This document shows, in pieces, positions 1-64,000 of a DNA stretch of 64,000 bases. Source of the stretch: an uncultured Nitrospinota bacterium. GTDB lineage: Bacteria; Nitrospinota; Nitrospinia; Nitrospinales; JAJDAT01. The notes beneath the pieces were generated by a model that worked only from the letters and a program-made list of their open reading frames with translations, ran no database searches and was not told the origin of the DNA. The translations under genes and the position numbers were made by a program. Location of the stretch: the NCBI GenBank assembly GCA_964570665.1, contig CAZMZH010000001.1, positions 210 through 64,209 of the forward strand. The letters are read 5' to 3'. Numbering within the stretch: the first letter of the stretch is position 1; each line of letters begins with the position of its first letter.

Positions 1-2398
1 TCGATTCTAGGGCTTCACCACCCTCAACAATTTGTACTTTAAATAGGAACTGGACGATCTCTTCCTTCATCCTATGATTCATTTGCGCAAATAAATCAAA
101 TCCTTCTTTTTTATATTCCGTTAAGGGATTCTTCTGAGCGTATCCTCTAAGGCCGATACCTTCTTTAAGATGATCCATCGAAAGCAAATGATCTCTCCAT
201 AATCCGTCTAAAACCTGTAACATGATCATCCGCTCATTCAACCGAAAAAACTCAAGGTCGACTAATTCTTCTTTTTTCGCATATTCTTTGGTAACCCCCG
301 CCATTATAAAATCATGCAGTTTTAAGCGATCGCATCCTTCTAAAGCCAGACGGGTTCCATCCTGAGACTCCAACTCTTTATCGTCTGCTTTCTTGATTGA
401 ATAGGAAAATTGTCTATCCAAATAATCGTTCAGACGGCTAATATCCCATTCTTCAGGGTAGATATCCTCATGAGCCAATTCAGCCAACTCTCCATCTAAT
501 GTTTCAAAAGCCATATCCAACAGTATTTCCTTAGGGTCGGTAGCTAGAATCTCTTTACGGAGCGCATAAATGACTTCTCTTTGCTTATTCATAACATCGT
601 CATACTCCAAAAGATGCTTACGAATATCAAAGTTATGAGCTTCTACTTTACGTTGGGCATTTGCTACGGCTTTGGTCACCATGGTATGTTCAATGGGTTG
701 ACCGTTTTCCATTCCCAGTTTTGCCATGATCCCAGAAATCTTATCCGAACCAAAAATTCTCAAAAGATCGTCTTCTAAAGAAAGAAAAAACCTCGACGAA
801 CCGTTATCCCCTTGCCTACCGGATCGGCCTCTTAACTGATTGTCAATGCGCCGGGCTTCGTGCCTTTCGGTACCAAGAATATGGAGACCGCCAAGGTCCG
901 CTACCCCTTCTCCTAAAACGATATCGGTACCACGACCAGCCATATTAGTGGCTATAGTTACCGCCCCGTTTTGACCCGCCTCCGAGATTATTTCAGCTTC
1001 TCTTTCATGCTGTTTCGCGTTTAAAACGTGGTGCTTTATCCCGTGTTTTTTAAGATGTTTACTTAAAAGTTCAGACTTCTCGATTGATATAGTACCCACC
1101 AAAACCGGTTGTCCCACTTTGTTACATTCATTGATCTCTTCTATAGCGGCGTCAAACTTTTCCTTTTCAGTCCTGTAAATTACGTCTGGATGGTCTTTAC
1201 GGACCATATTTTGGTTGGTCGGGATTACGAGAACTTCTAATTTATAAATTGAATGGAACTCTGTGGCCTCCGTATCGGCAGTACCGGTCATCCCGGCTAA
1301 TTTATTATAGATTCGAAAGTAGTTTTGGAAAGTAACGCTAGCCAAGGTTTGGTTTTCATTTTCTATATCTACGCCTTCTTTGGCCTCAAGAGCCTGGTGA
1401 AGTCCGTCGCTATAACGCCTGCCTGGCATCATCCTTCCCGTAAACTCGTCGATAATAACCACCTGACCTTCGTTTACGACATAGTCCACTTCTCTTTTAA
1501 AAAGGACGTGCGCTTTTAACCCCTGGTTTACGTGATGAAGATTTTCAATATTAGAGGGATCGTATAAGTTTTCTATCCCCAAAATCTTTTCCACTGCCGC
1601 GACGCCTTCTTCATTTAAAGAAACCGATCGCGCTTTTTCATCTTTAGTATAATGAGAAGGTTTTAGTTTCGGAATAACTTCATTGAGCGAATAATATTTA
1701 TCTGTCGACTCTTCCGAAGGGCCGGAAATAATTAAAGGCGTTCTCGCTTCGTCAATAAGAATACTGTCAACTTCGTCGACTATTGCGAAGTTTAAGTCGC
1801 GTTGAACATAATCGCTTAGGGAAAACTTCATGTTATCCCGCAAATAATCAAACCCATATTCATTGTTAGTCCCGTAAGTAATATCGGCTTGGTAGGCGGC
1901 TTTTCTTTCTTCGTCTGGCATATCGTGATAAATAGTTCCCACCGATAAGCCAAGAAACTTATAAATATTTCCCATCCATTCGCTATCGCGACTGGCTAAG
2001 TAATCGTTAACCGTTACGACGTGGACGCCTTTTCCAGTTAAAGCGTTTAAGTAAACTGGCAAAGTAGCCACTAATGTTTTACCTTCACCGGTTTTCATTT
2101 CGGCAATTTTGCCTTCATGTAAAACAACCCCGCCAACCAACTGAACGTCAAAGTGGCGCATATCTAAAGTTCTTCTTCCCGCTTCCCGAGCGGCGGCAAA
2201 CGCTTCTGGAATTAAACTATCTAGTTCCTCTCCCTGATCTAATCTTTCCTTAAAAAAAGGCGTCTTGGCTTTTAAATCTCCGTCAGACAAACCTCGAAAC
2301 TCATTTTCTAAAGCGTTTACTTTTTCAACGTACGCTTGTATTCGGGTGAGCTCACGGTCGTTTTTTGTTCCAAACACTTTTTGTAAAATATTAAACAC
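1..2398 (-). CDS. secA: Preprotein translocase ATPase SecA (partial; C-terminal end lies beyond the window start)
   Basis: Absent from the ORF track because it runs off the window. Manual reverse translation from GTG at 2396-2398 (GAGG about 6 nt upstream) gives [19 protein letters not shown]...[57 protein letters not shown] and further on [13 protein letters not shown]. The frame is still open at position 2 (..[14 protein letters not shown]). Confidence 0.92.
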
Positions 2399-2465
2399 TA
2401 TTAACCTCGGCGCTTTTAGATCGTTAAAACCCTAGTAGATTCTATTTTTTTAATTATTATTTTTT

Positions 2466-2499
2466 GAAAAAAGAAAAAGCGTCAAATTTTTTTGACGCC
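2466..2499 (-). terminator. Rho-independent terminator downstream of the M23 peptidase gene
   Basis: On the minus strand GGCGTCAAA-AAAAA-TTTGACGC forms a hairpin (2479-2499) followed by TTTTTCTTTTTT. Confidence 0.45.
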
Positions 2500-2664
2500 T
2501 CGACACTCAAAATATTTGTAAGAAATGAAACCTTGGTTATTTTTGATTGGAAAGTTTATAGGGAAGAATTGCTCTTAAATTTTGCGGTTGTTGGGAACAG
2601 ATGGCTATCATTTATGAGGACTTAAGCAATCATTAAAAAAATGTCAAATAAAACCGCGACGAAT

Positions 2665-3594
2665 TTATTCCTCTAAAATATAACTTTTCGGATTAACGGG
2701 GATCCCGTTAAAAATCACTTCGTAATGTAAATGAGGTCCTGTACTTCTACCCGTGTTGCCAACTAGAGCAATGATTTGACCTCGACTAACTTTATCGCCT
2801 ACTTTTACCAAATGCTTGGAGTTATGACCAAATCTACTTACAAAGCTATAACCATGATCAATTTCTATCATATTTCCATAGCCATATTCTTTTCCAGAAA
2901 CGACAACCGTTCCATCCGCTGGAGACCTAACTGGAGAACCTGTTCTGGCAGCAATATCCAACCCTTCGTGTTTTTCTCTTAAACCTGTAAATGGGGACTT
3001 CCTAAAACCAAAGTCCGACGTAACCCATCCTCTAATGGGCCAAACAGATGGAATAGACGCCAACATAGACGATTGGTTCTTAAAAAACTCGTCTAATTCT
3101 TGGAAACTGATACTCTGAATTTTAGCTTGGTTTGATAATAAATCTAAGTCCGTAGATAATCGGTTAACCATCGCGCCAGCCTCTTTTTCAAGAGATGTTG
3201 CAAAACTATGCGATGTCAACCCGTAGGGCCCGCCAACTCCCCAGTTCTTCTCCAAAGATTTAGGAGAATTTTCCAAGGCTGTAATGGTTCTTAATTTCTT
3301 TTCAAATCGCGCTAAACGCGACATTTCCGTTTCAAAGTTTTTTACTTGTTGCGAAAATTGTTCAACCTGGATTTTCTGGAGTTTGGTTTGTCTTCTTAAA
3401 TCCGTTAACTGAGCCGTTTCAGACTTTAATTTAAAATATCCTGTAGAAAAATAATAAATAGTCCCCGAAATACCCACCAAAAATAAAGCCATGGTAAACA
3501 AACAAACGGGAATCAAAATTTTCGGTAATTTATATTTTTTGGGCTTTACTGTATCGCCAGGAAATACAATTATTCTGTAATCTTTATTAGACAC
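2665..3594 (-). CDS. M23 family metallopeptidase (EnvC/NlpD-like murein hydrolase factor) with N-terminal TM and coiled coil
   Basis: C-terminal LytM signature HEGLDIAARTGSPVRSPADGTVV...GNTGRSTGPHLHYEV. The N-terminus has a TM helix and then a coiled-coil region. Confidence 0.85.
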   Translation of the reverse strand: MSNKDYRIIVFPGDTVKPKKYKLPKILIPVCLFTMALFLVGISGTIYYFSTGYFKLKSETAQLTDLRRQTKLQKIQVEQFSQQVKNFETEMSRLARFEKKLRTITALENSPKSLEKNWGVGGPYGLTSHSFATSLEKEAGAMVNRLSTDLDLLSNQAKIQSISFQELDEFFKNQSSMLASIPSVWPIRGWVTSDFGFRKSPFTGLREKHEGLDIAARTGSPVRSPADGTVVVSGKEYGYGNMIEIDHGYSFVSRFGHNSKHLVKVGDKVSRGQIIALVGNTGRSTGPHLHYEVIFNGIPVNPKSYILEE

Positions 3595-3999
3595 CCTGTA
3601 CTCCTATAAATTAGCAAACTTTTTTCCAAAGAATCGTATCCTCTAAGTCCTTACAATGTCAACACTTTTTTCAATATCAGCGCCTATTTGTTCTTAAATT
3701 TCGAGGTACCACTATTATAACCAATTTCCAAGTAAATTTAAGAAATAAATCTCGTAAATCTAATAAATTTCTTCTTAATTACAAAAAAAGACCCTAAATT
3801 TAATTAAATTCCCATAAAAAGTTGTTAGTTTTAAGTAAAACTAAGAAGCTATCAACTTGGAAACTAGAGTCTATTTAATGAAAAAATAAGGAAATTCCTA
3901 TTTACCACGGAAATTTTCCCACAAAAATAAGGGAAATAGCTTAAAAGGAAGGCATAGAGAGGCTGTCGCAAAAAAATTGGCTGGTATAACAGTAGACTG

Positions 4000-6900
4000 T
4001 TATTGGATCGTAAATTCTTTAAACTTAGCCTTTTTCACCCGACCGCCTCTTATGGATTTGTTGAAGTTTTTCTGTAGTCTTTTCTGCAGTTTTTCTTTTA
4101 CGTATAAAATGTCGTTATAAAATTTCTTTTTGAGAAAGCTTTCAACAGTTTCAATCATAATTTTTTCATAAACCGGCATAGCTTCTCTAATCAACTTTGC
4201 GGTTTTGTTGTTATCCAACTCCACTTGCAAATCAAAGCTTAAAACTCGAATATCGTTAATGTTATATGCAACTGGCATAATGGTACCAAACATAATTGTT
4301 TTCTCAGTTGGAGATAAAGCGGCAAGTAATCCAGCGTCGGGATCGTCGGTTGTAGCTTCGCCTTTATCTCCTAAAGCGGCTTGCAAAGCTTTACTCACAT
4401 TCTTAGCCTCGTCTGACACCTTTTCTTCGCCAGCTAGAACAAGAGGTTTTGCCTGTTCTTTGGGTTGTTCCGTTTCAGCTGGAGCGGGTTGTTCCGTTGG
4501 CTGAGCGTTTGCTTGCTCGCTCGGAGGAGCCGTCTCAGCTTTATCAGTTTGATCAGACGCTGCTGTTTCTGCTTGTTCCGCCGGCTTTTCCTCCGCTGGC
4601 GGCGATTCGTTTGCAGCTTCAGCGGGCTTCATCTCTTCTTTTTCTGTTTTCTCAGGCTCTTTTTCTTCAGCTTTTGAATTACTCTCGCCTTCCATCGCCA
4701 AATTAAGAGCGTCTGGATTTCCTTCTTCAGTTTGATTGGGGTCTGCCTCTGATGAGGCTCCTTCACCTTCTTCTCCTTCTTCTTTTGAGTCGGCGCCTTC
4801 TTCTGCTGGAACCTCTTTTTTAAGAAATGGCAAATATTTAGCCACCTCTTCCGGCATGAACGTTTGCACGCCAAAGTAAAACGCTCCTGCGGTAATAGCA
4901 ACAGCCGCTAAGCTAGCTCCCATAAGAGCTTTGCCAAGAGTACTTGCTGGGATAGGAATAGGGCCTATTTTTCGTCTTGGTTCGTCTTCTTCCTCTTCTT
5001 CATAATCTTCGTCATCGCCTTCGTCGTCTTCATAATCTTCTTCTCGAATACCTCCAGTATCCGGTTCTTCCTCATCTTCGTCTACCTCGCCTTCCTCGTC
5101 TTCATCGTCTTCATAATCTTCTTCTTTAATACCACCGGTTGTATCTACTTCGACTTCCGGTTCTTCTATTACTTCTTCTTCGGCTACCGCAATGGCGGCT
5201 TCATCTTCCTCTGGAGCTCCTTGTACATGGCCTTCGTCAGCCACATCCACAGAATCTACAACGCCGGAGGCTCCGGTATCTCCATCTTTGTTCAACTCAT
5301 CTTGTTCTGCAAAGGCTTGCGCCCAAAGGTCTTCTTCGCTTCCTTCCGATGCCGACTCTTCCTCTTTAGGGGCCGCTCCATCTTTATTCAGCTCGTCTTG
5401 TTCGGCAAACGCCTGCGCCCAAAGATCCTCTTCGCTTCCTTCCGATGCCGACTCTTCCTCTTTAGGGGCCGCTCCATCTTTATTCAGCTCGTCTTGTTCG
5501 GCAAACGCCTGTGCCCACAGATCCTCATCGCCTCCTTCCGAATCGCCTCCTTCAGACCCCGCATCTTCCTCTTTAGGGGCCGCCCCTTCTTTATTCAGAT
5601 CGTCTTGTTCGGCAAACGCTTTTGCCCAAAGATCTTCTTCGGATTCTTCCGGTTTTTCATCAGCCACGGTATGGTCCTCTGAGTTTAGTTTCGGGTTTTC
5701 TTTGGGTTCTTCAATTACTTCTGTATTAGTAGTAACGGTATCATCCCAAGTTTCGTCAAGTTTTTCTTCAACTGTTGCGTTTTCTTCTTGTGGTTCTTGC
5801 GATGTTTCTTGAGTTATTTCTGTATCTTCTTGAGCTTCTTCGCTCAACATTCGCTCAATTTCATTTTGATCGTTGCCTGCTTCTGAGATATCTTCTTGAG
5901 CCGCTAATTCATCTGAGTTTTCAACCTCAGTCTCTACTTGTTGTTTTTCTTCCTCAATGGGTTCAGAAACCTGCGTTGCCGATTCCGGCTCCTCAATAGT
6001 CTTCTCAGGCTCTTCAGGTTGCTCATCTATTTTTTCATCAGTTTTTAATTCTGGCTCGTCTAAATCGTCCGCCGCTTCATCGTTAAATAAATCATCCAAC
6101 CCCATTTCTTCTTTGAGCGAATTTAAAATATCTTCTTCTGATTCTTCTGGCTCATCATGTTCATCGGGCTCTTCCGATTCTTCAACTTCCTCATCCACAT
6201 TAACAATTTTTTCCGAAGTTTCGGGAGAAATAGTTTCCGTATCGGAATTTTGGAGATTTTCTGTAGTTTCTCCAGGTAAAGTCTTGATAGCGCCTTCAAC
6301 TGTTTGGTTATTTTCAACCTCTTGTGAAGGCTCTTGATCCAAAATTTCTGGAGAGTCTTCTACTCCACCTTCCGGATCTTCCACACTTGGTTCATTCAAC
6401 ATCCCATCTAAAACATTATCTAAATCGGCTTCACTAGGTTGTTGAGAAACACCGGCAACTTCCTCGTTTGGGTCGGCAACTACCTCTGGAGCGTCATCAA
6501 TCCCAGCGTCTAATCCGCCATCACTTGTTTCATTCAGCATCCCATCTAAAACATTATCTAAATCGGCTTCACTAGGTTGTTGAGAAACATCGGCAACTTC
6601 CTCGTTTGGGTCGGCAACTACCTCTGGAGCGTCATCAATCCCAGCGTCTAATCCGCCATCACTTGTTTCATTCAGCATCCCATCTAAAACATTATCTAAA
6701 TCGGCTTCACTAGGTTGTTGAGAAACATCGGCAACTTCCTCGTTTGGGTCGGCAACTACCTCTGGAGCGTCATCAATCCCAGCGTCTGAGCCGCCAAAAC
6801 TTGTATCGCTCAAAACCCCATCTAAAATACTCTCTAAATCGTCCCCACTTGGTTGTGAAGAAAAATCTTCAACTTCTTCGGTTTGATCAACAACCTCTGG

Positions 6901-7452
6901 AGCGTCTTCTACCTCAGCATCCGAACCGCCAAAACTTGTATCGCTCAATACATTATCTAGAACATTGTCCAAATCGTCCGCCCCGGGACCGGATGAGACT
7001 ATATCAGCCGATTCGCTTGGGTCTTCAACAATTTCTGGAACATCTCCAGGCGCAATATCTCCAGGGCTTGCTACATCATTATTACCAACTTCAGATAAGC
7101 TCGAATCAACATCATCGACAACATCGGGGCCGTCATCCTCCAACATTTGATCCAGCATGTTTTCGATGTTGTCAGGATCAAAACTTGAATCAACGTTTTC
7201 AGGCTCTTCTTCAAAAACGCTTTGTTCCTCGCCAAAGTCCGAAATCCCCTCCGCCTGACCAATTCCAGTTGAGCTTTCTCCAGCTTCGCTTACCGACATA
7301 TCCTGAGAAAGGATTTGAGTCTCGGCGCTTCCTCCCTTTTCCGCTTGAAATTGAGCATCACATCCAACGCATTGGACACTCTGGTTTTCTACATTTGGGT
7401 CGGAAAACTCAACTTCGTTTTCGGTTTTACACTCTGGACAACTTATTTTCAT
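4000..7452 (-). CDS. Giant hyper-acidic tandem-repeat membrane protein: N-terminal zinc ribbon, ~750-aa D/E-rich repeat region, one TM helix, E/K/P/A-rich linker, C-terminal FliL-like domain
   Basis: N-terminus MKISCPECKTENEV...CVGCDAQF (CxxC...CxxC). Three families of in-frame tandem repeats. TM segment LGKALMGASLAAVAITAGAFYFGV. The C-terminus TIMFGTIMPVAYNINDIRVLSFDLQVELDN...MPVYEKIMIETVESFL resembles FliL family proteins. Confidence 0.8.
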   Translation of the reverse strand: MKISCPECKTENEVEFSDPNVENQSVQCVGCDAQFQAEKGGSAETQILSQDMSVSEAGESSTGIGQAEGISDFGEEQSVFEEEPENVDSSFDPDNIENMLDQMLEDDGPDVVDDVDSSLSEVGNNDVASPGDIAPGDVPEIVEDPSESADIVSSGPGADDLDNVLDNVLSDTSFGGSDAEVEDAPEVVDQTEEVEDFSSQPSGDDLESILDGVLSDTSFGGSDAGIDDAPEVVADPNEEVADVSQQPSEADLDNVLDGMLNETSDGGLDAGIDDAPEVVADPNEEVADVSQQPSEADLDNVLDGMLNETSDGGLDAGIDDAPEVVADPNEEVAGVSQQPSEADLDNVLDGMLNEPSVEDPEGGVEDSPEILDQEPSQEVENNQTVEGAIKTLPGETTENLQNSDTETISPETSEKIVNVDEEVEESEEPDEHDEPEESEEDILNSLKEEMGLDDLFNDEAADDLDEPELKTDEKIDEQPEEPEKTIEEPESATQVSEPIEEEKQQVETEVENSDELAAQEDISEAGNDQNEIERMLSEEAQEDTEITQETSQEPQEENATVEEKLDETWDDTVTTNTEVIEEPKENPKLNSEDHTVADEKPEESEEDLWAKAFAEQDDLNKEGAAPKEEDAGSEGGDSEGGDEDLWAQAFAEQDELNKDGAAPKEEESASEGSEEDLWAQAFAEQDELNKDGAAPKEEESASEGSEEDLWAQAFAEQDELNKDGDTGASGVVDSVDVADEGHVQGAPEEDEAAIAVAEEEVIEEPEVEVDTTGGIKEEDYEDDEDEEGEVDEDEEEPDTGGIREEDYEDDEGDDEDYEEEEEDEPRRKIGPIPIPASTLGKALMGASLAAVAITAGAFYFGVQTFMPEEVAKYLPFLKKEVPAEEGADSKEEGEEGEGASSEADPNQTEEGNPDALNLAMEGESNSKAEEKEPEKTEKEEMKPAEAANESPPAEEKPAEQAETAASDQTDKAETAPPSEQANAQPTEQPAPAETEQPKEQAKPLVLAGEEKVSDEAKNVSKALQAALGDKGEATTDDPDAGLLAALSPTEKTIMFGTIMPVAYNINDIRVLSFDLQVELDNNKTAKLIREAMPVYEKIMIETVESFLKKKFYNDILYVKEKLQKRLQKNFNKSIRGGRVKKAKFKEFTIQ
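5275..5650. repeat. Coding tandem repeat, 96-nt period, about 4 copies (two central copies near-identical)
   Basis: gctccatctttattcagctcgtcttgttcggcaaacgcctg recurs at 5375 and 5471, with diverged copies at about 5279 and 5567. It encodes EEDLWAQAFAEQDELNKDGAAPKEEESASEGS units. Confidence 0.9.
6400..6990. repeat. Coding tandem repeat, 138-nt period, about 3 near-identical copies plus about 1.5 diverged copies
   Basis: catcccatctaaaacattatctaaatcggcttcactagg starts at 6400, 6538 and 6676. Units 1 and 2 differ by 1 nt over 138 where compared. It encodes DLDNVLDGMLNETSDGGLDAGIDDAPEVVADPNEEVADVSQQPSEA units. Confidence 0.9.
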
Positions 7453-7712
7453 AACTAACTATTTATCAACAAGTTATATGGACTTTCTAATTATAATCTA
7501 ATATAATAAAATCGCAATAAAAACTGTTTTATTAATATTTTACGATCATTTCCGATAAGAAACTTGCAAATCAAAAAAAATCGTCCTTTATTGACAAAAT
7601 GGGATGATTTTTAATATAATTTCTGGACTTGAATGTTTCCAACGAGAATGTTCCTTACCTGAAATTATTTTTTTTTCCTGAATTATCTCTTCCCAACCAC
7701 TTAATTTTTTAG

Positions 7713-8384
7713 ATGAAATACTTTAGCGACAACAAAATTTGGCTATCTTCCATTATTTCAATTGCTTTCATATTACCTATTTCGGAAAAAAAGCCTTTCG
7801 ACTTAAATGTAATATCTCCAGCTTATGTTAAAGAATGGAATTTTCAAGAATCCGTATTTTCTAAAAGAGTCGCTCATAAAAAAAATGAAAAGCTCAAATA
7901 TAAAAATAAAGTAAAACGGCAAATTCGAAAAATTGCTTTTCAATATAAAACTGGTTTTAATAAAAATAAATTAGAAATGGTCTCAGAGCATATATTTGAA
8001 TATAGCCAAAAATATGGCTACGATCCGCTTTTTTTGACCGCTTTAATTATTACTGAAAGCTCATTCAATAACCGAGCGAAATCTCACCAAGGAGCAATAG
8101 GCTTAATGCAAATTTTGCCCCGAACGGGTTCGGCTTTAGCTTCTGAAACACAAATGACCTGGAAGGGCAAAAAGACTCTTTATGATCCTGAAGTAAATAT
8201 TGCTCTTGGAGCATTTTATTTAAACAAATTACTAAAACGGTTTCGAGACCTTAGTTTGGCATTAGAGGCTTACAACCATGGCCCCACTCAATTAAGACAA
8301 TTTTTGAAGCTTGGGATTCGACCCAAAAAGTATTCAAACAAAGTTTATAAAAACTACAATATGATTAAAGCGCGGTCTATTTAA
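7713..8384 (+). CDS. Lytic transglycosylase (SLT domain) protein
   Basis: ALIITESSFNNRAKSHQGAIGLMQILPRTG ... AYNHGP is the catalytic Glu-Ser and GLMQ motif set of SLT family 1. Confidence 0.85.
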   Translation: MKYFSDNKIWLSSIISIAFILPISEKKPFDLNVISPAYVKEWNFQESVFSKRVAHKKNEKLKYKNKVKRQIRKIAFQYKTGFNKNKLEMVSEHIFEYSQKYGYDPLFLTALIITESSFNNRAKSHQGAIGLMQILPRTGSALASETQMTWKGKKTLYDPEVNIALGAFYLNKLLKRFRDLSLALEAYNHGPTQLRQFLKLGIRPKKYSNKVYKNYNMIKARSI

Positions 8385-8386
8385 TC

Positions 8387-8794
8387 ATGCACCCAACTGG
8401 GTTTTATTGCCATCGTATTTCATACTTCACCGCAACCCGCCTCTGTGGGGTTTTTATTTTTTTCACCTTAATTTTTGGCGGTTGCTCAACCCTAGAGGTT
8501 GAAAAAGCTTTTAATGGAGAGTTTTCTAGGGCAAAAAATAATAAAGTAATAAATGATTATTGCTTAAATTGCCATGTGCATAGAGAATTCCAAGCCCAAA
8601 AACATATCTTAGAAAAACGAAAGTCTTATAGAAAAAATTTTTATAGAAAAACCTCAGATTGTCGCACCTGCCATTACATAAAAAAGGTTTGGGCTCGAAA
8701 CGATCTGAGAAGAAAAACGCGATACCCTTCCTTAGTTGGAAAAGGTCTATTTCTTGATTTTGAAAGTAAAGAAAAAAAAAAGAAAAAAAAGTAA
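8387..8794 (+). CDS. Putative small diheme c-type cytochrome lipoprotein with poly-lysine tail
   Basis: Two CxxCH motifs (CLNCH, CRTCH). Signal and lipobox-like LIFGGC. Starts 2 nt after the SLT stop. Ends ..KEKKKKKK, encoded by A10-G-A8 at 8772-8790. Confidence 0.5.
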   Translation: MHPTGFYCHRISYFTATRLCGVFIFFTLIFGGCSTLEVEKAFNGEFSRAKNNKVINDYCLNCHVHREFQAQKHILEKRKSYRKNFYRKTSDCRTCHYIKKVWARNDLRRKTRYPSLVGKGLFLDFESKEKKKKKK

Positions 8795-9056
8795 CGCCCT
8801 TCTCCAAGTTCATTCCTTTTTCTTAAGGCATTAAAATACGAGCAATTTTTTGAATGCATTGAATCGTTATTGCCTCTACCTGGTTTCTGAGTTTTATTCC
8901 GCAAAACTAAAACCTTTTACAAAATAAAATTAATCTATTCGTCTTTTTATTTCGGGTTTACTCAAATGAGGCTCTATACTAAATAAAAATTTGCTTTAAT
9001 GACAATAAGATGAATAAAATCAGTTTTGGTTTATATCCAAACCTACAAAAACCTTT

Positions 9057-9545
9057 TTGAAAGGTAAAACAGTGAAAAAAATTCTATTTTTAACTCTAAC
9101 TACTTTTATATTTTCTGTTTTTGCACCTATCAACTCAGCATACGCATTAAAAGCCATGGACACCGTAGAATCCCTTGCGCCCCATTGCGATAAAGACATT
9201 TTTCACGCTTGTTTTAAAATTGGCGAAAAATACCGAGTTTTAGATAAAGATCCCAAAACAGCTCTTCCATATTTTGAAAAAGCCTGCAGGGGAGGTCATT
9301 ACACAGCTTGTTCCCATGCCGGAATCCTTTTAATGCAAAAAGGAACTCCTTATAGTAAGGAATTTAAAAAAGCCACTAAATACTTTGAAATGGCTTGCGA
9401 AAATAAACACGATAAAGCCTGCTTTAACTTAGGCTCTATAAAATACAAGGAAGGTCGACAAAAGAAGGCAATAAAATGGTTTGACGTGTCTTGCGAATTA
9501 GGTAATTTATTTGGATGTAATAGAGCAAACAAATTAAAAAAATAA
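9057..9545 (+). CDS. Secreted Sel1-like repeat protein of the cysteine-rich Hcp type
   Basis: Signal peptide, then repeated C-x7/8-C Sel1-like units (ACRGGHYTACSHAGILL, ACENKHDKACFNLGSIKY, SCELGNLFGC). The start could be TTG 9057 or GTG 9072. Confidence 0.65.
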   Translation: MKGKTVKKILFLTLTTFIFSVFAPINSAYALKAMDTVESLAPHCDKDIFHACFKIGEKYRVLDKDPKTALPYFEKACRGGHYTACSHAGILLMQKGTPYSKEFKKATKYFEMACENKHDKACFNLGSIKYKEGRQKKAIKWFDVSCELGNLFGCNRANKLKK

Positions 9546-9567
9546 TTTACAAACGCAAAAATCTAAA

Positions 9568-10230
9568 ATGACGCAGAAACCAAAAATCAAAAACTGGGAA
9601 GAATTAATCAACGATGGCGATAATTACGGAGATGTAAACTACACGCCCCTTGAAAAAACGATTATTGAATCCTTAAAAAATAAAACCGTCCTAAAGGTCC
9701 AAGACAGTTTTCTTTTTTCGAAAAATGGCGATATCAAGGACCCCGATCATGGTCCTAATTTAGCTAAATTGATTTCAAATTTTGAACCTCTAAAGGACGT
9801 GACTTCTTTAATTATTACTCATAATCAGTTAGGTCCTGAAGGGGTGGCTATTCTTGCCGAATCTCCCATCCTCAAAAAAATAGATTACTTACACTTGGGC
9901 TCCAACCAAATTGGCGATGAAGGAGCCAAAATAATCGCTAATTCTCCCTTGTTTGCGAATGTTGAGTTTTTGAATTTAGAATGTAATAAAATTCAATCTG
10001 AGGGAGCGCAAGCTTTGGCCGAATCCAAGTATCTAACCAAAGTTACAAGCCTAAATTTAGTCGACAATAAATTAAGCGACGAAGGAGTTTTGCATATTGC
10101 CAACTCTCCTAATTTTTCAAATTTGACTTATCTCCATCTAGGGGGTAACCGAATAAAGTTAAAAGAAACAAAACAAGCCGTCAAAGAGTGTAAAAATTTA
10201 AGTACTGTTGAAACGTTGAAAATATTTTAA
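9568..10230 (+). CDS. Leucine-rich repeat protein, ribonuclease-inhibitor (RNI) type
   Basis: About 28-aa repeats of the form L.L..N.IGDEGAK.IA.SP....L..L (HLGSNQIGDEGAKIIANS, LECNKIQSEGAQALAES, LVDNKLSDEGVLHIANS). Confidence 0.8.
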   Translation: MTQKPKIKNWEELINDGDNYGDVNYTPLEKTIIESLKNKTVLKVQDSFLFSKNGDIKDPDHGPNLAKLISNFEPLKDVTSLIITHNQLGPEGVAILAESPILKKIDYLHLGSNQIGDEGAKIIANSPLFANVEFLNLECNKIQSEGAQALAESKYLTKVTSLNLVDNKLSDEGVLHIANSPNFSNLTYLHLGGNRIKLKETKQAVKECKNLSTVETLKIF

Positions 10231-10272
10231 ATTTTTCTTCTCCAGTCCAAACTTACTATTCTATTTTTTACT

Positions 10273-11208
10273 TCACCCTCCATCTGGCCTTAATAACTCT
10301 GGCTTAGAGTAATTTACTAAATCGGGAGTATTGTCAACGCCTTCATATAAAATCAAATTTTTTAATCGCCCCGAATTTTTCAACTCCTTAAGTCCTTTTG
10401 CGCCTTCTTCCGTAAAAGGATTTCTACTAACGGTCAAAGTATCTAAACTTTCAATCATATTAGAATCCGCTAAAGCTTTACATCCCTTGTCGGTAATTTG
10501 GTTATAGCCAAGATCTAAATTTTTAATAGACCTTAATCTCGTAGATTTAGACAACTCTTCCACGCCGTCATCCGTCAACTTATTTGAAGTTAACTTTAGG
10601 ACTTTTAATTCCTCTAACCCTTCCCATTCAAGTAATTTTTTAATTCCTTCGTCGTCAACATACCCTCTATCTAAATGAAACTCTTTCAGATTTGTTAATT
10701 GAGCGGTTTCCGCAAAGGAATTACAAACCCCATTCCCTACCTGGGTATAATCTAAATTTAAAATCTCAAGCGAAGCCGCGTGAGGAGACATTAAAAACGC
10801 CGAGATGGCTTCGTCTCCCAAGCGATTATCGTTCAAAAATAAAGTTTTCAACTTTTCCCACCGGACCTCATTCAATTGCGCCCAATCTTTTATCCCAGAA
10901 TCTGTTAAAAAATTTATACCGAGATCTAGGCGCTCCAAATTCTTTAGGTATGGAGATTCTAACAATATTTTTAAGCTTTCATTGTCTATTTGGTTATCGC
11001 TTAACGTAAGTCCCTTAAAATCTTTAACAATTTCTAAACCCGCAATTGCCGTTACTTCTTCTAAACCAATGTATCGACCCGCAAACTCCATATGGTCTTG
11101 TTTATTGGCCGCAAGCTCGCTAATAATCTTTTTAAATTTTTCCTTTTTTTCATCAAGCGATGGTTTGTTACTTTCATATTCGGCATCGCCGCCGCGAATA
11201 ATAGCCAT
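10273..11208 (-). CDS. Leucine-rich repeat protein, RNI type (paralog)
   Basis: Same repeat grammar (LSDNQIDNESLKILLES, LNDNRLGDEAISAFLMS, LTSNKLTDDGVEELSKS, LGYNQITDKGCKALADS). Confidence 0.8.
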   Translation of the reverse strand: MAIIRGGDAEYESNKPSLDEKKEKFKKIISELAANKQDHMEFAGRYIGLEEVTAIAGLEIVKDFKGLTLSDNQIDNESLKILLESPYLKNLERLDLGINFLTDSGIKDWAQLNEVRWEKLKTLFLNDNRLGDEAISAFLMSPHAASLEILNLDYTQVGNGVCNSFAETAQLTNLKEFHLDRGYVDDEGIKKLLEWEGLEELKVLKLTSNKLTDDGVEELSKSTRLRSIKNLDLGYNQITDKGCKALADSNMIESLDTLTVSRNPFTEEGAKGLKELKNSGRLKNLILYEGVDNTPDLVNYSKPELLRPDGG

Positions 11209-11309
11209 TTTAAAAACCTTTTCTGCAAACGCAAAATTTATTCATATGAGCCTCGCTTTATTCCATCCAAGATGATTTTTCAGAGACTCTAATAGTTAAT
11301 ATCTTTACT

Positions 11310-11366
11310 GCCCTGTCGCCTAGCCCTTGCTTTAAAAGGTTCGGCGATACAGGCTTTTATTTTTTA
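11310..11366 (+). terminator. Plus-strand intrinsic terminator with no annotated plus-strand gene upstream
   Basis: gccctgtcgcc (11310-11320) pairs with ggcgatacaggc (11343-11354, 2-nt bulge). An inner ccctt/aagg pairing is possible. It is followed by ttttatttttt. No U-tract exists in the opposite orientation. Confidence 0.4.
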
Positions 11367-11579
11367 AAATTTTTCTTATTTTAGCAACTTAGAAACTGCA
11401 TTCAAAAAAATAATCCAAAAGAATAAGTTAACCGCCTAAAAAATATCAATTTACAAAACTTAAAAAGCAAACAACATTAAAATAAATTAATACCACTTTA
11501 ACGGTTCTTTAATTTTTTGAACTTATAATAATTTTTGTAAACAAGTCAATTCACGGAATAAGTCCTGAAGGAGCAAATT

Positions 11580-11816
11580 ATGACCCACTTTAAAACTTTG
11601 GATTCAAGAGGGCAACACTTTGGCGAAATTTGCGATTTGGCTCTTAGAGAATTAAAAAAAATTAAGATCAACGGTATATTGGAAATTATTTTAGATAATA
11701 AAAGAAATATTTCAGACGCCATTAAAGTTTGGGCGCAATCCCATGGCCACAAATTTTCAGATTCCGAATCTGCAAATAGTCTGATTCGAATCTTTATTCG
11801 AAAAGGAAAAAATTAA
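11580..11816 (+). CDS. TusA/SirA-fold protein lacking the canonical CPxP cysteine
   Basis: Aligns by eye to E. coli TusA (LDALGLRCPEP.. / ..YLIRKG). Here the sequence is LDSRGQHFGEI ... IRIFIRKGKN, so the active-site Cys-Pro is replaced by Phe-Gly. Confidence 0.55.
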   Translation: MTHFKTLDSRGQHFGEICDLALRELKKIKINGILEIILDNKRNISDAIKVWAQSHGHKFSDSESANSLIRIFIRKGKN

Positions 11817-11897
11817 GATAAGGCTTAAGGCCTTAAATATTGATCTTAGAAAAATGAAAAAGTAATACAGCAGAATAATAAGTTTACCCAGCCAATT

Positions 11898-12006
11898 AGG
11901 GCGACGGTTTTTCTAAACTTGGCAAAACCAAGGGTCATTCTCCTTCCCTTGCAAAATGCCTTCTTTTCCCTCTCCTTTTAGAAAAACCGGTCGCCCTTTT
12001 ATTTTT
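11898..12006 (+). other. 100-nt long-stem inverted repeat followed by a T-tract (structured RNA or elaborate terminator)
   Basis: agggcgacggtttttctaaa (11898-11917) is complementary to tttagaaaaaccggtcgccct (11977-11997) with one bulge. There is an internal cttgg-caaaa-ccaag hairpin, then tttattttt. Confidence 0.45.
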
Positions 12007-12153
12007 AGCCAAATAATTCCAATTTTTGGAATTTAGGCTGACAATTCCTATTTCATATAATAAGATACTTATGTATTTGTTTTATAAACGTTTTCTTCAT
12101 AGGCTAATTCACATTCCTATTAAAATCTAAATATTGCTCCGATCAAACGCTCT

Positions 12154-12810
12154 ATGAAAAGCCTAAATAAAAACTATTATAGCATTCTCAATGTTTCAAA
12201 GAATGCATCCCATTCTGAAATTAAAACAGCTTACCGAAAATTAGCAAAAGAATTTCATCCAGATAGTAACCCTAAAATCACTGACAATTGGAAAATCCGG
12301 GAAATAAACGAAGCTTACCAAATTCTATCCGACCCAACTAAAAGACTAAAACTAAATATATTTCTTAGAAGACAAGGACCAAAATCTTTTCGCCTGATAG
12401 GTTGGGAATACGACCTATTTCGCGCCCAAACTTTTCTCCAAGCGGATAAACAATTCTTTCTTAACCAAGAAAAAGATAGAGGAAGACAAGAAACTATTTG
12501 GAAATTACTGGAAAACCTTCGAGAAGATCAATCTAATTTTTGGATACCTTTTAATATCGGTACGGGGTATCGACAACAAAATAATCTACCCAAATCTCTC
12601 CAATACTATTCCTCCTCCCTAAGATTGAATCCAGAAGATGGATATACCTATTTAAATTTAGGAATGATTTACGACTCTTTGAAAGATTTTGACAATGCGG
12701 TTGGTAATTTAACTCGTGCCGCTCAAATTTTCGAGCGTTTTGGCGCTTCCGCTTTAGCCAAGCAATCTTATACAAGTGTGGATATCTTAAAAAACCGCTA
12801 CGGTAGGTGA
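12154..12810 (+). CDS. J-domain protein with C-terminal TPR repeats
   Basis: YYSILNVSKNASHSEIKTAYRKLAKEFHPDSNP (HPD motif). The C-terminus has TPR-like NIGTGYRQQNNLPKSLQYYSSSLRLNPEDGYTYLNLGMIY. Confidence 0.8.
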   Translation: MKSLNKNYYSILNVSKNASHSEIKTAYRKLAKEFHPDSNPKITDNWKIREINEAYQILSDPTKRLKLNIFLRRQGPKSFRLIGWEYDLFRAQTFLQADKQFFLNQEKDRGRQETIWKLLENLREDQSNFWIPFNIGTGYRQQNNLPKSLQYYSSSLRLNPEDGYTYLNLGMIYDSLKDFDNAVGNLTRAAQIFERFGASALAKQSYTSVDILKNRYGR

Positions 12811-12817
12811 GCTCAAT

Positions 12818-13225
12818 TTAAATCTCTTCACAATCAAAAAGCTCGTCGTTAATCCAGCTGATTTGGATATAAGAAGGAAGGATCGTTTCCTTGTCAAGTT
12901 TAGCGGATTCTAACTGGTCGCAAGTCAGGTTAGAAACATCCTTTAAATTAGCGCCGTGAAGGAAAGTATCGCTTAGATCGGCATCTTCTAAGTTAGCCGC
13001 CGACAAATCCGCTTCGCTTAAAACAGCTCTGGTGAGATCGGCATTGCTTAACTCAGCCCCAGAAAGGTTAGCTTGAATCAAATAAGCGCCAGACAAATCC
13101 GCATCTTTTAAATTGGCGCCGCTAAATTGTCCCCGCATCAGCTTAGCGTTACTTAGGTCGGAACCGCTCAGTTTATCTTTTGAAGATTCAAGCTCTTTTA
13201 ATTTTAAAATCCAGTCAGGCAGCAT
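12818..13225 (-). CDS. Pentapeptide repeat protein
   Basis: Runs of A(D/N)LSx units: GANLKDADLSGAYLIQANLSGAELSNADLTRAVLSEADLSAANLEDADLS. Confidence 0.85.
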   Translation of the reverse strand: MLPDWILKLKELESSKDKLSGSDLSNAKLMRGQFSGANLKDADLSGAYLIQANLSGAELSNADLTRAVLSEADLSAANLEDADLSDTFLHGANLKDVSNLTCDQLESAKLDKETILPSYIQISWINDELFDCEEI

Positions 13226-13278
13226 AAAAATCTAAATAAGAACACAAAGGTTTTATTTCTTCGAGCGCTACAAGAAAG

Positions 13279-13494
13279 TTAATCCATTTTTGTGTTGGCG
13301 TAGAAACCAAAAACAAAAAGCCCTATAGCCACGAGAACTATAGCGTCGTCTATCAACCATTGCTTCCAACTGCTAGCGCCGTGCCCTAAAACCCATGGAA
13401 CCGCCATTAGCAAAACGCCAAGAAAACCTATGCCCAATAAGGAAACTATGGTGATGATCATCGCTTTTTCACTCATCAAACTCACCTCGGTCAA
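13279..13494 (-). CDS. Small two-TM membrane protein, unknown function
   Basis: 71-aa ORF with two hydrophobic helices. No recognised motif. Confidence 0.35.
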   Translation of the reverse strand: MTEVSLMSEKAMIITIVSLLGIGFLGVLLMAVPWVLGHGASSWKQWLIDDAIVLVAIGLFVFGFYANTKMD

Positions 13495-13680
13495 AGAGCA
13501 GTATATTTATATAGATCTCTCTAAATTTGGATCTTGAAAAAGAAAAATCCAAAATAGATTAATTAGCAATAAACTAACTAATATTAACTAAATTTGAAAG
13601 TAAAATATGGAGACCGGCTCAAAAAGATTTTCCCGTAGCCAAGTAAGAAAAAAAAACTTTAAAGATCCGTTAGATTATTT

Positions 13681-14889
13681 TTATAGATCAACTTCCTCAA
13701 TAATTTGCTCTGGAAGGCCTATAAAAATTTCCGCTCCTTCACCGGGTCTGCCAAAAGCGGAAATCTTACCGCCAAAGCAATCGATTATTTTTTTACAAAT
13801 GGCCAGCCCCATTCCGCTCCCTTCATAAGACATTCTTGGGTTTAACCTTTCAAAAGGTTTAAAAATCCGATCGACAGAATTTTGCTCGAAGCCAATTCCA
13901 TTATCTTTAAAAATTAACTCTTGAAAACCATCCTTTTTTTCAGAACAAGAAATATGCAAACTTAGAGGAACCCCTTCGCGCGAAAATTTTAAAGCGTTGC
14001 CAATTAAATTTTGAAACAAAAGTCTCGCTTGAATGGGATCCGCTTGGATAGTCGGCAAATAATCGGCGGAAACATTTCCATTAGCGCTCGAAATCAGAAA
14101 ATCCAAATCGACAACAACCTCGTCAACAAGTTCATTCAAATCAACCGGCACCGCGCCTTTTTCTGAAAAGTTGATTCTAGAATATTGAATCAAATCGCGG
14201 ATTAATTCTTGCATTCGATGAACGGCGCGAAATATACGTTCAAAGCAATCGGACCCTTCGTCGTTCAAATTTGGCAACATATTTTTTAATCTGTCGCCAA
14301 ATACAAGAATTTTCCTTAAAGGTTCATGCAAATCGTGAGACGCAATCATAGCAAACTCATCAAGAGAGCGATTGCTTCTTTCTAATTCCTGTACGTACTT
14401 AAGAAGTTTTTCTTGATTCTTTTTCAGTTCCATTTCGCTCTCGTTACGTAACGAAATCTCCGTTTTGAGTTTTTCGTTCATCGCAACTAATTTCTCGTCG
14501 TTGTGCCGCAACAAACCTTTTGAAGCTTTTTTTTCTAAACAGAGAGAAATCCGCGACAAAAACTCATCTTTTTTACAAGGCTTCAAAATATAGTCCGATA
14601 CGCCATTTTGTAATGCGCGTATGGCGGGTTGTATTTTCTCATTATCGGTGATGATAATTACCAAAGCTTCGGAGTCTATTTTTTTTATTTCTTCTAAGGC
14701 TGTAATTCCATCCGCTCCCAAATCGGCCAAAATTAAATTGTAGGCTTTTTGCTCAAACAATTTAATTCCTTTACCGCAGTTTTCTGCAATATCGACACTA
14801 TATCCGTTTTCCATTAACAGTTCGGACACGGTCGTGAGGTTTACGCTCTCATCGTCAATCAATAAAATGGAGTTTTTATTTTCTGTCAT
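13681..14889 (-). CDS. Hybrid signalling protein: N-terminal receiver domain, coiled coil, HisKA and HATPase_c histidine kinase
   Basis: ILLIDDE...ILADL receiver. H-box IASHDLHEPLRKI. N/G boxes NLIGNALKFS and DNGIGF...GSGMGLAICKKI. Confidence 0.85.
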   Translation of the reverse strand: MTENKNSILLIDDESVNLTTVSELLMENGYSVDIAENCGKGIKLFEQKAYNLILADLGADGITALEEIKKIDSEALVIIITDNEKIQPAIRALQNGVSDYILKPCKKDEFLSRISLCLEKKASKGLLRHNDEKLVAMNEKLKTEISLRNESEMELKKNQEKLLKYVQELERSNRSLDEFAMIASHDLHEPLRKILVFGDRLKNMLPNLNDEGSDCFERIFRAVHRMQELIRDLIQYSRINFSEKGAVPVDLNELVDEVVVDLDFLISSANGNVSADYLPTIQADPIQARLLFQNLIGNALKFSREGVPLSLHISCSEKKDGFQELIFKDNGIGFEQNSVDRIFKPFERLNPRMSYEGSGMGLAICKKIIDCFGGKISAFGRPGEGAEIFIGLPEQIIEEVDL

Positions 14890-15007
14890 TTTTTTATTAA
14901 AATAGCTTCCATAAAATATAGATAGCCTTATATATGTTGACCCGACTATAGCTTTATACTTTAAGGAGATTTATCCGTTGAATCAATAATAGGAGCAAAT
15001 CAACTCT

Positions 15008-15274
15008 ATGCATCTTTCAGATCAAGATTTCATACATCAGTTCGAGCAAAAAACGCTCCCTCTTAAAGAGTTTAATCATCGAAGTCATCTGCGCCTTGCC
15101 TGGTTATATCTTCATAAGTATTCTCTTCTACCAGCGCTTAAAAAAATAACTGAAGGAATAGAAGCGTTCGCAGTCAGTTTGGGCGCCAATGACAAATTTC
15201 ATCATACTCTTACGGAAGCAATTGTCAGAATTATGCACCTTAGATGTCAACAAGACAAGGCTGAAACCTTTTAG
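15008..15274 (+). CDS. Hypothetical protein (possibly truncated after a T7 homopolymer region)
   Basis: 88-aa ORF with no recognised motif. The 170 nt between its stop and the shared terminator stay partly open in other frames. Confidence 0.3.
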   Translation: MHLSDQDFIHQFEQKTLPLKEFNHRSHLRLAWLYLHKYSLLPALKKITEGIEAFAVSLGANDKFHHTLTEAIVRIMHLRCQQDKAETF

Positions 15275-15448
15275 AAATTTGGCAAGAAGAGTTTCTTATT
15301 TTTTTGTGGAAATCTTTCAAAACCTAAAAATAGGACGGCGGTCGCTGTTCGTCAATCTCATCGTTACCAAAAAAAAGACAAGTCTTTCGCGGAATTAAGA
15401 GTGGGCTTAAGTAGGAGGGAGTTTCTAATTCAGGCTTCATAAAACTAG

Positions 15449-15480
15449 CCACGCCGTCTTTCCTAGAAAAGAGGGCGTGG
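15449..15480. terminator. Hairpin between convergent genes (15008..15274 and the peroxiredoxin gene)
   Basis: ccacgccgtctttcc-tag-aaaagagggcgtgg gives a 7-bp plus 5-bp stem with one mismatch. Confidence 0.4.
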
Positions 15481-15495
15481 TACAAGTTTAATTTT

Positions 15496-15969
15496 TTAAC
15501 CAAATGCTTTTTTAGCGACATCCAAGATGGAATTGATTGGTCGGCATCCCAACAATTCTGCGTCTTCTCGGCCCACTTGATTACCGTCTGCATCGACAGC
15601 AATGGTAGATCGTTGCAAATATCGGCTGCGAACGCCATCTAAAGCTAAACCATTAGCTTTTCCAAATTCCATATCCACATCTTGAACCAAGTTTGGATAT
15701 CCATGTCCAGCGTTTGTCAAAATATCCGTTCCAACAACGATGATGACTTCGTCAACGCCTGCGTCTTTAAATTGGCTGGCGTTATCTTTTACTAAACCAA
15801 GTTCTTGGTTACAAAACCCGCCCGCTCCAGGAAGAGTGATAATCAATCGCTTGCCGCTAAAATCGTTAACAGATACTTCCGCTTCCAATGCAGTCGATCC
15901 AGCTTTTTCGACACTCCATTCTGGATTGAGTTTGATCAACTTCACATCACTACCAGGTAAACTTGCCAT
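15496..15969 (-). CDS. Prx5-like (atypical 2-Cys) peroxiredoxin / redoxin family protein
   Basis: GKRLIITLPGAGGFCNQE matches the Prx5 PGAFTPxC region. AGVDEVIIVVGTD and GVRSRYLQRSTIAVDADGN match the Prx5 C-terminal block. Confidence 0.6.
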   Translation of the reverse strand: MASLPGSDVKLIKLNPEWSVEKAGSTALEAEVSVNDFSGKRLIITLPGAGGFCNQELGLVKDNASQFKDAGVDEVIIVVGTDILTNAGHGYPNLVQDVDMEFGKANGLALDGVRSRYLQRSTIAVDADGNQVGREDAELLGCRPINSILDVAKKAFG

Positions 15970-16179
15970 GGATAATTTTCTCCTTTATTAATCGTATTTT
16001 TTAAAAAAATATAAAGTTTAAAAAGAAACCTCGTTTTTAAATTGAATCATAGATTATAAAGCATTTTGATGTCTAGGACATCGTCCATTTTCAAAAAAAA
16101 TGAATTGAGGTTTCGGCTGTTTTATCGTACCAGATTTGATATCCTGAATAACATAAGCAATTTCTTGGAGAATTACAGT

Positions 16180-17772
16180 ATGCGATTAATATGCTCGGTG
16201 GTAATGGCATCCATAATAGTCTTTTTTTACGGCGTTTCATTTGCCGCCGAATCCGAACAAAGTAAACCCAAAAGACCGTTTTATGAATATAAGGGCGACT
16301 ATCGAGGCAATATAAACAACCAAAAAAAAGAGTTTAAAGATTCGTTTAAATACGAATTAATGGATCTCGACAAAGGCTGGATACCGCGCGAAATTACGCT
16401 AATTCATAAGACTTTTTCTGAGTTGCCTGCCAATTTATACGGTCTTAAGGGGCTCAAAGGGTTTTATAGAACCGCTTATATAAAAGCTCTCAAAGGAGCG
16501 GCAATCCCTCCAGACGAAGTTCCAGCCGCCACCTTTCCGGCTTTCACAACAATATATAGAAACAACAGTAACTCTTATAATGTCAATATTGAAGACGAAC
16601 CGCTAAGAATTGAACTTTTCAATCCTCTCTTCTTTGAAGATGAAGATCAGATCGTTAACATCATTCATCATGAGTTTGGACATGCCTACGACATTAGCCA
16701 GGGAATTCTCTCAGTCTCCCCAGAGTGGTTGAACATAGCTAAATTTAGAACTCTGCACCTTCCTCCTCTTGACGCTCAAAAAAATGGAGACTTTTTATAT
16801 ACTTTCCTAAACGACTCAAAAACTACAAACTTTGCTCCCATAGCTTTACGCCAACAGGGAACCTATTCGCGCCTTAACCCACAAGAAGATTTTGCTAATT
16901 CATTTGCCGCATATATTCATTATCCCTACTTTAAATACACTCATCCTGCGCGATACAATTTTTTTAAAACTAAAGTTTTTGCCGGAAAAGAATACTTTCC
17001 CGAAAACAGCGACACTCTTAGTTACTTAAAAAAATTGACGCAAGATTTGGATCGAACCCTGGAATCGAAAAACTGGACAGCATTGGGAAGCATTGCGCTC
17101 GAGGTAAGCCGAATCGCCAGTATTAAAGAATCCGATCTGGTTATCGACTATTTTAAAAAAGCCATAACAATTGACAGCTCTAAAAAAACAGCGGTCATTT
17201 TAGCTAAAAAAAGTTGTTACATATTAAGCGAAGAGTCGTTGAGTTTCAGAAAGGATTTGGCTCGCAAAGGGCTCATTGTTCTTAGGGATATCCTGGCGGA
17301 AAGACGCTGCCGACAAACTGCAAAACTACCGTTTGAGAAAAGCTTCGTTAAATTCCCAGTTACAAATTTATTTTTTTATCGTGAAAATAATGTTTCTTTT
17401 CTACAATTCCTAGATTCAATGGCCCCGCTATCTTTGACTCGAGGCTTTAGATCGAATTATATTTGGACATTATCGTTATCGAATGGCGGGAGAGTCATTG
17501 CGCAGGGGGAACAACAAGGGTTGAACGGTAAAGATTCAATTAAAATAGATTTAAATAAGACCGCCAACCAAAAATTCGAATTTCCATTTGGCCAACGGCT
17601 AACTTTAAAAATAGCGGTTAAGAGAACCCAGGCAAGAACGTTTAAAATTTTCGATTCGTCTCCAGCTCAAATTCAATTTGTCGCTCAATCTTGGTTTGAT
17701 TATTTTCCAAGCGAGCCAATCAAACCCAGAGTTATCTTCCCTTTATCTCAATTACATTTGCAAAGAGACTAG
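16180..17772 (+). CDS. Secreted putative zinc metalloprotease-like protein (HExxH), otherwise uncharacterised
   Basis: The preferred start is ATG 16180 (GGAG 9 nt upstream), giving signal peptide MRLICSVVMASIIVFFYGVSFA. It has an IIHHEFGHAYD motif. The ORF track start at 16066 is probably too long. Confidence 0.55.
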   Translation: MRLICSVVMASIIVFFYGVSFAAESEQSKPKRPFYEYKGDYRGNINNQKKEFKDSFKYELMDLDKGWIPREITLIHKTFSELPANLYGLKGLKGFYRTAYIKALKGAAIPPDEVPAATFPAFTTIYRNNSNSYNVNIEDEPLRIELFNPLFFEDEDQIVNIIHHEFGHAYDISQGILSVSPEWLNIAKFRTLHLPPLDAQKNGDFLYTFLNDSKTTNFAPIALRQQGTYSRLNPQEDFANSFAAYIHYPYFKYTHPARYNFFKTKVFAGKEYFPENSDTLSYLKKLTQDLDRTLESKNWTALGSIALEVSRIASIKESDLVIDYFKKAITIDSSKKTAVILAKKSCYILSEESLSFRKDLARKGLIVLRDILAERRCRQTAKLPFEKSFVKFPVTNLFFYRENNVSFLQFLDSMAPLSLTRGFRSNYIWTLSLSNGGRVIAQGEQQGLNGKDSIKIDLNKTANQKFEFPFGQRLTLKIAVKRTQARTFKIFDSSPAQIQFVAQSWFDYFPSEPIKPRVIFPLSQLHLQRD

Positions 17773-17788
17773 AATATACAAAAAACTC

Positions 17789-18208
17789 CTAGATATCCCT
17801 CACCATGCGAGCCGCCATATTCATATGCGCGTATTGTGACGGCCAAATTTTATCGCCATCTTCATACTGAATAATTAATGCCGAAGAATCGCGTGTACTC
17901 TGTGTCCAAGTAACCCCCACCGACCCAGGCTCGAAAATAGGATCTAAATAAATATCGTCTCCATATTTATCCGTGTTCGTCTTTTTTAAATCGAACAAAC
18001 TCCAGGCCTCGTCCTCAGTCGGCAATCGCCAATTGGAATAGCCCGCAAAAGATTCTTTATTGAGCTTCGCGGAATACTCTTCGCATTTAAACCAATTAAC
18101 CCATTTTTTAATATCCTGGAATGAATCGGTTTTTTTCCACATAATATTTAATTCTTGATCGGATATGGAGCCATCTCCATTATCTATAAATCTTTGAGCT
18201 TCTGTCAT
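17789..18208 (-). CDS. DUF1566 (Lcl C-terminal domain) family protein
   Basis: DNGDGSISDQELNIMWKK ... YSNWRLPTEDEAWSLF is the hallmark WRLPT..E block of DUF1566. Confidence 0.6.
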   Translation of the reverse strand: MTEAQRFIDNGDGSISDQELNIMWKKTDSFQDIKKWVNWFKCEEYSAKLNKESFAGYSNWRLPTEDEAWSLFDLKKTNTDKYGDDIYLDPIFEPGSVGVTWTQSTRDSSALIIQYEDGDKIWPSQYAHMNMAARMVRDI

Positions 18209-18257
18209 ACTTTACTTTCTCCTAATTTGAATTCCAAAGGAACCTTCGATATCAAAT

Positions 18258-18336
18258 ACGAGATCCCTCCACGTTAGTCGGGATGACGAGCAGAGTGGAT
18301 TTTACAATTCTAGTTCCTTTATAAATCAACACGTAA
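18258..18336 (+). repeat. Copy A (modules 1-2 only) of a GC-rich interspersed repeat family
   Basis: gagatccctccacgttagtcgggatgac ... caattctagttcctttataaatcaacacgtaa aligns with 63824-63901. The spacing is identical (45 nt from gagatcc to caaYtctag). Confidence 0.8.
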
Positions 18337-18373
18337 TCCATTTCATGCGCTAAGATTGACACTCTTAGAAAAA

Positions 18374-19852
18374 TTAATCTCCCAACATTTTTCCCGCTTT
18401 TATCTCTCCTAAATATTTTCTAGCCATGAAATAATTCGGATCTATAATTACAGCCGCTTGAAATTCGCTACGCGCCGCTCCAAGCAAATTTTGCGCGTAA
18501 TAAACTCCCCCCAAATTATAATGTCCATCTGCAAAATTTGGATTTATTCGAACAGCCTCAATAAAATGATCTTTGGCTTTCGTCAACTGTCCTCTCTTAA
18601 AATATTCGCCTCCCAGGTAATTATGGGCCAAGTAATTATCCGCAGTAACTTCGATAGCTCTTTGAAATAAGATTTCGCTATTTCTCCAGTTTTGAGTTTG
18701 ATTATGCGCTAAGAGCATAAATACAACAAGCCCTATCCCACCCAAAACACCAGCCGGTAATCTAGCTTTAGAATAACTAAAAATTCCCCAACAACAAAAA
18801 ACTGAAAGTCCTATATAGGGTAAATAACTATATCTATCGGCGACGAAATGCCCGCCTATTTTGACTAAACCAATCACTGGAACGAGCATACCCAAGAATA
18901 ACAACCATCCAATTAGCAAATGAGGTTGGGAATGCAATCGCCAAATAGCAAAAACGGAAATTGCAATTAATGTCACCGCCGCAATAACTAATTTTTCTAC
19001 AGGCCAGGCTACTTGTGGATATGGGTAAAGAAACGCTAAATGACTCGGCCAAAAAAACTGAATCAAATAAGTCCAATATCCTTGAACGGCAATCGTCAGT
19101 TTTTCATAGAGAGTTTGATCGTTAAGGGCTCCGGCATCCTTTTGCCCCATATAAGCAATCGCGCTTGCTACTCCAGACAATAAAAAGAGAGGAATTTTTT
19201 CGGTAATCAATCCCAAAAACCGATTATTAATTCTTAAATAGCTCGCGGATCTATTTAACGGCCAATAATCTAACAAGATTAAAACACATGGCAGGGTAAC
19301 GGCCATTGGCTTCGACATGAGCGCCAAAGCAAAGCTTAAAAACAACCAAGCATAACGAGTTTTATTAGGTTGATCAGAATATCTAATATATAACCCGATC
19401 GTAATTATCCAAAAAAAACCGCACAAAATATCCTTACGTTCGGCAATCCACGCCACAGACTCTACATGCATTGGGTGAACTAGAAAAATACCCGCCGTAA
19501 AAAAGGAAGGCCAAATATCTTTCGTCATTTTTCGTAAAACATGAAAAATCAGTAGTCCAGTAATGATGTGAAAAAAAACGTTCATTAAATGATGACCCCT
19601 TGGGTCAAAACCAAACGCTCTACAATCTAATATATGGGAAATCCAAGTTATGGGATGCCAATTACCCGTATCAAGCGAAGTAAATGCCCATCGAATATTG
19701 TCCAAAAATTCTCCTTCGCATACATGAGGATTTTTGGTTACGTAGACGTTATCGTCGTAGTTGACAAATTCGAAAGACACAACGTCTCTATAGGCAATTC
19801 CGGTAATTAATACCAAAATAAAATACAAAAAAAATATGCGTTGCAGACTCAT
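18374..19852 (-). CDS. Multi-pass membrane glycosyltransferase-like protein with C-terminal TPR repeats (PMT_2/DUF1736, TMTC-like architecture)
   Basis: About 380 aa of polytopic membrane domain (VNYDDNVYV, HLMNVFFH, ERKDIL motifs typical of TMTC/ArnT-like GT-C enzymes). It is followed by TPR units (AHNYLGGEYFKRGQLTKAKDHFIEAVRINPNFADGHYNLGGVYY). Confidence 0.6.
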   Translation of the reverse strand: MSLQRIFFLYFILVLITGIAYRDVVSFEFVNYDDNVYVTKNPHVCEGEFLDNIRWAFTSLDTGNWHPITWISHILDCRAFGFDPRGHHLMNVFFHIITGLLIFHVLRKMTKDIWPSFFTAGIFLVHPMHVESVAWIAERKDILCGFFWIITIGLYIRYSDQPNKTRYAWLFLSFALALMSKPMAVTLPCVLILLDYWPLNRSASYLRINNRFLGLITEKIPLFLLSGVASAIAYMGQKDAGALNDQTLYEKLTIAVQGYWTYLIQFFWPSHLAFLYPYPQVAWPVEKLVIAAVTLIAISVFAIWRLHSQPHLLIGWLLFLGMLVPVIGLVKIGGHFVADRYSYLPYIGLSVFCCWGIFSYSKARLPAGVLGGIGLVVFMLLAHNQTQNWRNSEILFQRAIEVTADNYLAHNYLGGEYFKRGQLTKAKDHFIEAVRINPNFADGHYNLGGVYYAQNLLGAARSEFQAAVIIDPNYFMARKYLGEIKAGKMLGD

Positions 19853-20105
19853 AAATTATTAAACCAAATCAAAGAAAATGCTTTCCCCCGTCGGAAGCGC
19901 TATTTTGAAGCGTTATTTCCTACCATTATATTTAGTAAACTAAATTTTGTATTTCTGGAAGTTTATGGGTCGCAAGGGTATAATGGCGCCTTATTCTTAG
20001 CGGCTATTTTCCTTTTTACTCAAAATATAATAATAAAAGTTTTGATTTCAGACTTAGCAAAAGTTAAGTTGTAAATTTTTCAATCGTCCGAGGCTCTCAG
20101 AAACT

Positions 20106-20648
20106 TTGAACTCTTCAATGAATATCGTTTTAATTGGTTATCGGGGAACCGGCAAATCCACCATAGCTAGAATAATATCCCAAAAATTAAATAAAAAATT
20201 ATACGTCCTGGACGCTTTAATCTCTTATTCGGCTGGAATGTCTATTCAAAAAATCGTAGCAAAATGGGGTTGGGCCCGGTTCAGAGAAATGGAAACTTTC
20301 CAGATAAAGCATGTGGCCAACAAAGCGGAAAATGCCATCATTGACTGCGGAGGCGGCGTCGTCCTAAACCCTGATAACATAAGTTGTTTAAAAGAAAATG
20401 GCAAAATTATTTTACTTTCAGCCCCCATTGAAATTATTTTAAAACGGATTCGACCAGATTCCAACCGCCCCGCTCTCAAAGCTGGTTTAAGTTTTGAGGA
20501 CGAGCAAAAACAAGTTTTGGAAGAAAGAGAACCTCTTTATCAAAAAGCTGCCGATTTAGTTTTCGAAACTTCCTCTGGTTCCGCCGAAGAAAAAGCAGAC
20601 CAAATTATCCAATCCATTACAGAAAACGGTTGGTTTCCTAATGCTTAG
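20106..20648 (+). CDS. aroK: Shikimate kinase
   Basis: NIVLIGYRGTGKSTIARIISQKL (P-loop), IIDCGGGVV, and size about 175 aa. The start is TTG 20106 or ATG 20118. Confidence 0.85.
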   Translation: MNSSMNIVLIGYRGTGKSTIARIISQKLNKKLYVLDALISYSAGMSIQKIVAKWGWARFREMETFQIKHVANKAENAIIDCGGGVVLNPDNISCLKENGKIILLSAPIEIILKRIRPDSNRPALKAGLSFEDEQKQVLEEREPLYQKAADLVFETSSGSAEEKADQIIQSITENGWFPNA

Positions 20649-21429
20649 TCCTTATTTTATAGGCTTAGTTGAAAATAGTCTAACGCCCATTACAGAAATT
20701 TCCGAAGATACGGCCATGGTAGTAGACGAGCGGAAAGTTTTTGATATCTCGGAAACCGATGGCGACGTTAATTTAAAGCTTCAACTAAACCAAAAAGAAG
20801 TCAACCTGGAAGAATTGGGTTTTTTATTAAAATATCCCAAAGTTCGCCGAGTCCAGCTTCTTGAGTTGGACAAAAACGAATTCTTCGACGAAGGCATTCA
20901 ACTCATCGCAACCGCTCCTCTATTAGAAAACCTCGTAGGCTTGTCGTTAGCGTCTAATGAAATTTCCGATAAGGGATTAAGCTACCTAGCCGACTCTACA
21001 ACGTTAAAAAGCCTTTCGGCTTTGTATTTGCAAAAAAATCAGTTCGGCCTTGCGGGCCTTGAAGAACTCGCTTCTTCTAAAACGCTCTCCGGTTTAAATC
21101 TACTTTATTTGAAAGGAAATCCATTTGGAGCCGATGGCGCAAAAATTTTAGCCGAAACTTCCCAATGGAGCTCCTTAAAACAATTATATTTGCATGGATG
21201 CAAAATACACGATCAAGGACTTCAATATCTTTGCAATTCGTCTCTTTTAAAATCAGTCGAAGAGCTCAATATATCCTTTAACCAATTGACAGATTCTGCC
21301 GTCGACATCCTAATCGAATCGAAAGTTGAATTATCCATACTAGATATTGCCGTAAACCAAATTAAAGAGTCCAATATTCAACGCTTAAAAACTTGCGGCC
21401 AATTCAAGACGGTCCTCATAGGACAATGA
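20641..21429 (+). CDS. Leucine-rich repeat protein, RNI type (third paralog)
   Basis: LASNEISDKGLSYLADS, LQKNQFGLAGLEELASS, LKGNPFGADGAKILAETS, LHGCKIHDQGLQYLCNS. The start overlaps the aroK stop by 8 nt. Confidence 0.8.
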   Translation: MLSPYFIGLVENSLTPITEISEDTAMVVDERKVFDISETDGDVNLKLQLNQKEVNLEELGFLLKYPKVRRVQLLELDKNEFFDEGIQLIATAPLLENLVGLSLASNEISDKGLSYLADSTTLKSLSALYLQKNQFGLAGLEELASSKTLSGLNLLYLKGNPFGADGAKILAETSQWSSLKQLYLHGCKIHDQGLQYLCNSSLLKSVEELNISFNQLTDSAVDILIESKVELSILDIAVNQIKESNIQRLKTCGQFKTVLIGQ

Positions 21430-22082
21430 GCGAAACCAAATCGCAGAAGTACATTCCCCATAAATTCCCCAGCCATAAAACGATTCAAAATCATTTCAAT
21501 AAACGCGATAAGGCTATGGCCAAAATCATTAAGCAGGTTGGCCCAATTCAATTGAGACAAAATAAAAAATACTTCTTTGTGCTCTGTCGCTCCATAATAT
21601 CTCAACAAATATCTGTAAAAGCCGCCGACGCTATAATGTCTAGATTCATGAAACTATTTCTCAATCAAAACCCCACTCCGCAACGCGTTCACGAAACGCC
21701 CGATTCTAAAATACGGGAAGCGGGACTTTCCAAACAAAAAGTCGCCTACATGAAAGATTTGAGCGAAAAGTTTCTCAATAAATCAATCAATCCAAGAAAA
21801 TTTCAATTTATGAAAAATGAGGAAGTTATTGAAAATCTGACTCAAGTCTATGGCGTTGGACGATGGACCGCGGAAATGTTTCTAATTTTTTCTTTGGGAA
21901 GACCGGATATATTTCCTGTGGGAGATCTAGGGGTAAGAATCGCTATTCAAAAAATCTATAAATTAGAAACACAACCTTCCGCTAAAGATTTAAAACCTTA
22001 TGGAGAAAAATGGACGCCATTTGAAACCGTTGGCACATGGTATTGCTGGAGAAGTTTGAACCCTAAAATCGTCGCCTACTAA
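21426..22082 (+). CDS. DNA-3-methyladenine glycosylase II family (HhH-GPD, AlkA-like)
   Basis: SQQISVKAADAIMSRF, then the HhH-GPD block LTQVYGVGRWTAEMFLIFSLGRPDIFPVGDLGVR. ATG 21426 overlaps the LRR stop (ATGA). Confidence 0.8.
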   Translation: MSETKSQKYIPHKFPSHKTIQNHFNKRDKAMAKIIKQVGPIQLRQNKKYFFVLCRSIISQQISVKAADAIMSRFMKLFLNQNPTPQRVHETPDSKIREAGLSKQKVAYMKDLSEKFLNKSINPRKFQFMKNEEVIENLTQVYGVGRWTAEMFLIFSLGRPDIFPVGDLGVRIAIQKIYKLETQPSAKDLKPYGEKWTPFETVGTWYCWRSLNPKIVAY

Positions 22083-22096
22083 AACAAGGAGTTCGT

Positions 22097-22729
22097 ATGA
22101 ATTTCGTAGATGAAAAAATAGAAAACTACGCTTTTGAACACACTGAAAACGAAGGCGGGCTTCTCGCCCGACTGCAAAAAGAGACTTATGAGCAATTAGA
22201 AATTCCGCAAATGGTCACAGGCAGAATCGAAGGACAGTTTTTGCGATTCCTCGCTCTATCCATCCAAGCAAAACGAATTTTAGAAGTTGGAACTTTTAGC
22301 GGCTATGGAACTCTTTCGATGGCTAGCGCTTTACCAGAAGACGGCGAGATATTTACCTGCGATGAAGATCCCGATGCCATAGCGTTTGCGAAACGATTTT
22401 TTAGCGAAAGTCCGCATGGTTCGAAGGTGCGACTTTTGGAAGGCCTCGCATTAGAATCGATCAAAACTCTTTCTCCTCCATTGGATATGAGTTTCATCGA
22501 TGCCGACAAGGTGAACTACACGAACTATTATGAAGCGATAATGCCATTAACAAGACCGGGTGGATTAATTATTGTAGACAACGTTCTTTGGGGCGGATCT
22601 GTGCTCAACCCAAAAGACGAATCCGATAAAGCAATTCATGCATTCAACGAACATGTAAAATCGGACAATAGAGTAGATAAGGTTTTGTTAACCATTCGAG
22701 ACGGAGTTTATTGCCTAAGAAAACGATAA
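22097..22729 (+). CDS. Class I SAM-dependent O-methyltransferase (caffeoyl-CoA OMT / family 3 type)
   Basis: ILEVGTFSGYGTLSMA (SAM motif I), FIDADKVNY, LTRPGGLIIVDNVLWGGSV. Confidence 0.8.
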   Translation: MNFVDEKIENYAFEHTENEGGLLARLQKETYEQLEIPQMVTGRIEGQFLRFLALSIQAKRILEVGTFSGYGTLSMASALPEDGEIFTCDEDPDAIAFAKRFFSESPHGSKVRLLEGLALESIKTLSPPLDMSFIDADKVNYTNYYEAIMPLTRPGGLIIVDNVLWGGSVLNPKDESDKAIHAFNEHVKSDNRVDKVLLTIRDGVYCLRKR

Positions 22730-22807
22730 ACCGTTCATTCATTTTTTAGCGAATCTCAATTCTTTAGAGAATACGCCCTATTTCACCATTCCAAAATTTA
22801 TAAAAGT

Positions 22808-23653
22808 ATGTTTATAATAAAGGAACGGGTAAAAAACAGGTTTTTTAAAAATTGGATCGCTTCAAAAATGACAAAATCATTTGCAAATAAGCACGTCCTA
22901 GTCGCGGAAAACGCAGAACCCATTCGGCAATTGATCGTATGGGAATTGGAATCTATGGGATTTAATCCCAAAAATATTTACGAAGCGGATAACGGAATAG
23001 AAGCCGTTAATTTGCTCCTAAAAAATGAATTAGATTTAATTCTTTCAGAATTCAGCCTACCCAAAATGGACGGATTAACCTTCCTGCAAAAAGTCCGCTC
23101 CCTTAAAAACTCTTCGTTAACTCCATTTTTAATGATGACTGGAGAAAGCGATACCAATAAAGAAAACCAAGCCTTCGAATCGGGAGCCGACCAGTTTATT
23201 CAAAAACCGTTTCAGAAAAAAATATTTCATGAAACAATTGCCAAACTTTTAATTCCTCAAAATCAATTCGAACGCAAAAAAGTTCTGATTGTAGAAGATT
23301 CTCCAACGATTCGAAACGTAATCGCTAAAAATTTAGTTCAAACCGGTTTCAACGAAGGAAATATATTAGTATCCTCAAACGGCGAGGAAGGAATCAAAGC
23401 TCTTAAAACTGAGACCGTTAGTTTGATTATATTGGATTGGCATATGCCCGTAATGAATGGTTTTGAATTTACTCAAATAGTACGAAATAAATTTTCAAAG
23501 GAAGAATTACCCATTTTAATGGTCTCCAACGAGAACGATAAAGGGAAAGTCATCCAAATTTTTCAAAAAGGAATAAACGCTTATATCATCAAACCTTTCA
23601 CCGCCATCGACATTGAAACAAAAATAAAAAGCATTTTTCCCGATTCGCAATAA
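22808..23653 (+). CDS. Response regulator with two tandem receiver domains and no output domain
   Basis: VLVAENAEP...DLILSEFSLPKMDG and VLIVEDSPT...LIILDWHMPVMNG. An alternative start is ATG 22868. Confidence 0.8.
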   Translation: MFIIKERVKNRFFKNWIASKMTKSFANKHVLVAENAEPIRQLIVWELESMGFNPKNIYEADNGIEAVNLLLKNELDLILSEFSLPKMDGLTFLQKVRSLKNSSLTPFLMMTGESDTNKENQAFESGADQFIQKPFQKKIFHETIAKLLIPQNQFERKKVLIVEDSPTIRNVIAKNLVQTGFNEGNILVSSNGEEGIKALKTETVSLIILDWHMPVMNGFEFTQIVRNKFSKEELPILMVSNENDKGKVIQIFQKGINAYIIKPFTAIDIETKIKSIFPDSQ

Positions 23654-23775
23654 AATAAAAGTTTTGCCTTTTTTAGAGGGTTATGTAGACTATCTCTGCT
23701 AATTTTCAACTTTGATACAATTGCAAAATTTTCGTTTCAAATACAACGTCACATAACAACCTTTGAGGAAATGTA

Positions 23776-24255
23776 ATGGCAGAAACGCTTGGAAGTTTAG
23801 TCGACAAACTTTCCATTAAGAATTTAAGGATTTGGCACATAGACGAAGCTATAGAATCGGACGAAACTTCCGAATCTAAAAAGGAAGAATTACGCGCCAA
23901 GAAGGAACTGGCCGTAAAGCAATGCGAAGAATTGATGGAAGAAATCAATCAATTCACCGCTTTAGCGATAGAAGGCAAAATTAAAATTCGCGATCAAAAA
24001 TTAAAAATGTATCAAAACCATGCCGCGAAAGATATTGGGGAACTAAAGGATTTGGGGAAAGCCGTTAGCGAATTAGCAAATCGAAACATTCGCCTGTGGC
24101 ACCTTGAAGACGAAGTAAGAAGAACGGATATCCCAGACGCCGAAGTAGTAGCCTGCAAACGTAAAATTGACGGAACCAATCAGGAAAGAAACGACTTAAT
24201 GGATAAAGTCGATGAAATTTTAGAAACACATTCCAAAAATGTTAAAACCAATTAA
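23776..24255 (+). CDS. Hypothetical protein, possibly DUF4254-like, with an internally duplicated N.R.WH..DE motif
   Basis: LSIKNLRIWHIDEAIES and LANRNIRLWHLEDEVRR about 90 aa apart. The family assignment is from memory only. Confidence 0.4.
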   Translation: MAETLGSLVDKLSIKNLRIWHIDEAIESDETSESKKEELRAKKELAVKQCEELMEEINQFTALAIEGKIKIRDQKLKMYQNHAAKDIGELKDLGKAVSELANRNIRLWHLEDEVRRTDIPDAEVVACKRKIDGTNQERNDLMDKVDEILETHSKNVKTN

Positions 24256-24311
24256 CCAAGAAACTGAAGAAACCGGTTTTTTAACGAATCACCGCTTAAC
24301 TCTGAAGTTAC

Positions 24312-24339
24312 GACCTAAAATTGCAGGTCTTTTTTATTT
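24312..24339 (+). terminator. Weak intrinsic terminator after 23776..24255
   Basis: gacct-aaaattgc-aggtc followed by ttttttattt. Confidence 0.35.
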
Positions 24340-24515
24340 GGGTATTGGAACTAACTATTTGTCCCTTTTTATTTTGCCATAGCCATTCAAACAACCACTC
24401 TTTGATACTTTCAAAATTTCAAACAAACTTTCAAGCGGTATCCAAAATACACTTCGAATATTTTTATATAAAATCTAGTTTTCATTCTTGAAATCAATTA
24501 GAGAATTCTAATATT

Positions 24516-25673
24516 TCATTTGTTTTGTATTTCACGAGAGATGGATGAAATACCAATGACTACCCCCTCGCTATTTTTCATTGCATTGACATTTAAAGCA
24601 ACATCAATAACGGAACCATTCTTAACTATTCTTTTAGTTTCAAAAAGATCAACTGTCTTATTGCGTCTTATATCCCATTGAATAGCTTTAGCTTCATCTA
24701 ACAATTCATCAGGGATCAATAAAGAAATATTACAACCTTTGGCTTCCATAGCGGAGTAACCATAAATTTTCTCTGCTCCCTGGTTCCAATTCATAATAAT
24801 TCCATCCAAGCTTACACTGATGATGGCGTCGTTAGAATTCCCTAATATTAAATTTAACGTCGATTCCATATCTTCAATATTAATTTTAACTTGATCCGCC
24901 ATATTTAAAAATGCGGCGGCAACTTCTCCAAATTCGTCTGCAGAGTTGGTTTCTAAATTAAAAAAATAGTTGTTTTTAGCCACTTGAATAGCGGCATTCT
25001 TTAACTGGAGGAGAGGAATCACCAAAGAACGATACAATAAAAATAAAACTATTATGGAAACTAAAAATGAAATTCCCCAGAGATAATACGTAAATATTTT
25101 AACTTGATTAGAATGCATCTCTCCTATCTTATTTATCTCGTCCGACTTTAATTGTCTTTCTTTTATTACTTTGTCAATTAAGAAAATCAATTCATCGTCA
25201 AATTGTTTTTCAAAATATTTCTCATAATATTCTGGGGAAATACGTTCATTAAGAGCCAATTTAGATTGAACCAACTTATCAAGAGTCGCGATTAAACTTT
25301 TCGTCCTTTTCTTTAAAATTTGAAATTGATAGATTTCTTTATTTTTTTTTAATTCGGCCAAGCTATTAAAAATGGTTTTCTGACTTAAAGTAATTACCTC
25401 TAACTCCGTGATAATTTTTAAAATTTCTATTTTAAAAAATTCGTACTCCTCACGCTGTTTTTCCCCTAAAACCATTAGATCTGACGCCTCTTTAACAACG
25501 CCTTGCAATTGTGATTTCAAACTCATCAAAAGAAACGCTTGATTATTCGATAACATTATTCTTTCTCTATTTCCATCGGCCTCTCGATTTAATTCTAAAA
25601 GTTTAATTCCAAAAAGAGCGGCCAAAGTTGCTATCAAAATAAGAATAATTAAAAATTTTACTTTAATGCTCAT
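24516..25673 (-). CDS. Membrane sensor protein: N-terminal TM, long helical extracytoplasmic region, second TM, HAMP, PAS; no output domain
   Basis: HAMP-like PLLQLKNAAIQVAKNNYFFNLETNSADEFGEVAAAFLNMA. PAS-like DAIISVSLDGIIMNWNQGAEKIYGYSAMEAKG. Confidence 0.65.
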   Translation of the reverse strand: MSIKVKFLIILILIATLAALFGIKLLELNREADGNRERIMLSNNQAFLLMSLKSQLQGVVKEASDLMVLGEKQREEYEFFKIEILKIITELEVITLSQKTIFNSLAELKKNKEIYQFQILKKRTKSLIATLDKLVQSKLALNERISPEYYEKYFEKQFDDELIFLIDKVIKERQLKSDEINKIGEMHSNQVKIFTYYLWGISFLVSIIVLFLLYRSLVIPLLQLKNAAIQVAKNNYFFNLETNSADEFGEVAAAFLNMADQVKINIEDMESTLNLILGNSNDAIISVSLDGIIMNWNQGAEKIYGYSAMEAKGCNISLLIPDELLDEAKAIQWDIRRNKTVDLFETKRIVKNGSVIDVALNVNAMKNSEGVVIGISSISREIQNK

Positions 25674-25769
25674 CCAACTTTCTTTTCTTAAATAAATTTA
25701 AGTAAGCCTAGCGATAAAAACTCTTATCCCCAAAAATCAAAAATAGAGTCAAAAAATAAACAAAAAATT

Positions 25770-27221
25770 TTATTGATTATCTAGCTTATTTTTAACCGAA
25801 CTCCAATACTCTTCATTCGTTTTATAAAAATGCACTAGCATACGTTCTTGAATTTTTTTGTCGGCAGATCCGAGAGAATCCGCAATATTCGAAGTAAGGC
25901 GCTCTTTCTGGTCTTCCGTCATAATTTCAAAAAGGTTTCCGGCCTGAGAATAATTATCATTGCCATCGCGGTGATCAAACCGGTCCAGAGCTTCTGGCGA
26001 AAGTTTGAGAGGAGGTTCCCTATACTTCGAATCGCTTTCCGGGTGATCCATTCCATCTAATTTTGTGTTGTCGTAAGTACCGTAATTCTTTTTCCCATTC
26101 TGGTAGGGACACATTTGACCATCGCGCTGATAATTATTAACTTCACTTGAGTGAGGACGGTTAACCTCAAGAGAGTTATAGTTTGCGCCAAGACGATATC
26201 TTTGTGCGTCTGGATATGCAATTAAACGAGCTTGTAACATTTTGTCGGGACTTGGCCCAATACCAGGAACAAAGTTTGAAGGAGAAAAGGCGCTTTGCTC
26301 GACCTCTGCAAAATAATTTTCAGGATTCCTATTAAGTTCCAGTTGGCCAACTTCAATAAGAGGATATTTTTTATGAGGCCAAACCTTGGTAAGATCAAAG
26401 GTCCAAGGAGTTTTATCGGCATCCAACTCGGGCATTATTTGGGTATAAACAGTCCAAGAAGGAAAGTCTTTCGCTTCGATACTGTTAAAAAGGTCCTCTT
26501 GAGCCGCCCAAGGATTCTTTGGAATAATTATTTCCGACTCCTCATTAGTTAAACATCGAATTCCTTGATTGGTTTTAAAATGCCATTTAAACCAAAACCT
26601 TTTTCCTTTTTCATTCCAAAAACCAAATGTGTGCGATCCGTATCCATTCATAAAGCGGAAGCTTCTGGGAATACCCCTATCGCTAAATAAAATTGTTATC
26701 TGATGCAGAGCTTGAGGATTTTGCGCCCAAAAATCCCAAACCGCATTTGGATCTGTAACGTTCCGCATCGGGCAGCGTTTTTGACTGTGAATAAAATCAG
26801 GAAATTTTATGGGATCTCTTAAAAAGAAAACAGGAGTGTTATTGCCTACTACGTCATAATTCCCTTCTTTAGTATAAAATTTAACCGCAAACCCTCTTGG
26901 ATCGCGAATCATATCTGATGACCCCTGCTCCCCAGCTACGGTACTGAAACGGAGAAAAATTCCCGTTTTTTCTCCCTTTTTCTGAAGGAAATTTGCAACT
27001 GTAAAATCTTTAAAACTTGTAGAAAGAGTAAACATTCCGTATGCTCCAGATCCTCTAGCATGAACAACTCTTTCCGGTATTCGTTCACGATTAAAATGGG
27101 CTAGCTTTTCGATTAAATGATGATCCTGCAAACCTAAAGGACCTCTTGGCCCAAAGGATAAGCTGTTTTCATCGTCACCAATAGGCATCCCTGCGGAAGT
27201 GGTGAGAGGCTTCTTTGGCAT
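25770..27221 (-). CDS. katA: Monofunctional heme catalase
   Basis: FNRERIPERVVHARGSGAYG, RFSTVAGEQGS, RDPRGFAVKFYT, VGNNTPVFF and a 483-aa length are all typical small-subunit catalase blocks. Confidence 0.93.
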   Translation of the reverse strand: MPKKPLTTSAGMPIGDDENSLSFGPRGPLGLQDHHLIEKLAHFNRERIPERVVHARGSGAYGMFTLSTSFKDFTVANFLQKKGEKTGIFLRFSTVAGEQGSSDMIRDPRGFAVKFYTKEGNYDVVGNNTPVFFLRDPIKFPDFIHSQKRCPMRNVTDPNAVWDFWAQNPQALHQITILFSDRGIPRSFRFMNGYGSHTFGFWNEKGKRFWFKWHFKTNQGIRCLTNEESEIIIPKNPWAAQEDLFNSIEAKDFPSWTVYTQIMPELDADKTPWTFDLTKVWPHKKYPLIEVGQLELNRNPENYFAEVEQSAFSPSNFVPGIGPSPDKMLQARLIAYPDAQRYRLGANYNSLEVNRPHSSEVNNYQRDGQMCPYQNGKKNYGTYDNTKLDGMDHPESDSKYREPPLKLSPEALDRFDHRDGNDNYSQAGNLFEIMTEDQKERLTSNIADSLGSADKKIQERMLVHFYKTNEEYWSSVKNKLDNQ

Positions 27222-27314
27222 TTATTTATCTCCTGTTTGACGGTCAATTTTTTTTCTCTATAAATTCGAAACCATTTATGACAGGATTGAACTGATAAAT
27301 AAAATACTCTTTTT

Positions 27315-27340
27315 CTATTAATTGATAGCTATTGCCTATC
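27315..27340. promoter_or_regulatory. Candidate OxyR/LysR operator in the katA-oxyR divergent region
   Basis: ctat-taattg-atag-ctat-tgc-ctatc, i.e. phased ATAG/CTAT half sites including GATAG-N7-CTATC (27324-27340). It resembles the ATAG-N7-CTAT OxyR motif. Confidence 0.4.
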
Positions 27341-27352
27341 AAGGAGGCAACA

Positions 27353-28258
27353 ATGACTTTGACTCAAATTGAATATATTTTGGCTGTTGCCAAAGAAAAA
27401 AGTTTTAGAAAAGCAGCTAAATCTCGGTTTGTAAGCCAACCAACTTTAAGCGCCCAAATTCAAAAATTGGAAGAAGAACTAGGGGTTGTCATATTTGACC
27501 GATCGCAATCGACAAATTCTTTAACCAAAATCGGAGAACTAATTATCCATCAAGCTAAAATGGTTAAAGACGAGGCAGATAGGGTATCGGAAATAGTACA
27601 AGTTCAAAAATATGGACTCGTAGGCGAATTAAATGTTGGGGCAATTCCAACAATATCCCCATATTTAATTCCTATTTTTTTAGATTCTTTTAATAAAAAA
27701 TATCCTAAGCTAGCGCTGAACCTTTCAGAACTGACAACTGAAAATTGCTTAAATCATTTGGTTAACGAGGAAATTGACGTTGCAATTTTAGCTACCAGCG
27801 AGGACAAGAATATTTTTTATCAAGAAAAGCTATACGATGAAGAAATGGTTTTATTTTCTAATAAGGATAACAAGCTTTTAAAAAAGAAGAGCATATCCAC
27901 TAACGACATTTCCGCTGAAGAAATCTGGTTGCTTGAAGAAGGGCATTGCTTGAGGGATGAGATAATTAAAATTTGCGGTTACCGAAATGAGCGTTCTAAA
28001 TACCCCAAGAATCTCAAATTTCAGGTTGGAAACCTGGAGTCTCTTAGACTTTTAGTTCAAGCAAACTTTGGCTATACTCTTTTGCCTTATCTTTCTACTC
28101 TTAAACTAAATCCAAAAGAAAAAAAATTACTGAGGCCTTTTTCCGGTCACAAACCTCAGAGAAGTATTTATCTTACTTTAAGAAAAGGGTACTTAAAAGA
28201 AGCCGCTGTGAAGGCTGTTAAAGCAGAAATTTTGAGTTCAATACCTTTTTTCAAATAA
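27353..28258 (+). CDS. oxyR: LysR-family transcriptional regulator, OxyR-like
   Basis: MTLTQIEYILAVAKEKSFRKAAKSRFVSQPTLSAQIQKLEEELG (wHTH). EEGHCLRDE contains the OxyR redox Cys context. It is divergent from katA. ATG 27353 is preceded by AAGGAGG. Confidence 0.8.
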   Translation: MTLTQIEYILAVAKEKSFRKAAKSRFVSQPTLSAQIQKLEEELGVVIFDRSQSTNSLTKIGELIIHQAKMVKDEADRVSEIVQVQKYGLVGELNVGAIPTISPYLIPIFLDSFNKKYPKLALNLSELTTENCLNHLVNEEIDVAILATSEDKNIFYQEKLYDEEMVLFSNKDNKLLKKKSISTNDISAEEIWLLEEGHCLRDEIIKICGYRNERSKYPKNLKFQVGNLESLRLLVQANFGYTLLPYLSTLKLNPKEKKLLRPFSGHKPQRSIYLTLRKGYLKEAAVKAVKAEILSSIPFFK

Positions 28259-28266
28259 AAAGGTAG

Positions 28267-28452
28267 TTAAACGTTTCCTCTTTTATTTAATTTTTTACCT
28301 CCAAGCCATTGCGTCTCATTATGTTTTTTATACCAAGCATTTAATTCGGGCGATAAGCTGGGGCCAAATGACTGCTGCTCTAAATTAAAAAGTTTATGTT
28401 GGTTACTTTTTCTAATCACAGATCCTGAATTCGATACCTTTCTTTTCATCAT
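28267..28452 (-). CDS. Small basic hypothetical protein
   Basis: 61-aa ORF only, with no motif. Confidence 0.2.
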   Translation of the reverse strand: MMKRKVSNSGSVIRKSNQHKLFNLEQQSFGPSLSPELNAWYKKHNETQWLGGKKLNKRGNV

Positions 28453-28798
28453 TTTAGCAATCTCCTTTATTGAAATTTGGCGATGCCAGATTTTTTGACG
28501 CTATTATTAATAAAAAGAAATGCACTTTTCGTGCCAAAAGCAACCCAAACATAAACTCATCTATCTATTTGTTATATAAACCTTTTAACCTTTGGTTGTT
28601 TTATCGTTTTGGACAGAGTTTCAATTTGTTGAAAAATTTTGCCTAGTCCTAACGAAATTTATTACTAGAAAATTGACTAATTTCAACCGCTAACGAAACC
28701 GCCTTAGGCGTGTAAAATAACTCCCGTCGTGAAACTTACCAGCGCCATGTGTAACACCGCGCCTATAAAATTCCAACGTTTCCCAAAAGTTACTCGTC

Positions 28799-29392
28799 TT
28801 ACTTCTTTTGGAGCGCTAGGTACCCAAAGGAGTATGTCCATTTATCGGAATCGTTGGCGTCTTCGCGCGCCATTTGTCTTGCCGGTAAGTGGCATCCTAT
28901 ACAATCTTCCTTGTAATCCGTGGAAACAGTTTGAATGCGGTTGTCCGCATTGAAAAGCGACCAACCCCAACCGTCGCCCCACAGGTTTGACTCTTTGAAA
29001 CGGTTCTGGGTGTCGCGAACCAACACGAACCATCCTTTGATCTTTGTCGCATGGCTTACCGCCTGTCCGGTTGTCATGGGCATTGTCTTGGTATTGATCA
29101 GTTCCTTGACCAAAACGGCTCCGTCGGGATAGCGACCATGCTCGCGATAATAGTCAATCGTTTCCGGCTGCGTATAAACCACATGATATTCTTTGGCTCC
29201 AGGTTCGCCTTCCGTACTGGCATGCGACCAGGTTCCCAAAGTAGCCCATTTAGTGTAACCTTCAGGAATTCGGATATCTCCCGTTTGCATGTTCACATTG
29301 GGCGCAAAAGGCTTTTCTCCCTGAGTAGTCGCCCCTATCGCGCTAAGCGCTACCAAAACCATAATTGAAGCGATGAAGATTTTATTTTTCAT
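28799..29392 (-). CDS. Cytochrome P460 family protein (periplasmic)
   Basis: Signal peptide. Blocks align by eye with the N. europaea P460 sequence as I recall it: IRIPEGYTKWATLGT, YHVVYTQPETIDYYREHGRYPDGAVLVKEL, VRDTQNRF..WGDGWGWSLF, and a C-terminal heme motif DCIGCH. Confidence 0.7.
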   Translation of the reverse strand: MKNKIFIASIMVLVALSAIGATTQGEKPFAPNVNMQTGDIRIPEGYTKWATLGTWSHASTEGEPGAKEYHVVYTQPETIDYYREHGRYPDGAVLVKELINTKTMPMTTGQAVSHATKIKGWFVLVRDTQNRFKESNLWGDGWGWSLFNADNRIQTVSTDYKEDCIGCHLPARQMAREDANDSDKWTYSFGYLALQKK

Positions 29393-29454
29393 AATAATTT
29401 CCCGCTATTTTTAGAAGTCCCATTAATGATTAGTAAAAGAAATTTTTTCTATCT

Positions 29455-29877
29455 TTATAGAGGTTGCGGCCATACTCGCGATCCGCTCCGTCTTGGCATA
29501 GCATCGACATTTTTAGCTAAATATCCCGAAGCCAATATAGCCACGCCAAGGGCCAGATGAAGAAAGTTATCCATAGCATTAATATGAATAAGACCTAAAA
29601 GCATTCCCTGCGGACTATCCATAGTCGTAAAAAATCCGACTACCCCAACAGTCATATAAACAATTCCAAAACCCAGCATAAATTTTGCGGGCGTTTTCCA
29701 CATAAGAGCCACAGCAATGAAAGCCAAACCCGATGTTAGATGAACCACGTTATGCAACGTATCCGTTATGAAGAAACCTTCGCTACCGACTACGGGATTG
29801 GGTGTAAACCCAAGGACTCCAGACAATAAAAAAGCCAAAGCCCAAATCCAGGAGAGTTTGATTCCAAGTGGTTTCAT
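29455..29877 (-). CDS. DUF4383 family membrane protein
   Basis: Four TM helices and the family block GVLGFTPNP...TLHNVVHLTSG. Confidence 0.55.
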   Translation of the reverse strand: MKPLGIKLSWIWALAFLLSGVLGFTPNPVVGSEGFFITDTLHNVVHLTSGLAFIAVALMWKTPAKFMLGFGIVYMTVGVVGFFTTMDSPQGMLLGLIHINAMDNFLHLALGVAILASGYLAKNVDAMPRRSGSRVWPQPL

Positions 29878-29985
29878 TTTTTTTATCCTTTAAGAAGTTT
29901 TGTATGAATAGATAAATTGAGAAGGGAATCCCAGTTTCTATTTTTTCTGAGGAACCGGGCTTCCCTTCTGATTTAAAAAGTTGGA

Positions 29986-30468
29986 TTAAAGCTCTGCAGG
30001 ATGCTTGTGCTCAATGCTCTTCCAGTTGGAATCAGCTTTGGTAATGTATCCTTGAACGTCTTCATTCCATTTGCTTTGAATATTTTTATCGAGGTTTAAA
30101 AACAATTTACCGTCGACAATTTTCCAGCGGTTTGGATCGGAGTAAAACTTTTTACCAACCGCTACGCCATAAGCACAATACCCGCCGTACTGCGGAGCGT
30201 ATTTTGCTGGGTTGGCTTGGAACTTTTCTTGGTTTTCTTTGGAAACAAATAGATAGGTTCCGCCGTCATAAGTTGCCGTATGGAAACCGCTGCCTCGCAT
30301 AGGTTTTCCCGCTGTAAAATATGCGACAGGATCGTAACCGCCCATCACCGGAGCTGAAATCTCTGTTCCATTGTTCATCATGCCTGCGGTAGCGCCATTG
30401 GCAAACAAGGCGACCAATAAAGAAACTAATACAAAAAACCCGGACCCACGTTTAAATGCAGAACTCAT
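29986..30468 (-). CDS. YHS domain-containing periplasmic protein
   Basis: Signal peptide, GGYDPVAYFTAGKPMRGS, YAPQYGGYCAYGVAVGKK, DPNRWKIVDGKLFLN. Confidence 0.7.
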   Translation of the reverse strand: MSSAFKRGSGFFVLVSLLVALFANGATAGMMNNGTEISAPVMGGYDPVAYFTAGKPMRGSGFHTATYDGGTYLFVSKENQEKFQANPAKYAPQYGGYCAYGVAVGKKFYSDPNRWKIVDGKLFLNLDKNIQSKWNEDVQGYITKADSNWKSIEHKHPAEL

Positions 30469-30705
30469 TGCTGAATCTCCTTAAATCATTTTGGTTATAA
30501 AGTTAAAAATCTCATAAAAAGTACACAGATTAGTATACATAAAACCCATTTCCTTACAGTCGCCTGAAAATAATTTTAATATCAATAAAACCAATAGTTT
30601 AAAATTAAATATGACATAATTTTTAATAGAATATTTAATTTATTTTGATTTTTAATGAAATAAATATATACTTATTAGTGTACTTATAATGAAAGGGAAT
30701 GATAG

Positions 30706-31293
30706 ATGACTCAGTCGTCAAAAAGAGAGCAGTTGATTCAAGCGGCCTTGGAGTTGTTTTCCAGAAAGGGATTCCATGCGGTAGGAATCGATTCGATTTC
30801 AGAAAAAGCGGCTATCACCAAAAAAACGCTTTACCATTATTTCAAATCAAAGGAAGAACTCATCATTGCGGCTCTTCGTTATTACGACGAACGGTTTCGT
30901 AATGATTTCATGCGAGCTGTTGAAGCGAAAACGAAAGATCCTACTGGGAGGTTACTCGCTATTTTTGAAGTTGTGGAAGAGTGGTTCAGTCAAGAAAGCT
31001 TTTCAGGATGTTTGTTTGTAGGCGCAATGGGTGAGTACCCAGATGAAGACATGCCAATTCGGCATGTTTGCCAAGAATCGAAAACTTTAAACCGAAGATA
31101 CATTAAAAGTCTGGCCGAAAAAGCAGGAATTGAAGATGCCAGCCAATTATCCGAGCAGATATACCTATTAATAGAAGGCGCCATCACCATGGCGCAAGTG
31201 AACAATTCTCCTATAAGCGCGCTCCAGGCTAAAAAAGCCGCAGAAGTTCTCATTCAAAATTCAAGTCCCTCCACTCATAGCGCTGGCGCTTAA
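30706..31293 (+). CDS. TetR/AcrR family transcriptional regulator
   Basis: REQLIQAALELFSRKGFHAVGIDSISEKAAITKKTLYHYFKSKEELI is a classic TetR HTH. Confidence 0.85.
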   Translation: MTQSSKREQLIQAALELFSRKGFHAVGIDSISEKAAITKKTLYHYFKSKEELIIAALRYYDERFRNDFMRAVEAKTKDPTGRLLAIFEVVEEWFSQESFSGCLFVGAMGEYPDEDMPIRHVCQESKTLNRRYIKSLAEKAGIEDASQLSEQIYLLIEGAITMAQVNNSPISALQAKKAAEVLIQNSSPSTHSAGA

Positions 31294-31557
31294 GCAGCGC
31301 TACGCTACATTCGCGCTTACAAGTTTTGGAAAAAATTTTCTAATTTAAATCGTGAAAGTTTGAGCCTGTTTATATGTAATAGCTCAAACATTATTTGATA
31401 GCTAGAGCCAGATATCAAACAACGAGATTCAACTCTAAGTGGAAATTGGGAATATTAACTTTTCTTTCCCCAGTATCACTGCTTGATTGAAATCGATCTT
31501 ATTTTTAGTTAGCATCTTGATTGCCAGTCACAAAAAACTAGAAATTGGGAACTTATT

Positions 31558-31923
31558 ATGCCTCAAATTATTGACGAACCTTATGGACAGTTGGTTATCC
31601 ATGAAAGTTATTTGGTCTTTACAGCTAATCAAGGAATTGATTTTTCAGAAAGAGAAGCTAAAAACTTTATTCATCACGTTAGGAACAATTTTGATAACAG
31701 ACCATATTCCTATATCAGTAATCGAACTGTTGGCTACAGCATCAATCCAATTGCCACACAGCAAATCGTTGAATCAACAAATATTAAATCCATCGCAATA
31801 GTAGTAACTTCGACCCGCAGTGAATTAGCCCTCGGCGCCGAGTTACCATTTTACGAGGATGTACCTGTCAAAACATTTGGCTCGCTTGAAGAAGCAGTCG
31901 AATGGAGCCTAAAGATAAATTAA
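31558..31923 (+). CDS. Hypothetical protein (possibly STAS/SpoIIAA-like fold)
   Basis: 121-aa ORF with an ATG start. No diagnostic motif, so the fold guess is weak. Confidence 0.4.
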   Translation: MPQIIDEPYGQLVIHESYLVFTANQGIDFSEREAKNFIHHVRNNFDNRPYSYISNRTVGYSINPIATQQIVESTNIKSIAIVVTSTRSELALGAELPFYEDVPVKTFGSLEEAVEWSLKIN

Positions 31924-32418
31924 AACCTATAACATTCTAATAGGCCACTCGCCGGTTTTTTAGGCAATTTTTCAAGGTTTAGGTCTGCTTTCGACCCGTA
32001 GGTAAAAAAAAGTCCACTATTGACCGATTGGCGCTGTTCAGGAAAATCTGCCGAATCGACTATTTCTAACCTAAAGCGGACATAAGAAGATTTGCATTTG
32101 CTAAAAGTGTAAAAATCAAGATTTTATCGAACAGGCAGTGTCAGGTAAAACTGTAACTAGTACAACTTTTTGATCGTCTGCAACATTTCTGTCGTTTTTT
32201 ATTTTGAAATTCAAATAACCTGGAATGTAATACGATTATTAAAATTATCAGGTAAAAAGTTAAGAGATTCTTCGAAGACTTAAACCTATACAATACCAAG
32301 TAAAGAAACCCGAATAAAAGAATGTTGGAATTCATTAAAGTCGCTTGATATAATTCCGTAATCCAAAATATTAAACGCCAGAACGGAGTATTAATTTTCA
32401 CAAATCTGGAGGGTTAAA

Positions 32419-34101
32419 ATGAGATTACCTTTGAATTTTATCATCCTTCTTTTGACTGCATACCTATCTCTTTTCACAAGGGAGGCGTTAGCTAAAATGA
32501 TCCATGGGCAGGACGAGGATGGGAAATGGTACTTTGTAGATTCTTCGATTAAAATTCCAAAACAATCTCAACAAAAGAATAAGAAATCTAAACTTGCCGC
32601 CGCTCTATCAGGAAATTCTTCTCCGGTAGCGCCTCCCTCTCGCACGGTACTTGCCTCAAAAAATAAATCTCCCCAAAAAGCTTCCAAACAATCAACTTCA
32701 GTTTCCGAAATTGCTTTTGAAAGGATCTATTTAGAAGGAATGGCGGCATTTGATAGAGGCGACTTTAAAACCGCTTGGAAAATTTTGAAACCCTTAGCGG
32801 TCAAGGGATATGCCCCAGCACAAAACAGCTTAGGCCGGTTATATTTTATGGGGCAAGCGGTCGAGCAAGATTATGAAGAAGCCATGAAGTGGTTCCAGCT
32901 TGCTGCCGACCAGGGGTATGTTAATAGCATATACAACATCGGGGCTAACTATCATTTTGGCAAAGGGGTGAAACAAGATTTCACCGAAGCGGTTAAATGG
33001 TATCGCCTGGCTGTTCAACAAGATTATCCAGCCGCCCAGATCAATTTGGGAATGTTATACGATGAGGGAAAAGGAGTTCCCAAAGATCATCAGGAAGCTG
33101 TCAATTTGTACCGTAAAGCCGCCGACCAGGGAATCGCCATGGGCCAATACAATCTGGGTAAAAGTTTTTACGACGGACAAGGCTCTCCTCTGAACTATGA
33201 GGAAGCGGCGCAATGGTTTTTGAAGGCTGCTGAACAAGGGCTTCCCATGGCCCAAACTCATCTGGCATTTATGTATGACCAGGGAAAGGGAATCGCGCAG
33301 GATTTTGGGGAAGCCGTGAAATGGTACCAATTTGCAGCTAAACAAGGGGATGCGCAGGCACAATACAGCCTAGGCGAAAAATTTTTCAAAGGTCAAGGTG
33401 TCGTGAAAAATTATCAAAAAGCGGCACAATGGTTTTTCGCAGCCGCTCAACAAGAATATGCTTTAGGACAATCCTACCTGGGATATATGTATTCTAATGG
33501 ACTTGGGATGAAGCAGAATTATGAAGAAGCGGCGAAATGGTATCTGTTAGCGGCAGATCAGGGAGATGCAGAATCCCAATCCAAACTGGGATACATATAT
33601 GAGGTTGGGGAAGGTGTGGAAAGGGATTACGAGGAAGCGGCGAGGTGGTATCGGAAGGCAGCGGAACAGGGAGATGCAACGGCACAATTTAACCTTGCAA
33701 ACATCTATTATTATGGAAAAGGAATGCCTAAGAATAGTAAAAAAGCATCCGAATGGTTTCTTTTAGCCGCCCAGCAAGGAATTTCAGAGGCTCAATTTCA
33801 AATGGGAAATAATTATTTCAGTGGAAAAGGAGTTCCCCAGGATTATGAAGAGGCCGCCAAATGGTATGAACTTGCGGCCGGACAAAATGAAAGCGCTTCC
33901 ATGGCAACACTTGGGTGGATGTATGCTAAAGGTAAAGGAGTTGCTCCGGATAATGTCAAAGCACTTATGTGGTATATCTTGGCGGCTGAAAATGGTTTTA
34001 AAGGTGGAAACCCGGACCGTAACCGTATTAAAAAACAAATGACTCCTGAAGAAATTGAAAGTTCTCAAAATTTGGTCACTAATTGGAAGGGCAAACTCTA
34101 A
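32419..34101 (+). CDS. Secreted Sel1-like repeat (SLR) protein, about 12 repeats
   Basis: Signal peptide, low-complexity linker, then repeated A..WY..AA.QG...AQ..LG.MY..G.GV..D..EA units throughout. Confidence 0.88.
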   Translation: MRLPLNFIILLLTAYLSLFTREALAKMIHGQDEDGKWYFVDSSIKIPKQSQQKNKKSKLAAALSGNSSPVAPPSRTVLASKNKSPQKASKQSTSVSEIAFERIYLEGMAAFDRGDFKTAWKILKPLAVKGYAPAQNSLGRLYFMGQAVEQDYEEAMKWFQLAADQGYVNSIYNIGANYHFGKGVKQDFTEAVKWYRLAVQQDYPAAQINLGMLYDEGKGVPKDHQEAVNLYRKAADQGIAMGQYNLGKSFYDGQGSPLNYEEAAQWFLKAAEQGLPMAQTHLAFMYDQGKGIAQDFGEAVKWYQFAAKQGDAQAQYSLGEKFFKGQGVVKNYQKAAQWFFAAAQQEYALGQSYLGYMYSNGLGMKQNYEEAAKWYLLAADQGDAESQSKLGYIYEVGEGVERDYEEAARWYRKAAEQGDATAQFNLANIYYYGKGMPKNSKKASEWFLLAAQQGISEAQFQMGNNYFSGKGVPQDYEEAAKWYELAAGQNESASMATLGWMYAKGKGVAPDNVKALMWYILAAENGFKGGNPDRNRIKKQMTPEEIESSQNLVTNWKGKL

Positions 34102-34139
34102 TATTATCCCTAAATTTTACCTTTACGGCTACCACAAGA

Positions 34140-34197
34140 TATAGGAATTATCCTATATAACATAGGATATTGACTTATATTTTTTGATGATTATAAT
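34140..34197 (+). promoter_or_regulatory. Near-consensus sigma70-type promoter with an adjacent palindromic operator
   Basis: TATAGGA-atta-TCCTATA (34140-34157) plus a third ATAGGAT half site (34163-34169). TTGACT (34170-34175), 16-nt spacer, TATAAT (34192-34197). It lies 41 nt upstream of the 34238 start. Confidence 0.5.
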
Positions 34198-34237
34198 TTG
34201 ATATGTAACGCCGAAAACTCTACGGAGGCGGGCAATT

Positions 34238-34936
34238 ATGGATTTTGCTCAAAATTTGAGCGCCATGAAAGTCTACTTACCTTTTCGGGAACCACAGGTT
34301 GGAAAAGACTATTGGATTGAAGATAATGTATTGCATAATCCAATGGAAGTAGCTGAAAGGTGCATATCGAAAAATATTTGGACGCTTGGATCACCCTGGC
34401 GATCGGTAGCTTGGCCGGGTATGCGCGCGCATAATGCTCTCACCCAGGAAGAACTTTCCCGGGTGGAAGAATGCGTTAAGAAAGGTCTAGATATTAAGGA
34501 AATATTTCCTCAAAGCCATCCAGAAACTGGGACATCAAGCCATAACAACATTCAGATCGTTGGTGGGGAAGATGGAGTGGCTCGTCCCCATGTCGATTCG
34601 GCAAAAATTTGTGATATTGCTGGAGTCCTATATCTTCATCCAAACCCTCCCACGCAGCATTGCGGTACATCCTTTTATCGTCTTCACCTCCCTGGCGAAC
34701 CGCTTGGTGGAAATATATGCCCCAAAGAATATGAAAGTCTTTCGCAGGTTCCAGGGTTTCCGCAAGAAGCGGAACCTACAATGTTTGAAGAAATCTTGGA
34801 AGTTAAATATGTTTTTAACCGACTTGTGGCCTATAAATCAAACCTTATACACTCCGCCAGTTCCTATTTTGGTTGGGGTCATGAATTGGCCGCAAAACGA
34901 ATGGCGGCAGTATTTTTTTGGAAAGTAAAAGAATAG
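34238..34936 (+). CDS. Hypothetical protein; possible double-stranded beta-helix / 2OG-Fe(II) oxygenase-like
   Basis: 232-aa ORF. ARPHVDS (HxD) and a later LIHSAS His fit a facial-triad arrangement, but this is weak. Confidence 0.4.
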   Translation: MDFAQNLSAMKVYLPFREPQVGKDYWIEDNVLHNPMEVAERCISKNIWTLGSPWRSVAWPGMRAHNALTQEELSRVEECVKKGLDIKEIFPQSHPETGTSSHNNIQIVGGEDGVARPHVDSAKICDIAGVLYLHPNPPTQHCGTSFYRLHLPGEPLGGNICPKEYESLSQVPGFPQEAEPTMFEEILEVKYVFNRLVAYKSNLIHSASSYFGWGHELAAKRMAAVFFWKVKE

Positions 34937-34954
34937 TTGCGGGAATTTTTAGGG

Positions 34955-35425
34955 CTACGATTTGGTAAGGCGATATCTCTTGAAGATCTTGCCGCCAACG
35001 GTCAATTGACCATCTTCAATAAAACCCAAACGAGTTATAGCTTTTGAATTTGGTCGGCTTGGTGGTAATAGGATAGTTATTGAACTAAGGTTCATTTGGT
35101 TAAACGCCCGGTCTTTTACTTTATAAAAAATTTTTCGTCCCCATCCCCAAAATTTGGGATGGAGAATCAGGGCAAAATCAGCTTCTCCGCGCTCCGGTTG
35201 TAATCCCCCCCAACCGGCAAATTCACCGTTGATGAGAAAAGCCCAAGGGCCAAATCCATGTTCATCCCAAAACCGCTTTTTTTCTTTTAAAAAGGTTCTA
35301 CAATCTTCGGCTGAAAACCCACTGACAAGCAAAGGCAACTGCTTACCTACCATCTCATTATTCATTAGATCGGTGATTTGATATTCTTTTATTTCAATGA
35401 GATGAACAAATTCAATTTCATCCAT
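34955..35425 (-). CDS. GNAT family N-acetyltransferase
   Basis: FAGWGGLQP...HPKFWGWGRKIFYKVKDRAF (acetyl-CoA motif A region). It directly abuts the sigma factor stop. Confidence 0.7.
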   Translation of the reverse strand: MDEIEFVHLIEIKEYQITDLMNNEMVGKQLPLLVSGFSAEDCRTFLKEKKRFWDEHGFGPWAFLINGEFAGWGGLQPERGEADFALILHPKFWGWGRKIFYKVKDRAFNQMNLSSITILLPPSRPNSKAITRLGFIEDGQLTVGGKIFKRYRLTKS

Positions 35426-35983
35426 TTAACATCCACAACAATCGGACTTATTCTCATACTCCATAATATTTCCGCGAGCGTCCATTTTATAGGTACAGCA
35501 CTCTTGAAAAAGCTCTTTAAGTTTTTGTCGTCCTCGCTGAGCCCGTGATTTTAGCGCTGAGTAAGACAATCCCAATTCTTTAGCGAGCTCTTTTTGAGAA
35601 GCGCCCTGTATGTCTATGGCGTCTACGACGTCGCCATATTTTTCAGGTAGGTTTTTGATAAAAGGTTTTATGCATTGTGATAGTTCCTGAAGCGCCGCTC
35701 CTTCCGCATCTAGACTTTCTTCCTGGAGATCGGAGAGTTCTGGAAACGATTCTATAGATAAGCTATTGGAAGGCTTTCGATAGTAATCCATTAAAGTATT
35801 GCGGGCAATTTGGAACAACCATGACTTCAATTTTTTGGAGTCTTTTAACGACCCCAAATTTGTATGTATTTTGATTAAAATTTCCTGCAATAAATCTTCT
35901 GCATCTTCAGAGCTTTTAACTCTTGAAAGCAGAAACCCTCGCAAGAGATTTCCATAGTCGTTCCAAATTTCCTCAATGTTCAT
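35426..35983 (-). CDS. sigZ: ECF-type RNA polymerase sigma factor, SigZ-like, with Cys-rich C-terminal tail
   Basis: Region 2 AEDLLQEILIKIH...WLFQIARNTLMDYYRK, region 4 ASQKELAKELGLSYSALKSRAQRGRQKL, then CCTYKMDARGNIMEYENKSDCCGC. Confidence 0.7.
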   Translation of the reverse strand: MNIEEIWNDYGNLLRGFLLSRVKSSEDAEDLLQEILIKIHTNLGSLKDSKKLKSWLFQIARNTLMDYYRKPSNSLSIESFPELSDLQEESLDAEGAALQELSQCIKPFIKNLPEKYGDVVDAIDIQGASQKELAKELGLSYSALKSRAQRGRQKLKELFQECCTYKMDARGNIMEYENKSDCCGC

Positions 35984-36010
35984 AGCTTTAATTCTTTCTA
36001 CTTTTATTAT

Positions 36011-36475
36011 CTAACAACAACCAGCGCTCGACGTTTCGTCAGAGGGAACGCAACAAGTCGGGTCTATATCCTGATCGTTCCTTAAATCGGAATCTTCAAA
36101 AACTACAAAAGTTTCCCAGGAGTTGCCGTCGGGATCATTAACCCACACTTTATCCTGGATTGCAAAACAGCAGGTTGTGTTTTCCTCAACCCGGGTTTTT
36201 AAACCAAGTGCTTTGAATCGTTCCGTTTGATTCTTTACGCCGGCGCCGGTTTTAATTTCGATACCCATATGGTTGATCTGATTGCCAGAAACCTGCCTGG
36301 CTTCATTCAACGTTAAGTTAATGGGCGGGTTTTCGACTTCAAACTTAGCGTATCCCGGTTTTACTTTGCTCGCTTTAACGTTAAACAATGCTTCATAAAA
36401 CGCTATTGATTTATCAATCTGGCATGCGTTAAGAGCTATATGCATTCGTGACGACTCTTTAAATTTTCTTTTCAT
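36011..36475 (-). CDS. ArsI/CadI family glyoxalase-fold (VOC) metal(loid) resistance protein with Cys-rich tail
   Basis: MHIALNACQIDKSIAFYEALF..., INHMGIEI, vicinal cysteines in NTTCCFAIQDKVWVNDPDGNSWE, C-terminus DPTCCVPSDETSSAGCC. Confidence 0.65.
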   Translation of the reverse strand: MKRKFKESSRMHIALNACQIDKSIAFYEALFNVKASKVKPGYAKFEVENPPINLTLNEARQVSGNQINHMGIEIKTGAGVKNQTERFKALGLKTRVEENTTCCFAIQDKVWVNDPDGNSWETFVVFEDSDLRNDQDIDPTCCVPSDETSSAGCC

Positions 36476-36595
36476 TTTATTTTTCCTTAATTAAAGTTGC
36501 TTTCACTATGAAGACGGAGAAGCCGCTAAAAAGACGCAAATGGAATGTAGTTAAACTTAGGATGTAGAAAAGAAGAGGTCAGAATGAGAAAGTGA

Positions 36596-36865
36596 GCTTT
36601 AGAAGGCACACTGGCAGGCGTCATTCAGTGGTACCTATTGCGCGATCCGCTTTGGGCCATCGGAGCTGCGCTTCTGGTTTTCGTCATTCCTTTTACATTA
36701 TTGGTTCTCAAGACGATCAACGATAAATGGTTGGACTCGAATGTGAAACTTTTGGACTCTGAAGCTGAAGATTTGCTAGTTAAATGGGCTCCACGGCATG
36801 GGGTAAGGAGCATAGCAAGTGGGATGTCGTTTTTTATTTATCTATGTGCCAGTGTAAATAATTGA
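36596..36865 (+). pseudogene. Probable C-terminal remnant of a DUF1772 (anthrone-oxygenase-like) membrane protein
   Basis: The open frame begins right after a TGA at 36593-36595. It encodes only about 89 aa (2 TM) with the block P.T...L...N..L......E...L...W...H.VR typical of the C-terminal half of DUF1772. It has no good start or SD. Confidence 0.3.
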
Positions 36866-37031
36866 GGTCCGCTTATCCCCGATTCCTGTCTACAACAAAC
36901 CTTTAAAAATCCATGATCGGCTATTTACCGGATCTCAGCGTAGGAATCGGAGCTGTGTTTAACGCTACGAGAAGGGGGAATACTTATACGGTTTATCAGG
37001 TTGGCCTTACCCAATTTCTTTTTTTTACGCC

Positions 37032-37643
37032 TTATGGCTTGATCAGTTCTTGTGCAGTCTTTTTGCGAATTCTATGCATACTTAGTTTAGCGCAGCTCTC
37101 ACAATATTGAAGTTTTCCAGGCTCGCCAACCCCGCCGCCACGAACGCCCCCCGCTTCCCAAAAATCTTTCTTGTGGCCACATTTACCGCATACCTGGATC
37201 CACTTACGTGTCTGTTGCTCTAGCGACTTGTAAGAAGCGGTTGACAACATGCGCCGCAATACAGGATGTTTAGCGTCGGCAGAACCGGCTTTTATCAACC
37301 GCTGTTCTTCAGGCATGAATTTTGGCGCGCCCAGTGGAATAATAGCGGCGATTAAAACAAACAAACTCATCGAAGTGTAAAACCAACCCTGCAATTCAAA
37401 ATAAAAAAGTACGGCGCTGATTATTAACAGTACTGATAAAGTTATGAGCCCGTTACCCACATGATCTGCGAGTCCTTCTATATCGTATTCCTTTTTTATG
37501 TGTTTGGGCGCTCGATTGTAACCGGCAATCAGGCCATAACATTTGTATCGAGAAATCAATAAGCCAAGAATAAAGAATACCAATGAAATAATAACGCCAG
37601 AAAATACTATAATTGGAAAGTCGAAAAGTTGTTCATTAGACAT
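37032..37643 (-). CDS. DUF3784-like membrane protein fused to a C-terminal zinc ribbon
   Basis: LIAGYNRAPKHIKKEYDIEGLADHVGN (DUF3784 block), 4 TM helices, then CGKCGHKK...YCESCAK. The preferred start is the internal ATG at 37643. Confidence 0.5.
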   Translation of the reverse strand: MSNEQLFDFPIIVFSGVIISLVFFILGLLISRYKCYGLIAGYNRAPKHIKKEYDIEGLADHVGNGLITLSVLLIISAVLFYFELQGWFYTSMSLFVLIAAIIPLGAPKFMPEEQRLIKAGSADAKHPVLRRMLSTASYKSLEQQTRKWIQVCGKCGHKKDFWEAGGVRGGGVGEPGKLQYCESCAKLSMHRIRKKTAQELIKP

Positions 37644-37660
37644 TTGTGATTCCGCCTCTT

Positions 37661-37915
37661 CTAATCTAAAAGCGCGGTAAAAAAAACGCCGAGCGTGCCA
37701 CCGATCAGGAAAAAGATACCAAACAGGTAATAAATCCATTTCGCGCCAGTCGCGCTACCAAAGTTTATTGTCCAACCTTCGCTAACATTCCTCTTCGGTA
37801 CAAATGTTCTGGAATCTTTTTTGCTAAAATAAATGCTGCTCCAATTTTCAGGATTTTCCCATTCTTTTTGATTTTGATCGTTTTGTTTTTTTGGAGTAGT
37901 CATAGGTCTATCCAA
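37661..37915 (-). CDS. DUF5808-like small membrane protein
   Basis: WSSIYFSKKDSRTFVPKRNVSEGWTINFG matches the DUF5808 core (FVPKR..G.GWT.NF), followed by a C-terminal TM helix. Confidence 0.5.
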   Translation of the reverse strand: MDRPMTTPKKQNDQNQKEWENPENWSSIYFSKKDSRTFVPKRNVSEGWTINFGSATGAKWIYYLFGIFFLIGGTLGVFFTALLD

Positions 37916-38036
37916 CGCCTCGTTTCATTGCGGTATTACTATTCTTATTTTTGCAACAATGAAAAATACGCCTTTTATCTCTGCGAGGCATAATATAAAT
38001 TATGGAATATTATACATCCGCTACACTACTTGAGAC

Positions 38037-38444
38037 ATGAAACTTGTAACCGCGATTATTATTGGATTTGTAGCGTTGTTCTATGCATACGGCGGGACGA
38101 TCCATGTCATGAACATGCTGAGCCTAACAGGTTTTGACTGGGCTACAGCGCCTCTCAAGTGGCAGGTTCTCGATGTTGTCTATCTGATTCTTGACGCGCT
38201 GGTCGTTCTTGGCCTTGTGCGTGGCTGGAAGGCAGGGTATGGGGCGTTCTACCTCGCAGCGCTAAGTCAGGTTATTCTATACACGCTGCTGAGGGACTGG
38301 ATTGTTGATGTCTCCTCCGAGTTTGCCGTTTCAGACGAGCAGCGGTCGCATTTCACAGGACTGGTAGTATTCCACATTTTTACTCTCATACTTGTGACAG
38401 CAAGCGTTAGAGTTCGCTCAACAGTCGCTTTGTTCAGACTTTGA
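38037..38444 (+). CDS. Hypothetical four-TM membrane protein
   Basis: 135-aa hydrophobic ORF with noticeably higher GC than its surroundings. Confidence 0.45.
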   Translation: MKLVTAIIIGFVALFYAYGGTIHVMNMLSLTGFDWATAPLKWQVLDVVYLILDALVVLGLVRGWKAGYGAFYLAALSQVILYTLLRDWIVDVSSEFAVSDEQRSHFTGLVVFHIFTLILVTASVRVRSTVALFRL

Positions 38445-38606
38445 AGTTCCGGTCTTGTTTCATAAGTGAGTAAGGATACTAATAACGGTAAGTTGCGCCA
38501 TTAAAACCCAACAACAAAGTCCGCCCAAACCAAAGTGGATACTCGATGCAAAAGCAACTGACGGCCATTGGGAAGCTTGGTGTAACGTCTTCTTATTCTT
38601 TACTAT

Positions 38607-38969
38607 TTAAAGCTCATGCTCCTGAACAATGAATGCCGAAGATTTAGAGTGATCTATAAAATTTCCCTCGTCTTCAAGTAGCGCGGCGCTTAATTTCTGC
38701 CCCTCATCTGAACTCATTGCCTCCATTAAATCTTTTTCCGATTCAAACCAAACCTCTGCGACACCATCATATTCTGGCAACATGCCTCTCGATTCCCTTA
38801 ATCCTTCGTTTAGAGGGGTATCTAAAGTAAGAGATTGCACATATTTTTTGGCTCGCATAATAGCGGCATTTTTCATAAAGAAAGGACCATGTTTATCCTT
38901 CCAATAATCTTGAAACTGCTTGCGAGTCATATCTGGGCGGCGGCGTAAACACATTACAAATTTGATCAT
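38607..38969 (-). CDS. EthD domain protein
   Basis: MIKFVMCLRRRPDMTRKQFQDYWKDKHGPFF is a typical EthD N-terminus. ATG 38969 is preceded by AAGGAG, so the ORF track start at 39029 is probably too long. Confidence 0.65.
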   Translation of the reverse strand: MIKFVMCLRRRPDMTRKQFQDYWKDKHGPFFMKNAAIMRAKKYVQSLTLDTPLNEGLRESRGMLPEYDGVAEVWFESEKDLMEAMSSDEGQKLSAALLEDEGNFIDHSKSSAFIVQEHEL

Positions 38970-39154
38970 TTCAATAGTCTCCTTTGAGCGAGATATTCTG
39001 GTGGCGCAAATATTGATAAATACCGCCAAATTTTTTCAGATATTTTCTCATTATTTTTCGGACAACTCAACGCCGCTTTAGGCCGATAGCAACCTTGCGA
39101 AGGAAGCTCTTATAAGCAAAAGATTTGTTTTGTAAAAGAAGAGTTGGCGGAAGA

Positions 39155-39331
39155 TTATTTCCTTTCTTGCGCTTGACCTGCTGCCTTTATTGCGGCGGCC
39201 TTCACGGCTTTTGCGATTTCTTCCGCCGCTTTTTCACTCTTCATGGCACGGGCAACCGTAATTCCACGGCTAGACATACTGAGCATAGCCCAAGCTCTGG
39301 CGCTGCGGTGTTTTTGGGTGATATAATTCAT
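39155..39331 (-). CDS. Possible 58-aa small protein (below the ORF-track length cut-off)
   Basis: Manual translation gives MNYITQKHRSARAWAMLSMSSRGITVARAMKSEKAAEEIAKAVKAAAIKAAGQAQERK. It fills an otherwise empty gap but has no motif. Confidence 0.2.
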   Translation of the reverse strand: MNYITQKHRSARAWAMLSMSSRGITVARAMKSEKAAEEIAKAVKAAAIKAAGQAQERK

Positions 39332-39374
39332 TCGCTAGGGTAAACAATAACCGATTAACTGTGGGGTTAAGAGA

Positions 39375-39716
39375 GTGAAACAAGTAATAATCATTAATGG
39401 ACCGCTTAAGCTTCCTAAGGGGAAACTTGCGGCCCAAGTCGCTCACGCCGCCGTGGCTAGTTTTATCTCCGCAAACTCAAGTCGTCAGAAAGCTTGGCTT
39501 GATCTAGGAATGCCCAAGGTCGTGCTATTGGCAAACAGCGAAAAAGAACTTCTTGAATACTACCAAAAAGCATTAAACGCCAACTTGCCAGCGCAACTGA
39601 TCAAAGATGCGGGGAGAACTGTCATTGCGGCTGGAACCCTCACTTGTATTGGCATTGGTCCAGCCCCCGAGAAGGAAATAGATCGAATCACTGAGCATTT
39701 AAAACTGGTTAGCTAA
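39375..39716 (+). CDS. pth2: Peptidyl-tRNA hydrolase, PTH2 (archaeal/eukaryotic) family
   Basis: GKLAAQVAHAAV, PKVVL, LIKDAGRTVIAAGTLTCIGIGPAP, ITEHLKL are collinear with human PTRH2 / archaeal Pth2 blocks. GTG start. Confidence 0.85.
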   Translation: MKQVIIINGPLKLPKGKLAAQVAHAAVASFISANSSRQKAWLDLGMPKVVLLANSEKELLEYYQKALNANLPAQLIKDAGRTVIAAGTLTCIGIGPAPEKEIDRITEHLKLVS

Positions 39717-39868
39717 CGGCACTAATGATTCATGTAACGAACGGCGGCATCCCACCCAAAGCAGACATTCAGCTAAAGAATGATACTCTTGTCGAAGCAT
39801 TTTTGATTTTGTGTCCCATCGAATGACAGACTCAACTAGATTTTAACAATTTAAGAAGAGGTCAGAAT

Positions 39869-40381
39869 ATGGAAAACAGTCATCAGCAATTGTATGACCA
39901 AGCCCAAAGCACATTCGGATTCGTTCCCAACCTGATTAAAGAAATGGCCATAAGCCCAGTGCCTGCTAAGCTATACCTCATTGCCCAGGAATATTTAAGA
40001 GACGGCGTCCTTAGCGCTCAGGAACAGAATGCAGTTCAATTGGCGTTAGCCACTGACAACGAATGCCATTATTGTGTTCCGGCACATTGGGCGGCCGCCA
40101 AAATGGCCGGCATGGATGCCTGCGACCTGAATGCCATCCGCCAAGGTCATGCCCCCGAAAATCCGGAATTCAATGGACTCATCTATGCTGCGCGACTAAT
40201 TCACTCGAAACAAGGTCGACTCAGCAAAAGCGATTATGATGACTTGGACGCTTGGGGCATTGACCGCCCGAAACTTTATGAAATCGTTGTGCTCCTCGCC
40301 CTCAAAACCCTCACCCATAATATTAACCACATTGCGAATACCATCGTTGACGAAGAGATCAAAGACGCCTGCGAAGATTGA
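39869..40381 (+). CDS. Carboxymuconolactone decarboxylase / AhpD-like family protein
   Basis: ATDNECHYCVPAHW (CxxC-x2-H core of the AhpD-like fold), 170 aa. Confidence 0.65.
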   Translation: MENSHQQLYDQAQSTFGFVPNLIKEMAISPVPAKLYLIAQEYLRDGVLSAQEQNAVQLALATDNECHYCVPAHWAAAKMAGMDACDLNAIRQGHAPENPEFNGLIYAARLIHSKQGRLSKSDYDDLDAWGIDRPKLYEIVVLLALKTLTHNINHIANTIVDEEIKDACED

Positions 40382-40557
40382 TCGAAAATGCACGAAAGGA
40401 ATTAGAAAAGCTGTATGACGTTTCTAAAAATAAATGTATGTCCGCTATTGGCCGCCTAGCGGTCTTTAGGGAACACTTTCTGCCTGATATGATGCCGGCC
40501 ACAAACTTTGTATATACAAATGGCAACTATCTCACTTTAACAAACTCATCGGTGGGA

Positions 40558-41394
40558 TTATAAATAACGGTCTAGGATAGCTTTCTTTCTCTTTTGGTAT
40601 TCTTTTTCGTCGATCAAACCTTTTCGCTTTAAACCGTTTAAAGTATTTAATTTCTCTTCGACGGCGCTATTACTTGTCGGTCTGCTTTTTACTTGAGGAG
40701 CTTTAGATTCCTGTTTTTCTTTCATCAACTTTTTTTTGCGGGTTTGTAACCCTTTAGTCTTAGGAAGATCCAATTTTGAAACGAGCCAATTATCCCAAGT
40801 TACGGAAAAAATACCCTTTGTTTTTTTTAGAACTTGGCCGCGTTGAGGGACCATTTTCCATATAGTTCCTTTGCCTCTGAATCCCGAAGCGCCTCTATTT
40901 GAAAGATTAAACTTCCTTCCGGAAATCATTGAAAATCTCCAATGCAACCGGGTTTTAGAATGCAAAAGTTCTCCCTTGGTCATTCCGCCTGGCGTCTCTA
41001 ATTCAAAATTAATTAATTTATCCGAAGGAGCCCTACCCAACGCTTTTGCCATCAGTCGCGCTATCGAATGGGTGTCTTTTACAGAAAATATAGATTTTCT
41101 TTTTCCAAAAAGCGCCAACTCTTTATACTTTAGGGACAACAATTGGGAAGTCATCGCCTCAACCGATATTTTCACGGGATGGTTTATAGGAATTTTTCTT
41201 AATTCCGAGTCAGCCGATTTTTGCGCCTTATACATTAAGGTAAATCCTTCTACCTCTAACTTTCTTTCTTTTGGTTCGGTAGCGCAACTAACAAAAAAAC
41301 TTAATCCGAAAACAAGAATCAACGTATGGATCCAAGTTCGCCGTTTTATCAATAGATTTATTTTCATCCTAATCCCGTAAAGGTTTTTGAGCAA
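40558..41394 (-). CDS. Lipoprotein with C-terminal SHOCT domain
   Basis: Lipobox-like SFFVSC. C-terminus LNTLNGLKRKGLIDEKEYQKRKKAILDRYL is a SHOCT motif. The start may be the internal ATG at 41367. Confidence 0.6.
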   Translation of the reverse strand: MLKNLYGIRMKINLLIKRRTWIHTLILVFGLSFFVSCATEPKERKLEVEGFTLMYKAQKSADSELRKIPINHPVKISVEAMTSQLLSLKYKELALFGKRKSIFSVKDTHSIARLMAKALGRAPSDKLINFELETPGGMTKGELLHSKTRLHWRFSMISGRKFNLSNRGASGFRGKGTIWKMVPQRGQVLKKTKGIFSVTWDNWLVSKLDLPKTKGLQTRKKKLMKEKQESKAPQVKSRPTSNSAVEEKLNTLNGLKRKGLIDEKEYQKRKKAILDRYL

Positions 41395-41938
41395 TTATGG
41401 AAGCGAAGCCTTTTTGCCCATTGTCCACTTCCCTATAGCGCAGTATACGATATCCCTGGAATTCTTTTAATAACTCCCCCTCGCCTAAAACCCATTCTTT
41501 TTTAAACGAACTGTATTTTAAAAAATCGATAGAAAAGGTTTCGTAAATTATCAACCCGCCCGGGCAAAGAATTTCACGAATTTTTGGAAATAAGTTTCTA
41601 TCCAAAAAATTAAAACATACCGCCAGGTCAAAAGATTCTTCTTTAAACTTATAATCGTCTAAATCCGCGATAATCGTATTTAATTCAATATTCTTTTCTT
41701 CGGCTAAAGCGCGCGCTTTCTTGACCCCAACATCGGATACATCTATTCCCGTAACCTCAAAACCAAGTTGGGCCAAATAAATGGAATTTCTTCCCTCCCC
41801 CATCGCTATATCAAGAGCTCTGCCAGTACCGGTCAAAACCTCCGTATTATCAGTCAACCACTCGCAAGCGGCTTTCCCACCAATATACTCGTTCGTTCCA
41901 TATTTTCGATTCCACTTTTCTTTATCTTTCGCCGACAT
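41369..41938 (-). CDS. Class I SAM-dependent methyltransferase (TehB-like size)
   Basis: ALDIAMGEGRNSIYLAQLGFEVTGIDVS (motif I and post-I), LCPGGLIIYETF. The preferred start is ATG 41938. Confidence 0.7.
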   Translation of the reverse strand: MSAKDKEKWNRKYGTNEYIGGKAACEWLTDNTEVLTGTGRALDIAMGEGRNSIYLAQLGFEVTGIDVSDVGVKKARALAEEKNIELNTIIADLDDYKFKEESFDLAVCFNFLDRNLFPKIREILCPGGLIIYETFSIDFLKYSSFKKEWVLGEGELLKEFQGYRILRYREVDNGQKGFASIIAQKPLRD

Positions 41939-42051
41939 ATAAAAGCAAACTCCCATAAATTCAATTATATAAGCAGTTGTAACATTTCGCGAATCCATTA
42001 TTCAAGAACAATCATAAGTTAAGAAAATAGCGCTATTATTGGTCAAAATTG

Positions 42052-42080
42052 TTGACAAAAGTTTAATAAAACCCTATGCT
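42052..42080 (+). promoter_or_regulatory. Sigma70-type promoter of the rplU-rpmA-obg operon
   Basis: TTGACA (42052-42057), 17-nt spacer, TATGCT (42075-42080). Confidence 0.5.
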
Positions 42081-42162
42081 ATAAAGCTTTACTGAAGGTA
42101 CGAAAACACGTCAATAGTGTTTATTTGAATAAACCCTCAGAGGGTTAAAGGAGTAATTTTTT

Positions 42163-42477
42163 ATGTACGCAGTAGTCCAAACTGGAGGCAAGCAGTACAA
42201 GGTTTCCGCTGGCGATACCATTCAAGTCGAAAAACTTGAAACCGCTGTTGGCGAAACGGTAACGCTAGATAAAATCTTAATGACTGGAAATGGCGACGAC
42301 ACTCAAGTTGGCGCTCCATTTTTAGATGGTTGTAGCGTCACTGCCGAAGTCTCTGAACAACTAAAAGACAAAAAGATCATCGTTTTCAAAAAACGACGCA
42401 GGAAAAACTATCGCAGAAAAAACGGTCATAGACAATTACAAACGCGACTCAAAATCACAAGCATCAATAAGGAGTAG
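42163..42477 (+). CDS. rplU: 50S ribosomal protein L21
   Basis: MYAVVQTGGKQYKVSAGDTIQVEKL... Confidence 0.95.
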   Translation: MYAVVQTGGKQYKVSAGDTIQVEKLETAVGETVTLDKILMTGNGDDTQVGAPFLDGCSVTAEVSEQLKDKKIIVFKKRRRKNYRRKNGHRQLQTRLKITSINKE

Positions 42478-42483
42478 AACGCA

Positions 42484-42741
42484 ATGGCTCACAAAAAAGG
42501 TCAAGGTAGTACTTCCAATGGCCGCGACAGCATAGGCAAACGCCTTGGGGTTAAACGTTACGGCGGACAAGCGGTTAAATCCGGAGAAATTTTAGTGCGT
42601 CAACGCGGCACATCCTTCCACCCTGGTTCAAACGTAGGTTTGGGAAGCGACTACACCATATTCTCTAAAATACCCGGGGTTGTTAAGTTCGAACGTTATA
42701 ACAAAACAAAACAAAAAATCAGCGTTTACCCCGCAGTTTAA
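42484..42741 (+). CDS. rpmA: 50S ribosomal protein L27
   Basis: [29 protein letters not shown]...RQRGT.FHPG.NVG.G.D.T.F. Confidence 0.95.
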
Positions 42742-42780
42742 CCCACCAAAACCTTATTAAACGATCTCCTTCTTTATCCA

Positions 42781-43794
42781 ATGTTTGTTGACCAGGTCAA
42801 CATAATAATTCGCGCGGGTGATGGAGGAGATGGATGTTCAAGTTTCCTTAGAGAAAAGTTCGTCCCTCTTGGCGGACCTGACGGGGGCGATGGCGGTAAA
42901 GGCGGCGACATAGTTTTAGAAACAGATCCCAACCTCCAAACTCTTTTCGATTTACGATACCAAAAAATAAATAAAGCGGAAGACGGTCGCCCAGGCCGAG
43001 GCAAGCAAATGACTGGGCGCAGCGGAAAAGACTGCGTTTTAAAAGTGCCTATGGGCACCTTGGTAAAAAACGAAGAGTCCGGCGAATTATTGGTGGACCT
43101 CAAAAACGAAAATCAGCAATACATTGCTGCCCTTGGCGGTCGAGGCGGGTTTGGAAACGCTAAATATAAAACCTCCTCCAACCGCGCTCCTAGAAAATTC
43201 CAAACAGGTTCTCCTGGAGAAAGGTTTAAGCTTATTTTGGAGCTAAAACTTCTCGCCGATGTGGGAATTATTGGGTTCCCTAATGCGGGTAAATCGACCC
43301 TCATTTCAAAAATTTCTAATGCGCGCCCCAAAATTGCCGACTACCCTTTCAGTACTTTGATACCAAACCTTGGAATTGTGAAGATGGACGATTATTCTTC
43401 TTTCGTCGCCGCAGATATTCCAGGTCTCATCGAAGGAGCTCATAAGGGAAAAGGATTAGGAATTCAATTTCTAAAACATACGGAACGCACCCGACTATTG
43501 GTTCATTTGATTGACTTCTCAATCGCCAGCGATAGAGACCCCCTGGAAGATTACAAAGCCATTCAAAAAGAACTTAAAAGCTATTCTCAGATTTTATACG
43601 AAAAGCCTCAAATTCTGATCCCATCCAAAATAGATCATCCCGAAGCGGAAGAAAAATTAGTACGCTATAGACCGGAATTGGAAAAATTAAATCCAAACTT
43701 ACTCCCAATTTCTGCCGTCACCGGACAAGGGATATCCGAACTCCTTCGGCAAATCCAAGATCAACTCAACAGTCTCAAAAATACCCCTAAGTAA
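42781..43794 (+). CDS. obgE: GTPase Obg/CgtA
   Basis: MFVDQVNIIIRAGDGGDGCSSFLREKFVPLGGPDGGDGGKGGDIVL, G1 GFPNAGKSTL, G3 DIPGLIEGA. Confidence 0.95.
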   Translation: MFVDQVNIIIRAGDGGDGCSSFLREKFVPLGGPDGGDGGKGGDIVLETDPNLQTLFDLRYQKINKAEDGRPGRGKQMTGRSGKDCVLKVPMGTLVKNEESGELLVDLKNENQQYIAALGGRGGFGNAKYKTSSNRAPRKFQTGSPGERFKLILELKLLADVGIIGFPNAGKSTLISKISNARPKIADYPFSTLIPNLGIVKMDDYSSFVAADIPGLIEGAHKGKGLGIQFLKHTERTRLLVHLIDFSIASDRDPLEDYKAIQKELKSYSQILYEKPQILIPSKIDHPEAEEKLVRYRPELEKLNPNLLPISAVTGQGISELLRQIQDQLNSLKNTPK

Positions 43795-44112
43795 CATAAC
43801 GCTATCCTAATAAGTCTCCCAGTCCTAAACCAATAGTTTAGCGACCCTTTCTATTTGCCTCATCCAAAAATTTCGATACTCAAATAGATTTTTGAGCTAG
43901 AAATATTGTTCCCGATCGAGCTTTTAGTTCAACAACTTACAAAGGGTGTTATTATATCTATAAATACAAAAAGTCATTTAAAGAAAAGGCTCATTCTTAA
44001 TAAAAGGTTGAACAAATTATTTTTTTTCAAATAATGGCGTTTTTTTAATTTAAACAGGTTGTTTTGCCCTCTTCATTCAGCTTTCAAAACCGTGGGACCA
44101 TTTTTTAGATTT

Positions 44113-46668
44113 ATGGAAAAATCTCTAAAAAATTCAAATTTCAATAAAACGGTAATAATAATTTCAGCCATTTTTATGGTTTTAGTCACATCTTTTGGCT
44201 CCATTATTTATCAAACCACTAAACGGGATATGGCTGAAACGCTATCCCTGCTACTGAATACAACGCTTGAAATAAATGTTAAAGCCTTAAAAGAATGGAT
44301 AAAAGACAAAAAACTAGACGCCCGCGTTTTGGCCTCCCAGCCGTTAGTTCAAAAAAATATCCTCTCTCTTATTGAGATTTCAGAAAAACCCAACATCGAT
44401 TCTAAAATTCTTCTCCAAAGCCGCGAGTTGGCTTGGCTGAAGAAAAACTTAGGCTCTTTATCTAAAGAATACGGATTCTACGGATTTATTATCATTAATA
44501 AAAACGGATTTCAGGCCGGCGCTTTATACGACGCCGCCGTGGGAAACAAAAATTTAACAAAAAATTCGGATTTTTTTGAAAAATCTTTGAAGGGAGAAAC
44601 CATTGTAACCCTTCCTTTCTTAAGCGAAATTCCACTAAGAGATTTAGAAGGGAACTTACACGATTCTCTTCCAAATAGTATCGTCGCCACTCCTGTATTA
44701 AACTCCCTTGGAGAAAATGCCGGTATTCTAGCTTTTCGATTGCGGCCAGAAATGGGATTTTCAAGAATAATGTCTTTGAGCCGATTTGGCGAATCTGGAG
44801 AAACGTATGCATTTAATAAAGACGCCGTAATGATATCCCAAAGTCGTTTCACACAACAACTAAAAGAAACTGGGCTCATTCAAAATAATCCAATGAGTCA
44901 GTCGATCCTTAAAGTTTCTTTAAGAGATCCCGGCAAAAAGTTACCTATTGGAAAACTAATTGACTCAAGTTTAAAAAGCAAATGGCCTTTAACATTCATG
45001 GCCGACCAAGCCATTAAAGGAATGTCCGGCATTAATGTTAAAGGATATCGCGATTATCGCGGTATTGAAGTTGTCGGCTCTTGGCAATGGCTCGCCGATT
45101 ACAATTTAGGAATTGCCCATGAAATAGACAAAAAAGAAGCCTACAAGTCATTAGCGGCTTGGACACAATTGATCGCAATTTGCCTTGGAGCCCTCATCTT
45201 GTCGGGGATGATTTTAATTTGGCTTTGTTTTAGACAAACCCGAATTGAAACGGGAGCTGATGATAATAAATTAATTCTAGAAAAGTCTCAAAAAGAGCGC
45301 AAAAGATTGTACGATATGCTCAATCACCTTCCCGTCTTATTTCATCTTCAAGCTTCAGATTATTCGGTTCCGTTTGCGAACAAAATGTTCATCGAAAGAT
45401 TTGGCAACCCAGAGGAAAAGCCGTGTTATGCCCTTATGCATAAAAGAACCGAACCCTGCGAAACTTGTACGCCGTTTCAAATTTTCAATACCAACCGCAC
45501 CGAAGAATCTGTTTGGGAGGCTTTTGACGGCAGGACCTATTTAACGGTAGTAACTCCGTTTCAAGATTTAGACGGATCTCCATTAGTTTTAGAAATGGCA
45601 GTGGATATCACCGAACAAAAAAAAGCGGAAAAAGCTCTAGAAATATCCAAAAACGAAGCGGAGGTAGCCCATAAAGCTAAATCGGAATTTTTAGCTAGAA
45701 TGAGCCACGAGTTTCGAACGCCGTTAAATTCTATCATCGGGTTCAGTCGCCTATTACGATCAGACTCACAGGCTCCCTTATTGGATTCTCAAAATGAAAA
45801 AGTGGATCAAATTATCCTGTCGGGAAACCATATCTTGAGGCTTGTTAAAGATGTATTGGACTTAGGGGCGATTGAAAAAGGCAAATTACCCATTAATTTT
45901 GGTAATATTTCTCTCAATGGATTAATTGACGAATCGTTTAATCAGGTTCAAGAATTCGCGAGGGAGAAAAAATTACGCGTAATGGATCGCTTGCCGCAAA
46001 ATGAAGAAATTTGGGTATCGGCCGATCGAGAGTATCTAGAAAAAGTTCTTCTTCATCTATTTACCAATGCAATAAAGTATAATCGAGACGGCGGCGATAT
46101 AGAAATATCAATATCATTTGATATCCCCAAAATCGTACGTTTAAAAGTATTGGACACGGGAATTGGAATTCCGGAAGAAAAACAAAACCAAATATTCAAA
46201 CCTTTTAACGCAATTGCTCCAAGTCAAAGCTTTGAAGAAGGCGTTGGCTTGGGTTTAAGTATTTCAAAATTAATGATGGAGATGATGAATGGAAAAATCT
46301 ATTTTGAAAGCCAAGTTAACAAAGGTTCCAGCTTCTTTATTGAACTCCCCATTGTAAAAAGGGAACAAATTTCTCCTGAAAATATGGCCGAAAAATATTC
46401 CAGCATTAAAAGTTTTAACGCATTAATAGAGAAGGACCTTAGCGAAGAACTCGATCCATCTAACTTCTCAATTCCAAGAGAATTACGCTCGGATTTGTTA
46501 AGGGCGGCAGAAATATATAATTTCACAAAACTGGAACACTTAATTAATAATTTAAGCTCCCAGGGCGAAGACGGAAAATCCATCGCCAAATTAACTAAGA
46601 AATATTTACTTCAATACAATATTCAGGAATTAGTAAATGTTTTAAATAAAACCAAACAAGGTTCTTGA
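44113..46668 (+). CDS. Sensor histidine kinase: TM, about 300-aa periplasmic sensor domain, TM, Cys-containing PAS, HisKA, HATPase_c, about 100-aa unknown C-terminal extension
   Basis: H-box [18 protein letters not shown] box [15 protein letters not shown] boxes DTGIGI / [13 protein letters not shown] ends DITEQKKAE. The start is ATG 44113 or TTG 44059. Confidence 0.85.
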
Positions 46669-46802
46669 AAAATAATTACTCTATTAGAAAGCCGCAGAAA
46701 TAAATATTAAACTCCTCGATTAGTTATTTTTTCTCAATTTCCAACGTCACGGGGCAATGACACTCCGAACTTCTTCGAAAAATTAAAAGTCAGCTAATCG
46801 AC

Positions 46803-47219
46803 TTACCAATCCTCGTCGGGATTTTTGGGTTTTTGTATGGTGGGAATTGTGAATTTAAGCGATGAGGGAGCTTTGGATGGAGTTTTTCCTCGTGGCCCGT
46901 CTTTATCTTCTTCTCCAAATCCAATTTTTATTTTTCCTTTCCCTACCTTAACGGGGAAAATTTTCGCTTTCATCTCTGGGTTTTGCGGGCACTGACCGGA
47001 AACGAGATCGAATCTCCATTCATGGTTTGGGCAAATCAAAACGCCTTCTTCAATTCTTCCTTCTCCTAATGACGACCCATTGTGAAGGCATTTATTATTT
47101 ATGGCGTAATATTTCCCCTTATAGTTGAATAACGCAATTTCGTCTTTACCGGCGGAAATAATTGCCGATTTACCTATGGGTAAATCGCTTTCGTCCATAA
47201 CTTCAATAAACTTAATCAT
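46803..47219 (-). CDS. Rieske [2Fe-2S] domain protein, NirD-like small subunit type
   Basis: NKCLHNGSSL...LICPNHEWRF (CxH...CxxH), with a short basic and Pro-rich C-terminal tail. Confidence 0.75.
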   Translation of the reverse strand: MIKFIEVMDESDLPIGKSAIISAGKDEIALFNYKGKYYAINNKCLHNGSSLGEGRIEEGVLICPNHEWRFDLVSGQCPQNPEMKAKIFPVKVGKGKIKIGFGEEDKDGPRGKTPSKAPSSLKFTIPTIQKPKNPDEDW

Positions 47220-47252
47220 AGAAACTTCCTTGCTAATTCTAATAAATTTTAG

Positions 47253-48620
47253 TTATTCACTATCCTTTTCAGGTTCCATTTTTGCGTATTCAAACTCGCA
47301 ATTATTATAAATAAAGTTTAAAGCTTTTTGGCCACGCAATTTAGACTTAGTGTGAGTATAAGTTGACTGATTAGAGAGCATTTTTTGCCTAACTTCTTCA
47401 GGGCTTTGCTTCGTTTGCTCTGCAAGCGCCTTAAATTCATTTTCCATATCCGCTTCAGAAACAAAGATTTTTTCCTGGTTGGCGATTTCCTCTAAAATCA
47501 TATAGCCTTTCGTGTTGAAGGCCGCTTTCTCGCGCCATTCTTTCTTTGCTTTCTCTTCTTCAAAACCGGAATCTTCTAATTTCATGCCCGATTGCTGTAT
47601 TTGAAATTTCGCGCCTTCGACCATAAATTTTAATTCTAAATCAACAATTGAATCTGGAGGCTCAAACTCGCTTCCTTTGACTAAGTCATCAAACAATTCC
47701 TGTTTGATTCTTAATTCCTCTTGCTGTTCTTTATAAACTTGCTGATTCATTTTTACGTTTCGTTTCAGCTCGTCGACAGTTTCGGCGCCTTCGTTTTTAG
47801 CAAACTCGTCGTTCAACTCAGGCCAAACCATCTTTTTCACTTCAAGAAGTTTCACCTTAAAATTAGCCATTTCGACCTCTTCGTCTTCCTGGTCTCCGTC
47901 TCCTGGCACTGGCATCGAAATCCGTCTCAACTTATTATTCCACTCAGCTGGCAAGGGAGTTCGAACTTCAAATTCGTCATTTAACTTATGGCCAATGATC
48001 TGATCTTCGAAACCCGCAATCATCTTTTTGGAACCAATCCTTACGGTATAATTTTCCGCGCTGCCATTTTCCAAAGGCTCTCCGCTTAAAAACCCTTCAA
48101 AATTCATCGTGGCAAAATCGCCCTTCTGAATTGCATAATCAGGTTCATGCGGTTCCAAATGACCGTACGCTTCCAAAATTTTACCCATTGCCAGATTAAC
48201 TTCCGATTCGCTAACCACCGCTTCGCGTTTTTCGATTTTTATACCTTTATATTCCCCTATATCAATATCTGGTTTGATGTCGATCGTTATAGCAAAACTC
48301 AATGGCGCGTCTTTTTTAATCTCCGACATTTCTTCATGAAGCATTTCCGGAGCCCCAGCTGGAATAAGTTTTGTCTCAAGCAAAACCTTGTTGTAATACT
48401 CTTGCATCAATCCCTGAAACATTTCGCCAAACGACTGAACGGGAACCTGCTTTTCCAAAATATGTTGCGGAATTTTTCCGGATCGAAATCCAGGAATTTT
48501 CAATTTCTTGCTGATATCCTGGTAAGCTTCTTTAATTTTCTTAGACACCACGTCTTTCGGTATCTCAATTTTCAATTTTCTTTTTAGAGTTCCTAACTCT
48601 TCTACTTTATATTCCATCAA
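47253..48620 (-). CDS. tig: Trigger factor
   Basis: Typical N-terminus YKVEELGTLKRKLKIEIP, the ribosome-binding loop PGFRSGKIP, a central FKBP-like region and a 455-aa length. Confidence 0.9.
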   Translation of the reverse strand: MMEYKVEELGTLKRKLKIEIPKDVVSKKIKEAYQDISKKLKIPGFRSGKIPQHILEKQVPVQSFGEMFQGLMQEYYNKVLLETKLIPAGAPEMLHEEMSEIKKDAPLSFAITIDIKPDIDIGEYKGIKIEKREAVVSESEVNLAMGKILEAYGHLEPHEPDYAIQKGDFATMNFEGFLSGEPLENGSAENYTVRIGSKKMIAGFEDQIIGHKLNDEFEVRTPLPAEWNNKLRRISMPVPGDGDQEDEEVEMANFKVKLLEVKKMVWPELNDEFAKNEGAETVDELKRNVKMNQQVYKEQQEELRIKQELFDDLVKGSEFEPPDSIVDLELKFMVEGAKFQIQQSGMKLEDSGFEEEKAKKEWREKAAFNTKGYMILEEIANQEKIFVSEADMENEFKALAEQTKQSPEEVRQKMLSNQSTYTHTKSKLRGQKALNFIYNNCEFEYAKMEPEKDSE

Positions 48621-48662
48621 TCAATTTCTCCAACCAACCGTGTATTTCAAAAAATCTATCAA

Positions 48663-49808
48663 TTATTTAGCGACAGGTTCGCTAAACTTTTCTGATATCA
48701 ATCTATCAACTTCTAATTTCAGTTTCCCCAAAATCTCGTCGTATGTAAAAGCCCCCAAACCTTTGGGTCCTTCTTTTAAATTGACATGTGTTGGGCCGCA
48801 CCAAAGACCCAAATCTGCGTCGTCCGTTTCCCCAGGTCCATTCACCCTACACCCCATAACGGCGATGGTGAGCTTATATTTTTCGGCGTATTTAGTAAGC
48901 TTTCGCACTTCCTGCGCCAACTCGACAAACTTTCCGTTTTCCACCCGCGAACAACTGGGGCAAGCAATAATATTCAATCCTTCTAAGAAATTTTCTGGAA
49001 CGGATCGAAATCGCCCTTCGTCAATATCTTTTAAAATTTCCCGTCCAACGTCAATTTCCTGGCCTTTTTCGTCGTCGGGTAATGTTAAGGAAACCCGAAT
49101 AGTATCGCCAATACCCGCCGAAATCAACTGTTCAAAAGCAATTCTTGTTTTAATCACTCCTTCGGGCGGCAATCCCGCCTCCGTCACTCCTAAATGCAGG
49201 GGTACATCCGGTCGTAAATCCGCAAACCTTCGATTAGCCTCGATCACCTTTTGCGAGTCGGAATCTTTTAGCGAAACACAGTAATTTACAAATTCTAATT
49301 CGTCCAACATTGCGCAATGATCAATAGCGCATTGAACCATTCCTTCCAACTCGTCGTGCGCAAACCGTTCTTTATAATCCGGATCGATCGAACCGCAATT
49401 CACCCCAATTCTTATAGCGCATTCATGATCTTTTGCAGCTTGTACAATAAACTCAACCTTTTCACGAATGGTTTTATCCTTTTCGAGGTGATAAAGATGA
49501 CCGGGGTTGTAACGAATCTTATTCACCAATGGCGCCACAATAGGAGCCAATCGATAGTTTTCTTGTAAGTCTACGGAAAAAACAGCGTCGGAATTCTTTC
49601 TCAATTCCCTTAACGCCTCAACGTCTTTATCGCTATCGACGGCGATTCGGATAACATCCGCTCCCGCTTCTTCTAAAATTTTTATTTGTTTTGCGGTGGC
49701 TTCAAGATCTTGAGTTCGTGTAGCGGTCATGCTCTGAACGGCAACAGAAGAGTCGCCTCCAATAGTCAAAGAACCTATTTTTATCTTTCGAGTTTTTCGG
49801 GGTTTCAT
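48663..49808 (-). CDS. ispG: 4-hydroxy-3-methylbut-2-en-1-yl diphosphate synthase (flavodoxin)
   Basis: [29 protein letters not shown]-like YNPGH, and the Fe-S Cys ligands in ACPSCSR...[11 protein letters not shown]. Confidence 0.92.
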
Positions 49809-50021
49809 GTTCCTAATTCCGGGGAAAGTTTTTGGTCTAATAATGGTGGCTGGTAATATTTATCGGAAACTTCCAACAGTTATTGAAAGTTTCTCTAAAA
49901 AAGTTTCAATTTCAAATTCGCTAAAGCTAATTATTTTAACATTGTTCGCGGTTTTAAAGAATGGGATTATTCAATTTTTCTACCAATTTGAGCCAAGCCA
50001 TTTCCGACTAAAGTATATTTT

Positions 50022-51341
50022 TTAGGGAGTTTGCATCGGGTTTTCCTTCAGCAGACTTTCTGCTTTTTGTTCCTGCACGCTCCGGCTCGACTTTAATCGA
50101 TCTTCAGGGCGAAAAATAAAAAGCCCCCAAGAAATTCCTGGTATCAGGAAAAGCAGGGCAAAATAACTGGCAATATCTTGAGGCGAATATCCCCAACTGT
50201 CCGACGCAAATCCTACAAACCAATTACTTGCCGCCATAACTAAAGTAAGCCCGGCCATTTCAATACTAAAAATTCTACCTAGAAACCTGTTGTCGGCCTC
50301 CATATGCAATAACGCCGTGCTGAAAACCCAAACCACGGCCATGAAAAAAGTCGATATACCAACCGATAACGCCGCTAAATATAAAGATTTGGATTGAGAC
50401 AACAAATAATAGGCAACCGTCCCCATGAAAAAAGAAACGGCAATTGAGATTCGTAACGCTCGCGGCGACTCTCCAAAAAACTTTTTGACTAAAATGGGAC
50501 CTAAAGCGGAACCAATTCCCCTTACGGAATAAATAACTCCAATCCCCAAAGAAACTCCCGCTTGCGTCGAATGCATTTGATTCGCAAATAAGGGCGCCAA
50601 CGTCATAATCCCGCCAGAAATCGCCAATCCAGATTTTAATAAAGTAACCCCTAGAACAAACGGTTCAGACAAAAGGTATTTAAAACCGTCCGTTAAGTAA
50701 CTCCAAGTTCCCTTGCCTATCTCTTTTTTATTGTCCCCTATATGCGTTTCGTTACAATCTACCTTTTTTATAAAATAGGCCGAAAGTAGGAACGTCGCCG
50801 CGTTCAATAAAAAAGCCAATTCAATTCCCAAAAAAGCGACAAATATCCCGCCTGATGCGGCGCCGACAGAAACCATCACCGACCAGGTAGTTCCGCTCAA
50901 GGCATTGGCCGTCACTAGTTCTTGCTTATTCACAACCGAAGGAATAATTGCGTTACGCGCCGGTTCAAAAAAACTCGACATAGAAAGCTCTATAATTGTC
51001 AGAGCGTAGATAAGCCAAAGATCGTTGGGGTCGTCAATCATCAAAAACCCCAAAATAACAAAGAACCGAAAAATATCGGCGATGATCATTATTTTTTTTC
51101 TGCTTATCCGATCCGCGACAACTCCAGCCAGGGGACTGATAATAACCAGAGGCAACAATTTAGCGACCATAATGCCCGCCATAGCGGACGCCGAACCTCC
51201 TAATTTGATGACTAAGGCATATAAAGCGACATAATGAAACCAATCGCCTAATTCGGAAGTGATCTGTCCGTACCACAATCGGCGAAAATTCAGGTTTCCT
51301 TTAAGAAGCGACAGGTATCCAGAAGTCGAAGGTTTTTCCAT
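50022..51341 (-). CDS. MFS transporter
   Basis: 12 predicted TM helices, FRRLWYGQITSELGDW N-terminus, and the loop motif GVVADRISRKK. Confidence 0.8.
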   Translation of the reverse strand: MEKPSTSGYLSLLKGNLNFRRLWYGQITSELGDWFHYVALYALVIKLGGSASAMAGIMVAKLLPLVIISPLAGVVADRISRKKIMIIADIFRFFVILGFLMIDDPNDLWLIYALTIIELSMSSFFEPARNAIIPSVVNKQELVTANALSGTTWSVMVSVGAASGGIFVAFLGIELAFLLNAATFLLSAYFIKKVDCNETHIGDNKKEIGKGTWSYLTDGFKYLLSEPFVLGVTLLKSGLAISGGIMTLAPLFANQMHSTQAGVSLGIGVIYSVRGIGSALGPILVKKFFGESPRALRISIAVSFFMGTVAYYLLSQSKSLYLAALSVGISTFFMAVVWVFSTALLHMEADNRFLGRIFSIEMAGLTLVMAASNWFVGFASDSWGYSPQDIASYFALLFLIPGISWGLFIFRPEDRLKSSRSVQEQKAESLLKENPMQTP

Positions 51342-51502
51342 TAAGGCGATAATCTGGGAGTAGAAAACAGAAGAGTTAAAAGCTTAGTAGTTTAACAGAG
51401 TTCTTTATCCAAAATTTGTAATATTTTTTTGAATTATTAGAGGCTCCCTTAACGCTGTAAGTTATAATTTCGCGTAAGAATTTTTACAATCATAGAAATA
51501 CG

Positions 51503-52399
51503 ATGCCAAGTATCCTAAGCCAAATAATACGAGCCCTCATAAAAGTAAAAAAGCCCAAGGGACAAATACGAAGCAAATCCGTGGAATGTTTGCGCCAAGA
51601 ATTCGAGTCCGATATGTCTCAATACAAATTGCCAAAAGATGTCCAAATTGAAAAGGTCTCGATTAAGGGTATCAACGGCGAATGGGTCGTCCCCAAAAAT
51701 GTCGATTCTAGTAGAACGCTTTATTATATACATGGCGGCGGTTTCTACGCCGGTTCTCTAAACACCCATAGAACGGCAGTCGCTCGGTTTGCTAGCGCAT
51801 TGGGCATTCGCGCTTTTCATATAGATTATAGACTCGCTCCAGAACACCCCTTTCCAGCGGCTGTTGAAGATTGTGTATCCATTTATAAATGGTTAATCGA
51901 AAGCGGCATCTCGTCAAAATCAATACTCATTGGCGGAGAATCCGCAGGAGCGACGCTAACGTTAAATACATTAACCGCATGTCGCGACCAACTGCCAGCG
52001 GGAGCGCTTTGTCTTTGTCCCTTAACCGACTTTGCATTTGCCAGCGAGTCTATGATCAATCAAGCTGAAAACGAACTATTTTATACGCTTACAGAATTGG
52101 AATGGATTCGGCAAATATACGCAGGCGACCAGGACCCCAAAAATCCAGATTTATCGCCAATTTATGCAAACCTTAAAGAGGTACCGCCATTGCTTATCCA
52201 CACCACCGACTCAGAGATGTTGCTGGACGATGCAGTGCGACTGAACATTAAAGCTCAAACCGAAGGGGTCAATGTCGAGCTAAAAGTATGGAACGGACTT
52301 TTTCACGGGTTCCACTTACTTCCCTTTTTACCGGAGTCTAAAACAGCGCTTCAGGAAATCGCAGCGTTTTCAAAAAGAATTTTAAAAACAGCTAATTAA
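51503..52399 (+). CDS. Alpha/beta hydrolase, hormone-sensitive-lipase-like esterase
   Basis: Oxyanion HGGGF, nucleophile elbow GESAGA, and a C-terminal D...H (FHGFH) region. Confidence 0.8.
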   Translation: MPSILSQIIRALIKVKKPKGQIRSKSVECLRQEFESDMSQYKLPKDVQIEKVSIKGINGEWVVPKNVDSSRTLYYIHGGGFYAGSLNTHRTAVARFASALGIRAFHIDYRLAPEHPFPAAVEDCVSIYKWLIESGISSKSILIGGESAGATLTLNTLTACRDQLPAGALCLCPLTDFAFASESMINQAENELFYTLTELEWIRQIYAGDQDPKNPDLSPIYANLKEVPPLLIHTTDSEMLLDDAVRLNIKAQTEGVNVELKVWNGLFHGFHLLPFLPESKTALQEIAAFSKRILKTAN

Positions 52400-52547
52400 G
52401 CCAGTTTTCTACTTTTTTGGATAAAAAAAATACTGATAACATTTATCTAGACTATCCATAATTTTTTTGGTATTTAGATTAAAAAACATAGTGCACCTGA
52501 TTATTCTTTAATCTTTTAAGTCACTCATCTCTTATCAAATTGCAATT

Positions 52548-54794
52548 ATGATAGATTCCTTAACTTATATTAAAAAAAAAATACTTACTGCTTACCAAAC
52601 ATTAAAAAACACACAATACTCAAGGTTTGTAAATGTTGTATTTTTAAAATCATCAATAATTAGTTTCTTTAGCCTTATTCGGCTATTCAATCAAAAATTC
52701 ATATTTGAATTAACTAAACCGCTAAAACCAATCCCCATAAATAGCATGGGAACTTTGAGAGCTAAAACTTATAATCTCATAGGCTTCCTAGTTGACCACT
52801 CCGAAGAATCTTCAGATGAACAACCTATAAAAAAAAAGCTTCGAGATTGGTTTTCAAAAATCGTTAATTATTCAATCATTCTCTCAATAATTTGTATTTT
52901 GTTAGAACTTGTCTTTGACTTAAATTACTCAAATCTTGAAAAGTTTATACTCATGATATTTTCATTTGAGTACTTCATTAAATTTTTAAGCTTCGGAAAA
53001 TCCTATTGGAAAGGATGTAAAGGAATTATAGATGCCATAGCCACATTTCCCTCACTATTAACATTTTTATTTGAGGCTAATCTTACTTGGGTTCGCTTCG
53101 TTCGATTAACCAGATTTGCAAGAATATTTAAATTATTAAATGTAGTCGGAGGAAAACCAATTGATTTCTTAAATTCCTTATTTAAAGAGCATAAAACTGT
53201 AATATCTCAACTACATGTTGAAATCAAATTAATAGTGGGTTCATTAGGACTACTTCTATTTGTTGCATGGGGACAAATTATGGATTCATGCAACAAAGTT
53301 GAGAGCCTTACAGCTTTAATTATTACCATAAAAATATTTTTGAATATTTCTAATAGTACGGAATGTCTTCAGTCCGATCCATCTGGATTCTTCAACTTCG
53401 TTGGAATTATTTACCTTGGCATTTTTGCGAGTATTTTAGCCGCAATTTTCATTGAAGTAATTCAAGTAAAGAAAAAATATCGGAATCAACTTTTTTTTAA
53501 TAATCATATAACTCTGATTTACAACTCAAGTTATACATCTGAATTAATTGATGAGTTTGAATCGGCAAAAGTTAATAAATTAGTCTTATTTGGAGAAAAA
53601 AGCCTAAAGGAAATTTGCGAAGAAAAAGACCTTTTTTATTATGAAGGCGAAATTACAAGCTTAAAAGAACTAGCAAATATAAATATTAATAAAGCAAAAA
53701 CTTTATTAATTTCAAATTTAGCTGATTTACTTGAACGAAAGGAAAAAGATTCCATCGGAAGCCTGTCGACACTCCAAAATATTAAATTTGTATTGGAATC
53801 GATAAAAAATGAAAATCCAGAAATAGAAATCTTATTTGATTATGCAGAATTGCAACCTCAACATTTAACTTATATAGAAGATTTGAGCTGCGCAGAAAAA
53901 TTCAATTCGCAAATTTTTAAAAACTTTTTAATACTCCTTCATATTTCTTTAAATGAAAACCAAAGAAAATTATTTGACCAAACCATATTTTCTGTGAATA
54001 CACAGATAGTAGAACTAGATAAAGAACCTTACAAAAAATTAGCGCTTGATGAGAATCAAGTAATCAACTTAAAAAAAGAAGGAATTCATATTGAATTAAA
54101 CAATTACTTCATCGATTTATTTATTGAAAATAAATTTTTAATTTTATCAGATGAAAAAAGATATAACGAGATAATCAAAAACTATGGGGATAAATTCAAC
54201 TGGGAACCAATATTTTCACCCATAGAAAATTTTGATGAGGAAACGATCAAAACGTTTTTAAGGAACAATAATTCATCCTATATTATAGTTTTAGCCGACA
54301 GTTCATTTAAAGATCAAAATGAAAAAGACATGGCTTCAATTGCTACTTGTAATCAAATTAGTGAATTATTAAAAAAAGAGGGTTTAGAAGATCAAGTTCA
54401 AGTATTCGTTGAAATCCTTGAAGATTTTAATGAAGACATATTACAAAACGTTTTAAGTAAAAACGGAAACTCAAAAGTTTTTAACACCTATAATCCAGAA
54501 AAACATTTAGCAGCTCTCTTGATTAAGGCGGCATTGTATCCAGGTTTTATTTCAATTTGTAAACATTTTATAGAAAACAATATGGGCTTTTTAAAGTTAA
54601 TTAATCATAGCAATTTTATAAAAAATAAAGATTACTCTTTAAATGAACTCACCAAATTTTCTTCAAATTTAAAACAGTTTTTTGGTATCTATAGCAATAT
54701 AGAAAAAGTTATAAAAACTGATTTTATTTTAAGTCAAGATATCCCAATCGAAGAAACTGATGAAATCGTTGTTATAGAATTAAAAAACTCTTAA
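52548..54794 (+). CDS. Voltage-sensor-type 6TM ion-channel-like protein with a large C-terminal CASTOR/POLLUX-like (RCK-like) cytoplasmic region
   Basis: S4-like WVRFVRLTRFARIFKLL (Arg every third residue) with flanking TM helices. The S5-S6 loop has no TVGYG- or TLESW-type filter. The C-terminus has HITLIYNSS... and SSYIIVLADSS...VQVFVEILED blocks resembling CASTOR/POLLUX RCK halves. Very low GC. Confidence 0.6.
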   Translation: MIDSLTYIKKKILTAYQTLKNTQYSRFVNVVFLKSSIISFFSLIRLFNQKFIFELTKPLKPIPINSMGTLRAKTYNLIGFLVDHSEESSDEQPIKKKLRDWFSKIVNYSIILSIICILLELVFDLNYSNLEKFILMIFSFEYFIKFLSFGKSYWKGCKGIIDAIATFPSLLTFLFEANLTWVRFVRLTRFARIFKLLNVVGGKPIDFLNSLFKEHKTVISQLHVEIKLIVGSLGLLLFVAWGQIMDSCNKVESLTALIITIKIFLNISNSTECLQSDPSGFFNFVGIIYLGIFASILAAIFIEVIQVKKKYRNQLFFNNHITLIYNSSYTSELIDEFESAKVNKLVLFGEKSLKEICEEKDLFYYEGEITSLKELANININKAKTLLISNLADLLERKEKDSIGSLSTLQNIKFVLESIKNENPEIEILFDYAELQPQHLTYIEDLSCAEKFNSQIFKNFLILLHISLNENQRKLFDQTIFSVNTQIVELDKEPYKKLALDENQVINLKKEGIHIELNNYFIDLFIENKFLILSDEKRYNEIIKNYGDKFNWEPIFSPIENFDEETIKTFLRNNNSSYIIVLADSSFKDQNEKDMASIATCNQISELLKKEGLEDQVQVFVEILEDFNEDILQNVLSKNGNSKVFNTYNPEKHLAALLIKAALYPGFISICKHFIENNMGFLKLINHSNFIKNKDYSLNELTKFSSNLKQFFGIYSNIEKVIKTDFILSQDIPIEETDEIVVIELKNS

Positions 54795-54887
54795 ACACAA
54801 AATTCATTTTTTGATAATCAAACAATGCACCAGTTTTTAATTCTATCAAAAACATTTAATAAAAAAAATTCCTTAACTTTCATGCCC

Positions 54888-54916
54888 TTGACAGACTTTA
54901 AGTCTGAACGTAGACT
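54888..54916 (+). promoter_or_regulatory. Sigma70-type promoter of the AAA+ two-gene operon, with a palindrome in the spacer
   Basis: TTGACA (54888-54893), 17-nt spacer containing AGACTTTAAGTCT, then TAGACT (54911-54916). Confidence 0.4.
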
Positions 54917-54963
54917 AATCCCAAAGAGGTTTCGAATAAATATCATCACATAAGGAGAAATTT

Positions 54964-55917
54964 TTGGACACGCAAGATGTTGAAAAACAAACGGTAACGA
55001 TTAAAGGGATCGAGCTGGCTTTAAGCGCCCCCGTCTCGGGAAATTATGAATGGATTGGTCAGGATGAAGTTCTTTCGCAAGTTTTGGCCTGCTGGTTGGT
55101 CGTCGCCAAGGAAGATATGCCCCTTTCTCCAAGGATCGTTGGCATGCCCGGTATAGGGAAAACCACACTGGCAATGGTTGCGGCTATGAAACGCAATCAA
55201 CCTTTATACATCTTTCAATGCACCAGCGACACCCGGCCGGAAGACCTTTTAATCACGCCTGTTTTGGCGGAATCGGGAAAAATTTCCTATCACGCTTCTC
55301 CATTAGTGAGCGCCATGCTAACCGGAGGCATTTGCGTTTTGGACGAAGGCAACCGAATGAACGAAAAGAGCTGGGCGTCTCTCGCTCCCCTATTGGATCA
55401 CCGAAGATACGTTGAGTCTATTGTGGCGGGAATCATGATTTCAGCGAAACCTGAGTTCCGCGCTTGTGTCACCATGAACGAAGACGAATCCACTTTTGAA
55501 ATCCCCGATTATATTCTTTCGCGATTGCAACCGACGTTAAAACTCAGCTCGCCCAACAAACAAGACGAATTAGCGATCTTAAAATATCATCTACCGTTTG
55601 CCGAAAACGATATGCTGAACCTAACCGTTGATTTTCTGCAAAGAGCGCATCAACTAGATTTAGACTTTTCGCCGCGCGACGGAATTCATATCCTGCAATA
55701 CGCGATAAAAAGACTCGCTCAGAATCCGAATCATCCTCTTTCTAAAGACGCAGTCTGGCACGAAGCAATCTCTAATGTATTGGGAGAAGAAGCGCTGGAT
55801 TTAGATAACCTCGCAGAAAGTAAAAGACGGGCGCTTGGCGGACAACAACTTCCTATGGGATTGAGCGATTTCTTCTTTGCCGACGGCAGTCCGTTACATC
55901 CAGACTCCGATAATTAA
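54964..55917 (+). CDS. AAA+ ATPase of the AAA_5 / MoxR-CbbQ-NorQ-like type
   Basis: Walker [12 protein letters not shown], Walker [12 protein letters not shown], and sensor-region blocks. TTG start with AAGGAG 7 nt upstream. Confidence 0.8.
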
Positions 55918-55932
55918 AGCGGAGACGATTCT

Positions 55933-57771
55933 TTGACAACCAAGACCGAAGATATTTTTCAACTGAGTTCCCGTATAAAAATCCTCCCAACCGTTCATGG
56001 AAGCGGCGATTTTGCGCGAACAATTCGGCAAAAACTTTTAGAAGTTTCCCCTGACTGCCTCGCCGTTTGTTTACCAGAGGCTTTTCAACCGCTAGTGGAA
56101 GAAGGCATCGACAAACTTCCCTATATATCGCTGGTAAGTTCAACCGAACCAGACGGATCGTTTAACTATGTTCCCATCGATCCTTGCCAATCTGTCATAA
56201 CGGCTCTGCGCGTTGCAATGCAAGAAGGAATTCCAAGAAAATTTATCGATTGGGACACATCGACTTTTGAAACTCGAAAAAACATTTTTCCGGACACCTT
56301 TGCGCTACGTAATTTATCTTATGAAAAATTTGCAACCGCGTTGTTGCCAACCGTAAAAAAACCGGCTCCCGACAGCTTTCACGATAAACGCATTCGGTGG
56401 ATGGCGTATCAAATTCATAAGTTGGAATTGGACTACTCAAACATTGCTTTGGTATGCTCCATACTCGATTGGCCATGGATTAAAGAAGCATACGACGCTA
56501 ACCTGCCTTATCCCCAAGGCGAAGAAAAATGTAATCTACCCAGTTTATTTGGTCTGGAAACCAACACCCTGTTTTTCGCGTTGTCAGAAATTCCTTATGT
56601 GACCCATCTTTATGAAAAAAAACGACAAGAACTAAGACCCGACCGCGAAGCGGCGCTGGATGGGGTCAAAGAAATTTTGTTAAAAGCCAGAGATCTTTTC
56701 ACCAAAAAACACAAAGTCAAATACCACAATCTAACGCCTCAAACCTTTCAGATCTTTTTGCAGTATGTGCGCAATCTTTCTTTAATGGAAAACCGGCTCA
56801 CGCCAGACCTTTACACACTGGCCAACACAGCCAAACAAGTTGGCGGCGACAGCTTTGCCGTGTGCGTTGTCGAAGCGGCTAGAGATTATCCGTTTCAAGA
56901 AGAATATAAAAAGGATTGGGATACATTGGCGTTGGGAATCGACCAAGCGTTGTTGGACGACAAAGTCGTAAAAATGAAAAATCGACTCTCAGAATTTCAA
57001 GTGGAATGGAAAAACATCGATCTCAAAAAAGACCCCGACGCCGATCGACAAAAGGAATGGAAATATAATTGGAATCCACACGGCCAATGTTCATGGCCGC
57101 CAGAAGACGATCAGATCGAAAGTCTCAACACCCACGTTCGAGAACAATCCAAACTTTTATTGAGTTCCGATCTTGCCCGCACAGAAAAATTCACTTCCTC
57201 GGTTAAAGACGGGCTAGATATAAGAGAAACGATTCGCAATTGGCATACCGGCGATATTTATGTCAAAGAAATTCCGCCATCGCGGGGTCGTATTGAAATC
57301 GTAGTTCTACTGTTTGAAGTAGAACCCGATCCTGCTAAGTTTTCCTGGAGGCAAACCTGGTACGCAGAGCACCTTGAAGAATCCACGCTATGCTTTTTCG
57401 CGACGCCTTATGAAGAAACTTTGATAGGCCCAGGCATCGCGCAAGCAAATTATGGCGGCTGTATGCTCATGTATCCACCGCGCCCCATTCCAAATATTTG
57501 GGAGGACCGACGCCTTAAGCATTCTGCAACCTTGGACGAACGATTATTAGAAGCCGCGTTTTTTCATTCCAGAGAAAAGCACGTAACCGTCGCTTCGCCC
57601 GGACCGCCAACGGCAAAATGGAGACTACTGGCGAAACGTTATAAAAAAAGGATCATACACATCCCGCTAAGCCGATTCTCCAATCAAACCATAGAAAAGG
57701 TTCGGCGGTTTCACGTATTGAACGGAAAAGAAATCCGAAGCTTCGCTTCGCGCTTTATCGAAGATATTTAA
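55933..57771 (+). CDS. Uncharacterised 612-aa partner of the AAA+ ATPase; the N-terminus resembles TraB/TIKI/DUF5682-type domains
   Basis: TTG start 15 nt after the ATPase stop, with GGAG upstream. N-terminal IKILPTVHGSGDFARTIRQKLLEVSPDCLAVCLPEA and HDKRIRWMAYQI resemble the GT.H..S....V...I....PD.V.VEL and ERD.YMA blocks of the TraB/DUF5682 families. No MIDAS/VWA motif was seen. Confidence 0.45.
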   Translation: MTTKTEDIFQLSSRIKILPTVHGSGDFARTIRQKLLEVSPDCLAVCLPEAFQPLVEEGIDKLPYISLVSSTEPDGSFNYVPIDPCQSVITALRVAMQEGIPRKFIDWDTSTFETRKNIFPDTFALRNLSYEKFATALLPTVKKPAPDSFHDKRIRWMAYQIHKLELDYSNIALVCSILDWPWIKEAYDANLPYPQGEEKCNLPSLFGLETNTLFFALSEIPYVTHLYEKKRQELRPDREAALDGVKEILLKARDLFTKKHKVKYHNLTPQTFQIFLQYVRNLSLMENRLTPDLYTLANTAKQVGGDSFAVCVVEAARDYPFQEEYKKDWDTLALGIDQALLDDKVVKMKNRLSEFQVEWKNIDLKKDPDADRQKEWKYNWNPHGQCSWPPEDDQIESLNTHVREQSKLLLSSDLARTEKFTSSVKDGLDIRETIRNWHTGDIYVKEIPPSRGRIEIVVLLFEVEPDPAKFSWRQTWYAEHLEESTLCFFATPYEETLIGPGIAQANYGGCMLMYPPRPIPNIWEDRRLKHSATLDERLLEAAFFHSREKHVTVASPGPPTAKWRLLAKRYKKRIIHIPLSRFSNQTIEKVRRFHVLNGKEIRSFASRFIEDI

Positions 57772-57820
57772 TTATTCGGATGGGATAAAATAAAAAATTA
57801 AAACCTTAAATAATGTCACA

Positions 57821-58076
57821 TTGAGGCGAGAGCCTGGCCTGAGCTTGTCGAAGGCAAGTGCGACCACCTTTAATTTACGCAAAGGCTCCTCGAAAAAACT
57901 AGAATTGCAAAACCATGACTGCGCGTCATCCTAAAGAGATCGCCATTGATGAGCTTGTGCTGAGCGCAGCCGAAGTAGTGAAAGACCCAGGTTAAGTTTT
58001 CAACATTCGAGTACGAGCTACAGCAAACCATTCCGCGCGTCATCCCGAGCTTGTCGAGGGATCTCGCCTTGGACTT
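57821..58076 (-). repeat. Two tandem copies (B1 about 57821-57945, B2 about 57946-58076) of the GC-rich modular repeat, in reverse orientation
   Basis: The reverse complement of 58040-58075 is ggcgagatccctcgacaagctcgggatgacgcgc (compare 63821-63853). The reverse complement of 57893-57945 is aggatgacgcgcagtcatggttttgcaattctagtttttt (compare 18280-18320). Both copies carry a third module, ccttcgacaagctcaggcc / cttcggctgcgctcagcac. Confidence 0.8.
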
Positions 58077-58117
58077 TTTTCTTCATTAGCTCTTAAAAAT
58101 CAGCGCCACTTATAACT

Positions 58118-58495
58118 ATGGGATTATTCGACATATTCAAAAAGTTTGGCGGAGAAACAGAAAAACCTCCTCCACCACAAAAAACGTCTTTAGAACTATT
58201 GGAAATCGAACTACAAGGAAATATGGATCAATTCAATCGGTTTCATAAAGAAGTAGAAATCGGTTTAGGGAAAGCCGAATATTTCAAAACGGAAGTTTGG
58301 GATCACTTTAAAGAAGAGCTGGCAGAACCACAAAAGCAGGCATTTGAAAATGCCTATGAATTGATTCAGAAAATGAACGAAGAGTTGAGCCTTTTAGAGG
58401 TCGAAAAAAACGGCTACATCAAAGGCAACATCTCCCGCGAATCCAAAGACGATGGAAAAGCTATTTTAAAAAAGGCGTTAAATAAAATCCATTAG
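58118..58495 (+). CDS. Hypothetical 125-aa helical protein
   Basis: ORF only, with no recognised motif. It is convergent with 58506..59267, with a 10-nt gap. Confidence 0.4.
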   Translation: MGLFDIFKKFGGETEKPPPPQKTSLELLEIELQGNMDQFNRFHKEVEIGLGKAEYFKTEVWDHFKEELAEPQKQAFENAYELIQKMNEELSLLEVEKNGYIKGNISRESKDDGKAILKKALNKIH

Positions 58496-58505
58496 AGTTA
58501 GTCCA

Positions 58506-59267
58506 TTATCCTCCATCTAAGGTTTTATTTTTCCAAAGGGATAATTGGGAGCTTGTATTAAACCCAATAAACCCTTTTTCTTTTTTCAGAAATTTTTCAT
58601 CCTCTTTATTTTTAAATGATAATTTCTGACTTTTATTAGAATTTTTATTTTTTTTCGTTTTATCTCGAAACTCAGGTTTTTGACCTCTATATATTACTGG
58701 CTTAGGGCCAAATTTTCCAAGCTCTTCAAGTGTCATATAAATATCATCCGTATTCTGAGCCGCATAAATTCTTAATTGAAAGTCAATAAGGTCAAATTTA
58801 TCCTTGTTCACATAAAACATTAAATCTCTATTTAAAGTTTCATTTGGCCGAATAGAATTATCGCTAAACGTCAGTCCTGAAGAAATTAATGAGAAATTAG
58901 CAGATTCAAACCCTTGTGATAAATTACTCTCCCTTCCATTTTTAAATATTTTCTCAAGTAGTTTTAAAAACTCATTTGAACTTTTTCTTTTAACCACTGT
59001 TTTGCTACCAAAAACGATATAATAACTTTTTAAAAGAAATAGTTCCTTTTGCCCACGATTTTCAAGCTTTAATTTGGCTAATATTGCCAAAGAGTTTCCA
59101 TCTTTTCCAACCTTTTGCAATTCAATTTTTGGGGTAAGGTTGGCAGATAAATCTTTTAATTCTAACTGAAAATAAAAAGTATAAACTGCCCACATTCCGG
59201 CCATCAAAATTCCTAAAAGTTGCATCCATTTAAGCGATCCGTCTACTATTTTTGACGATCTACTCAT
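58506..59267 (-). CDS. Hypothetical N-terminally anchored membrane protein with a Lys-rich tail
   Basis: One TM helix (WMQLLGILMAGMWAVYTFYF). Low GC. No recognised motif. Confidence 0.5.
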   Translation of the reverse strand: MSRSSKIVDGSLKWMQLLGILMAGMWAVYTFYFQLELKDLSANLTPKIELQKVGKDGNSLAILAKLKLENRGQKELFLLKSYYIVFGSKTVVKRKSSNEFLKLLEKIFKNGRESNLSQGFESANFSLISSGLTFSDNSIRPNETLNRDLMFYVNKDKFDLIDFQLRIYAAQNTDDIYMTLEELGKFGPKPVIYRGQKPEFRDKTKKNKNSNKSQKLSFKNKEDEKFLKKEKGFIGFNTSSQLSLWKNKTLDGG

Positions 59268-59377
59268 AATTTGTCCTTCAAACTTTAAAAGTTCGTAGAA
59301 TATAATTTTATGAATACAATAGAGCTATTCAGCCCAATGGCGTCTTTTATAGGAAGGAATATTCTGCAACACTAAGA

Positions 59378-59403
59378 AAACGGCGGTAAAAATACCGCCG
59401 TTT
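59378..59403 (-). terminator. Strong hairpin terminator after the 995-aa lipoprotein gene
   Basis: AAACGGCGGTA-aaaa-TACCGCCGTTT is a perfect 11-bp stem. On the minus strand it is followed by TTTTCTT. It lies 45 nt after the stop. Confidence 0.7.
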
Positions 59404-59447
59404 CAAATGAACTTGAAGAAGAAAAAAGACTAGTTATTCACGGGCAA

Positions 59448-62435
59448 CTATGGCTTCTTCGGCTTCTCCTCCGGCTTAATAGACTCACTAAGTACGGTTA
59501 CTTGAGTATTGAATTGAGCGACGTTCGACATTCTTCGTTGATTGTGTTTCGCAACAAAATCATGAACGTTTTGCGATAGGGAAGCGATAGCTTTAGTTTT
59601 GATCTCTGCCTGATTGTTAATTGGTTTCCTATCGGATTTTTGAATCGCTTTTTTCGCTCGGTTATAAAAACTATTTACAGCATTTAAACGCGTAATAAAA
59701 TCATTTGCAGGGTTTAGGTTATTTTCTTTAGTCGGTGTTAGTGGGGCTTTTTTGGTCTTCTCTTTATACTCCTCATCACGGGCTGCAACATCAAGTTCCT
59801 TTTCAAGAGCCTCAATGATATTAACCTTATCAGCGTGGGATTTAAATAATTCCTTCCAACCCGTTTTAATAAAATCTTCCAGCCCCTCTTCTTTGCCCTC
59901 ATTACCGGAAATCCCTTTGACCAAAGCGATTAAGTCTTCCTGAGCTTTCTTTTTAAATATCTTCTCAAACTTGTTCAATTGGCGCTTCAGAAGAGGTTCA
60001 GGTTTAGCGAATTCATTTCCCGAAGCATCTGTACCTCGTATAGAAGAAGTCATGTCCGCTCCCAAAGCGCCTCCAGCGCCAAAAAGAGCCAGATTTTTAG
60101 CGGACTTTATAATATCCTTGGGATCGGCCGACATATTCTTGACCGTCCAGTTGCCAATGTCATCCTTCATCAAAACGTAATTGGTATTGCCTGCGGCAGA
60201 GAGTTGGATGCGGTTAATACTCTGCCAAAACTGTTTGTCTATTTCTTGCTGAGTCTTAACCTTATTATCGCCCACTGCCGTACCCAATAAAGGAATACTT
60301 CTCATTCCAAATTTAGTGAGCAGGTTTTCCCACACGGTAGCTCCATCCTCTTGTAGACTGGTCGATGGAAAGCTGGTTCTTAAATAAGCCGAAGCCGGGC
60401 GCAACCTCACCATACCAGCCCGCACTTCTTCAGCAGATTTAATGGCTTTCTTTAAATTTTTAACTTCTGGCTTATCTTCCCCTTTATCTCGGATTTGCGC
60501 TATCAATTCGTAACGCAAACTCTTAATAAACTCATCTAACACTTGTTTGCTATTTTGAGCTTTATCTCCACCCTTAAGAGAAATTTTATTCCCGGCCAAA
60601 TCTAAACCTTGTTGTCGAGATAGCGCTTCAAGAGACTGAGCTCCGCTTTGCCTCTGATCATAACCCCATTGCTTTTGAAGTTCGTCTACCTGTACCGTGA
60701 TAGAGTTTCCCACTGCCTGTAATACTTGAATATAACTTGAGATCTTATTATCTTTTCCAAATAAAGTCGCGTTATTTCCAATAACCAAAACCTTTTGCGC
60801 AAACCGCGCAAGCGCATCAAATAGGAGGTGACGGGCCCTATCCTTTTCTGCTAAAGAAGTATTCCTTTCGGTCGTATTTAAAAACCGCTCAATTAATTGG
60901 TCTAAACCGGCATCCAATCTGCCGCCGCCTAAACTACCCGAGACTTTACCTAACAGCGTTTTTGCAGATTCTGCCGCCGCTTTAATAGCAGGTCTACTTC
61001 TTATTGGTCCCTTCGCAATCCCAAAACGGCTTCTCCATTGATCTTTATTGGCGCTCTTGGTAAACATTTCATCTGCTAAAAGTAGCGTTTGAGCAACCTC
61101 AAAAGGAGAGTTTTTAATTTGTTCAATTAAAGCATCCATAAATGCATCAACCTTTTTAGGATAATTTTTCTTAATGGCAAAAGTTTTCTTCCACGAACCT
61201 CCTTCATTCTTTAAGCCAGGAACCGCTCTAAGATTCTCTTTAAGATCATTCCATAATAATCTAATAGATTTATCATCTTGCCCTTGATGAAGAGCCATTA
61301 TTGTATATCGCGGCGACAATAATTTATTAATCAATGAAGGAACGTCTTCCAAAAATTCTTTATTATTTACGCTACTCTCACCCCTGCTCAGTTGGTTGGT
61401 GAGACGTAAAATACTTCTTAATAGGCTCTGAACCGTTTCGCGCGTTGTATTAAAGGATTGCGCTGCAGAATTCACATTTTGAATAAACTGAGATTTTTGA
61501 GATGAATCACCATCACCAAATAAAATATCCGCGTGATTTTTAATCAATAAATCGTTATCAGCCAAAGCCTTGAATTTGGATGTAGCGCTGGCGTGACTTT
61601 CGTCTTTAGAGTTAGCTAATCTATTTACCAACCCGTCAATTATTTTATCCTGCTCTAATAAAAGGAGATCGGTTAAGGGGCTTCCGATTTTATCTTTTGA
61701 CGAGTTTGATTCGATTGAATCCCGTAAAGCTTTATGCGCAGAAAAAATGCCTCCGATATCACGGAGATTTCTCTTGGGAGATAAGAAGCTTTCATATGCT
61801 TTGCGCAATTTTTCTACTTTTTCTTTAATATCATCCTTATCGATACCGTCTATATCTTCTAAACCAAAACGAGAATTAAAGTTTTTATCGCAGCAAATCT
61901 TGTCATAAGATTGCCAAACTTTTTGCAATTTATTACGTTGGCCTTGGTTGGGAGATAAAATAGAGTCATTAAGAAAGTAATCTGTAATGGATTTTTTAAC
62001 TATTAAAATATCTTCGGTAAGGATAGGATCCTGAAACTGGCGGTTATCATATAAACTTAAAATAGAATTTATCTGAGCCGCTTGTCCACTGCAAAACTTG
62101 TAACTACCATCAGGAATGATACCGCTTCGATAGTTTGGTTTTGCTCGGAAAACTGCCCATTTTGATAGACAACCATTACGTGCAACATCGGGTTTAGCAT
62201 TATCCTCCGAGTTTGGAAATTCTCTTTTCTCCAACTTATTACGCAATTGGATCAATAATGGTTTTGCTCCAATAGCCATGACTGCTGTCTGTTGAGCTAG
62301 GACATCTTCGTTATTTGCAAGAGGTCCTTTGTAAACGTCTACATCAATTGTTAGAGCAGCACAACCATTTAAAACTAAAAAGAAAATAATGGATATACAA
62401 GTTTTCAGTTGTCGGTAGTTTTTAGAATAATTCAT
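59448..62435 (-). CDS. Uncharacterised 995-aa lipoprotein
   Basis: Signal and lipobox FFLVLNGCAAL. Mostly helical and charged sequence with no motif I recognise. The start overlaps the upstream stop (ATGA). Confidence 0.75.
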   Translation of the reverse strand: MNYSKNYRQLKTCISIIFFLVLNGCAALTIDVDVYKGPLANNEDVLAQQTAVMAIGAKPLLIQLRNKLEKREFPNSEDNAKPDVARNGCLSKWAVFRAKPNYRSGIIPDGSYKFCSGQAAQINSILSLYDNRQFQDPILTEDILIVKKSITDYFLNDSILSPNQGQRNKLQKVWQSYDKICCDKNFNSRFGLEDIDGIDKDDIKEKVEKLRKAYESFLSPKRNLRDIGGIFSAHKALRDSIESNSSKDKIGSPLTDLLLLEQDKIIDGLVNRLANSKDESHASATSKFKALADNDLLIKNHADILFGDGDSSQKSQFIQNVNSAAQSFNTTRETVQSLLRSILRLTNQLSRGESSVNNKEFLEDVPSLINKLLSPRYTIMALHQGQDDKSIRLLWNDLKENLRAVPGLKNEGGSWKKTFAIKKNYPKKVDAFMDALIEQIKNSPFEVAQTLLLADEMFTKSANKDQWRSRFGIAKGPIRSRPAIKAAAESAKTLLGKVSGSLGGGRLDAGLDQLIERFLNTTERNTSLAEKDRARHLLFDALARFAQKVLVIGNNATLFGKDNKISSYIQVLQAVGNSITVQVDELQKQWGYDQRQSGAQSLEALSRQQGLDLAGNKISLKGGDKAQNSKQVLDEFIKSLRYELIAQIRDKGEDKPEVKNLKKAIKSAEEVRAGMVRLRPASAYLRTSFPSTSLQEDGATVWENLLTKFGMRSIPLLGTAVGDNKVKTQQEIDKQFWQSINRIQLSAAGNTNYVLMKDDIGNWTVKNMSADPKDIIKSAKNLALFGAGGALGADMTSSIRGTDASGNEFAKPEPLLKRQLNKFEKIFKKKAQEDLIALVKGISGNEGKEEGLEDFIKTGWKELFKSHADKVNIIEALEKELDVAARDEEYKEKTKKAPLTPTKENNLNPANDFITRLNAVNSFYNRAKKAIQKSDRKPINNQAEIKTKAIASLSQNVHDFVAKHNQRRMSNVAQFNTQVTVLSESIKPEEKPKKP

Positions 62436-63454
62436 AGTTTTTTCTCTTCTAAGTCTTTAACTCTAGTTTTAAGATTATCCAATTCTTTTTGTCTTTTAAT
62501 GTTCTCATTAAGAAGTTGTTCTGTATTATCAGTAGAAGTTTCTACCGCTTGAATAGCAGTTCCAGTATTGTCTACGGCTGATTTCGCGGTACTTGCCGAT
62601 GTTTCCGCCCTTTGATCGGCTTTATCTGCGGACTCTTTTGATAATTTTGCGTGGCCTTCCGCCTTAATCACCTCTGCTTTAGCCTCCTTTGCATCATTCT
62701 CAGCCTTTTTTGCGGATTTATTCGCCTCTAGAACTTGCTTGGCGGCTTTTGCTACTTGTTGCGTGGCAGTTACCACCTCTTGCTCCACTACCATCACCTG
62801 TTGCTGCGCATTTTCAAGCTCAAACTTATGATTCAGGTCTTTCAGTTGTCCTTGTTCGCTTTGAATATCAAGGAAAGTTTGAAGAAGGACATCCTTCACT
62901 TCGCTTTCACTCAACTCACTTTGAGCTTGGCTGATATCGCCTATAACGGAGTCCATAGCGCCAAAATATTCTTCCGGGCTAGCGCCCATTACGATAACCA
63001 AACGATGGTCGGCTGGCGCCTCGCGGAACCCTTCGGGTCCAAACATCACCATCCTACGCCCTGTTTTGAGCGCGGCCATTTGTTCATCCGTGCCTTTTTC
63101 AAACTGCGCGTTATTAGACTTGGAGGCATCGCCAAATGATATCCTAGAGCTTAGAGAATCCACCAGTTTAGCGGGAACCCAACCCGAACCGAATTTCATC
63201 AAACTAAACGAACTAGCCTGTCCCCGTACCGTAACGCGATAAACGGTAGGCGGTACCTGTTCCTGAGGATCGAACATTCCCAAGTAATAGACTTGTTCAA
63301 GTTGATGACCGGGAGTCGAACCTAAAACTGCCGTGGCGCCTATTGCACCACCAATGATTTGCCCTTCTGTAGAACATCCATTTGCAAATGGAATACAGAA
63401 CACAATAAGAAGAATTTTTAGTATTGAAGCGTGAATTCTTTTAAAAATCCGCAT
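62432..63454 (-). CDS. Uncharacterised 340-aa lipoprotein: glycine-zipper segment, globular domain, long Ala/Lys/Glu-rich coiled coil
   Basis: Lipobox IPFANGCS. GQIIGGAIGATAVLGSTPG is a glycine zipper. The C-terminal 150 aa is helical (AKAAKQVLEANKSAKKAENDAKEAKAEVIKAEGHAK...). AAGGA SD upstream. Confidence 0.75.
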   Translation of the reverse strand: MRIFKRIHASILKILLIVFCIPFANGCSTEGQIIGGAIGATAVLGSTPGHQLEQVYYLGMFDPQEQVPPTVYRVTVRGQASSFSLMKFGSGWVPAKLVDSLSSRISFGDASKSNNAQFEKGTDEQMAALKTGRRMVMFGPEGFREAPADHRLVIVMGASPEEYFGAMDSVIGDISQAQSELSESEVKDVLLQTFLDIQSEQGQLKDLNHKFELENAQQQVMVVEQEVVTATQQVAKAAKQVLEANKSAKKAENDAKEAKAEVIKAEGHAKLSKESADKADQRAETSASTAKSAVDNTGTAIQAVETSTDNTEQLLNENIKRQKELDNLKTRVKDLEEKKL

Positions 63455-63754
63455 CCTGAATCCTTTCCAATAATGAAACAGGTTTTATAGCTCCATGAGA
63501 GTCTTAAAAACCAGATACATATTTGCCTAAGCAAAATTAATATTTTTGATTTTTGGAGCTTATAACATTAATTGTAAAAACAAAAGTTTTTTTTTGGCTT
63601 TCGTACAATTTTTTTTATTATCAAAATAATCTAATGAAAAGCTTTGTTTTTTGGCTAGATCGTAATTGAAATAAAATATCGGCAATCGCGCTTTTTTCGA
63701 CGGGTTGAACAGACTGTTAAATCGTGCTGAATTAAGCCGGGTAAGGAATTAATT

Positions 63755-63952
63755 TTATTGAATCGAGGCGACCCTTCGACAGACTCTAAGGAAATAGAGT
63801 GGAAATATTTATTGAATCGAGGCGAGATCCCTCGACGGCGCTCGGGATGACATGCGGTGGGGACTTTGCAACTCTAGTTCCTTTTTCAATCAACGCGTGA
63901 AACGAGTCAAGAGATCGGAATGCCCCTTCGAGAGCCTCAGGGCAAGCTAAGC
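63755..63952 (+). repeat. Copy C (full three-module copy 63821-63950) of the GC-rich repeat, preceded by a partial module-1 duplication (63755-63780)
   Basis: ttattgaatcgaggcga occurs at 63755 and 63809. ggcgagatccctcgacggcgctcgggatgac, then caactctagttcctttttcaatcaacgcgtgaa, then ccccttcgagagcctcagggcaagc. Confidence 0.8.
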
Positions 63953-64000
63953 GGTAGGTACTTTGTTCGCAATGCTTTTTTTCGATCTTCAATTACTTGG

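What the first reader, a model, noticed from the sequence alone, without database searches (positions are those of the whole stretch)
59448..63454. Translationally coupled pair of large uncharacterised lipoproteins (340 aa and 995 aa): candidate novel envelope system
Both proteins have clear lipoboxes (FANGC, VLNGC). The genes overlap by ATGA, and the pair ends in a perfect 11-bp-stem terminator, so they form a discrete two-gene unit. The first combines a glycine-zipper segment, a globular domain (YYLGMFDPQEQVPPTVYRVTVRGQASSF...) and a ~150-aa Ala/Lys/Glu coiled coil. The second is a 995-aa mostly helical protein with no catalytic or binding motif I can recognise. A coiled-coil lipoprotein coupled to a giant lipoprotein suggests a periplasm-spanning or surface-exposed scaffold. 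I cannot match it to any described family from sequence alone.
Basis: partly seen in the sequence, partly recalled or inferred. Interest (0 to 1): 0.7.

Follow-up and report, generated by a model that had tools for sequence, protein, structure and literature searches.

The report
Undescribed obligate lipoprotein pair, envelope module
Two adjacent genes in this Nitrospinota genome encode a small and a very large membrane-anchored lipoprotein that always occur together in bacteria from at least eight phyla yet match no described family or solved structure, so they are a real, previously undescribed cell-envelope module whose function still has to be found by experiment.

Summary
Two minus-strand genes (63454-62432, 340 aa; 62435-59448, 995 aa) overlap by ATGA and end at a 12-bp-stem terminator. 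Both encode lipoproteins: the lipobox Cys is invariant across each family.

No library explains either protein. Pfam, NCBIfam, PADLOC, PHROGs, PDB sequence profiles and Foldseek gave only coiled-coil noise.

The pairing is absolute in both directions. Every one of about 130 testable loci from species-representative genomes has the small gene directly upstream of the large one. Half share the same 4-base overlap, and one species carries a true fusion. No third gene is conserved.

Hosts are Nitrospinota, Nitrospirota, Planctomycetota (including anammox), Verrucomicrobiota, Alpha- and Gammaproteobacteria, Desulfobacterota and Methylomirabilota. The pair is absent from plasmids, phages and the window's nearest sister genomes, so it is an accessory cassette.

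The conserved core is the small β-rich domain plus the large protein's N-module (CAVLTVDVDVYKGPL, directly after the lipid anchor) and C-core. Helical parts vary. The window's 125-aa heptad coil and 370-aa insert are lineage-specific.

Best reading: an obligate two-lipoprotein envelope complex (well supported) acting as a periplasmic scaffold or tether (inferred, weak). Function is unproven.

The parts
62432..63454 (-). Gene for the small lipoprotein (340 aa including signal peptide)
   Evidence: ORF; 835 homologs; 387 hits among 1.84e9 representatives. The 340-aa start gives a proper n-region/h-region signal peptide; the 323-aa gene call does not.
63374..63454 (-). Small protein aa 1-27: signal peptide and lipobox (F-A-N-G-C27)
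   Evidence: C27 invariant in 61/61 sequences; Cys present in 113/120 hits, -1 = G/A/S in 110 of them.
63305..63373 (-). Small protein aa 28-50: Gly-rich segment (GxxxGxxxG), membrane-proximal tether
   Evidence: Sequence; family consensus IxGGxVGxTxxGGxSP; pLDDT below 50; no Pfam glycine-zipper hit.
62810..63304 (-). Small protein aa 51-215: conserved core (eight beta-strands and one short helix, then a C-terminal helix; invariant Y57, D62, R73, W92, D99, R133 and the FGPEGFR motif)
   Evidence: Alignment A1, about 45-55% identity across phyla; secondary structure from the AF2 model, pLDDT only 50-70 in the beta part.
62435..62809 (-). Small protein aa 216-340: lineage-specific heptad coiled-coil tail (Ala/Lys/Glu-rich)
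   Evidence: Absent in most homologs and in the syntenic relative L085, whose small protein is 225 aa. AF2 helices with pLDDT around 90. The periodicity measured over residues 186-340 is 3.48, power 92 against 44+-13 for shuffles.
62432..62435 (-). ATGA overlap: start codon of the large gene overlaps the stop codon of the small gene
   Evidence: The same -4 overlap occurs in 32 of 62 scorable loci from other species, plus 5 at -1 and 13 with gaps of 15 nt or less.
59448..62435 (-). Gene for the large lipoprotein (995 aa)
   Evidence: ORF; 126 homologs of 600-2016 aa, none with a Pfam domain.
62361..62435 (-). Large protein aa 1-25: signal peptide and lipobox (V-L-N-G-C25)
   Evidence: C25 invariant; 120/120 homologs have the Cys, +2 is A/S/G and never Asp.
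62028..62360 (-). Large protein aa 26-136: N-module. The near-invariant motif xxLT[VI]DVDVYKGPLAN...GAKPLL begins 5 residues after the lipidated Cys, followed by a helix and ...INSILSLY
   Evidence: Conservation profile; invariant V32, Y35, K36, G37, P38, P59; low pLDDT at 29-35. This module is missing from the natural fusion L050, where the small core takes its place.
60924..62027 (-). Large protein aa 137-504: variable helical insert, lineage-specific
   Evidence: Absent from the 606-aa ortholog P0003 in the syntenic relative L085; low conservation; confident helices.
60036..60923 (-). Large protein aa 505-800: conserved C-core. Helices 505-675, a conserved low-confidence segment (RLRPASAYLRTSFPSTSLQ), a three-stranded sheet at 743-769 (TNYVLMKDDIGNWTVK) and a Gly-rich loop
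   Evidence: Invariant N577, D733, W737, N741, K757, D758, G761, N762, W763; conservation profile; secondary structure and pLDDT. Retained in the fusion L050.
59451..60035 (-). Large protein aa 801-995: amphipathic helical tail, not heptad, with apolipoprotein-A-I-like repeat pattern at family level
   Evidence: PDB profile hit to ApoA-I at E = 6e-5. Tail profile scores 19.0 bits against ApoA-I versus -0.5+-2.0 (max 7.6) for shuffles. Periodicity 3.62 in the window, 3.68 for the family mean and 3.68 for ApoA-I.
59377..59404 (-). Intrinsic-terminator-like hairpin closing the two-gene unit
   Evidence: 12-bp stem with 6 GC pairs and a 4-nt loop; fold z-score -4.7.

Best explanation
SHOWN: the two genes encode an obligately paired small and large lipoprotein of two previously undescribed families. 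Both are exported and lipid-anchored by an N-terminal Cys, so they share one extracytoplasmic, membrane-proximal location. They are co-transcribed, usually translationally coupled and always adjacent, and they can be fused into one polypeptide. INFERRED (moderately supported): they form a stoichiometric complex. Its conserved heart would be the small protein's beta-rich core, the large protein's N-module (the VDVDVYKGPL strand that starts 5 residues after the lipid anchor) and the large protein's C-core. In the one natural fusion the small core replaces the N-module, so the N-module is most likely the docking element for the small protein. INFERRED (weakly supported): from this membrane-attached core, length-variable helical arms project into the periplasm. 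These are the large protein's insert and its amphipathic, apolipoprotein-like tail. In this window the small protein's 125-aa heptad coil is a third such arm. The complex would then act as an accessory envelope scaffold or tether, binding or spacing a second surface (the other membrane or the cell wall), and not as an enzyme or transporter. It is an accessory cassette and not a core envelope part: it is patchy across phyla and missing from the window's sister genomes.
For: Lipoprotein nature: invariant Cys with signal peptides in both families. Pairing: starting from the small protein, every locus among L005-L084 with room downstream has a large homolog next to it on the same strand. Starting from the large protein, 67 of 77 loci have the small gene upstream, 10 are cut by contig ends and none lacks it. 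Coupling: 32 of 62 loci at -4, 5 at -1, 13 with gaps of 15 nt or less. Fusion: the L050 ORF of 1165 aa is small core, linker, then large residues 435-863; there is no second signal peptide and no N-module anywhere in the 20-kb locus, and FGPEGFRE has become FDPEGYRE. The most conserved segments are the least confident in monomer AF2 models, as expected for interface elements. Helical elaboration is variable and recurrent: large proteins run from 600 to 2016 aa, and helical stalks were inserted independently in the small core's loop (P0309, P0335, P0292) or at its C-terminus in the window. The tail resembles ApoA-I beyond composition. No catalytic-type invariant residues or enzyme domains were seen. 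Extracytoplasmic setting: variant P0361 fuses the core to five Ig-like repeats. Accessory status: absent from plasmids and phages and absent at the syntenic site in sister genomes.
Against: There is no direct evidence for a complex, for which membrane holds it, for stoichiometry or for any phenotype. The scaffold/tether role is inferred from architecture only. The AF2 model shows helical bundles and not one long rod, and a 600-aa minimal version exists, so length may not matter. The fusion is a single case from a metagenome bin. The ApoA-I similarity is modest (19 bits), and the window's own tail periodicity is only about 1.5 sd above shuffles. Very high conservation of the small core (about 50% across phyla) is unusual for a purely structural lipoprotein and could mean it binds a universal ligand or has an activity I cannot recognise.
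Confidence: 0.45

Rival explanations
1. Lipid-handling or membrane-remodelling complex. The apolipoprotein-like amphipathic tail of the large lipoprotein binds or wraps phospholipid. The pair would extract, shuttle or stabilise lipid between the two membranes, or shape or release outer-membrane vesicles.
For: The family tail profile matches ApoA-I at E = 6e-5 against PDB sequences, well above shuffled and reversed controls. The family mean hydrophobic periodicity is 3.68, the same as ApoA-I. Both proteins sit at a membrane surface through lipid anchors.
Against: No Pfam apolipoprotein hit in 36 family members. Amphipathic helices are also normal in soluble helical bundles. The tail is among the less conserved parts. 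No lipid-transport genes (Mla, Mce, AsmA-like) recur nearby.
Confidence: 0.2
2. Surface-exposed lipoprotein complex: an adhesin, a surface-layer anchor or a receptor displayed on the outer leaflet of the outer membrane.
For: Large size and long helical arms. Variant P0361 fuses the small core to five Ig-like HYDIN/ASH/DUF1573 repeats, which are typical of cell-surface proteins. In the window the pair lies next to sugar-nucleotide and glycosyltransferase genes. Distribution is patchy and accessory.
Against: No recurrent neighbour for surface-lipoprotein export. The polysaccharide neighbourhood is not conserved. The core is highly conserved (about 50% across phyla), whereas exposed surface proteins usually diverge fast.
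Confidence: 0.12
3. Accessory defence or conflict module acting in the periplasm, for example blocking phage DNA entry or neutralising envelope-targeting toxins.
For: A two-gene cassette with variable genomic context and patchy phyletic distribution. It shows presence/absence polymorphism between close relatives in a flexible region. Occasional neighbours include HEPN, HepT, Fic and a transposase, once each.
Against: No significant PADLOC hit; the best is E = 0.0012 on the coiled coil. No plasmid or phage copies. Neighbours are mostly housekeeping genes. The very slow sequence evolution of the small core is unlike arms-race proteins.
Confidence: 0.08
4. Periplasmic enzyme or ligand-binding machine that I cannot recognise: the highly conserved small core binds a universal envelope molecule (peptidoglycan, a lipid head group) or is catalytic.
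For: The small core is as conserved as peptidoglycan-binding lipoproteins are, in my recollection. Its invariant residues are mostly charged or aromatic: Y57, D62, Q66, R73, W92, D99, R133, E141, R144, R151.
Against: No invariant Ser, Cys or His and no match to any enzyme or binding family in Pfam, NCBIfam or PDB. The large partner's N-module is equally conserved, so mutual interface constraint can explain the conservation.
Confidence: 0.15

Closest known systems
Braun's lipoprotein Lpp and OprI (alanine-zipper coiled-coil outer-membrane lipoproteins)
   Same: An N-terminal lipid anchor followed by an Ala/Lys-rich heptad coiled coil, as in the window's small-protein tail. Lpp length sets the inner-to-outer membrane distance in E. 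coli (PMC5736177), which is the role proposed here for the helical arms. One family member weakly hits Pfam Alanine_zipper at E = 0.0012.
   Different: The coil is a clade-specific add-on and not the conserved part. The window protein has no Lpp or Alanine_zipper Pfam hit and no C-terminal Lys for peptidoglycan attachment, since it ends ...EEKKL. Lpp has no beta-rich core and no giant partner.
Exchangeable apolipoproteins (ApoA-I)
   Same: The tail of the large-protein family aligns with ApoA-I's amphipathic helical repeats beyond composition and shares its 3.68-residue periodicity.
   Different: 19 bits only and no Pfam apolipoprotein hit. This is a pattern resemblance, most likely convergent, and not homology. 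The tail is poorly conserved in sequence, and the rest of the protein has no counterpart.
Small-lipoprotein plus large-partner envelope pairs (TssJ-TssM, LptE-LptD, pilotin-secretin)
   Same: The general logic: a small lipoprotein of about 200 aa encoded next to, and working with, a protein of about 1000 aa in the envelope.
   Different: No sequence or profile match to any of them. Here the large partner is itself a lipoprotein, helical, and has no transmembrane or beta-barrel domain. No secretion-system genes lie nearby.
Glycine-zipper outer-membrane lipoproteins (SlyB/PCP, 17-kDa antigen family)
   Same: A lipidated Cys followed by a short Gly-rich GxxxG segment.
   Different: No hit to PF05433, PF13488 or PF13441 in 61 members. 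The segment is about 14 residues, too short for the two-helix glycine-zipper hairpin of that family (from my knowledge of the family).

Membership tests
Bacterial lipoproteins (signal peptidase II substrates) | N-terminal signal peptide with a positively charged n-region and a hydrophobic h-region | tested here: met
   Small: MRIFKRIHASILKILLIVFCIPFANG|C. Large: MNYSKNYRQLKTCISIIFFLVLNG|C. The same layout is seen in the aligned homologs.
Bacterial lipoproteins (signal peptidase II substrates) | Lipobox [LVI][ASTVI][GAS]-C with an invariant Cys at +1 | tested here: met
   The Cys is invariant in both families and -1 is G/A/S in over 95% of sequences. The large family is mostly L-[AST]-G-C. In the window itself -2 is Asn in both proteins, which is atypical. 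No dedicated predictor (SignalP or LipoP) was available.
Bacterial lipoproteins (signal peptidase II substrates) | Actual lipid modification and membrane location | not testable with these tools
   Needs globomycin sensitivity or palmitate labelling and membrane fractionation.
Lpp/OprI coiled-coil murein lipoproteins | Match to the family profile (Pfam LPP or Alanine_zipper) | tested here: not met
   No such hit for the window protein at E up to 1. One of 61 members hits Alanine_zipper at E = 0.0012, and I did not compare its score with the family cut-off.
Lpp/OprI coiled-coil murein lipoproteins | C-terminal Lys for covalent peptidoglycan attachment | tested here: not met
   The small protein ends ...LEEKKL and the large protein ends ...KPKKP.
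Lpp/OprI coiled-coil murein lipoproteins | Heptad-repeat coiled coil after the lipid anchor | tested here: met
   Periodicity 3.48, power 92 against 44+-13 for shuffles; AF2 helices with pLDDT around 90. The feature is present only in the window's clade.
Exchangeable apolipoproteins (ApoA-I type) | Match to the family profile | tested here: not met
   No Pfam apolipoprotein hit in 36 large-family members at E up to 0.01, nor for the window protein at E up to 1.
Exchangeable apolipoproteins (ApoA-I type) | Amphipathic helical repeats with 11/3 (3.67) periodicity | tested here: inconclusive
   The family mean spectrum peaks at 3.68. The window tail peaks at 3.62 with power only about 1.5 sd above shuffles. 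The profile-to-ApoA-I score is 19 bits against a shuffle maximum of 7.6.
Glycine-zipper OM lipoproteins (SlyB/PCP) | Match to Gly-zipper or Rick_17kDa_Anti profiles | tested here: not met
   None among the listed families for 61 members at E up to 1.
Known envelope accessory lipoproteins (LptE, BamB-E, Pal, LolB, LpoA/B, TssJ, pilotins) | Profile or structural similarity to any of them | tested here: not met
   Pfam and NCBIfam gave no hit. PDB sequence profiles gave none. Foldseek against PDB gave none for the large protein, best E = 0.06 and TM below 0.12. The Foldseek result for the small protein is uninformative because its core was modelled at pLDDT 50-70.
Known anti-phage defence systems | Match to PADLOC models, or location on mobile elements | tested here: not met
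   The best PADLOC hit is E = 0.0012 on the coiled coil only. No tblastn hit in 72,556 plasmids or 50,697 phage records.

The most novel reading that the evidence does not exclude
The pair is a length-tunable periplasmic tether or spacer, a functional analogue of Lpp built from entirely different parts. It would be used by diderm lineages that lack Lpp and have unusually wide or elaborate periplasms. Nitrospirota, Nitrospinota and the two PVC phyla (Planctomycetota, including anammox, and Verrucomicrobiota) make up 43 of the 80 best genome hits by my hand tally of the record titles. Three more hits are Nitrotoga, which is documented to have an 'unusually wide periplasmic space' (PMC8494671). 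A lipid-anchored conserved core would sit on one membrane, and the variable helical arms (600-2016 aa in the large protein, plus independently acquired stalks in the small one) would reach and bind the opposite layer through amphipathic helices and so set envelope geometry.
Probability: 0.15. Interest if true: 0.85.

Novelty: categorically new. Interest (0 to 1): 0.58.

Why it matters
Envelope biology of diderm bacteria is built almost entirely on proteobacterial models. How the outer membrane is tethered and spaced in Nitrospirota, Nitrospinota, Planctomycetota and Verrucomicrobiota is largely unknown, and Lpp-type tethers are not expected there (from my own knowledge of Lpp's narrow distribution). 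This is a strictly paired lipoprotein module. Its small-protein core is conserved at about 50% identity across phyla, and it has no relatives in Pfam, NCBIfam or the PDB. That gives a concrete, testable candidate for a new envelope component, and probably two new folds. It occurs in cultured strains (Desulfatibacillum aliphaticivorans/alkenivorans AK-01 Dalk_0034, Pseudoduganella flava, Agaribacter flavus, Denitrobaculum tricleocarpae, Rhizobacter sp. OV335), so genetics and cryo-electron tomography are feasible. Even if the scaffold idea is wrong, defining both families would remove two sizeable blocks of 'hypothetical protein' annotations: about 150-390 clusters at 50% identity for the small protein alone.

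Tried and rejected
**Family libraries**
- Pfam, NCBIfam, PADLOC and PHROGs gave nothing on the window proteins.
- Scans of 61 small and 36 large family members also gave nothing. Only scattered sub-threshold hits appeared (THR4_C, EAD7, SUKH-4, coiled-coil families), with no consistency.

**Structure**
- PDB sequence-profile searches returned only ApoA-I for the large tail and nothing for the small family.
- Foldseek with the small model was dominated by the coiled coil (Vipp1/PspA, colicin, SMC arms, E at least 0.012). I rejected it as helix noise because the tail is clade-specific and the core was poorly modelled.
- Foldseek with the large model found no PDB match. Against viral proteins it found only tape-measure proteins at TM about 0.07 and rmsd above 35 Å, which I rejected.

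**Search for a third partner**
- All-against-all clustering of ORFs from 80 loci found only antisense shadow ORFs, generic histidine kinases and response regulators, and lineage-specific synteny such as Pyr_redox_2 and RND pumps.
- Pfam scans of the immediate upstream and downstream neighbours showed no recurrent family.
- The 253-aa membrane protein downstream (58506-59267) is not part of the unit. It lies beyond the terminator and is absent in L085.

**Artefacts set aside**
- Apparent large overlaps in L041, L049, L017 and L084 are upstream in-frame start artefacts.
- P0340 is a frameshift read-through, not a fusion.

**Other dead ends**
- Plasmid and phage carriage: none.
- Rfam in 58000-64000: none.
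- Literature: no paper on Dalk_0033, Dalk_0034 or B8FKC9, and generic keyword searches found nothing matching.
- I considered residue coevolution between the two families but did not attempt it, because about 140 pairs are too few.

Full report
**1. The observation**

The region holds two minus-strand ORFs, 63454..62432 (340 aa) and 62435..59448 (995 aa). Bases 62432-62435 read ATGA on the coding strand, so the start of the second gene overlaps the stop of the first. Forty-four bases past the second stop there is a hairpin at 59404-59377 with a 12-bp stem and a 4-nt loop. It folds far better than shuffled sequence (z = -4.7).

Both products begin with a charged n-region, a hydrophobic stretch and a Cys preceded by Gly. 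In the window the residue at -2 is Asn in both, which is unusual for a lipobox. The family alignments settle the matter. Cys27 of the small protein and Cys25 of the large protein are invariant. The residue before them is G/A/S in more than 95% of homologs, and the large family mostly has a textbook L-[AST]-G-C.

The window comes from a Nitrospinota (class Nitrospinia) bacterium: IspG is 92-94% identical to Nitrospinia MAGs. The same contig was seen in marine metagenome assemblies.

**2. Nothing known matches**

Pfam, NCBIfam, PADLOC and PHROGs give no significant hit to either protein. Scanning 61 small-family and 36 large-family members individually gives no consistent hit either. Profile searches against all PDB sequences return nothing for the small family. 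For the large family they return only apolipoprotein A-I, on the C-terminal tail.

AlphaFold2 models were built from family alignments.
- **Small protein:** mean pLDDT 74. The coiled coil is confident, but the conserved beta-rich core reaches only 50-70.
- **Large protein:** mean pLDDT 78. The body is a confidently helical bundle. The most conserved segments (residues 25-40 and 680-790) are the least confident.

Foldseek finds only coiled-coil look-alikes for the small model. It finds no match for the large model in the PDB (best E 0.06, TM below 0.12). Against viral proteins it finds only tape-measure-type helix noise.

An exhaustive HMMER search with the small-family profile against 1.84 billion representative proteins finds 387 hits at E ≤ 1e-3 and 151 at E ≤ 1e-30. 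The family is compact and isolated, with no fringe of named relatives.

**3. The pair is obligate**

A scan of one genome per species (185,579 species) with the small-family alignment returned 80 loci from many phyla. In every locus with enough sequence downstream, a homolog of the large protein follows directly on the same strand.

The reciprocal scan with the large family gave 77 further loci. Sixty-seven have the small gene directly upstream, ten are cut by contig ends, and none lacks it where there is room.

Of 62 loci where the junction can be scored, 32 have the same 4-base overlap, 5 overlap by one base and 13 have gaps of at most 15 nt.

No third gene is conserved. Clustering of all ORFs from the 80 loci, and Pfam scans of the immediate neighbours, show only generic two-component genes and lineage-specific synteny.

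One species (a Nitrospiraceae MAG, L050) carries a genuine fusion of 1165 aa. The small core with its lipobox runs through a helical linker into the large protein's C-terminal two-thirds. There is no second signal peptide, and no copy of the large N-terminal module exists anywhere in the 20-kb locus.

**4. Anatomy**

*Small family.* Members are typically about 220 aa. The layout is lipobox, a Gly-rich segment of about 20 residues, then a core of eight beta-strands and one short helix, closed by a C-terminal helix. Invariant residues are Y57, D62, Q66, R73, W92, D99, R133 and the motif F138-G-P-E-G-F-R144. Identity across phyla is 45-55%.

*Large family.* Members run from 600 to 2016 aa. The layout is:
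- lipobox;
- an N-module in which the nearly invariant xxLT[VI]DVDVYKGPLAN...GAKPLL begins 5 residues after the lipidated Cys;
- a variable helical insert;
- a conserved C-core (residues 505-800 in the window) with invariant N577, D733, W737, N741, K757, D758, G761, N762 and W763 and a small three-stranded sheet;
- a Gly-rich loop;
- an amphipathic helical tail.

*What is specific to the window.* The syntenic close relative L085 has a minimal pair: a 225-aa small protein without the coiled coil, and a 606-aa large protein lacking window residues 137-504.

Helical stalks have been added to the small core independently elsewhere. They sit inside its variable loop in P0309, P0335 and P0292, so elaboration with helical arms is a recurrent theme. 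Another variant, P0361, joins the core to five Ig-like repeats typical of extracytoplasmic proteins.

The window's small-protein tail has clean heptad periodicity (3.48). The large tail does not: it peaks at 3.62, with a family mean of 3.68, the value I obtain for ApoA-I. The tail profile scores 19 bits against ApoA-I, compared with -0.5 ± 2.0 for shuffles and 3.1 for the reversed sequence. This is a pattern resemblance and not homology.

**5. Distribution**

By my hand tally of the record titles, the hosts among the 80 best genome hits are:

| Group | Loci |
|---|---|
| Planctomycetota (including Brocadia-type anammox bacteria and Phycisphaerae) | 19 |
| Gammaproteobacteria (Burkholderiales, Nitrotoga, tubeworm symbionts) | 14 |
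| Alphaproteobacteria | 13 |
| Nitrospirota | 11 |
| Verrucomicrobiota | 9 |
| Nitrospinota | 4 |
| Desulfobacterota | 4 |
| Unclassified | 4 |
| Methylomirabilota | 2 |

All named phyla are diderm.

There are no copies in 72,556 plasmids or 50,697 phage records.

The pair is not a core gene. The syntenic 612-aa neighbour served as an anchor to fetch 79 further loci, and none of them has the pair within 8 kb. That includes the window's four nearest relatives, which are 90-93% identical in the anchor protein. Synteny with those relatives stops at about window position 58,490. Beyond it they carry unrelated regulators or oxidoreductases. The pair therefore sits in a flexible region and is gained or lost between close relatives.

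**6. Mechanism**

*Shown.* Two exported, lipid-anchored proteins that are always encoded together and are usually translationally coupled. They can be fused into one chain.

*Inferred with moderate support.* They form a stoichiometric complex whose conserved heart lies against the membrane. Three observations point to this.
- Both anchors are at the N-termini, and the large protein's strongest motif starts 5 residues after its anchor.
- The best-conserved segments are those that monomer models cannot place, as expected for parts that fold on binding.
- In the fusion the small core takes the place of the large N-module, which suggests the N-module is the docking element.

*Inferred with weak support.* The variable helical arms project from this core. 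The complex would serve as an accessory scaffold or tether, with the amphipathic tail binding a second surface.

I give the whole statement 0.45. The 'obligate lipoprotein complex of a new family' part would be about 0.8 on its own, and the 'scaffold/tether' part about 0.3.

The rivals are a lipid-handling complex (0.2), an unrecognised ligand-binding or enzymatic core (0.15), a surface-displayed complex (0.12) and a periplasmic defence module (0.08).

**7. Comparison with known systems**

Functionally, the nearest analogies are these:
- Lpp/OprI, a lipid-anchored coiled coil whose length sets envelope spacing (PMC5736177);
- exchangeable apolipoproteins, for the tail pattern;
- small-lipoprotein plus large-partner pairs such as TssJ-TssM or LptE-LptD.

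Membership in each was tested with profiles and, where possible, with defining features, and it was not met (see the membership table). The only family whose defining features are met is the generic class of bacterial lipoproteins.

**8. Novelty and caveats**

Both families appear undescribed. There is no Pfam or NCBIfam model, every source name is 'hypothetical protein' apart from one evidently spurious JGI label, and there is no literature on the AK-01 homolog Dalk_0034. I rate the finding categorically new at the level of family and architecture. The function is not established, so the rating says nothing about a new mechanism.

A speculative but testable idea concerns the host range. Lineages with enlarged periplasms appear over-represented among the hosts. 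I recall this trait for Nitrospira and the PVC phyla, and it is documented for Nitrotoga (PMC8494671). This fits a spacer role, but I did not test it statistically, and it could simply reflect habitat.

Noticed in passing
window 63754-63771 and 63808-63825: A perfect 18-nt direct repeat, TTTATTGAATCGAGGCGA, 54 nt apart, lies 300-370 nt upstream of the small gene. Each copy is followed by a sequence partly complementary to TCGAGG. It could be a regulatory or REP-like element. No Rfam match.
   Followed up: partly
window 52384-54861: A low-GC block (GC 0.27-0.33 against about 0.43 around it) holds a 748-aa Ion_trans-family gene (52548-54794). The block is absent from the syntenic region of sister genomes L274, L243, L245 and L085, so it looks like a recent insertion.
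   Followed up: partly
window 54964-57771: A MoxR-like AAA+ ATPase (317 aa; AAA_5/AAA_3) is followed 16 nt later by a 612-aa protein with no Pfam hit on record. The 612-aa protein has relatives at 35-93% identity in Nitrospinota, Latescibacterota, Nitrospirota, Planctomycetota and Fibrobacterota. The ATPase sits next to it in the window and in L085. This may be a second uncharacterised conserved pair.
   Followed up: no
window 58506-59267 (-): A 253-aa predicted membrane protein with no family match lies just beyond the terminator on the same strand, in low-GC DNA. It is absent from the syntenic relative L085, so it is not part of the lipoprotein unit.
   Followed up: partly
L050 9884-13381: A natural fusion of the small core to the C-terminal two-thirds of the large protein in a Nitrospiraceae MAG. 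The otherwise invariant FGPEGFRE has changed to FDPEGYRE.
   Followed up: yes
proteins P0309, P0335, P0292 and P0361: Small-family variants. Three have 100-330-aa Ala-rich helical insertions inside the core's variable loop. P0361 has no lipobox Cys and carries five C-terminal Ig-like (HYDIN/ASH/DUF1573) repeats.
   Followed up: partly
L015 and L058 (same Planctomycetota MAG, JACPWG01): Some genomes carry two copies of the pair on different contigs. L184 and L227 may be a second case in a Rhodospirillaceae MAG, but L184 is a partial match on a short contig, so it could be a fragment of the same copy.
   Followed up: no
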